Source: Lutibacter sp. (GTDB lineage Bacteria > Bacteroidota > Bacteroidia > Flavobacteriales > Flavobacteriaceae). From it: a DNA stretch of 15,238 bases. The notes under the pieces are model-generated. The model had not been told where the DNA came from. It saw only the letters and a list, made by a program, of their open reading frames with translations, and made no database searches. The stretch covers positions 1 through 15,238 of the forward strand of contig DAIQBF010000048.1 in the NCBI GenBank assembly GCA_036781305.1, read 5' to 3'. The translations under genes were made by a program, and so were the position numbers. Below are positions 1 through 15,238 of this stretch, in pieces (the first letter of the stretch is position 1; each line of letters starts with the position of its first letter).

Positions 1-2
1 CA

Positions 3-1502
3 GAACTCGCTTTGGCAGTTGCCTATCCTTTTGCCGGAAATATTGGCGGTGGCGGGTTTATGGTTTACAGAACCCACGAAGGCAAAACCGGAGCCTTGGA
101 TTATAGAGAAAAAGCACCGCTTGCCGCTTCAAAAGACATGTATTTGGATGAAAACGGCAATATTATAGCAGAAAAAAGCACATTGGGTGCCATGGCTGTT
201 GGTGTTCCGGGAACGGTTGACGGTTTGTTTAAAGTTTACGAAAAATTTGGAAGCCTTCCTTTTTCAGAATTAATTCAGCCAGCCATTGATTTGGCCAATA
301 AAGGCGTTGTGGTAACTGAGAAGCAGGCCGAAAGATTGGCGAACTACAAACATTATTTTTCCGAAGTGAATGATGCCAAGATTTTATTGGATGCAGATTG
401 GAAAGCAGGAGACACCATTAAATATGTTAAGCTGGCCGAAACGCTGGAAAGAATTCGGGATTTGGGAAGAGACGGATTTTATAAAGGCGAAACTGCCGAG
501 ATGTTGGTAAATTATGTCCAGAAATTGGGGGGCATCATCACTAAAGAAGATTTGGAAAAATATGAAGCAAAATGGCGAAATGCCATTGAATTCAACTATA
601 AAGATTTAAAAATTATTGCGATGTCGCCGCCTTCAAGCGGCGGAATTTGCCTTGCGCAAATTTTTAAGGCAATTGAACCTTTTGACATTGCATCTTACGG
701 ACATAATTCCTTAAAATCCATTCAATTGCTTACGGAAGCGGAAAGAAGGGCTTATGCTGACAGGTCGTTTTATTTAGGTGATCCTGATTTTGTGAAAATT
801 CCAATTGACACATTAATTTCATCAAACTATATAAAAAACAGGATGGCGAATTTTTCTTGGGACAGCGCAACACCTTCTTCAACTTTAAAACACGGGAATA
901 TTGTTGGCTATGAAAGTGATGAAACAACGCACTATTCCATTGTTGACAAGTATGGAAATTCAATTTCGGCAACCACCACTTTAAATGGCGCTTATGGCTC
1001 AAAAGTATTTGTTTCTGAGGGCGGATTCTTTTTAAATAATGAAATGGACGATTTCAGTTCAAAACCGGGAGTACCCAATATGTTTGGATTAATTGGTGCT
1101 GAGGCGAATTCCATTGCGCCCGAAAAACGCATGTTAAGCTCCATGACACCCACAATTGTTGAAAAAAACAACCAGTTTTATATGTCGGTTGGTTCTCCTG
1201 GAGGATCGACTATTATAACATCTGTTTTGCAAACTATTTTAAATGTTTATGAATTTAAAATGGGCATGCAAGATGCCGTAAATGCCCCAAGATTTCACCA
1301 CCAATGGCTTCCGGATGTAATTACTATGGAACCTAATGGTTTTGACAGTTTGCTGGTAAATCAATTACAGGAAAAAGGATATCAAATTAAACAGGAAAAT
1401 ACCGTAATTTTGGGTAAAGTTGATGCTATTTTACGTTTGCCCAACGGAAAATTGGAAGGCGGCGCGGATTACAGAGGCGATGATAAAGCCGTGGGATTTT
1501 AA
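3..1502 (+). CDS. ggt: gamma-glutamyltranspeptidase, 5'-truncated by the window edge
   Basis: The frame is open from the window edge (phase of nt 3), so the TTG at 12 is only an ORF-caller start. GGT hallmarks are present: ESDETTHYSIVD (autoprocessing/nucleophile Thr), FFLNNEMDDFS and SPGGSTIITSVLQ. Stop is TAA at 1500-1502. Confidence 0.9.
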   Translation, partial: ELALAVAYPFAGNIGGGGFMVYRTHEGKTGALDYREKAPLAASKDMYLDENGNIIAEKSTLGAMAVGVPGTVDGLFKVYEKFGSLPFSELIQPAIDLANKGVVVTEKQAERLANYKHYFSEVNDAKILLDADWKAGDTIKYVKLAETLERIRDLGRDGFYKGETAEMLVNYVQKLGGIITKEDLEKYEAKWRNAIEFNYKDLKIIAMSPPSSGGICLAQIFKAIEPFDIASYGHNSLKSIQLLTEAERRAYADRSFYLGDPDFVKIPIDTLISSNYIKNRMANFSWDSATPSSTLKHGNIVGYESDETTHYSIVDKYGNSISATTTLNGAYGSKVFVSEGGFFLNNEMDDFSSKPGVPNMFGLIGAEANSIAPEKRMLSSMTPTIVEKNNQFYMSVGSPGGSTIITSVLQTILNVYEFKMGMQDAVNAPRFHHQWLPDVITMEPNGFDSLLVNQLQEKGYQIKQENTVILGKVDAILRLPNGKLEGGADYRGDDKAVGF

Positions 1503-1512
1503 AGCCCCCTAA

Positions 1513-1525
1513 CCCCCAAAGGGGG
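1513..1525 (+). terminator. short GC hairpin (ccccc-aaa-ggggg) just after the ggt stop; either a weak terminator or a copy of a small repeat
   Basis: A perfect 5-bp G/C stem with a 3-nt loop lies 11 nt after the stop. It has no proper T-tract (followed by aaattgac), so terminator function is uncertain. Confidence 0.3.
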
Positions 1526-1646
1526 AAATTGACAATTGATAAAAATGTAAATATAAAATTCATTGAAAGTATCATTAAAAAGTTAAACAAATATAAATAG
1601 TATGCTGTTGGCAGTCTCAGTTAGCAGTAAAACAATTACTCGATTC

Positions 1647-1670
1647 AACAGTTAAACAGTTAAACAGATA
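1647..1670 (+). repeat. tandem 8-mer array (aacagtta x2 + aacagata) immediately upstream of the permease start
   Basis: Three contiguous 8-bp units were read directly. A related array, aaacaatt x3, occurs at 11145-11168. Confidence 0.7.
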
Positions 1671-1674
1671 AAAA

Positions 1675-2757
1675 ATGAATTCCAATACAATAACCTACGG
1701 AATTTTAAAAGCAATAGCCATTATTACAGGCGTTTTATTGCTGCTTTACTTTTTGTATGAAGTGCAATCGGTTATCGCTTATATAGCAATTTCAATCGTT
1801 ATTGCGTTAATTGGAAGTCCAATTATTCACTTTTTAAAACGAAGGCTGAAATGCCCAAATACCTTGGCTGTTATCATCACAATACTGTTATTCTTAGGAA
1901 TTTTAGCTGGAATAATAAGTATGTTTATTCCGCTCATCATTAAGCAGGGCGAAAATTTATCATTGTTAAATATTAAAAAACTTCAAATAAATTTTGAATA
2001 TTTATTAAATCAGATTAACGATTACTTTTTAATGCGTAATATCGATATTTTAGACGAATTAAAACATGCCGATTTGTTTAAAAATGTTAAAGCTATTCCC
2101 GATTTATTCAATGCCGTTATCGGAACCATAGGAAGCTTAAGTATTGGATTGTTTTCTGTAATTTTCATCACTTTCTTCTTCATGAAAGATACGCATATTA
2201 TGGAAAATTCCTTGTATGTATGGGTTAATGACAAGAATGAGCAAAAACTGAAAAACTCTTTAATGTCAATCAACCATTTATTGTCGAGATATTTTATTGG
2301 CTTGGTTTTTCAAATTACAATTCTATTTATAATTTATACTACTTTTTTATTAGTTTTCGGCGTTGAAAACGCCATTGTAATCGCTTTTTTATGTGCATTA
2401 CTAAATTTAATACCTTATGTTGGTCCATTAATTGGAGGAATTCTAATGCTCTTTTTAACAATGAGCAGTAACTTGGCCCAAGACTTTCAAACAGAAATAT
2501 TGCCAACCACCATTTACGTGATGATTGGATATGTTTTCGCCCAACTTATTGATAATTTTTTAAGTCAACCCCTAATATTTTCAAATAGTGTAAAATCACA
2601 TCCATTGGAAATATTTTTAATAATCATCATTGGCGGAATTTTATTTGACATCACAGGAATGATCATCGCCGTGCCAACCTACACTGCCATAAAAGTAATT
2701 TTAAAAGCATTTTTGGCCGATAACAAAATTGTAAAATTAATGACCAAAGATTTATAA
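1675..2757 (+). CDS. AI-2E family transporter (PerM/UPF0118-type permease)
   Basis: The 360-aa product is strongly hydrophobic with about 8 predicted TM segments. It carries the family-typical LLNLIPYVGPLIGG segment and a C-terminal IIAVPTYTAIKVI helix. Stop is TAA. Confidence 0.8.
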   Translation: MNSNTITYGILKAIAIITGVLLLLYFLYEVQSVIAYIAISIVIALIGSPIIHFLKRRLKCPNTLAVIITILLFLGILAGIISMFIPLIIKQGENLSLLNIKKLQINFEYLLNQINDYFLMRNIDILDELKHADLFKNVKAIPDLFNAVIGTIGSLSIGLFSVIFITFFFMKDTHIMENSLYVWVNDKNEQKLKNSLMSINHLLSRYFIGLVFQITILFIIYTTFLLVFGVENAIVIAFLCALLNLIPYVGPLIGGILMLFLTMSSNLAQDFQTEILPTTIYVMIGYVFAQLIDNFLSQPLIFSNSVKSHPLEIFLIIIIGGILFDITGMIIAVPTYTAIKVILKAFLADNKIVKLMTKDL

Positions 2758-2801
2758 GTTTAACCAGATTCTTAAAACAAGAAGCTATAAAATTATATTT
2801 T

Positions 2802-2945
2802 GGGCTTGCCTGCCCTTTTGGTGGGCGTTCCCCTGCGGGTCGGGCTTTTCGTTGCAATCCGTCATTGCGGAGCGTGGCAATCTGTTGAATATATTACTTC
2901 ATAAACTCGCAACGCCGGGATTTCCTCTGCAATCCCTAACGCAGC
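2802..2945. repeat. cluster of GC-rich short repeat modules (gggcttttcgttgcaatcc / gtcattgcggagcgtggcaatc / gggatttcctctgcaatccctaacgc)
   Basis: This is a GC-rich island in an AT-rich gap. Two direct tgcaatcc modules lie around 2853-2870 and 2917-2936. An inverted copy of the gcaatccctaacgc-type motif reappears at 12536-12550 (gcgtccctaggattgc). Confidence 0.6.
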
Positions 2946-3086
2946 TTAAATTACGATAGCTGATTTACGATTTTAGAATAAGAAATCTTAGATTCTGGAT
3001 TTGGTTTTTAATATTTTACTTGCTTTTAATCATAGAATACACAAGATGATTTATGAAATTAGAATTTAAAAGACTTAAAACTTTTT

Positions 3087-3128
3087 AGCGCGATTTGCGG
3101 TTTTTATTTGCGTGCTTTGCGGTTAAAT
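3087..3128. repeat. two tandem ttRgcgNgNtttgcggtt modules (ttagcgcgatttgcggttttta / tttgcgtgctttgcggttaaa)
   Basis: Read directly. The same cttgcggttaaa tail recurs at 8242-8254, downstream of the GxxExxY cassette. Confidence 0.55.
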
Positions 3129-3189
3129 TTTTTGGTTCGGCGTTTTTTTATAATTTTTTCTTGCTTTTAGCCTCCGCTAGCGCGAGCGC

Positions 3190-3347
3190 AATGTCATTAA
3201 GTTAAGCCTTTAATGTCTTTATTTTGTCATTCCGAGGTACGAGGGATCTCATTATGCTAAGCTATTTGATGCGATTCCTCCTTTGTCGGGCACGAGCGAT
3301 AGCGAACTGGCGAAGCAATGACAAATATTCCCTTAACTTAATGACAT
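3190..3347. mobile_element. MITE-like nested-palindrome element, copy A (17-bp terminal inverted repeats, 125-bp core)
   Basis: IR-L aatgtcattaagttaag (3190-3206) pairs with IR-R cttaacttaatgacat (3332-3347), matching 16/17. The core has its own arms, tttgtcattccgaggtacgaggg (3223-3245) and gattcctcctttgtcgg...aatgacaaa. A second copy lies at 12126-12257. No ORF of its own. Confidence 0.65.
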
Positions 3348-3352
3348 CGAGC

Positions 3353-3474
3353 GCGAGCGTCCCGCTCGTGACTACAAGTAATTTTAGGGATTTTTTATTT
3401 CCTTTATTTGCAATTGTGTATAGCTCCAAAAAAATCAGGTTACTAGTGTTATTGGGTACGAGCGGGACGCTCGC
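3353..3474. repeat. perfect 17-bp inverted repeat pair (gcgagcgtcccgctcgt / acgagcgggacgctcgc) with an 88-bp spacer
   Basis: Segments 3353-3369 and 3458-3474 are exact reverse complements. A degenerate equivalent (14/17) lies at 12262-12278 / 12309-12325. Confidence 0.7.
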
Positions 3475-3532
3475 ACCAGCGAGAGGAAAAACCTCAAAAA
3501 AGTATTTCCGCTACACTCCATTACGCAAGATA

Positions 3533-3560
3533 AATTACGTTTTACGAATTGCGAATTACG
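3533..3560 (+). repeat. tandem heptamer array (aattacg, ttttacg, aattgcg, aattacg)
   Basis: Four contiguous 7-bp units were read directly. Related attacga motifs occur at about 2950-2975. Confidence 0.6.
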
Positions 3561-3664
3561 ATTTTAAAAAATGCTGTTAAGATAAATTTAAGCCTGTATA
3601 AATTAGCGATAATTTTTTTGTTTTTAATATTTAAACCTTAAATTTACAATAAAAAATTTGCATT

Positions 3665-4213
3665 ATGAAAAATGAAATTATGATTCCAGATGAAATAATT
3701 ACCAATAAAATATATTTAATCAGGGAACAAAAAGTTATGTTGGATGAAGATTTGGCTGAACTCTATAAAGTAGAAACCAAACAGTTAAAAAGACAGGTTC
3801 GCAGAAACATAGAACGTTTTCCCGAAGATTTTATGTTTGAACTCTCCAAAATTGAATTCGAAAACTTGAGGAGCCAATTTGGCACCTCAAAATGGGGAGG
3901 AACTCGTTATGCGCCTATGGCTTTTACCGAACAGGCCTGTCCTGAGCGTAGCCGAAGGAGTGTAGCTATGTTATCAAGTGTTTTAAGCAGCCAAACTGCC
4001 ATAAAAGTAAATATTCAAATTATAAGGGTATTTACAAAGATAAGACAAATGTTCACAGATAATTTAAGTTTAAAACTCGAAATTGAGGAAATAAAAAAGA
4101 AACTCTCCCATCAAAATAAAAATATTGAACTTGTATTTAGCTATTTAGATGAACTGATAGAGAAGAAAGAAAACCAAAAACCAAGAATTAAAATAGGCTA
4201 TAAAAAAGATTAA
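3665..4213 (+). CDS. ORF6N domain-containing protein (KilA-N-like DNA-binding domain plus C-terminal coiled coil)
   Basis: The N-terminal segment IYLIREQKVMLDEDLAELY..ETKQLKRQVRRNIERFPEDFMFEL...WGGTRY.P.AFTEQ...AMLSSVL.S..AIKVNIQIIRVF matches the ORF6N family pattern as I recall it. The C-terminus is Lys/Glu-rich and helical. It contains an in-frame repeat insertion (see the 3936-3959 feature). Confidence 0.8.
   Translation: MKNEIMIPDEIITNKIYLIREQKVMLDEDLAELYKVETKQLKRQVRRNIERFPEDFMFELSKIEFENLRSQFGTSKWGGTRYAPMAFTEQACPERSRRSVAMLSSVLSSQTAIKVNIQIIRVFTKIRQMFTDNLSLKLEIEEIKKKLSHQNKNIELVFSYLDELIEKKENQKPRIKIGYKKD
3936..3959 (-). repeat. 24-bp GC-rich repeat unit inserted in-frame in the ORF6N gene
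   Basis: The unit cctgtcctgagcgtagccgaagga is 62.5% GC. Removing it converts cag g..gt gta into cag ggt gta (Q-G-V), which is the expected FTEQGVAML family motif. Its 19-nt core, 3940-3958, matches the reverse complement of 6636-6654 at 17/19. Confidence 0.7.
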
Positions 4214-4225
4214 ATCTCAATAACT

Positions 4226-4774
4226 ATGTTAACTTATATTGCACTTTTGCGCGGGATAAACGTATCTGGTCACCATAAAATTAAAATGACCGAATTAAAG
4301 CAACTTTTTTTAGATTTAGGTTATAAAGAGATTTCTACCTATATACAAAGCGGAAATATAATTTTTAAGTCTAACATTAAGGAACCCATTCTTATTGAGG
4401 ACACCATAATTTCAGCCATTTCAAAACATTTTGGACACGCTATTAAGGTGCTGATATTAACCAAAAATGAATTGATTACTGTTTTTAATTCAAATCCATT
4501 TCTTGAAAAAAATCCATCTATGGATATTTCAAAATTACATGTTACATTATTAAATAAGAAACCAGATTTAGCTGGAATTCCACCTATTGAAGAACTAAAA
4601 GAAACAGGTGATGATGAATTTCAAATAATTGAAAACACCATTTATTTACATTGTCCAAATGGTTATGGAAACACAAAATTAAACAACAATTTATTTGAAA
4701 AAAAACTACAAGTTACCGCCACCACAAGAAACTGGAAAACCATTGGTAAACTCGTCGAATTAAGCAAGCAATAA
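4226..4774 (+). CDS. DUF1697 domain-containing protein
   Basis: The N-terminus YIALLRGINVSGHHKIKMTELKQLF..LGY..ISTYIQSGNIIF is the characteristic DUF1697 opening. The product is 182 aa. The gene starts 12 nt after the ORF6N stop. Confidence 0.8.
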   Translation: MLTYIALLRGINVSGHHKIKMTELKQLFLDLGYKEISTYIQSGNIIFKSNIKEPILIEDTIISAISKHFGHAIKVLILTKNELITVFNSNPFLEKNPSMDISKLHVTLLNKKPDLAGIPPIEELKETGDDEFQIIENTIYLHCPNGYGNTKLNNNLFEKKLQVTATTRNWKTIGKLVELSKQ

Positions 4775-4775
4775 T

Positions 4776-5951
4776 TTGAATCAGGAAATTTTAAATAAAG
4801 AAGTCCAAAATTTTATCAATTTAAATTTAAATTCGGATATAACAAAACTGATTTTAAAAGGAAGTCCGTTTGAACAAGTTTCGATTCAGGAAATTGCAGC
4901 GCAAATTCTGGCAAAAAACGCTTGTGAAAAAAAATTGCCCACTTGGTTTAATTCAAAAAACATTTACTATTCCAACAAACTGAATATTGAACAAACTTCT
5001 TCAGAAATTACTGCTAAGTATAAATCAGATTTGGTTTCAGGAGAAACTTTAATCGACATTACGGGTGGATTTGGCGTTGATGCTTACTTTTTTTCACAAA
5101 AAGTTAAATCAATAACACATTGTGAAATTGCCGAGGAATTGTCGAAAATTGTAATCCATAATTTCAAACGGTTAAAAGTTAAAAATGTTGAAACTCATTT
5201 TGGTGACGGCATTGAATTTATAAAAAATTCTAAAGAAAAATTCGATTGGATTTACGCAGATCCTTCGCGTAGAAATGATGCCAAAGGAAAAGTATTTCTA
5301 TTGGAAGACTGCTTGCCGAATATTCCGGAAAATCTGAATTTATTGTTTGAAAAAACGGATCATATTCTGCTTAAAGTCTCTCCTATTTTAGACATTTCAA
5401 GTGCCGTAAATGAGTTACAATTTGTAAAAGAAATTCATGTGGTTGCCATTGAAAATGAAGTGAAAGAATTGTTGTTTTTGTTGAAGAAAAATTGCACGAA
5501 AAACATTGACATTAATACAATTAACTTCAATAAAGAAGAAATCCAAAAATTTAATTTTAGCTTAAATGAAGCTATTTTACCAACTTTTTCCGAGCCAAAA
5601 AAATATCTATATGAACCCAATGCCGCAATTTTAAAAGCAGGCGCTTTTCAACAAATTTCGGCGCAGTTTAAAATTGATAAATTACACCAACATTCGCATT
5701 TATACACTTCAAATAAATTAACCGATTTTCCCGGAAGGAAATTTGAAATAAAAAATTGCATTTCTTACAACAAAAAGCAATTACAACAGTTAATTCCTTC
5801 AAAAAAAGCAAATATTACCACTCGAAATTTTCCCGAAACCGTAGCTCAAATTCGGAAAAAAACCGGATTAAAAGATGGCGGAAATCAATACCTTTTTTTT
5901 ACAACAGACATAAACAACAAGCATCTGGTGCTCATTTGTGAGAAAGTATAA
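4776..5951 (+). CDS. class I SAM-dependent methyltransferase with a C-terminal THUMP-like domain
   Basis: SAM motif I is LIDITGGFGVDAYFF and a DWIYADPSRR motif is present. The C-terminal half (LYEPNAAILKAGAF...HLYTS...FPGRKFEI) resembles the THUMP-like module of the Bacteroidota family. The TTG start is 1 nt after the DUF1697 stop, and the exact start is uncertain. Confidence 0.7.
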   Translation: MNQEILNKEVQNFINLNLNSDITKLILKGSPFEQVSIQEIAAQILAKNACEKKLPTWFNSKNIYYSNKLNIEQTSSEITAKYKSDLVSGETLIDITGGFGVDAYFFSQKVKSITHCEIAEELSKIVIHNFKRLKVKNVETHFGDGIEFIKNSKEKFDWIYADPSRRNDAKGKVFLLEDCLPNIPENLNLLFEKTDHILLKVSPILDISSAVNELQFVKEIHVVAIENEVKELLFLLKKNCTKNIDINTINFNKEEIQKFNFSLNEAILPTFSEPKKYLYEPNAAILKAGAFQQISAQFKIDKLHQHSHLYTSNKLTDFPGRKFEIKNCISYNKKQLQQLIPSKKANITTRNFPETVAQIRKKTGLKDGGNQYLFFTTDINNKHLVLICEKV

Positions 5952-6016
5952 AACTAAAAGTTGTTTTAGCAAAAATCATTAAAATTTAGTAATTTTAGCT
6001 TTTTATACTCACTAAA

Positions 6017-7654
6017 ATGGCAAATAAAAATATCCGCTCGTTATCATACAGAAAGGAATTAAATGATAACCTGTTCGAAAATATCGCAGATTTATCACAT
6101 AAAAACGCTTTAAAGTCTGATTTTCAGGAACTGGCAAAACGGTTTATGATCGATGATTCCGTGGTTGCGGCCACCGCATCTTTTTATGATTTCACTAGAG
6201 AAAGCAATCGGAACAAAAAGATTCATGTGTGCAGCGGAACGGCTTGCATGGTTGCAAATACCCAAAATAGTCTTCATAAAAATTTAGAAGATCATTTTGA
6301 CAAAGAGGAAATCGGAAATGCTGCCTGCGTTGGTCGTTGCCACACCAACAATGCGTTTATGTACAATGATAATACCTATTCGGCGCACAGCGAAAATGAA
6401 TTAAATTCAATTATCGACAATAAGAAACATCAAGAAAATAAATACAATATTGCTTGTAACACCACTCCTATTTTAACCGCTGAAATTGAAGATATTACCG
6501 CATTTTATCAATTGGCTGAAGTTCATAAAAAAAATTCGCAACAGGTAATTCAAGAAATAAAAACATCCAATTTACGCGGTCGCGGCGGTGCAGGATTCCC
6601 GTTTTGGTTTAAGTTGGATGCCGTTATAAAAGAGCCCTTCGACTCCGCTCAGGATGACACCCAAAAATACATTGTCTGCAATGCCGATGAAGGCGATCCC
6701 GGAGCATATTCGGATATGTATTTGATGGAACATCAGCCGCATAAAGTGCTTTTCGGAATGTATATGGCAGGGTTGACTGTCGGCGCAAATACGGGTGTTT
6801 TATACATCAGGGGAGAATATCCAGATTCCATCAAAATTGTGAGCAAAGCAATTTCTGAATTAAAAGAAAAAAACCTAATTAGGGATTTTAAATTCAAAAT
6901 TATTCGCGGACAAGGTTCTTATGTTTGCGGCGAGGAAACCGCTTTATTGAGTTCTATTGAAGGCTTGCGCCCGGAAGTTCGCGTTCGCCCACCCTATCCA
7001 GCACAATACGGTTTGTTTGGGAAACCAACTGTTTTGAGCAATGTGGAAACATTTGCGAACATTCATTGGATTTTAAAAAATGGCGGTGAAGCTTATGCGG
7101 CATTGGGAACAAAACAATCCACCGGAACAAAATTGGTGTCGTTGGACAGCTTTTTCAATACGCCGGGAATGTATGAAATTGAAATGGGAACGCCCTTAAA
7201 AACTGTTTTTGATGAATTTGGACATGGCTTAAAATCGGACATAAAAGCATTTCAAATTGGAGGGCCTTTGGGCGGAATTGTGCCTTCTGAGAAAATTAAG
7301 GATTTAACATTGGATTTTGAGTCGTTGAGCAGCAACGGATTTTTATTGGGTCATGCAAGTGTTGTTTCCATTCCAAAAGATTTTCCTATGATTCAATTTT
7401 TGGAACATTTAATGGAATTCACTGCGGATGAATCCTGCGGAAAATGCTATCCATGCAGAATTGGCACTTTCAGAGGCATGGAAATGCTTCAAAAAGCGCA
7501 ACAAGAAGATTATAAAATTGACCGTCAGTTATTTGATGATTTATTGGAAACCTTGGAAATAGGTTCACTTTGTGCGTTGGGTGGCGGTATTCCGTTGCCA
7601 GTAAAAAATGCATTGCAATATTTTGAGGATGAGTTGAAGGAATATTTCAAATAG
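6017..7654 (+). CDS. NAD(H)-binding diaphorase subunit of formate dehydrogenase; fused NuoE-like [2Fe-2S] and NuoF-like FMN/[4Fe-4S] domains (FdsG/FdsB-like)
   Basis: N-terminal CSGTAC...CVGRC is a thioredoxin-like 2Fe-2S pattern. [10 protein letters not shown] and [12 protein letters not shown] are the FMN/NADH motifs. [10 protein letters not shown]...GSLCALGG is the N3-type 4Fe-4S cluster motif. It sits directly upstream of the FDH alpha subunit. Confidence 0.85.
6636..6654 (+). repeat. second copy of the GC-rich repeat unit, in-frame inside the NuoF-like domain
   Basis: The reverse complement of ccttcgactccgctcagga is tcctgagcggagtcgaagg, matching 17/19 to 3940-3958. It encodes PFDSAQD in the linker between the RGRGGAGFP and [13 protein letters not shown] motifs, and that linker is longer here than I expect. 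Confidence 0.6.
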
Positions 7655-7670
7655 TATTTAAAAATTATTA

Positions 7671-7708
7671 CACAAAGACACACCGAGGAACACAAAGATT
7701 CACAAAGC
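7671..7708 (+). repeat. tandem 10-mer array (cacaaagaca caccgaggaa cacaaagatt cacaaagc), left arm flanking the GxxExxY gene
   Basis: A 10-bp periodicity was read directly. The array ends 3 nt before the ATG at 7712. It is the reverse complement of the array at 8087-8124. Confidence 0.75.
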
Positions 7709-7711
7709 AAA

Positions 7712-8083
7712 ATGACTGAAAATGAAATAGCAAGTGTTATTATTGGAAAAGCAATAGCTGTGCATAGGGAACTTGGACCGGGATTATTGGAATCTACTTA
7801 CCAAGAATGTCTTTTTTATGAGTTAAAAAATGACAATTTAAAGGTTGAAAAAGAAATAGCATTGCCAATTATTTATAAAGATATTAAATTGAATCACGGA
7901 TACAGAATTGATTTATTAGTTGAAAATAAAGTGGTTATTGAATTAAAAACAGTAGAGTTTTTAAATGATGTGCATACGGCTCAAATATTAACATACATGA
8001 AACTAGGAAATTATAAATTAGGTTTATTATTGAATTTTAATGTAAAACTTTTAAAGGAAGGTATCAAAAGATTTGTACTGTAA
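7712..8083 (+). CDS. GxxExxY protein (PD-(D/E)xK nuclease-like superfamily)
   Basis: The 123-aa product has the eponymous motif GPGLLESTYQECL and a DLLVENKVVIELK core (D...ExK-like). The size and layout are typical of the multicopy GxxExxY family. Confidence 0.85.
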   Translation: MTENEIASVIIGKAIAVHRELGPGLLESTYQECLFYELKNDNLKVEKEIALPIIYKDIKLNHGYRIDLLVENKVVIELKTVEFLNDVHTAQILTYMKLGNYKLGLLLNFNVKLLKEGIKRFVL

Positions 8084-8086
8084 AAT

Positions 8087-8124
8087 CTCTGTGAATCTTA
8101 GTGATTCTTTGTGAATCTCCGTGT
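8087..8124 (-). repeat. inverted 10-mer array (gtgaatctta gtgattcttt gtgaatctcc gtgt), right arm flanking the GxxExxY gene
   Basis: It starts 4 nt after the stop. Segment 8106-8124 (tctttgtgaatctccgtgt) matches the reverse complement of 7690-7708 (gctttgtgaatctttgtgt) at 17/19. Confidence 0.75.
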
Positions 8125-8265
8125 AATAACAACTAACTGGATATCCAAAAAGAATTAAAAAGTTATTTCACAAAGACGTAAAAAGAGAAAATACCTAAAT
8201 ACAGTACATATCTAAAATGACAATTATAAAAACTCAGAAACCTTGCGGTTAAAAAAACGAAAATC

Positions 8266-10980
8266 ATGAAAGCATTTATAAACAACATCGAACACGAATT
8301 TTTGCAAGGGGAAACCATGTTGGAATTTGTCAGAAGAATTGAAGAAAATAAAAATGCCATTCCAACGATGTGCCAGGATGACCGATTGGAAAATTTTGGT
8401 TCATGCAGGGTTTGTTCGGTTGAAGTGGCGCGTGAAAAAGACGGGTTAACAAAAACGATGGCTTCTTGCCACACCCCTATTTCTGAAGGATTGCATATTT
8501 ACCCAAACACAGAAAAAATAAAACGTCTTCGCAAAAATATTGTCGAATTGGTGCTAACCGATTATCCTGCAGATAAAATTTTTCCTTCCACAGGTAAAAA
8601 AGCAACACCTTTTCAGGAAACCATTGCTCAAATCGGAATTCCAGATATTCGTTATCCACAAGGAAAGAATCATTTAGATATTGAGCCAGATAGGGCGCAC
8701 CCTTATATAAAATCCGATTTATCACAGTGTATCAACTGTTTTAGATGCGTGAGAGCCTGTGAAGAAATCCAGGGAGAAATGATTTTGGGCATGTCAGGTC
8801 GCGGATTCGCAACCAACATTATCAAAGGATTCGACACCACTTTCAATGAATCGGCCTGCGTTTCTTGTGGCGCCTGCGTTCAAACTTGTCCGACCGAAGC
8901 TTTAACAGATAAATTCGAAACAAAAACCTTAATTCCGGATAAAACCGTTCGTACAACTTGCACTTATTGCGGCGTTGGCTGTCAGTTAGACGTTTCAGTT
9001 ATCGACGGAAAAATTAGGGGAATTCAAGCTCCTGAAACCGCCGAAGTAAATCAGGGCCATACCTGTTTAAAAGGTCGTTTTGCTTTTCAGTTTTACAACC
9101 ATCCCGATAGGTTGCGAGAACCTATGATTAAAAAGAATGGCAAATTTGAAGTGGTTACTTGGAACGAAGCCTACAATTTTATCACATCAAAATTAATTGA
9201 AATCAAAAATAAATACGGCGCAGATGCCATTGGTGGAATTTCCTCGTCAAGAGCCACCAATGAAGAGAATTATCTTATGCAAAAAATGATTCGTGTAGCC
9301 GTTGGAACCAATAATATTGATGGTTGCGCACGGGTTTGCCATGCACCTACTGCCTTCGGAATGCAGCAAGCTTTTGGAACTGGTGCTGCCACAAATTCTA
9401 TAGAAGATTTAAAACAAGCCGATGCTATTTTTATTTTCGGGGCAAATCCTGTTAAAGCCCATCCAGTAACTGGCGCTAAAATTAAGCAGGCTTTTATGAA
9501 GGGTGTCACTTCCATAGTTGTTGACCCAATCAGAACAAATTTGGCAGATTTGGCTACTCATTTTCTTCAAATCAGACCAGGAACCAATGTCGCCATTCTA
9601 AATATGATTGCACATTATATTATTAAAGAAGGATTGGTGAATCAGGATTTTATTGACACGCATACCGAAAAATATGAGGAATTTAAAGGCCATGTGGCCC
9701 ATTTGGACATGGATGAATTGGAAAAACTAACAGGTGTTTCTAAGGAATTGGTAAGAGATGCCGCCATTGCATATGCCTCAGCAGAAAGAGCGATGGAATT
9801 TCATGGCTTGGGCGTTACAGAACATTTTCAGGGAAGTAAAACGGTCATGTTATTGTCCAATTTAGCGATGATGACTGGAAATGTTGGCCGAAATGGCGTT
9901 GGCTTAAATCCGTTGCGCGGACAAAACAATGTTCAAGGTGCTGCAGATATGGGCGTACAACCACACCAAGGAGCTGGTTATATGGATATTAGCAAACCTG
10001 AAATTCAACAATATTATGCTCAAAAATACGGGATTGAAAAAATGCCGGAAAGTGTTGGATTAAAAATTCCTGAAATGCTGGATGCCGCCATCAACGGAAA
10101 AATTAAAGCGCTTTATATTGTTGGTGAAGACACTATTATGACCGACCCAAACTCTTATCACAGCATTAAAGCGTTCGGAAAATTAGAATTGATTGTGGTG
10201 CAGGAATTGTTTATGACCGCGACTTCAGAAATGGCGGATGTGGTGTTGCCGGCTTCTTCCTATTTTGAAAAAAATGGAACTTTCACCAATGGTGAGCGCC
10301 GTGTTCAACGTGTAAATAAAGTGATTGAGCCTATAGGAAACACAAAACCCGACGGACAAATTATTATAGATATTATGGGCAGATTGGGATACAACCAACC
10401 TACTGGTTTGACCTATGATGCCGCAAAAGTTATTGAAGAAATCGCGGATGTAATACCTTTTATGAAGGGGTTAACTTGGGAACGATTGGGTGAAAACGGA
10501 TTGCAATGGCCAATAAAAGAAGACGGCACCGACACTAAAATGCTGCATATCAACGGTAACTTCAAAAAAGGAATAGGCACTTTTCACCATTTTGATTTTG
10601 AAGAATCCCCAGAAATTGTTTCCCACGGAAAAATTTATCCTTTTATATTGACAACCGGTCGCGAACTAGAACATTACAATTCGGGAACCATGACGCGCAG
10701 AACCGACAATCAAATCATCTTGGGAGAAGACATTTTGGAAGTGCACCCGAAAGACGCTTTGGACAAAGGAATTAAAGACAATGAAATGGTTAGGCTGTTT
10801 TCCGACAGAGGAAGCGTTAACATTCCTATAAAGTACGCTAAATCGGTTAAAAGAGGCGTTTTAAGAACGACTTTCCATCATCCTGAAGTATTTATCAATC
10901 TGATTACAGGAAGCGTTGGAGACAAAGAAACAATGACTCCGGAATACAAAGTGGTTGCCGTTGATTTTGAAAAAGTTTGA
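8266..10980 (+). CDS. fdhF: formate dehydrogenase alpha subunit, molybdopterin-dependent, Cys-type (NAD-linked FdsA/FdhF class)
   Basis: The N-terminal 2Fe-2S ferredoxin-like region is CQDD...CRVCSVEV. 4Fe-4S motifs are CINCFRCVRACEE and CVSCGACVQTCPTEAL. The MopB cluster motif is CTYCGVGCQLDV. The active-site motif GCARVCHAPT has TGC (9337-9339) where Sec-type enzymes carry TGA. The C-terminal part is a molybdopterin dinucleotide-binding domain. Confidence 0.9.
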   Translation: MKAFINNIEHEFLQGETMLEFVRRIEENKNAIPTMCQDDRLENFGSCRVCSVEVAREKDGLTKTMASCHTPISEGLHIYPNTEKIKRLRKNIVELVLTDYPADKIFPSTGKKATPFQETIAQIGIPDIRYPQGKNHLDIEPDRAHPYIKSDLSQCINCFRCVRACEEIQGEMILGMSGRGFATNIIKGFDTTFNESACVSCGACVQTCPTEALTDKFETKTLIPDKTVRTTCTYCGVGCQLDVSVIDGKIRGIQAPETAEVNQGHTCLKGRFAFQFYNHPDRLREPMIKKNGKFEVVTWNEAYNFITSKLIEIKNKYGADAIGGISSSRATNEENYLMQKMIRVAVGTNNIDGCARVCHAPTAFGMQQAFGTGAATNSIEDLKQADAIFIFGANPVKAHPVTGAKIKQAFMKGVTSIVVDPIRTNLADLATHFLQIRPGTNVAILNMIAHYIIKEGLVNQDFIDTHTEKYEEFKGHVAHLDMDELEKLTGVSKELVRDAAIAYASAERAMEFHGLGVTEHFQGSKTVMLLSNLAMMTGNVGRNGVGLNPLRGQNNVQGAADMGVQPHQGAGYMDISKPEIQQYYAQKYGIEKMPESVGLKIPEMLDAAINGKIKALYIVGEDTIMTDPNSYHSIKAFGKLELIVVQELFMTATSEMADVVLPASSYFEKNGTFTNGERRVQRVNKVIEPIGNTKPDGQIIIDIMGRLGYNQPTGLTYDAAKVIEEIADVIPFMKGLTWERLGENGLQWPIKEDGTDTKMLHINGNFKKGIGTFHHFDFEESPEIVSHGKIYPFILTTGRELEHYNSGTMTRRTDNQIILGEDILEVHPKDALDKGIKDNEMVRLFSDRGSVNIPIKYAKSVKRGVLRTTFHHPEVFINLITGSVGDKETMTPEYKVVAVDFEKV

Positions 10981-10986
10981 ATTAAG

Positions 10987-11105
10987 GGAAGTCGGAAGTC
11001 GGAAGTTCGAAAACGTAAGTCGGAAGTCCGAAGTCGGAAGACGGAAGACGGGAGACAGAAGTCGGGAGAAAGGAGACGGAAGTCCGAAGACAGAAGTTCA
11101 AAAAA
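10987..11105 (+). repeat. degenerate tandem heptamer array, 17 units of SGAAGWC (ggaagtc-type)
   Basis: Units stay in phase every 7 nt from 10987 to 11105 (ggaagtc ggaagtc ggaagtt cgaaaac gtaagtc ggaagtc cgaagtc ggaagac ...). The array begins 7 nt after the alpha-subunit stop. Confidence 0.85.
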
Positions 11106-11144
11106 GGAATTTGTATTATGTAAAATGGATTTTGAATTTCGAGT

Positions 11145-11168
11145 AAACAATTAAACAATTAAACAATT
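11145..11168 (+). repeat. tandem 8-mer array, aaacaatt x3
   Basis: Three perfect units were read directly. They lie in the AT-rich spacer between the two inverted heptamer arrays. Confidence 0.8.
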
Positions 11169-11190
11169 TTAAATTTTGAATTTTGGATTT

Positions 11191-11260
11191 CACTTCTTTA
11201 TCCTTCAGACTTCGGACTTCGGTCTTCGGACTTCCAGCTTCTAACTTTCAACTTTACAAT
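11191..11260 (-). repeat. inverted heptamer array (tcggact-type, about 10 units) ending 9 nt before the fdhD start
   Basis: Units read cacttct ttatcct tcagact tcggact tcggtct tcggact tccagct tctaact ttcaact ttacaat. Segment 11216-11235 is the reverse complement of 11078-11097 at 19/20. Confidence 0.8.
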
Positions 11261-11269
11261 TAAAAAAGA

Positions 11270-12046
11270 ATGCAGACATTAAACTATGAAGGTTTACAAC
11301 TTACTGACGGAGTTCCGCAAAAAGTAACCGATGCTTTGGTGGTTGAGGCCGCTTTGCAAATAAACATAAATAAAGAACCCTACACAGTGGTGATGCGAAC
11401 GCCTGGAGACGATTTTGAATTGATCAGAGGCTTGCTGTATGCGGAAGATATTTATAAAGGTAAAGAAAATTTAAGCATTGAAGTCCTTGAGAAACGCGAC
11501 AACGGATTTTCAATATTAAATGCCTCAATTCCTAAAAAAAACCTCGGAAAAGGATATTTAAACAAACGTACCTTACTGTCGGTATCTTCCTGTGGTATCT
11601 GCGGAAAACAAAAATTGGAAGACATTAACCATAGCGGTGCCAAATTAATTAACAATATTATTTTCGACATTTCTAAGTTAGAAGAAATGTTTGTTGAAAT
11701 GAAATCGAAACAAGAAACTTTTGAAATATCCGGAGGCTCACATGCGGCGGCAATTTTTAATAAAAATTATGAAATAATTTCTTTAAAAGAAGACATTGGA
11801 AGACATAATGCAGTAGATAAAGTGGTTGGCGAATTGTTAAATTCAAATCAATTAAAGGAATCTTTTGTGATGCTTGTGAGCGGCAGGGTTTCCTATGAAA
11901 TTATTTCCAAAGCATTTATCGCTAAAATCCCAATTGTGGTGGCAGTGTCAGCCTGCTCCTCTTTATCTGTAGATTTTGCAAAAGAATTCGGTATTTGTCT
12001 GATTGGATTTTCAAGAGGCAACAAAGCTACTGTTTATGCTAAGTAA
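11270..12046 (+). CDS. fdhD: formate dehydrogenase accessory sulfurtransferase FdhD
   Basis: The 258-aa product has the SVSSCGICGK cysteine loop and the GRHNAVDKVVG motif. It lies downstream of the FDH alpha subunit. Confidence 0.9.
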   Translation: MQTLNYEGLQLTDGVPQKVTDALVVEAALQININKEPYTVVMRTPGDDFELIRGLLYAEDIYKGKENLSIEVLEKRDNGFSILNASIPKKNLGKGYLNKRTLLSVSSCGICGKQKLEDINHSGAKLINNIIFDISKLEEMFVEMKSKQETFEISGGSHAAAIFNKNYEIISLKEDIGRHNAVDKVVGELLNSNQLKESFVMLVSGRVSYEIISKAFIAKIPIVVAVSACSSLSVDFAKEFGICLIGFSRGNKATVYAK

Positions 12047-12067
12047 GTTGGAAAGTTAAAAAATAGA

Positions 12068-12088
12068 CCGAAGTCCGAAGTCCGAAGT
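12068..12088 (+). repeat. heptamer array, ccgaagt x3 (perfect), just after the fdhD stop
   Basis: Three perfect units were read directly. They are complementary to 11209-11222 (acttcggacttcgg) upstream of fdhD. Confidence 0.8.
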
Positions 12089-12125
12089 TCATTTCTAGAA
12101 TCAAATCAAACTCAATCGCTAGCGC

Positions 12126-12257
12126 AATGTCATTAAGTTAAGGGAATATTTGTCATTCCGACAAAGGAGGAATCGCATTAAATAGCTTAACATGATGTGA
12201 TTCCTCGTACCTCGGAATGACAAAATAAAGACGTTAAAGTCTTAACTTAATGACATT
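12126..12257. mobile_element. MITE-like nested-palindrome element, copy B (perfect 17-bp terminal inverted repeats, 98-bp core inverted relative to copy A)
   Basis: IR-L aatgtcattaagttaag (12126-12142) and IR-R cttaacttaatgacatt (12241-12257) are perfect. The core 12143-12240 is the reverse complement of the copy-A core minus a 27-bp segment. The outer flanks (cgctagcgc on the left, gagcgcgagcNtccNgctcgtgact on the right) have the same orientation as in copy A. Confidence 0.65.
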
Positions 12258-12356
12258 GAGCGCGAGCTTCCAGCTCGTGACTGCGCAAATTTAACAGCTA
12301 ACAAAAGCACGAGCGTGACGCTCGCGCCAGTCACCAGTGTGAGGGTTAAACCTAAG

Positions 12357-12377
12357 ATCCCGCTGAAAAAGCGGGAT
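12357..12377 (+). repeat. hairpin atcccgc-tgaaaaa-gcgggat (small palindromic repeat unit or weak terminator)
   Basis: A 7-bp GC-rich stem with a 7-nt loop and no following T-tract. Confidence 0.35.
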
Positions 12378-12782
12378 TAGTTCAAATTCAATTCTTAGTG
12401 CGTCTTATAGACTTCTCAAAATTGAGTTTCACTAACAAACTACACGGTTTTATAAACAAAATGCATCTTTTTTATAATATTTAGCAAAATATGTTGTGTA
12501 TCCGAAAACTTTATTTTACATTTGCTGCATAAGAGCGTCCCTAGGATTGCAAATTTTTACGGAGAGGGTTTGCAATTAGTTGATTTTCACGATAAAAATA
12601 CCCGTTTTTATCGCTTAAAAATCGATTTTAGCTTTTAAAATCTCCAAAATAGAAGTTTTATTTGGTAAAATTTTGAAGTATTTGAACTTTTTTACTTACG
12701 GCTCATGCCTTGTAAAATAAGGGAAAAATAGCTTTTAGAACCCCTTTTTTCTAAAATTTTTTAGAATTTAGGAGGGTTTTTA

Positions 12783-12813
12783 TTGTCTGTATGTAAGTTT
12801 TATTATATATTTG
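12783..12813 (+). promoter_or_regulatory. Bacteroidota-type promoter candidate: TTG-N20-TATATTTG
   Basis: The -7 box tatatttg (12806-12813) fits TAnnTTTG exactly. A TTG lies at 12783-12785. The box ends 33 nt before the ATG at 12847. A 14-nt string, tattatatatttga, is shared with the promoter candidate at 13084-13097. Confidence 0.5.
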
Positions 12814-12846
12814 ATGTTCTTACTAATCATTTAATTCTTACTAAAA

Positions 12847-12978
12847 ATGAAAAAATTGAAATTAATTTTCGGATTGCTACTTGTAGCAGGGTTCATAGCT
12901 ATAACAGTTTTAAGCTACACATCTAAAGATAGCCAAGCTATCGCTAAAAAGGATACATATATTCCAAGAAACGGATAA
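12847..12978 (+). CDS. small hypothetical secreted or membrane-anchored peptide (43 aa)
   Basis: The product is MKKLKLIFGLLLVAGFIAITVLSYTSKDSQAIAKKDTYIPRNG: a Lys-rich N-terminus, a hydrophobic helix, then a short polar tail. A consensus -7 box precedes it and a hairpin terminator follows it. It falls below the ORF-track size cutoff and I recognise no homology. Confidence 0.4.
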   Translation: MKKLKLIFGLLLVAGFIAITVLSYTSKDSQAIAKKDTYIPRNG

Positions 12979-13020
12979 TAATTATCCAGAGCAAACATTT
13001 CTATATCTTAAAATTAGGTA

Positions 13021-13051
13021 AAACCACAATAAGTAATTTATTGTGGTTTTT
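13021..13051 (+). terminator. rho-independent terminator-like hairpin
   Basis: The stem aaaccacaataa (13021-13032) pairs perfectly over 12 bp with ttattgtggttt (13038-13049), with loop gtaat. T residues follow. It lies 43 nt after the small-ORF stop. Confidence 0.55.
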
Positions 13052-13065
13052 GAGCTACAATAGAG

Positions 13066-13096
13066 TTGTATATTAAAATATATTATTATATATTTG
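13066..13096 (+). promoter_or_regulatory. Bacteroidota-type promoter candidate: TTG-N20-TATATTTG
   Basis: The -7 box tatatttg (13089-13096) and a TTG at 13066-13068 have the same 20-nt spacing as the 12783-12813 candidate. The box ends 26 nt before the ATG at 13123. Confidence 0.5.
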
Positions 13097-13122
13097 AAAA
13101 AATAACCCCTATTAATTAATTA

Positions 13123-13599
13123 ATGAAAAATAACAAAAGAACATCATTATTGATAAGTAGTTTAATAATTTTACTTATAATATCAACCCCATATCTTTTA
13201 TACATGTACAGAAGTTTTGACCCTGATGCTCAAAACATAATAACTTTTTTTGGTACTTTAAAAGCGGGTTATTACCCAAATGTTCAAACTTATATTTACT
13301 CTTTTTTCGCTAAATTTGTCCCATTGTTGCTTCTTATTATTTGGTTTATCACCAACAAACATTGGTGGGTACATGCACTTAGCATTCCCATTTCCGTATA
13401 TTTGTTCCAATTAATTTCAATTATTAATGATAGTGAGCAATATTATGATGAAGTAGAATTTATTTATGCTGTGCCAATTACAGTTGTAGTGATGGTCATT
13501 CTCTATTTTATAAGAAGCAAAATTTCCATTTACATACAGGCAGTAGATTTAAAAAAGGAAATGGACGAGAACATGAAAACACCCAAAAAGTTTGGCTAA
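13123..13599 (+). CDS. hypothetical integral membrane protein (158 aa, about 4 TM)
   Basis: Hydrophobic segments are LLISSLIILLIISTPYLLY, FVPLLLLIIWFI, ALSIPISVYLFQLISII and AVPITVVVMVILYFI, followed by a charged C-terminal tail. I recognise no family. The codon usage is very AT-rich. Confidence 0.55.
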   Translation: MKNNKRTSLLISSLIILLIISTPYLLYMYRSFDPDAQNIITFFGTLKAGYYPNVQTYIYSFFAKFVPLLLLIIWFITNKHWWVHALSIPISVYLFQLISIINDSEQYYDEVEFIYAVPITVVVMVILYFIRSKISIYIQAVDLKKEMDENMKTPKKFG

Positions 13600-13685
13600 A
13601 AACCCCTGACCCAAAATAACCCCAAAATTTTTAACAATTAATTAATTATTATTTGTTCCCCCCACAAATATTTGGAGTTTAAATA

Positions 13686-13829
13686 ATGAAAAAAGATTTA
13701 GATGATTTTGCCTTTCTATTAGAGCAGAGCGAAAATAAAATGGCCTTGCTTGATAAAAAATTAGCCTTTTTAAATAAATTATTGGTAGTTATAGGTATTG
13801 TTATGTTACTTTTTTGCATTTATAAATGA
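13686..13829 (+). CDS. small hypothetical tail-anchored membrane peptide (47 aa)
   Basis: The product is MKKDLDDFAFLLEQSENKMALLDKKLAFLNKLLVVIGIVMLLFCIYK: an amphipathic N-terminal helix and a C-terminal TM segment. It falls below the ORF-track cutoff and coding status is unproven. Confidence 0.3.
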   Translation: MKKDLDDFAFLLEQSENKMALLDKKLAFLNKLLVVIGIVMLLFCIYK

Positions 13830-13913
13830 TTTCGACAATCAAACTCCTTCAAGATAATATTTCTACAAAAAAATTAATAAAGTAACCTCTAATTCCCCTG
13901 CTCTTTTTCACCC

Positions 13914-13928
13914 CTGATTATTAATCAG
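13914..13928. promoter_or_regulatory. perfect 15-bp palindrome CTGATTA-T-TAATCAG (candidate dimeric regulator operator)
   Basis: Two 7-bp arms are exact reverse complements around a central T. It lies about 80 bp upstream of the -7-like box at 14010-14017 and 130 bp upstream of the DUF2249 start. Confidence 0.3.
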
Positions 13929-14009
13929 CATAAAAATTGAAAGTTTTTTAAATAATTCTTGTGATTAAAAATATAAAAGACAAAAATATCCACTATTAAA
14001 ATTATTGTA

Positions 14010-14017
14010 TATCTTTG
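14010..14017 (+). promoter_or_regulatory. -7 box candidate tatctttg (TAnnTTTG)
   Basis: An exact consensus match 40 nt upstream of the ATG at 14058. There is no clear -33 TTG at the expected spacing. Confidence 0.35.
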
Positions 14018-14057
14018 CATTATAAATAATATTAAACAGTCATAAAAATTAATAATT

Positions 14058-14486
14058 ATGGAAATATTAGACGTAACGCAAATCGAACCAAGACTTAAAC
14101 ATCCAACAATTTTTCAAAAATTTGCTGATTTAAAAGAAGGAGAATCTTTCATTATCCACAATAATCACAATCCAAAACCATTATATTAAAATATGATTGA
14201 CGAAAGAGGACAAGCATTCGATTGGGAATATCTATTGGAAGAACCCGATTTTTGGAAAGTTAAAATCAGCAAATTAATTACTGGAGAAAAGACTACGACA
14301 CTAGGAGAACTTGCGGCTGTCGATTATAGAAAATCAGCAGTTTTGGGCAAATCTGGCCTCGATTTTTCTTGTGGAAGTAAAAAATCGCCTAATGAAGTTT
14401 GCAAGGAGAAACATGTTCATTTAGAAAATAACATTCTTTTTCCCAAAGTAATTCAAACGGAAAAAAGAGTGGTTGAATTAGCATGA
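14058..14486 (+). pseudogene. decayed DUF2249 / RIC (ScdA_N, iron-sulfur repair di-iron protein) gene with an in-frame TAA and a large internal deletion
   Basis: ATG 14058 and ORF 14193 share one frame, separated by a TAA at 14187-14189. Read through, the sequence is ...FIIHNNHNPKPLY*NMIDERGQAFDWEYLLEEPDFWKVKISK, a continuous DUF2249-like domain in which Tyr (tat) is expected at the stop. Then comes LGELAAVDYRKSAVLGKSGLDFSCGSKK..CKEK, resembling the YtfE/RIC N-terminus but with the CC pair changed to SC. It joins directly to HVHLENNILFPKV, the extreme RIC C-terminus, so about 160 aa of the di-iron domain are missing. Confidence 0.6.
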
Positions 14487-14959
14487 GCACTGTATATTTA
14501 ATATCGGTTTTTATCCATGTAATTTGTGCAGCATTTTGGATAGGCGGAATGCTCTTTATCCCACTTATATTGGTGCCGGGCATTAAACAACAACCCAATC
14601 GTATATTGCTGCTTTATAAAACCGGAATTAAATTTCGATTTTATGGTTGGATTTCAATCATAATATTATTTATTACCGGATTTTTAAATATGTATTTTAG
14701 GGGTTTGCCTTTTACATTGGATTTTTTTACCAACAGCAATTATGGGAAATTATTGGGCATAAAATTAGGTCTTTTTGTTTTAATGTTGCTTATTGCCGGA
14801 ATTCATGATTTTTATTATGGCATAAAATCAATAAATGAAATGCAACAGACAAGCAATCATAAATATAAGCTAATGGCCCGATGGACTGGGATGCTTAATT
14901 TGCTACTGGCCTTAGCAATCGCTTTCTTGGGTATCGCTTTATCAAGAGGAGGATTTTAA
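14483..14959 (+). CDS. CopD-like integral membrane protein (putative)
   Basis: The 158-aa product has 4 TM segments. The N-terminal HVICAAFWIGGMLF matches the H-x3-A-x2-W-x-GG signature I associate with CopD-domain proteins. The start overlaps the upstream stop by 4 nt (ATGA). Confidence 0.5.
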   Translation: MSTVYLISVFIHVICAAFWIGGMLFIPLILVPGIKQQPNRILLLYKTGIKFRFYGWISIIILFITGFLNMYFRGLPFTLDFFTNSNYGKLLGIKLGLFVLMLLIAGIHDFYYGIKSINEMQQTSNHKYKLMARWTGMLNLLLALAIAFLGIALSRGGF

Positions 14960-14968
14960 AAAGATGAT

Positions 14969-15238
14969 ATGTTTCCTCATTTAATAGCTGAAACTAAAAC
15001 AAAAAAAATATTTATGGGAGAACATGAACAGACAAGACATCTTATTAAGCAACTCGGAACTTTAAAAAAAGACACTTGTGAATTGGCGTTAAAATTATCA
15101 GAAAATTACCTTAGGTTTGAAGAAAAGTTAATGTTTCCCTATTTAGAGAATACGCTTCATTCAAATAAATTGGCCACTATTGGAAAAGCCTTGTCGAAAA
15201 TAGAAATTACAGCTCAAAAAATTACGCATAAATTTTGA
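14969..15238 (+). CDS. short hemerythrin-like (HHE cation-binding) domain protein, possibly N-terminally truncated
   Basis: MFPHL...GEHEQTRHLIKQL...LRFEEKLMFPYLE carries the E-x-x-LFP and H/E motifs of the second half of a hemerythrin-like domain. No first H...HxxxE helix pair is present. The stop, TGA, is the last codon of the window. Confidence 0.45.
   Translation: MFPHLIAETKTKKIFMGEHEQTRHLIKQLGTLKKDTCELALKLSENYLRFEEKLMFPYLENTLHSNKLATIGKALSKIEITAQKITHKF

Follow-up and report, generated by a model that had tools for sequence, protein, structure and literature searches.

Oppositely oriented copies of a miniature IS4-type element in the hairpins of a second repeat in Lutibacter are probably separate insertions

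Cut-and-paste transposition through hairpin intermediates is established for IS10 and IS50, members of the IS4 family of insertion sequences (ISs). Classical REPs are species-specific. Invertons, the invertible promoters of Bacteroidota, were reportedly the subject of the 2019 PhaseFinder study by Jiang and colleagues.

The IS4 subgroup has been characterized by ends of the form -AATR--------WTW, lengths of 1400–1650 bp and direct repeats of 10–13 bp (De Palmenaer, Siguier & Mahillon 2008, PMC2266710, Table 1), and the same authors speak of the "spectacular apparent insertion specificity" of some of its members. Members of five IS families are known to insert at one set position within REP hairpins; the REP-targeting ISs include IS1397 and ISKpn1 of the IS3 family, IS621, ISPpu9 and ISPa11 of the IS110 family, and ISRm22 of the IS4 family (Tobes & Pareja 2006, PMC1525189).

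We analysed a stretch of 15,238 nucleotides (here called the window) from Lutibacter sp., source sample SRR5679050, in which a short element, MITE-1, occurs twice in opposite orientations, as copies A and B (Table 1). With a probability of about 0.9, these copies are two insertions of MITE-1, each into the same 10-bp spot of a copy of another repeat, MITE-2. This is how selfish DNA ordinarily behaves, and the arrangement is no DNA switch. The window is AT-rich (26–41% G+C), and both loci are intergenic; the only open reading frame that overlaps the MITE-1 copies, at 3224–3580, runs through the repeats and has no Pfam match. An Rfam scan of the whole window found no family that reached its threshold. 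As the earlier note on this DNA had stated, there is no recombinase or transposase gene in the 15-kb window, and no invertase gene either.

Table 1. Coordinates of the features discussed; positions are those of the window unless another contig is named
Feature	Position	Strand	Remarks
MITE-2, long form	3176–3480	+	Left hairpin arm interrupted by copy A; fold z = −5.9
MITE-2, long form, hairpin units	3353–3369; 3458–3474	+; −	Left GCTAGCGCGAGCG-TCC-CGCTCGTGAC; right GGTACGAGCGGGACGCTCGCACCAGC
Copy A, left duplicate AGCGCGAGCG	3179–3188	+	Read directly; identical to 3350–3359
MITE-1 copy A	3189–3349	+	161 bp; ends CAATGTCATTAAGTTAAG ... CTTAACTTAATGACATCG
18-nt end CAATGTCATTAAGTTAAG	3189–3206	+	
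18-nt end CAATGTCATTAAGTTAAG	3332–3349	−	1 mismatch
27-nt segment GCACGAGCGATAGCGAACTGGCGAAGC	3290–3316	+	In copy A, missing from copy B (alignment)
Copy A, right duplicate AGCGCGAGCG	3350–3359	+	Perfect match (10/10) with left duplicate
MITE-2, short form	12118–12331	+	Left hairpin arm interrupted by copy B; fold z = −4.1
MITE-2, short form, hairpin units	12262–12278; 12309–12325	+; −	Spacer about 25 nt
Copy B, left duplicate, truncated	12121–12124	+	AGCG left; 6 bp (CGAGCT) missing compared with expected AGCGCGAGCT
MITE-1 copy B	12125–12258	−	134 bp; short subtype; orientation opposite to copy A
18-nt end CAATGTCATTAAGTTAAG	12125–12142	+	
18-nt end CAATGTCATTAAGTTAAG	12241–12258	−	
Copy B, right duplicate AGCGCGAGCT	12259–12268	+	Same hairpin position as copy A
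Full-length IS in a Lutibacter MAG	L098, 187–1621		441-aa product; duplication CCCTTTAGGG
Window genes			Gamma-glutamyltranspeptidase, AI-2E transporter, ORF6N protein, DUF1697, THUMP-like methyltransferase
Further window genes			NuoF-like subunit, formate dehydrogenase alpha, FdhD

The strings described in the earlier note were located where it had placed them, and the flip that it reported is real. The plus strand of copy A aligns with the minus strand of copy B at 91% identity over 111 nt, and the flanks, which lie outside the inverted ends, are direct repeats with identities of 96% on the left (3181–3206 versus 12117–12142) and 93% on the right (3332–3373 versus 12241–12282). The 18-nt end occurs four times in the window, as two inverted pairs, and shuffled sequences gave an expectation of 0.00. 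The 17-bp inverted repeat of the earlier note is present, but the element extends one base further out on each side, such that its ends read C-AATGTCATTAAGTTAAG...G. The copies were also correctly recognized as nested palindromes: the terminal repeats form an outer stem around an inner hairpin of about 30 bp, and both fold far below shuffled controls, copy A with −52.5 kcal/mol (z = −5.2) and copy B with −55 to −60 kcal/mol (z = −10 to −11.6). With their 18-bp TIRs, their lengths of 134 and 161 bp and their lack of coding capacity, both copies have the structure of MITEs.

MITE-1 is also dispersed like a MITE, with copies between unrelated flanks and with unoccupied sites in relatives. A scan for the subfamily returned at least 110 stretches, mostly from Lutibacter and Flavobacterium, and at least 13–14 loci were found in each of three Lutibacter MAGs. 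Copy A represents a subtype of 159–161 nt with a 27-nt internal insert that recurs in MITE-1 at unrelated loci (L186, L169, L133 and L126), and its identity to the non-orthologous copy in L186 is 93.75%. For copy B, the identity to copies at unrelated loci, among them loci in STE_174 and SMAG_U7328, is 95.6% (L124, L228, L198, L193 and L191). Judged from these comparisons, the 27-nt segment probably marks a subtype that transposes. The motif is found outside MITE-1 as well (L182, L222 and L224), as a piece of another Flavobacteriia repeat. In the open full-text literature, we found no description of MITE-1 or its ends, and string searches of the literature with the TIR or the hairpin gave chance matches or nothing; a search by topic led to a single paper, on Cardinium, that is unrelated.

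The earlier note proposed a search for an autonomous element with the same ends, and such elements exist. When each species was represented by one genome, exact matches to the 17-nt repeat were found in at least 120 stretches, and the hosts among the matches listed belong to Bacteroidota, Bacillota, Chloroflexota, Pseudomonadota and other phyla. End pairs 70–344 bp apart are MITEs, and end pairs 1.43–1.70 kb apart enclose one long transposase ORF; elements that combine MITE-1 ends with a transposase include L098 (Lutibacter), L066, L046, L004, L094, L052 and others. The ORF of L066, from Flavobacterium rhamnosiphilum, matches Pfam DDE_Tnp_1 (2e-19) and the NCBIfam IS4 model NF033592 at 176 bits (176.6; cut-off 115), and its Y(2)R(3)E(6)K motif, read directly, is YSQRWGIETFYDRLK. 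The closest autonomous copy found, L098, lies in a Lutibacter MAG other than that of the window. Its product scores 134 bits against NF033592 (cut-off 115) and contains the YREK motif YYMRWGVETSYGADK; unlike the NCBIfam search, a Pfam search of this transposase gave no match. The nearest named relative is the IS4-like ISPa1635 family, at 33% protein identity.

These matches place the parent element in the IS4 family, and MITE-1 has, in such elements, a transposase-encoding autonomous partner with the same TIRs; within the family, the element fits the IS4 subgroup. The MITE-1 ends, CAATG........TTA, fit the subgroup pattern -AATR--------WTW, and the full-length elements resemble the subgroup in their length of 1.43–1.70 kb, in their single transposase ORF, which has both the DDE and the Y(2)R(3)E(6)K motif, and in their 10-bp repeat. 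Unlike ISs of the subgroup, what the window holds is the non-autonomous form only. The sequence common to the IS and the MITE-1 copies of the window is limited to the terminal ~18 bp, and the cores are unrelated. The 17-bp end core is identical among elements whose transposases are about 25% identical and whose hosts are spread over several phyla, and this conservation of the ends suggests that the way in which the transposase contacts them is unusually constrained.

The insertion rule of the family was derived from 100 copies for which both flanks were available. Of these, 37 are flanked by perfect 10-bp direct repeats and 69 by repeats that agree in at least 8 of 10 bases; no other duplication length fits the 100 copies. 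Just outside the 17-mer, 97 copies have C on the left and 98 have G on the right, and the reconstructed target consensus is the palindrome SSC-T-NN-A-GSS. The flanks of most copies are unrelated to those in the window, as expected for plain MITE insertion with a 10-bp TSD, and nearly all of them are small GC-rich palindromes. In this respect, the target resembles Tn5-type targets, which are palindromes whose duplication has a G/C pair at either end.

In copy A, the duplication is AGCGCGAGCG, and the same 10 bp are present once in the intact MITE-2 of L230. The earlier note had remarked that gagcgc/agcgc, which abut both ends, look like a TSD; at 5–6 bp, these strings are too short. When the two 10-mers of copy B are compared by position, 7 of 10 bases match. 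As AGCG is all that is left of its left duplicate, 6 bp must have been deleted secondarily, or the history was more complex; we infer the secondary loss of 6 bp. The same position in the MITE-2 hairpin is used elsewhere, in an orientation like that of copy A in L143, L171 and L367 and like that of copy B in L184 and L229, and full-length ISs are found there as well (L321, L330, L333 and L374). Relative to the asymmetric target CCCCCTAACCCCCGAAGGGGG, seven copies are forward and at least five reverse; orientation at asymmetric targets is thus close to random.

The sequences that flank copies A and B in the same orientation are the left hairpin end of MITE-2. The left flank cgctagcgc, present as the earlier note described it, is really the outer tip of MITE-2 together with part of the duplication. 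The right flank is a hairpin unit, GCGAGCK-TCC-MGCTCG, which has four copies in the window (0.01 expected), arranged as two convergent pairs (3353/3458 and 12262/12309). Among neighbouring units with less than 400 bp between them in the 3.3 Mb of DNA fetched, 15 pairs converge and none diverges. The units of about 26 nt, with the consensus GCTRGYGCGAGCK-TCNC-GCTCGTRMC, are thus inverted around a short spacer, and the whole doublet folds as one long hairpin. Unlike that of classical REPs, the hairpin sequence of MITE-2 is conserved across several Bacteroidota classes: it is nearly constant in Flavobacterium, Lutibacter, Chryseobacterium, Pedobacter, Marinifilum, Cyclobacteriaceae and Chitinophagales. 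This cross-class conservation was the least expected by-product of the analysis. In its doublet architecture, MITE-2 resembles REPINs and BIMEs (Bertels & Rainey 2011, PMC3116915; Ton-Hoang et al. 2012, PMC3333891); a REP-type 5' GTAG motif is not evident in it, and we found no description of its hairpin in the open full-text literature.

MITE-1 behaves like the REP-targeting ISs in that it enters small, GC-rich extragenic palindromes repeatedly at one and the same position, so that the halves of the broken palindrome flank the copies, and ISRm22 is a precedent for an IS4-family enzyme that targets REP hairpins. Unlike the REP-targeting ISs, which are from Proteobacteria, MITE-1 has a Bacteroidota host, and its target is the end of a hairpin-ended doublet. 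A type 1 association in the sense of Tobes & Pareja does not apply: about 10% of the sampled Flavobacteriia copies lie inside the MITE-2-type hairpin family, the rest being in other GC-rich palindromes, and the copy in L390 is shifted by 4 bp. Given this share and the use of other palindromes, we regard the relationship as a preference and not as an exclusive association.

Relatives of the window show both loci without MITE-1, as insertion leads one to expect. In its formate dehydrogenase gene, the window shares 92–93% nucleotide identity with MAG STE_174 and about 90% with SMAG_U7328 and clean449, and in a neighbour-joining tree of this gene, the four group together. Site B is unoccupied, with no footprint, in SMAG_U7328 (L231) and clean449 (L233), where MITE-2 contains a single uninterrupted GCTAGCRCRAGCTTC; the orthologous site in L233 reads GCTAGCGCGAGCTTCAAGCTCGTGACT. 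At site A, STE_174 has an intact MITE-2 (L230, 4874–5005; 94.8% identity) that reads ACTAGCGCGAGCGTCCCGCTCGTGACT. These footprint-free unoccupied sites are ancestral states and not excisions. Together with the similarity among copies, they suggest that MITE-1 has been active in transposition.

In three further sequences, L237 (C8), L242 (Kmv35) and the metagenome contig L390, MITE-1 is present at site B in the orientation opposite to that in the window. The duplication in L390, CGCTAGCGCG/CGCTAGCTCG, lies 4 bp to the left of the window's, and this shift marks an insertion different from copy B. L237 and L242 are in other clades, the nearest members of which have neither MITE-2 nor MITE-1 at site B, and copy B is only 84–86% identical to the site-B copies in L237, L242 and L390. 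By these positions, clades and identities, site B has received at least two further independent MITE-1 insertions in relatives.

The gene order and orientation from 1 to 15 kb are colinear with L233, L231, L237, L246 and others. Orientation is kept in four orthologous pairs of MITE-1 copies (L137/L141, L149/L189, L167/L188 and L237/L242). Two independent assemblies of the same population, retrieved by exact protein matches, show the orientation seen in the window. An ENA scaffold includes the whole of copy A, with a single mismatch elsewhere, and a Logan contig joins the left flank of B to the repeat and to 11 nt of the core.

The second explanation in the earlier note was inversion between the inverted repeats, with A and B as two states of a switch operated by an invertase, by recombination or by template switching. 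MITE-1 does share with invertons a segment of 100–150 bp between short perfect inverted repeats (18 bp, 98–125 bp apart) in intergenic DNA of a Bacteroidota genome, and some members of the family have, inward from one end, TATTTTTG, which in L167 we take to be a Bacteroidota-like −7 box. Unlike those of invertons, however, the repeats of MITE-1 are transposon ends with target duplications and dozens of copies per genome; no invertase gene lies nearby in the window, and no locus gives a sign of two states. Copies A and B are different loci occupied by different subtypes, distinguished by the 27-nt segment. The opposite orientations at site B in L237, L242 and L390 would fit a switch, but the shifted duplication, the separate clades and the identities of 84–86%, against 95.6% for non-orthologous copies, show these to be independent of copy B, and the nearest relatives of the window are unoccupied there. 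The four conserved orthologous pairs and the agreeing assemblies speak against a switch as well, and in the assemblies and relatives compared, we did not find both orientations at one locus with the same flanks and junctions. We therefore consider inversion in place very unlikely, unsupported by these data and unnecessary as an explanation, and a true flipping of MITE-1 between its perfect repeats at a low rate comparably so. The inverted junction to be expected for copy A under inversion is its left flank followed by the TIR and GGGAATATTTGT. Two candidates for flipped orthologues suggested by flank clustering, L218 versus L167/L188 and L208 versus L197/L153, proved to be paralogues, the loci compared belonging to the same MAG (C8 and C10); their flanks are other repeats and their MITE bodies differ, so that they are no evidence of inversion. 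An origin of copy B by inversion of an L390-like insertion was rejected, since it needs the inversion and two deletions, of 2 and 4 bp, whereas a single insertion followed by one 6-bp deletion is simpler.

Two other histories were considered. A composite of MITE-2 with a MITE-1 passenger could have been copied, the orientation of the core being an assembly artefact in the palindrome. A similar composite does exist at the non-orthologous locus L171, with the A subtype inside a long-form MITE-2, and short-read assemblies break at these repeats, Logan contigs ending inside MITEs. However, both the MITE-2 spacers (long and short) and the MITE-1 subtypes differ between the two loci, MITE-2 is found without MITE-1 at both orthologous sites, and the Logan assembly matches the left junction of copy B while the ENA scaffold matches all of copy A. 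Because the 18-bp repeat is shorter than the assembly k-mers, the orientation is set by the reads, and we judge this history extremely improbable. Alternatively, homologous recombination between A and B, which are inverted repeats 8.9 kb apart with 91% identity over 111 nt, could have flipped the segment between them and left chimeric copies, and the imperfect duplication of copy B might be seen in this light. Such an event would break both duplications, but that of copy A is perfect; the segment is colinear with the relatives named above, and where relatives lack MITE-1, the flanks to the left and right of the site are the same. The chance that the 8.9-kb segment was inverted in this way is practically negligible.

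The first explanation in the earlier note, insertion of a TIR-bounded MITE twice into the same target motif, itself part of another repeat family, is thus borne out in its main points: the partner of the IS4 family, the 10-bp duplication, the unrelated flanks of most other copies, the unoccupied sites and the identity of the flank as the hairpin end of a second element all agree with it. MITE-1 is most probably a non-autonomous derivative of an IS4-subgroup IS, in which the 18-bp TIRs enclose an unrelated hairpin core. A DDE transposase, presumably supplied in trans by a full-length copy elsewhere, would bind both identical ends, excise the element and, by analogy with IS10 and IS50, paste it into a 10-bp staggered cut. 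The enzyme would favour the palindromic target SSC-T-NN-A-GSS, which in this AT-rich genome is probably supplied mainly by small GC-rich hairpin repeats. In the window, two MITE-1 subtypes would each have entered AGCGCGAGCK, which in the left MITE-2 hairpin directly precedes the loop on its 5' side. Since both the ends and the target consensus have two-fold symmetry, either orientation is possible, and insertions in opposite orientations at the same 10 bp yield flanks in the same orientation around a flipped core with no need for inversion.

The host biology inferred from the window changes nothing in existing knowledge, the neighbouring genes, such as those for formate dehydrogenase, FdhD and the AI-2E transporter, being ordinary. 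For the study of repeats, the case shows that a flipped core between same flanks can come from repeated insertion into another repeat, and that Bacteroidota MITEs with perfect 18-bp ends have the very geometry for which inverton finders based on inverted repeats search. For a branch of the IS4 family that has received little study, it provides a clean target consensus, SSC-T-NN-A-GSS, with a duplication of 10 bp, and it adds a Bacteroidota, MITE-borne example to the ISs known at REP-type hairpins, with recurrent independent insertions, at least three events, into one hairpin at one orthologous locus. More tentatively, the MITE-2 unit may represent an undescribed, phylum-wide, REPIN-like mobile family whose left arm is the habitual landing site of one IS4-subgroup lineage and its MITEs, a proposal that we think possible but rather doubtful; if it were true, the pairing of MITE-2 with the IS4 subgroup would be an old case of a "parasite of a parasite".

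The 17-nt end, which is the core of the 18-bp terminal inverted repeats common to MITE-1, a small non-autonomous IS4-family element, and full-length IS4-family insertion sequences, is kept exactly, among the matches listed, across elements whose transposases are only ~25–37% identical. Hosts of elements with the exact end, among these same matches, belong to several phyla and include Streptococcus (L052), Clostridium (L095), Paenibacillus (L100), a Nanoarchaeota MAG (L102), and a Saccharibacteria MAG (L355). Judged by these comparisons, the depth of conservation is unusual for IS ends.

Positions of features (in the window unless stated otherwise).
Feature	Position	Details
ORF	3224-3580 (+)	118 aa; starts inside MITE-1 copy A, runs through MITE-2
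MITE-2 copies	3176-3480; 12118-12331; STE_174 (L230) 4874-5005	many further loci
27-nt insert of MITE-1 copy A	3290-3316	core CGAGCGATAGCGAACTGGCGAAGC
ORF6N gene	3665-4213	
PD-(D/E)XK nuclease gene (PDDEXK_3)	7712-8083	123 aa
43-nt inverted repeats	7665-7707; 8087-8129	CACAAAG-rich
7-nt tandem-repeat arrays	10987-11131; 11190-11254; 12065-12091	GGAAGTC/GAAGTCC and variants

The insert of MITE-1 copy A, recognized by its core, is also found outside MITE-1 in Flavobacterium genomes (L182, L222, L224, L166, L073), where it adjoins a GTCATTCCGA...GGAGG arm resembling the inner hairpin of MITE-1. Since insert and arm occur together there, it seems that a different Flavobacteriia repeat, one that is an insertion target itself, supplied the material for the MITE-1 core.

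MITE-2, the second hairpin-ended repeat, whose left arm is interrupted by MITE-1, has a hairpin unit of ~26 nt, GCTRGYGCGAGCK-TCNC-GCTCGTRMC. In 3.3 Mb of fetched DNA, adjacent units less than 400 bp apart formed 15 convergent pairs and no divergent ones; by its layout, MITE-2 is a doublet of this unit, REPIN-like in architecture. The unit also occurs, near-identical in sequence, in Flavobacterium, Chryseobacterium, Pedobacter, Marinifilum, Mariniflexile, Cellulophaga, Cyclobacteriaceae, and Chitinophagales.

The nuclease gene and the inverted repeats on both sides of it form a block (7665-8129) that looks like a small mobile cassette; several relatives (L234, L238, L240) lack all of it in the interval from the NuoF-like gene to the formate dehydrogenase gene. 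Downstream of the formate dehydrogenase gene lie heptamer arrays, with an inverted array ~140 nt away and a short one immediately ahead of site B, the locus of MITE-1 copy B; relatives have similar arrays of different heptamers (GAAGACG in C8, L237). To the right of MITE-1, 150 nt are 99.3% identical between the MAGs C8 (L237 14176-14330) and Kmv35 (L242 8011-8165). As the two fall into separate clades in the formate dehydrogenase tree, this near-identity suggests either recent exchange of the intergenic segment or chimeric bins.

In several relatives (L239, L241, L243, L245, and the metagenome contig L390, compared with window 2757-3665), DUF1697 follows the AI-2E transporter gene almost directly, so that, on this comparison, the ORF6N gene and the repeat-filled spacer with copy A are an indel of ~1.4 kb. 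The equivalent spacer of STE_174 (L230 4660-5260) contains a truncated end of MITE-1, and a further repeat is present there twice, around MITE-2. The 118-aa ORF in the window's spacer had no match in Pfam and almost certainly does not represent a gene; repeat-derived ORFs of this kind may end up in annotations made by ORF callers.

What the first reader, a model, noticed from the sequence alone, without database searches (positions are those of the whole stretch)
3935..3961. GC-rich repeat unit inserted in-frame in the conserved core of the ORF6N gene; precise excision restores the family motif
The protein reads ...RYAPMAFTEQ-ACPERSRRS-VAMLSSVLSS.... From memory, ORF6N proteins read FTEQGVAMLSSVL at this point. 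Deleting exactly nt 3936-3959 (cctgtcctgagcgtagccgaagga, 24 bp, 62.5% GC in an AT-rich gene) turns cag g|...|gt gta into cag ggt gta (Q-G-V), which recreates that motif. This is the signature of a small repeat that landed inside a gene without breaking the frame, comparable to Rickettsia palindromic elements. I am not aware of this being described for Flavobacteriia. Peptides such as PERSRR are typical of spurious ORFs read through intergenic repeats in this phylum, which supports a repeat origin.
Basis: partly seen in the sequence, partly recalled or inferred. Interest (0 to 1): 0.7.

Follow-up and report, generated by a model that had tools for sequence, protein, structure and literature searches.

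The report
24-base hairpin repeat inside a gene
A 24-base hairpin-forming repeat unit, found almost unchanged in bacteria of many phyla, has landed in frame in the conserved core of a Lutibacter DNA-binding (ORF6N) gene, and a sister unit in a neighbouring formate-dehydrogenase gene, adding a short tolerated loop to each protein.

Summary
Window 3936-3959 (cctgtcctgagcgtagccgaagga) is a precise 24-nt surplus that splits the Gly codon of the ORF6N motif FTEQ-G-VAMLSSVL. Syntenic orthologues with 87-89% nucleotide identity lack exactly these 24 nt. Four independent assemblies carry it.

The insert is one copy of a dispersed repeat. The exact 24-mer occurs in at least 120 metagenome contigs in unrelated contexts. 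A version with two degenerate positions occurs in at least 120 genome stretches from more than 12 phyla.

The family has a fixed layout: a 4-nt linker, a 4-bp stem that covaries, and an invariant 12-nt cap GAGCGNAGYCGA. Units are 24 nt long and five of their six reading frames are open. They also occur as 24-nt-period tandems and nested in the loops of other hairpins.

A second unit (window 6635-6658, minus strand) lies in frame in the NuoF-like formate-dehydrogenase gene, at an indel hot spot.

The ORF6N insert maps to a strand-to-helix turn in the structure model, and the gene stays under purifying selection (dN/dS 0.14).

In-frame repeat insertions of this general kind are already known (Rickettsia palindromic elements, intragenic REPs). 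This particular cross-phylum unit was not found in the literature I searched. How it inserts is unknown.

The parts
3665..4213 (+). ORF6N-domain gene (182 aa) that hosts the insert
   Evidence: ORF list and translation. Pfam PF10543 at 112 bits. Homologues are mostly 174 aa. dN/dS 0.14 between the two insert-bearing lineages.
3936..3959 (+). 24-nt repeat unit inserted between the 1st and 2nd base of the Gly codon; read in frame it turns G into ACPERSRRS
   Evidence: Empty site in L122-L125. Identical 24-mer in L001, L126 and L373. Exact 24-mer in at least 120 metagenome contigs and a near-exact version in at least 120 genome stretches.
3936..3939 (+). 4-nt linker CCTG of the unit
   Evidence: CCTG[C/T] directly precedes the hairpin in many family members and is the joint in 24-nt-period tandems (L071, L043).
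3940..3943 (+). 5' stem arm TCCT
   Evidence: Pairs with AGGA at 3956-3959. Stem covariation in the family: 85.1% of cells paired against 58.5% in shuffles, 0 of 500 shuffles as high.
3944..3955 (+). Conserved 12-nt cap GAGCGTAGCCGA. It contains GCGTAGC, and together with the following stem bases (3951-3957) reads CCGAAGG
   Evidence: Cap GAGCGNAGYCGA was the search key. The GCGNAGC and CCGAAGG motifs are described as mini-hairpin DNA in PMC13037366. No special stability is predicted by ViennaRNA.
3956..3959 (+). 3' stem arm AGGA
   Evidence: Complement of 3940-3943.
6017..7654 (+). NuoE/NuoF-like formate dehydrogenase beta-subunit gene that hosts the second unit
   Evidence: PDB homologues include 6tg9_B, annotated formate dehydrogenase subunit beta.
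6635..6658 (-). Second 24-nt unit GTCATCCTGAGCGGAGTCGAAGGG (read on the minus strand), translated as PFDSAQDD in the loop before the [13 protein letters not shown] motif
   Evidence: Insert-less orthologues read KETN[A/T]QKY. There are 6 extra residues relative to solved structure 9bov_B. Relatives carry nested or tandem units at the same site (L127, L128, L129).

Best explanation
Window 3936-3959 is one copy of a very small interspersed repeat that inserted into the ORF6N gene in a recent Lutibacter ancestor. The unit has a 4-nt linker, a 4-bp stem, an invariant 12-nt cap GAGCGNAGYCGA and the complementary stem arm, 24 nt in all.

The unit is 3n long and has no stop codon in five of its six frames, so the insertion neither shifts nor stops the frame. 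It is simply translated, replacing Gly with ACPERSRRS. This lengthens the turn between the last beta-strand (MAFT) and the following helix (VAMLSSVL) of the ORF6N domain. The protein tolerates it and stays under purifying selection.

Shown:
- the insertion, its exact boundaries and the empty site;
- membership of a dispersed cross-phylum family;
- hairpin covariation in the family;
- a second in-frame unit in the neighbouring formate-dehydrogenase beta gene;
- nesting of units in hairpin loops;
- absence of a target-site duplication.

Inferred:
- The unit is read through by the ribosome and is not removed.
- The unit moves as a non-autonomous element, probably as single-stranded DNA handled in trans by a hairpin-recognising enzyme, as proposed for REP elements and their Y1/HUH transposases. 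It would prefer unpaired DNA next to an R-A-G motif.

I put about 0.9 on 'in-frame copy of a dispersed repeat that is tolerated' and about 0.25-0.3 on the specific HUH-type mobilisation. The overall confidence given is for the statement as a whole, weighted towards the first part.
For: Insertion and empty site. Independent assemblies carrying the insert.

Family membership:
- The core CCTGAGCGNAGNCGAAGG occurs in at least 120 IMG/VR stretches, often preceded by CCTG[C/T] and sometimes in 24-nt-period tandems.
- CCTGTCCTGAGCGNAGYCGAAGGA occurs in at least 120 genome stretches from more than 12 phyla. My own estimate of the chance expectation is about 0.1.
- The exact 24-mer occurs in at least 120 metagenome contigs, at GC 0.32-0.7, almost all with different flanks.
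- Units are enriched 16-34 fold over base-composition expectation in genomes that hold one.

Hairpin:
- All 21 cap occurrences in Lutibacter and phage loci have complementary 4-nt flanks of differing sequence.
- 52 of 72 non-ascertained units have 4 of 4 Watson-Crick pairs, against 7.4% in shuffles.
- The formal count gives 85.1% paired against 58.5% (0 of 500 shuffles as high). Slid controls give 36-46%, and all four pairs change on both sides.

Second in-frame unit and dynamics at one site.

Other genes with in-frame units: a phage primase with three units lying inside about 50 residues that DnaG homologues lack, and long ORFs in low-GC loci.

Structure and selection:
- AlphaFold2 model, mean pLDDT 85.4: strand 85-88, insert 91-98 non-regular with pLDDT about 69, helix 99-107.
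- dN/dS is 0.14 between insert-bearing lineages at dS 0.27. From that call's figures I calculate pS of about 0.225, so the 24 of 24 identity of the insert has probability about 0.002 if all 24 sites were neutral.

Flanks:
- Positions -3 to -1 read R-A-G (GAG in 38% of 239 contexts), +1 is A or T, and there is no target-site duplication.
- 15% of contexts place the unit at the tip of a host hairpin, against 3% in the control. Units are also nested inside other units or CGTC-type REP loops.
Against: - No transposase or other enzyme family is enriched near about 360 unit-bearing loci.
- Standard DNA folding parameters give the 24-mer no more stability than shuffled sequence: -1.2 kcal/mol, z about 0. 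The hairpin therefore rests on covariation alone.
- Copy number in the source genome could not be measured. In about 110 kb of syntenic Lutibacter-lineage DNA, the only units are the ones inside these two genes.
- Translation of the insert is not shown by any expression data.
- In one insert-bearing contig (L126) the gene is frameshifted at its 3' end. The L001 lineage shows faster protein change (dN 0.074 against 0.039 when compared with L122), so some relaxation of constraint after the insertion is possible.
- Near-identity of a 24-mer across phyla is hard to reconcile with ordinary species-specific REP/transposase co-evolution.
Confidence: 0.75

Rival explanations
1. This is an ordinary lineage-specific indel. 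The 8-residue surplus arose by slippage or local duplication, and its resemblance to a repeat is chance.
For: Only one clade carries it. There is only one copy of the exact 24-mer in the window.
Against: The exact 24-mer recurs in at least 120 metagenome contigs with unrelated flanks. A 22-specified-base version recurs in at least 120 genome stretches, where I estimate about 0.1 expected by chance. No local donor sequence exists in the window.
Confidence: 0.02
2. The insertion killed the gene, or landed in an already dead gene, and the open frame is a leftover. The locus is a pseudogene, not a protein with a new loop.
For: The insert interrupts the most conserved motif and truncates the Pfam match. 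L126 has a 3' frameshift. L001 has non-conservative changes (L to P in the long helix) and a doubled dN/dS relative to the insert-less pair, 0.14 against 0.06.
Against: dN/dS of 0.14 at dS 0.27 after the insertion is far below 1. The window copy is full length with an intact C-terminus. The model keeps the fold, with the insert in a turn. In-frame units are also kept in an essential-looking formate-dehydrogenase subunit across many lineages.
Confidence: 0.12
3. The unit is kept because it works as a nucleic-acid signal inside the gene, not because it is a passive passenger. Candidate roles are an RNA hairpin that pauses ribosomes or marks a processing site, or a single-stranded-DNA hairpin used as a priming or protein-binding site.
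For: The cap is invariant and the stem covaries across phyla. The insert is 24 of 24 identical across dS 0.27. GCGNAGC and CCGAAGG mini-hairpins are reported at primase and RNA-polymerase recognition sites on single-stranded DNA (PMC13037366). G-T pairs occur in stems.
Against: Units sit in genes in both orientations (ORF6N +, NuoF -, primase -,-,+), which argues against a role at the mRNA level. The NuoF unit decays freely in relatives, for example to PSNFAEDD, PYDSALNE and RFDTTQFS. No Rfam family matches at the units.
Confidence: 0.1
4. The 24 nt are not translated. They are removed from the message or bypassed by the ribosome, as with GC-rich inserts in some yeast mitochondrial genes, so the mature protein reads FTEQGVAM.
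For: Removal would restore the family motif exactly. GC-rich hairpin inserts in AT-rich genes are the context in which translational bypassing is known (my own knowledge, not tested here).
Against: The unit is in frame and stop-free, so no bypass is needed. Related units in other genes evolve as coding sequence with amino-acid replacements. Units occur in either orientation. No bacterial splicing system for such inserts is known (my own knowledge).
Confidence: 0.03

Closest known systems
Intragenic REP units (GTAG- and CGTC-tagged palindromic repeats; Di Nocera et al. 2013, PMC3733652)
   Same: Both are short (20-40 bp) stem-loop repeats with a 4-nt tag at one end. Both are dispersed and mostly intergenic but sometimes sit in frame inside known genes, where single units encode about 8-9 residues; the paper's supplementary table lists examples. 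CGTC repeats lack a dedicated transposase and occur in Bacteroidetes. The window's intergenic hairpins (cgtcattgcggagcgtggcaatc at 2861-2883; tgtcattccgaggtacgagggatc at 3226-3249) fit the CGTC/TGTC type.
   Different: The unit here has a 4-bp stem and a 12-nt invariant cap, whereas CGTC elements have 8-9-bp stems and 4-5-nt loops. The ORF6N copy carries the tag CCTG. The unit is near-identical across more than 12 phyla, and it is often found inside the loops of CGTC-type REPs, that is, as a separate module. The strings GAGCG and CGAAGG do not occur in that paper's text or supplements.
Rickettsia palindromic elements (RPE)
   Same: Both are selfish palindromic repeats inserted in frame in protein-coding genes and thought to be tolerated in surface loops. 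This is described in the background section of PMC3733652 and is also my own knowledge.
   Different: RPEs are about 100-150 bp, encode 30-50 residues and are confined to Rickettsia (my own knowledge). This unit is 24 nt, encodes 8 residues and is cross-phylum. Sequence relatedness to RPEs was not tested.
REP/REPIN elements mobilised by RAYT (Y1/HUH) transposases, and the IS200/IS605 family
   Same: The architecture is a 4-nt tag plus a hairpin. Insertion leaves no target-site duplication and occurs next to a short preferred motif (R-A-G here). The unit has an affinity for unpaired or hairpin DNA (PMC3479197 and PMC6006769 are listed but were not read).
   Different: No RAYT or TnpA gene was found near the units. 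REP families are normally specific to a species or genus and co-evolve with their RAYT, whereas this unit is nearly invariant across phyla.
Mini-hairpin DNA d(GCGNAGC) / CCGAAGG (Hirao and co-workers; review PMC13037366)
   Same: The cap contains GCGTAGC, and the cap-stem junction reads CCGAAGG. The review describes these motifs as extraordinarily stable, nuclease-resistant DNA hairpins found at phage and plasmid priming sites and at an N4 promoter.
   Different: Those are single functional sites, not dispersed repeats. Whether the unit actually adopts such a fold was not tested, and ViennaRNA shows no extra stability.
Mobile GC clusters of yeast mitochondrial genomes, and PARCEL coding palindromes
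   Same: Yeast GC clusters are short GC-rich palindromic units in AT-rich genomes that can sit within coding regions (PMC8811140 and PMC4464245, listed but not read). PARCELs are palindromic repeat coding sequences spread horizontally among distant microbes (PMC2996958).
   Different: GC clusters are organellar and about 30-40 nt. PARCELs encode 25-residue tandem domains in surface proteins. Neither shares the cap sequence, as far as I know.

Membership tests
ORF6N domain proteins (Pfam PF10543) | Significant match to the ORF6N profile | tested here: met
   112 bits against a cut-off of 27.8. The match covers residues 14-90 and profile positions 1-78 of 86, and it ends at the insert.
ORF6N domain proteins (Pfam PF10543) | Conserved FTEQG[VI]AMLSSVL segment uninterrupted | tested here: not met
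   The segment is interrupted by 8 extra residues. This is a departure from the family norm, not grounds for exclusion.
REP (GTAG/CGTC-tagged palindromic repeats) | 20-40 bp unit able to form a stem-loop | tested here: met
   24 nt with a 4-bp stem supported by covariation.
REP (GTAG/CGTC-tagged palindromic repeats) | Terminal GTAG or CGTC (TGTC/CCTC) tag | tested here: inconclusive
   The ORF6N unit starts with CCTG, so the tag is not met. The NuoF unit is preceded by tGTCA, which matches the TGTC variant allowed in PMC3733652.
REP (GTAG/CGTC-tagged palindromic repeats) | CGTC-type geometry: 8-9-bp stem beginning with AT, a 4-5-nt loop and a CCA tail | tested here: not met
   The unit has a 4-bp stem, a 12-nt cap and no CCA tail.
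REP (GTAG/CGTC-tagged palindromic repeats) | Many copies per genome, mostly intergenic | not testable with these tools
   The source genome is not available as a whole. In other unit-bearing genomes the density is 24-51 extra units per Mb against 1.5 expected.
REP/REPIN-RAYT systems | Associated Y1/HUH transposase gene flanked by the repeats | tested here: inconclusive
   No such family appears among the recurrent ORF clusters around about 360 loci. Only about 8 kb per site was sampled, and only 10 of the larger cluster representatives were read by eye, without a profile scan.
Rickettsia palindromic elements | Palindromic element of about 100-150 bp encoding 30-50 residues in frame | tested here: not met
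   The unit is 24 nt and encodes 8 residues. The in-frame property is shared.
MITE | Terminal inverted repeats, a target-site duplication, and a size of 50 to several hundred bp | tested here: not met
   No target-site duplication at the ORF6N site or in 242 contexts. The size is 24 nt.
Flavo-1 RNA (Rfam RF01705) | Covariance-model match at or above the gathering score | tested here: not met
   The only hit is elsewhere in the window (2834-2950, minus strand), at 35.9 bits against a threshold of 42. Nothing matches at 3936-3959.
Mini-hairpin DNA (GCGNAGC / CCGAAGG) | Presence of the heptamer motif | tested here: met
   GCGTAGC at 3946-3952 and CCGAAGG at 3951-3957. The motif definition comes from PMC13037366.
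Mini-hairpin DNA (GCGNAGC / CCGAAGG) | Extraordinary thermal and nuclease stability of the folded strand | not testable with these tools
   ViennaRNA with DNA parameters gives -1.2 kcal/mol and z about 0. UV-melting or nuclease assays are needed.

The most novel reading that the evidence does not exclude
The 24-nt unit (linker, covarying 4-bp stem, invariant GAGCGNAGYCGA cap) may be a pan-bacterial ultra-small mobile module, smaller than any described transposable element. Some widely conserved host or phage function acting on single-stranded or hairpin DNA would keep it nearly invariant across more than 12 phyla. It inserts without target duplication, preferentially into hairpin loops. Because it is 3n long with five open frames, it would act as a general generator of 8-residue loop insertions in proteins of bacteria and their phages.
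Probability: 0.3. Interest if true: 0.85.

Novelty: new variant of a known kind. Interest (0 to 1): 0.62.

Why it matters
This gives a clean, datable example of how a selfish DNA repeat can add residues to a conserved protein core without destroying it: the empty site is known, the insert boundaries are exact, and purifying selection continues afterwards.

More broadly, the inserted unit belongs to a family that appears almost unchanged in very distant bacteria and in phage contigs, nests in hairpin loops and repeatedly ends up in frame in real genes. If that family is truly mobile, it would be a widespread and overlooked source of short protein insertions. It would also be a source of the odd peptides (PERSRR, FDSAQDD, PSTxLR, PVLSxxEG) that clutter hypothetical-protein annotations. 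Finally, it would raise the open question of which enzyme moves a 24-base element.

Tried and rejected
- First AlphaFold2 run on a shallow alignment (19 close homologues): mean pLDDT 51, unusable. It was replaced by a 102-sequence alignment.
- PDB sequence search for an ORF6N structure: no credible match.
- Rfam: no family at the unit in the window or in 18 unit-bearing loci. The single Acido-Lenti-1 hit in L193 lies elsewhere and is unrelated.
- Literature searches by nucleotide strings and repeat-derived peptides: nothing relevant. Keyword searches gave only the general REP, RPE and MITE literature. The RepRanger paper has no relevant detail.
- Exact 24-mer in IMG/VR: 0 hits, although the degenerate core is common there.
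- Folding energies: no signal.
- Search for an enzyme gene recurrently next to units, by all-against-all BLAST of 6954 ORFs: only abundant housekeeping and phage structural families came up.
- Target-site duplication: none found.
- Hammerhead, k-turn and tRNA D-arm resemblances of the cap were considered by eye and dropped, because the core positions do not fit. This was my own reasoning with no tool test.
- NJ tree of the NuoF-like proteins, to decide whether the hot-spot states reflect gains or losses: the states are interleaved (27 parsimony changes in 121 sequences). Repeated loss, repeated gain and recombination cannot be told apart.
Full report
**1. The observation**

Window 3936-3959 reads cctgtcctgagcgtagccgaagga. 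It is 24 nt and 62.5% G+C, inside ORF 3665-4213(+), whose surroundings are 28-38% GC. The ORF translates to a 182-aa protein reading ...RYAPMAFTEQACPERSRRSVAMLSSVLSS....

The protein is an ORF6N-domain protein: PF10543 at 112 bits against a cut-off of 27.8. The profile match stops at position 78 of 86, exactly where the surplus begins.

- Most of the 120 best homologues in the 5.8-billion-protein collection are 174 aa, and 16 of the 18 aligned read FTEQG[VI]AMLSSVL. Only P0001 (a Lutibacter MAG) and P0030 share ACPERSRRS.
- Among 150 cluster representatives at 50% identity, the 85 that could be scored all have just G plus V/I at this point.
- At the DNA level, the syntenic orthologues L122-L125 (87-89% identical in this gene) read gaacaaG|Gcatc or gaacaaG|Gaata, with a clean 24-nt gap.

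So the surplus sits between the first and second base of the Gly codon, and its boundaries are unambiguous.

The same insert is present in four places:
- the window;
- an independent ENA assembly that is 99.987% identical to the window (L373);
- a Lutibacter MAG contig that is 88.6% identical over the whole region (L001);
- a Logan contig (L126).

It is therefore not an artefact.

**2. The insert is a copy of a dispersed repeat family**

The window has no second copy of the 24-mer. A relaxed search for the core found a sister unit at 6636-6652 on the minus strand (see section 4).

In public collections:
- The flanks of those hits show that CCTG[C/T] very often precedes the core directly, and that head-to-tail copies have a 24-nt period (L071, L043). 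The insert therefore corresponds to exactly one family unit.
- CCTGTCCTGAGCGNAGYCGAAGGA has 22 specified bases, and I estimate about 0.1 matches expected by chance in 596 Gb. The organisms include Acidobacteriota, Chloroflexota, Planctomycetota, Alpha-, Gamma- and Deltaproteobacteria, Binatia, Eremiobacterota, Gemmatimonadota, Nitrospirales, Chthoniobacterales, Leptospiraceae, Fibrobacter, a Wolfebacteria (CPR) MAG and several Bacteroidota (Flavobacterium, Winogradskyella, a Flagellimonas flava isolate).
- The exact 24-mer is in at least 120 metagenome contigs with GC from 0.32 to 0.7, almost all with different flanks.
- In unit-bearing genomes, further cap-bearing units occur at 24-51 per Mb, against 1.5 expected from base composition.

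No sequence conservation extends beyond the unit, except a purine-rich R-A-G just 5' of it and A/T just 3' of it.

**3. Anatomy of the unit**

I searched every locus held for the 12-nt cap GAGCGNAGYCGA alone. The four bases on either side are complementary, although their sequence differs from copy to copy: TCCT/AGGA, TATT/AATA, GTTC/GAAC, CACT/AGTG, TGCT/AGCA, CGGT/ACCG, GGCT/AGCC and others.

- Among 72 units that were not picked up through a stem-containing search pattern, 72% have 4 of 4 Watson-Crick pairs, against 7.4% after shuffling.
- The formal count on 87 such units gives 85.1% of cells paired against 58.5% (0 of 500 shuffles as high). Slid controls give 36-46%, and all four pairs show changes on both sides.

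The unit is thus a 4-nt linker (CCTG, GTCA or NGGT), a 4-bp stem, the invariant cap and the return stem, 24 nt in all.

The cap contains GCGNAGC, and with the stem it reads CCGAAGG. A 2026 review describes these motifs as extraordinarily stable 'mini-hairpin DNA' found at priming sites and at a single-stranded-DNA promoter (PMC13037366). Standard nearest-neighbour parameters give the 24-mer no more stability than shuffled sequence. The fold therefore rests on covariation, not on energy.

Read directly from the sequence, the unit has a stop codon (TGA) in only one of its six frames, whatever N and Y are. The open frames give PVLSxxEG, CPERSRR, SFxxAQDR, PSxxLRT and LRLRSGQ. These are the peptides seen wherever units lie in open frames.

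**4. A second in-frame unit, and a hot spot**

Window 6635-6658, read on the minus strand, is GTCATCCTGAGCGGAGTCGAAGGG. It lies in the NuoE/NuoF-like formate-dehydrogenase beta gene (6017-7654) and is translated as PFDSAQDD in ...[32 protein letters not shown].

- Insert-less syntenic orthologues read KETN[A/T]QKY, so the 24 nt stand where they have 6 nt.
- A solved homologue (9bov_B) is 6 residues shorter in this loop.
- Among 120 close homologues, about half have no insert and many have the PFDSAQDD type in various states of decay: PSNFAEDD, PYDSALNE, RFDTTQFS.
- Others carry an AT-stem unit, AGGTTATTGAGCGGAGCCGAAATA (L129).
- One has two such units in tandem with a 24-nt period (L128).
- Three have a TATT-stem unit nested precisely inside the cap of the first unit, CCTGAGCG|TGGTTATTGAGCGTAGTCGAAATA|GAGTCGAAGG (L127).

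On a neighbour-joining tree the states are interleaved, with 27 parsimony changes in 121 sequences. Repeated loss, repeated gain and recombination cannot be separated.

L127 has yet another unit in the NuoE/NuoF linker of the same gene.

**5. The phenomenon is general**

- In a 34%-GC phage contig (L132), a DnaG-type primase has three units, two on the minus and one on the plus strand. They are in frame and lie inside about 50 residues that 30 DnaG homologues lack. Those homologues are only 31-36% identical, so the boundaries are soft.
- In low-GC loci, several further units lie well inside open frames of 300-1900 codons, for example in Winogradskyella L154, Bacteroidetes L159, and L083, L067 and L096. 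These were not checked against homologues.
- Elsewhere, units sit at gene junctions (L131).
- Units sit in the loops of CGTC-type REP hairpins (gtcattcccgcgaaa[unit]gcgggaatcc) and inside other units (L278, L371).
- Statistically, 15% of 242 contexts have at least 6 nt of inverted complementarity across the unit, against 3% in the control. 13% have direct repeats, against 4%. There is no target-site duplication.

**6. Consequence for the ORF6N protein**

With a 102-sequence alignment, the AlphaFold2 model is confident (mean pLDDT 85.4). It places a strand at 85-88 (MAFT) and a helix at 99-107 (VAMLSSVLS). The insert (91-98) is a non-regular excursion of lower confidence, about 69 against about 90 on either side. 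So the insert lengthens a strand-to-helix turn.

The window and L001 lineages both carry the insert and therefore diverged after it arrived. Between them dN/dS is 0.14 at dS 0.27. The insert-less pair L122/L125 gives 0.06 at a similar dS. Purifying selection continued, perhaps somewhat relaxed. L001 has a Leu-to-Pro change in the long helix, and L126 a 3' frameshift.

The insert itself is 24 of 24 identical across that divergence. I calculate this has probability about 0.002 if all 24 sites were neutral (pS about 0.225, derived). It does not distinguish protein-level from DNA-level constraint.

**7. How it most likely works**

Shown:
- A unit of a dispersed hairpin family was inserted, without duplication or loss of host bases, at ...AAG|G... 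.
- It preserves the frame and the gene remains constrained.

Inferred:
- The eight codons are simply translated. The unit is stop-free and in frame. Sister units evolve as coding sequence and occur in either orientation, which argues against an mRNA-level device.
- On the insertion step I can only argue by analogy. The layout of a 4-nt tag plus hairpin, the absence of a target-site duplication, the short preferred 5' motif and the affinity for unpaired or hairpin DNA all resemble REP elements and the IS200/IS605 family. Those are handled as single-stranded DNA by Y1/HUH enzymes (papers listed; PMC3733652 was read).

Against this analogy, I found no such gene recurrently near units. The near-invariance of the unit across phyla is also unlike ordinary REP/RAYT pairs. 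I give the HUH-type mechanism about 0.25-0.3.

**8. Comparison with what is known**

In-frame palindromic repeats are established. Rickettsia RPEs are one case. More pertinently, GTAG- and CGTC-tagged REPs occur inside genes of several phyla, where single units encode 8-9 residues, and CGTC repeats lack a known transposase and occur in Bacteroidetes (PMC3733652).

The window's own intergenic hairpins are of the CGTC/TGTC type (2861-2883, 3226-3249, and the inverted pair at about 12152-12222).

The unit studied here fails the CGTC geometry, having a 4-bp stem and a 12-nt cap, and the ORF6N copy has a different tag. It is often a passenger inside CGTC-type loops. The strings GAGCG and CGAAGG appear nowhere in that paper or its supplements. 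Searches by sequence string and by derived peptide found nothing in the held literature.

I therefore file it as a new variant of a known kind (intragenic REP-like repeat), not as a member of the RPE, CGTC-REP, MITE or Flavo-1 families.

**9. Verdict**

What the tools add:
- the empty site and the exact boundaries;
- the unit's anatomy, with covariation;
- its cross-phylum near-invariance;
- a second in-frame unit 2.7 kb away at a dynamic hot spot;
- nesting of units in hairpin loops;
- evidence that the host gene stays functional.

The mobilising mechanism and the copy number in the source genome remain open.

Noticed in passing
window 6635-6658 (minus strand), in gene 6017-7654: A second 24-nt unit (GTCATCCTGAGCGGAGTCGAAGGG) lies in frame in the NuoF-like formate dehydrogenase beta gene and is translated as PFDSAQDD. 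The site is an indel hot spot among Lutibacter relatives, with no insert, decayed inserts, AT-stem units, a tandem pair and a nested pair all observed.
   Followed up: yes
window 7712-8083 with inverted repeats 7665-7707 / 8087-8129: A small PDDEXK_3 (PF13366) gene sits between the formate dehydrogenase beta and alpha genes and is flanked by 43-nt inverted repeats. It is present in the window, L001, L125, L127 and L373 but absent in L122-L124, where the alpha gene follows the beta gene by 7 nt. This looks like a presence/absence gene cassette.
   Followed up: partly
window 3179-3373 and 12122-12282: Two copies of a composite repeat of about 160-190 nt lie in inverted orientation (111 nt at 91% complementarity, plus 36 nt at 94%). 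They bracket the whole ORF6N-to-FdhD cluster, about 8.9 kb. Each contains TGTC-tagged hairpins. The ORF6N upstream spacer is 908 nt here but 258 nt in L122.
   Followed up: no
window 10987-11137, 11190-11254, 12060-12091: Degenerate heptamer tandem arrays, (GGAAGTC)n and its complement (CTTCGGA)n, lie on both sides of the fdhD-like gene 11270-12046 and form long imperfect inverted repeats.
   Followed up: no
window 2834-2950 (minus strand): A sub-threshold match to the Rfam Flavo-1 RNA (35.9 bits against a gathering score of 42, E about 1e-5 on the 1-kb search) lies in the repeat-rich spacer upstream of ORF6N. The same spacer holds the CGTC-type hairpin cgtcattgcggagcgtggcaatc at 2861-2883.
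   Followed up: partly
L132 3799-3909 (IMG/VR contig IMGVR_UViG_3300044712_002070): A phage DnaG-type primase (ORF 3370-6762) carries three units in frame after its zinc finger (..GDFDSAQSPGDPSVPSTPLSHQGSTSKIPYGCLSVAEDT..). Three more units lie in the spacer 9590-10016 of the same contig.
   Followed up: partly
L127 1742-1765: A further unit (GTCA GTTC GAGCGCAGTCGA GAAC, peptide VSSSAVEN) lies in the NuoE/NuoF linker of the same formate dehydrogenase beta gene in another Lutibacter MAG. That gene therefore holds three units in all.
   Followed up: partly
L126 62-544 (protein P0030) and L001 177-713 (protein P0001): In the other insert-bearing lineage, the ORF6N gene is frameshifted near its 3' end in one contig (160 aa). 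In the other contig it is shortened by 4 residues, with a Leu-to-Pro change in the long helix. This may be incipient decay after the insertion.
   Followed up: partly
L193 3330-3450, and similar Acidobacteriaceae loci (L133, L155, L174, L214, L240): In Acidobacteriaceae the unit is part of a larger recurrent composite, ...GCGCGNAGTCGAAGAG[unit]ACCCCGGCGATGCTTGTT..., that looks like units nested within units.
   Followed up: no

Follow-up and report, generated by a model that had tools for sequence, protein, structure and literature searches.

A 24-nt dispersed repeat, probably REP-like, within the reading frames of a NuoF-like and an ORF6N gene of Lutibacter sp.

Two host genes and their 24-nt units

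In the window, i.e., the whole stretch of 15,238 nt from Lutibacter sp. that was analyzed, two of the protein-coding genes each harbor one copy of a short repeat. The genes, the repeat units and a further landing site are as follows:

3665 to 4213, plus strand: host gene 2, encoding a 182-aa ORF6N-domain protein
3935 to 3958, minus strand: repeat unit 2, the minus strand reading CCTTCGGCTACGCTCAGGACAGGC, tail class CAGGC
6017 to 7654, plus strand: host gene 1, encoding a 545-aa NuoE-NuoF fusion
6413 to 6440, plus strand: second polymorphic landing site in the NuoE-NuoF linker, residues ~133-141 (IIDNKKHQE), empty in the window
6636 to 6659, plus strand: repeat unit 1, CCTTCGACTCCGCTCAGGATGACA, composed of CC, the 14-nt core TTCGACTCCGCTCA, GGAT and the tail GACA

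Host gene 1 was assigned on the basis of Pfam hits, its translation and matches to solved structures. It comprises a 2Fe-2S thioredoxin-like, a Complex1_51K and an NADH_4Fe-4S domain, the matching structures include HydB, HoxF, FdsB and Nqo1, and a molybdopterin formate-dehydrogenase-like gene (8266-10980) and fdhD (11270-12046) follow downstream. The reading frame is open across the unit, which is read as (P)FDSAQDD(T) and sits after GFPFWFKLD and before a 13-residue motif. Its landing place is the variable linker which leads, in this NuoE-NuoF-type subunit, from the FMN-binding glycine loop to this motif.

The first-pass annotation had placed a repeat at 6635-6662 and had read PFDSAQD within the linker. 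The peptide is confirmed by translation (PFDSAQDD after GFPFWFKLD) and a repeat is indeed present, its true extent being 6636-6659. The description as a local GC island in an AT-rich gene also holds, with 58% G+C by direct count versus ~37-40% in the surrounding region. Furthermore, the reverse complement of 6636-6654 (TCCTGAGCGGAGTCGAAGG) agrees with 3940-3958 (TCCTGAGCGTAGCCGAAGG) at 17 of 19 positions, exactly as claimed, and this similarity lies above background, since none of 200 dinucleotide-preserving shuffles gave a match with three or fewer mismatches.

A linker longer than in homologs had been proposed as well. Among the 120 nearest clusters of NuoF-like proteins, with identities of 80% or more throughout, the linker is empty in 72, carries form A of the unit in 33 and form B in 11, and shows a nested A+B arrangement in three and a duplicated B in one. 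Aligning the orthologs in order to locate the indel, as had been suggested, thus places the insert as absent from these 72 clusters. Their empty linker has the length found in the solved homologs, compared to which the linker of the window is longer by six residues, and the alignments with 9bov_B and 8oh5_B display a six-residue gap precisely at the insert. On the DNA level, the empty allele reads GAAC-CAAATA-CCCAA (orthologs L371 and L002) and the filled allele GAAC-24-nt unit-CCCAA. Here, a complete 24-nt unit has been swapped for 6 nt (CAAATA), resulting in a net gain of 18 nt. Even the closest filled/empty pair of this gene shares only 92% DNA identity.

The ORF6N gene is likewise open across its unit (3935-3958), which on the plus strand is translated as ACPERSRR(S) and lies in the opposite orientation to the NuoF-like copy. 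Homologs are typically 174 aa long versus 182 aa in the window, and the unit adds exactly 24 nt relative to the L002 and L006 orthologs. Of the 120 closest ORF6N clusters, 118 have a single G where the window has ACPERSRRS, the insert being found in the other two. Judged from these orthologous alignments, both copies are derived insertions, and both are presumably translated. The proposal that one repeat family has landed in frame in unrelated conserved enzymes is therefore upheld, and further landings are found in other phyla.

An ancestral long linker, which the first-pass annotation had itself named as the case against its claim, would imply that the short forms arose by deletion and that the likeness to the ORF6N copy is a coincidence of GC-rich sequence. 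The A-form alleles are scattered widely over the NuoF-like protein tree, with patchy states at shallow depth, and such a distribution is obtainable by repeated loss. However, the linker is short in the solved outgroups as well as in 72 of the 120 clusters, the ORF6N copy is limited to two of 120 clusters, the shuffled sequences gave no matches, and the full 24-nt unit, including flanks for which the search did not select, is present in hundreds of copies in unrelated genomes. An ancestral origin is therefore highly improbable. The patchy allele states could also reflect homologous recombination among strains instead of repeated gain and loss.

The second landing site of the NuoF-like gene, at 6413-6440, is occupied in relatives by a degenerate unit in reverse orientation, which is read as SLRAQSRS or KNVSSSAVE (alignment columns 142-144); the DNA of L004 at the equivalent position is TGTCAGTTCGAGCGCAGTCGAGAA. 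Two of the landings in this gene are replacements, 24 nt having taken the place of 6 nt in one case and of 15 nt in the other, which calls for an additional deletion or for a mechanism of patch replacement. The second unit type (B), present in 15 of the 120 NuoF-like clusters, is either nested in the first type or a remnant of it, and in L004 a B unit lies within an A unit. The alleles of the linker read the repeat family in differing frames, either as FDSAQD or as SAPLNN. An AlphaFold2 model of the NuoF-like protein built with 47 close homologs reached a mean pLDDT of 59.9, with residues 181-212 below 50, which is too poor to judge the exposure of the loop.

Sequence and fold of the unit

The two copies of the window, 6636-6659 on the plus and 3935-3958 on the minus strand, share the 24-nt consensus CC + TTCGRCTNCGCTCA + GGAYRRSN. 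The opposite, G-rich strand of the NuoF-like copy reads TGTC-ATCC-TGAGCGGAGTCGAA-GG, corresponding to the layout TGTC-stem-TGAGCGNAGYCGAA-stem'. In oligonucleotide form, the G-rich strand is d(TGTCATCCTGAGCGAAGTCGAAGGAT).

A weight matrix trained on 299 copies from outside the window scores the two copies with 43 and 41 bits, respectively, against a shuffle maximum of 13, and it detects no further unit in the 15,238 nt. The core CTGAGCN5CGAAG is likewise found in the window exclusively at these two sites. A unit length of 24 nt is assigned because tandem arrays have a period of exactly 24 nt (loci L028, L256, L260 and L306), because insertions of exactly 24 nt occur and because a gap of eight residues is seen in BipA; in locus L037, a (CCTTCAT)n array is interrupted by an insert of exactly this length. 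Of the two positions directly 5' of the search pattern, both of which had been left unspecified, one is C in 96% and the other in 93% of the copies listed. The tails fall into a handful of classes among the copies listed. Within the core-based census the commonest tails include GGATGACA (30 copies) and GGATGACG (17 copies) among the matches listed, which also contain CAGGC and TAAAC, as well as ACCA in the B-type scan. Four or five of the six frames of the unit are free of stop codons.

The stem around the near-invariant core covaries, with ATCC/GGAT as the commonest pairing and ACAC/GTGT, ATGC/GCAT, TTAT/ATAA and others as alternatives. At four stem positions the Watson-Crick counts exceed those of all 300 shuffles, and the covarying pairs amount to just 4-5 around a core of 12-14 nt. 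Nearest-neighbor DNA folding of the unit yielded a hairpin no more stable than shuffled sequence (z ~0). The G-rich single strand would probably form a compact hairpin in which the 4-5 Watson-Crick pairs are followed by tandem sheared G.A pairs (TGAG opposite CGAA), with a GCGNAG(C/T) GNA-triloop minihairpin as the probable apex. If the tandem G.A pairs are counted, the stem would amount to eight pairs. The idea of such a G.A/GNA fold stems from the DNA biophysics literature rather than from a computation on this unit, and it would account for the identical core across phyla.

At gathering thresholds as well as permissive ones, no Rfam family matched the unit, the scans covering the window, the canonical copies of 17 loci and, with permissive settings, a tandem array. 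Likewise, the 14-mer strings and the encoded peptides occurred in no paper found, and keyword searches returned nothing specific. Resemblances noted by eye to a tRNA T-arm, a hammerhead ribozyme, a K-turn, the 5' end of 16S rRNA, a CsrA or Shine-Dalgarno site and a 454/Ion adapter were no real matches.

Distribution and relation to known repeat families

A scan with a 17-mer gave at least 120 matches in genome contigs and at least 120 in viral contigs, and the core with its flanks recurs in more than 300 copies in other genomes among the matches listed. The carriers among these are isolates and MAGs of many bacterial phyla as well as viral contigs. The presence of an identical short sequence in MAGs of many phyla might suggest an artefact of assembly or sequencing, for instance an adapter-like stretch within metagenome contigs. 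Such an artefact is hardly credible, though, since the unit is also present in the isolates Flavobacterium tructae, Pedobacter spp., Henriciella marina and Hyphomonas, the insert in the NuoF-like gene is seen in many independent assemblies, the copies vary with compensatory changes in the stem, and genic copies consistently lie in an open frame.

Of the 66 units in the low-GC loci listed, 51 lie between genes and 15 within them; ORFs thus contain 23% of these units versus 78% of the sequence. Of the B-type matches listed, 20 of 122 are situated within long ORFs. With respect to the flanking genes, no orientation bias was observed among the loci listed. The genic copies listed are in an open frame in all cases. 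In BipA of a Paceibacterota MAG (L098), the unit adds eight residues, corresponding to an exact gap versus 8ewh_A and 5a9v_A, and further in-frame landings are present in a MeaB-mutase fusion, a GspE-like ATPase, a TonB-dependent receptor and T9SS C-terminal-domain proteins. One 24-nt unit thereby gives rise to unrelated peptides in unrelated host proteins. Nested copies occur in L004, L284, L314 and others, including B units within other modules, copies within heptamer arrays are found in L037 and L079, and units are also inserted in the loops of other hairpins.

The strong conservation of the core across phyla and the well-conserved PFDSAQDD of form A in 33 of the 120 clusters would fit an insert selected for a function, be it at the protein level, through a modified loop close to the FMN/NADH site, or at the nucleic-acid level, as a regulatory or protein-binding site. 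This is nevertheless improbable, as other alleles at the same site are empty or read in another frame (SAPLNN), the peptides in unrelated proteins are unrelated, and neither an orientation bias relative to genes nor an Rfam match is observed. Because one site reads the repeat DNA as FDSAQD or SAPLNN, we infer that selection tolerates the insert as a passenger without an enzymatic role. The reading frame is kept because the unit of 24 nt equals eight codons and because stop-containing frames are selected against. Of the earlier suggestion that frame-preserving insertion is tolerated or selected for, tolerance is thus retained, and nothing observed points to a preference for landing in genes.

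The closest known kinds of repeat are the CGTC/TGTC-tagged REPs, the Rickettsia RPEs and the cyanobacterial SDRs. The RPEs, reportedly described by Ogata et al. in 2000 (a study cited in PMC3733652), are said to lie in frame in functional protein genes, where they are tolerated in loops and are polymorphic between relatives; RPE-1 is reportedly roughly 100-150 bp long and confined to Rickettsia. The in-frame insertion in functional ORFs is a feature shared with the unit, which differs by its 24 nt and its occurrence in many phyla.

The SDR4-6 of Nostocaceae, reportedly described by Elhai et al. in 2008 (Genome Res 18:1484), are said to be 21-27 nt long and to vary in presence between relatives. 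SDRs also nest in other repeats and enter tandem heptamer arrays, and SDR5 inserts into HIP1. SDRs are not known to be associated with a transposase. By description rather than by sequence, the unit resembles them in its small size, its variable presence between relatives, its nesting and its copies in heptamer arrays. SDR4-6 are mentioned in passages of PMC4390886 and PMC5861425, the latter of which speaks of SDRs in Nostocaceae only. The 24-nt unit is not restricted to this family; Nostoc is represented among its carriers by two MAGs (L088 and L107).

Like the unit, the mobile GC clusters and double-hairpin elements of fungal mitochondria are GC-rich hairpins that spread in AT-rich genomes and can lie in frame in protein genes. 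In contrast to the unit, they are elements of eukaryotic organelles, longer and unrelated in sequence, and some of them are bypassed in translation instead of being translated. The unit also differs from MITEs, which are defined by terminal inverted repeats of 15-30 bp, a target-site duplication and a length of 70-300 bp, and from RAYT-mobilized REPs and REPINs in having neither a GTAG tag nor, in ~2 Mb of loci, a recurrent transposase-like neighbor.

The superfamily of CGTC/TGTC-tagged REPs includes Neisseria dRS3 as well as Rickettsia RPE-4 and RPE-6 (Di Nocera, De Gregorio, Rocco 2013; PMC3733652). These repeats occur in several phyla including Bacteroidetes, mainly extragenically and in some cases intragenically, no dedicated transposase has been identified for them, and they possess stems of 8-9 bp often starting with AT, loops of 4-5 nt and a CCA tail (PMC3733652). 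Compared by description and not by consensus sequence, they and the unit are short dispersed hairpin repeats whose stem often begins with AT. The end tag CGTC, TGTC or CCTC is present in the window copies (TGTC-ATCC-TGAG... in the NuoF-like and (C)TGTCC-TGAG... in the ORF6N gene), and the copies listed are dispersed, numerous and mainly extragenic. In contrast, the unit has 4-5 pairs around a core of 12-14 nt, and several alternative tails at a fixed length of 24 nt instead of the CCA tail. Its peptides matched none of the intragenic peptides in Additional file 3 of PMC3733652.

Spread of the unit

Very probably, the copy at 6636-6659 belongs to a REP-like 24-nt dispersed repeat that is carried as a tolerated passenger and spreads by copy-and-paste at the DNA level, these points being judged jointly. 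The 24-nt module would be copied in trans or via the replication and repair functions of the host. The junctions between filled and empty alleles show no target-site duplication, and at some junctions a few bases are common to the unit end and the target, namely TCCTT in ORF6N and CCTTC in the L037 array. When 5150 ORFs from 240 loci (~2 Mb) were clustered all against all, no recurrent partner gene emerged near the units. The ORF clusters common to several loci comprise phage structural proteins, from related viral contigs, and a generic ABC ATPase. Small GIY-YIG nuclease genes have been linked to repeats of this kind; among 120 loci, such a gene was present in just two and adjoined a unit in neither.

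A miniature transposon moved by a trans-acting enzyme, e.g., an IS200/IS605-type tyrosine (HUH) transposase like the RAYTs, is possible but doubtful. This enzyme would recognize the tagged hairpin on single-stranded DNA. The TGTC/CGTC tag ahead of a hairpin whose stem covaries and whose loop is conserved, an architecture resembling that of tagged REPs (PMC3733652), the absent target-site duplication, which fits single-strand transposition, and the landings in the loops of other hairpins are all in line with this. Nevertheless, ~2 Mb of loci contain no recurrent transposase-like ORF (a distant single-copy gene would escape such a search), CGTC REPs have been reported without a dedicated transposase (PMC3733652), and one core across phyla would demand an equally conserved specificity, unlike the species-specific REP/RAYT pairs.

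The replacements of 6 nt and 15 nt by 24 nt, the junction microhomologies, the absence of a partner gene near the units and the patchy allele states at shallow tree depth would also fit a process without any element-specific mobility. Here, templated repair or replication template switching between copies, assisted by short microhomology and a stable hairpin, would be followed by homologous recombination among strains, and the 24-nt tandem arrays are compatible with replication slippage. Such a process is conceivable, although doubtful as well, since template switching is not obviously expected to give exactly 24 nt each time, and the nesting at defined loop positions together with the uniformity across phyla suggests a defined module. 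It overlaps with the favored copy-and-paste spread of a REP-like repeat, the main difference being the denial of a specific recognition step.

A further-reaching version of copy-and-paste spread, a hitherto undescribed pan-bacterial, self-propagating DNA module of 24 nt whose constancy comes from the physics of an unusually stable single-stranded fold, without a conserved protein partner or a dedicated transposase, is rather unlikely. If true, the module would be among the smallest mobile elements known, entering hairpin loops, tandem arrays and genes and persisting in the latter as eight extra residues. This raises the question whether a 24-nt hairpin can spread through host functions alone.

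The unit represents a concrete source of eight-residue indels in conserved bacterial proteins, those affected here including a NuoF-type flavoprotein, BipA, a mutase fusion and a secretion ATPase. Alignments, phylogenies and predicted structures can be led astray by inserts of this kind, which also flag loops that tolerate insertions. The theme of REPs, RPEs and SDRs is extended by a length divisible by three and by a core shared across phyla. With its filled, empty, nested and duplicated alleles, the single site in Lutibacter offers a natural series from which the rules of insertion may be read.

The two copies of the unit and their host genes

The window DNA is part of a metagenome scaffold and is AT-rich, with a G+C content of roughly 23-45% in 300-nt windows. 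Among named sources, Lutibacter (Flavobacteriaceae) supplies the closest relatives of its proteins. Here, two copies of a GC-rich repeat of 24 nt, the unit, are present in opposite orientation, each inside a gene:

6017-7654, forward strand: NuoF-like gene, a 545-aa NuoE-NuoF fusion ORF, host of the first copy
6636-6659, forward strand: first copy, encoding part of the NuoF-like protein
3665-4213, forward strand: 182-aa ORF6N gene, host of the second copy
3935-3958, reverse strand: second copy, read as ...AFTEQ-ACPERSRRS-VAMLSS

The likeness of both copies, noticed in a first-pass annotation, was borne out by direct comparison: TCCTGAGCGGAGTCGAAGG, the reverse complement of 6636-6654, is identical to 3940-3958 (TCCTGAGCGTAGCCGAAGG) at 17 of 19 positions. 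This likeness is better than background, since matches with at most 3 mismatches were found in none of 200 dinucleotide-preserving shuffles, and a weight matrix trained on 299 copies from other genomes scored 43 bits for the NuoF-like site and 41 bits for the ORF6N site versus a shuffle maximum of 13. The core CTGAGCN5CGAAG occurs in the window at these two sites only, and the weight-matrix scan revealed no further copies there.

The NuoF-like protein displays a 2Fe-2S thioredoxin-like, a Complex1_51K and an NADH_4Fe-4S domain. Among solved structures it comes closest to HydB, HoxF, NfnB, FdsB and Nqo1, and downstream of the gene a 904-aa molybdopterin formate-dehydrogenase-like gene and fdhD are located. 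The first-pass label of formate dehydrogenase diaphorase subunit is reasonable.

The linker carrying the unit was scored in the 120 closest protein clusters.

Linker states in the 120 closest NuoF-like protein clusters (80-100% identical)
State; clusters; linker
Empty; 72/120; AVIKE[TP]N[TA]Q and variants
Form A; 33/120; +6 aa
Form B; 11/120; ISAPLNNLAKETQ and variants, also +6 aa
A+B; 3/120; KEPFDS-ISTTLNNH-AQDDTQ
BB; 1/120; ISAPLNNPISAPLNN...

The linker is also short in the solved homologues, and in alignments to 9bov_B and 8oh5_B the 6-residue gap falls exactly at the insert. These alignments indicate that the short form is the ancestral state, and the extra length is derived, as had been proposed. 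On DNA level, the empty allele (GAAC-CAAATA-CCCAA in the relative L371) compared to the filled one (GAAC-CCTTCGACTCCGCTCAGGATGACA-CCCAA) reveals that a full 24-nt unit has replaced 6 nt, which lengthens the allele by 18 nt. Form B has the same core (TTCGGCTCCGCTCA) as the unit in a different reading frame. In alleles of the A+B state, the core of the A unit is interrupted by a B unit of 24 nt (TATTTCGACTACGCTCAATAACCA), with TTCGACTC and CGCTCAG on its two sides. The B-only alleles retain the 3' half of A (GCTCAGGGT in the relative L005) and look like nested A+B alleles minus the 5' half. A second site, the NuoE-NuoF linker of the same gene, is empty in the window; some relatives carry a degenerate reverse-orientation unit there, read as SLRAQSRS or KNVSSSAVE, where 24 nt substitute for 15 nt.

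In a neighbor-joining tree the linker states are patchy at shallow depth. For about half of the A alleles the nearest neighbor is an empty allele, and in the closest pair of a filled and an empty allele, identity is 96% for the protein and 92% for the DNA. This pattern could stem from repeated gain and loss or from recombination among strains. The ORF is open across the insert, the flanking motifs are intact and the allele is kept in many independent assemblies. The insert is probably a neutral passenger in a loop tolerant of length change, because the alleles at this site differ in the frame in which the family is read, or have no insert at all.

For ORF6N, the orthologues of the relatives L002 and L006 read GAACAAG directly followed by GAGTTGCA, and the window holds exactly 24 bases more at that point. 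TEQ-G-VAML (or a close flank variant) without insert is present in 118 of the 120 closest homologue clusters, typically of 174 aa, and the ACPERSRRS insert in only 2, both at 93% identity. Since both insertions are derived and both host ORFs open, the earlier claim that one repeat unit landed in-frame in two conserved, unrelated genes is supported. The L002 orthologue (8017-8541) carries an in-frame TAA where ...AELYKVET... has its TAT codon, and gene calling splits it in two, thus it is probably a pseudogene. ORF6N is wholly missing from the relatives L003 and L005.

Breadth and architecture of the repeat family

A scan with the pattern TTCGRCTNCGCTCAGGA in one genome per species matched at least 120 loci. 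Among the matches listed are Planctomycetota, Acidobacteriota, Chloroflexota, candidate phyla radiation (CPR), Bacteroidota, Alpha- and Gammaproteobacteria, Nitrospirota, Verrucomicrobiota, Firmicutes and Nostoc, including isolate genomes of Flavobacterium, Pedobacter, Henriciella and Hyphomonas; a viral collection gave at least 120 matches as well. As a few hundred matches of such a 17-mer are expected by chance in 596 Gb, the bare count proves nothing, and it is the flanks that show non-chance. At the two positions 5' of the pattern, 96% and 93% of the copies listed have C, and their 3' tails fall into few classes (TGACA, CAGGC, TAAAC). Among 308 copies whose core is exact, the four bases before it covary with the four after it (ATCC/GGAT, GTCC/GGAC, ACAC/GTGT, ATGC/GCAT, TTAT/ATAA, ACCC/GGGT, GGTC/GACT, TGGC/GCCA), with Watson-Crick counts at the four stem positions above those of all 300 shuffles. 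Together with further in-frame hosts, this breadth and these flanks corroborate the suggested dispersed repeat family.

The unit is 24 nt long (2 + 14 + 8 in the register used), as tandem arrays have an exact 24-nt period (L028, L256, L260, L306). Both the insertion in ORF6N and the B unit nested in A measure exactly 24 nt, as does the stretch that interrupts a (CCTTCAT)n array in L037, and BipA of a Paceibacterota MAG (...QQ-SFDSAQDK-KGE...) leaves an exact 8-residue gap versus E. coli BipA structures. Heptamer arrays are landing sites of the unit in L037 and L079. The B type (TAT...ATA stem) has the tail classes of the other units; it is rare in viral contigs (3 matches) and has at least 120 matches in metagenome contigs. 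Its copies often sit within other hairpin modules, e.g., GGATTGCTTCGT-unit-CCTCGCAATGAC and CCTGTCCTGAG-unit-C...CGAAGG, or lie at the center of longer palindromes. Five related viral contigs (L169, L179, L187, L197, L236) harbor a subfamily whose stem is (A/G)TGC...GCAT and whose tail is GAGC; their common ORFs are apparently phage structural proteins, and this subfamily may occupy a homologous position in a prophage or GTA-like element.

Within low-GC loci 15 of 66 units are ORF-borne (ORFs of at least 110 aa, covering 78% of the sequence), and 20 of 122 B-type units lie in long ORFs. No orientation bias relative to flanking genes was observed in the low-GC loci, where both orientations occur. 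Clear in-frame copies are also carried by a 1158-aa MeaB-mutase fusion of Flavobacterium tructae, by a GspE-like ATPase, by a TonB-dependent receptor and by T9SS C-terminal-domain proteins. Being 8 codons long, the unit keeps the frame, and four or five of its six frames are open: direct translation gives PSTPLRMT, LRLRSG* (LRLRSGQA with a CAGGC tail), FDSAQDD, CHPERSRR, VILSGVEG and SS*.

Around residue 497 of the GspE-like ORF of a Nitrospirae MAG (L017), two adjoining units of opposite orientation lie within the C-terminal cysteine-rich region of this secretion ATPase (...GKAC-PFDSAQDRP-ERSRRSEV-KAGCYAC...). In a Gammaproteobacteria MAG (L119), a group II intron (2816-4624; Rfam D1-D4 and domain V/VI matches) is located ~80 nt upstream of a unit at 4705, and a second unit at 5279 follows ~650 nt downstream of the intron. 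Two Flavo-1 RNA (RF01705) copies (5168-5259 and 5450-5541) flank the unit at 5294 in a Pedobacter genome (L109).

Possible mode of spread and described relatives

The unit is found at new places without target-site duplication, nests and forms tandem arrays. A DNA-level process of spread is suggested, because orientation is unbiased to transcription, no Rfam family matched the unit and no recurrent neighboring gene was found in ~2 Mb of unit loci. Junction bases common to unit end and target (TCCTT at ORF6N, CCTTC in L037) and the two replacement landings (24 nt for 6 nt and 24 nt for 15 nt) would fit a template-switch or repair route, without proving it.

The G-rich strand reads TGTC-ATCC-T-GA-GCGNAGY-C-GA-A-GGAT, which gives 5 Watson-Crick stem pairs, the T-A pair included, and a 12-nt loop (GAGCGNAGTCGA). 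Tandem sheared G.A pairs form in a 5'-YGAR-3' DNA context, and d(GCGNAGC) minihairpins with a GNA triloop, described by Hirao, Yoshizawa and colleagues, are reportedly very stable. By analogy, the single strand could adopt a compact 8-pair hairpin with sheared G.A pairs and a GNA triloop. Within the core, only the N of GNA is free, and it is most often A (66/128). Nearest-neighbor folding, which does not score G.A/GNA pairs, gave a z of about 0. If such a stable fold is true, the same core across phyla would be explained without a conserved protein partner.

The unit shares its in-frame habit with the Rickettsia RPEs, which are much longer than 24 nt, and its size range with Elhai's SDRs, which are said to be nested and to occur in heptamer-array contexts as well. 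SDRs are reported in Nostocaceae only (PMC5861425). Among described kinds, the CGTC/TGTC-tagged REP superfamily comes nearest, having the same tag and AT-start stem; it is reported from five phyla including Bacteroidetes, with RPE-4, RPE-6 and dRS3 as members, documented intragenic copies and no known dedicated transposase (PMC3733652). Stems of 8-9 bp and loops of 4-5 nt are given there in contrast to the 5-pair stem and 12-nt loop of the unit, and the intragenic peptides listed for these families include none of the unit peptides. Neither 14-mers of the unit nor its encoded peptides were found in the literature searched. The unit appears to stand outside any one published family. REP-like repeats sitting in-frame in genes are already known; new relative to the published descriptions compared are a unit length fixed at 8 codons, a core that stays constant from phylum to phylum, and a single site with a series of alleles (empty, A, A+B, B, BB).

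Further repeats in the window

Two composite GC-rich repeat blocks (3179-3373 and 12117-12282) are present in inverted orientation (111 nt at 91%) and also hold a 42-nt direct copy at 93%. They lie in two long intergenic regions bracketing a ~8.9-kb block with ORF6N, the formate dehydrogenase genes and fdhD; a related block is found in L006 (2422-2556). Small GTC-tagged hairpin modules (2862-2883, 3226-3248, 12151-12173, 12196-12222) have a unit-like architecture with different loops (GTCATTGCGGAGCGTGGCAATC, GTCATTCCGAGGTACGAGGGATC, GTCATTCCGACAAAGGAGGAATC). Their resemblance to dRS3 and CGTC-1-type REPs suggests a superfamily of modules.

On either side of fdhD, heptamers are arrayed in tandem as (GGAAGTC)n or its reverse complement (10987-11137, 11190-11254, 12060-12091), with similar arrays in L006. 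Wedged between the NuoF-like and FdhA-like genes is a 123-aa PD-(D/E)XK_3 (PF13366) gene (7712-8083), with inverted repeats of 43 nt on both sides (7665-7707 and 8087-8129; 77%). A PDDEXK_3 gene is absent from the relative L372 and present at the same position in L002-L006, L370 and L371, and the left arm of the repeat was detected in L002, L003 and L005.
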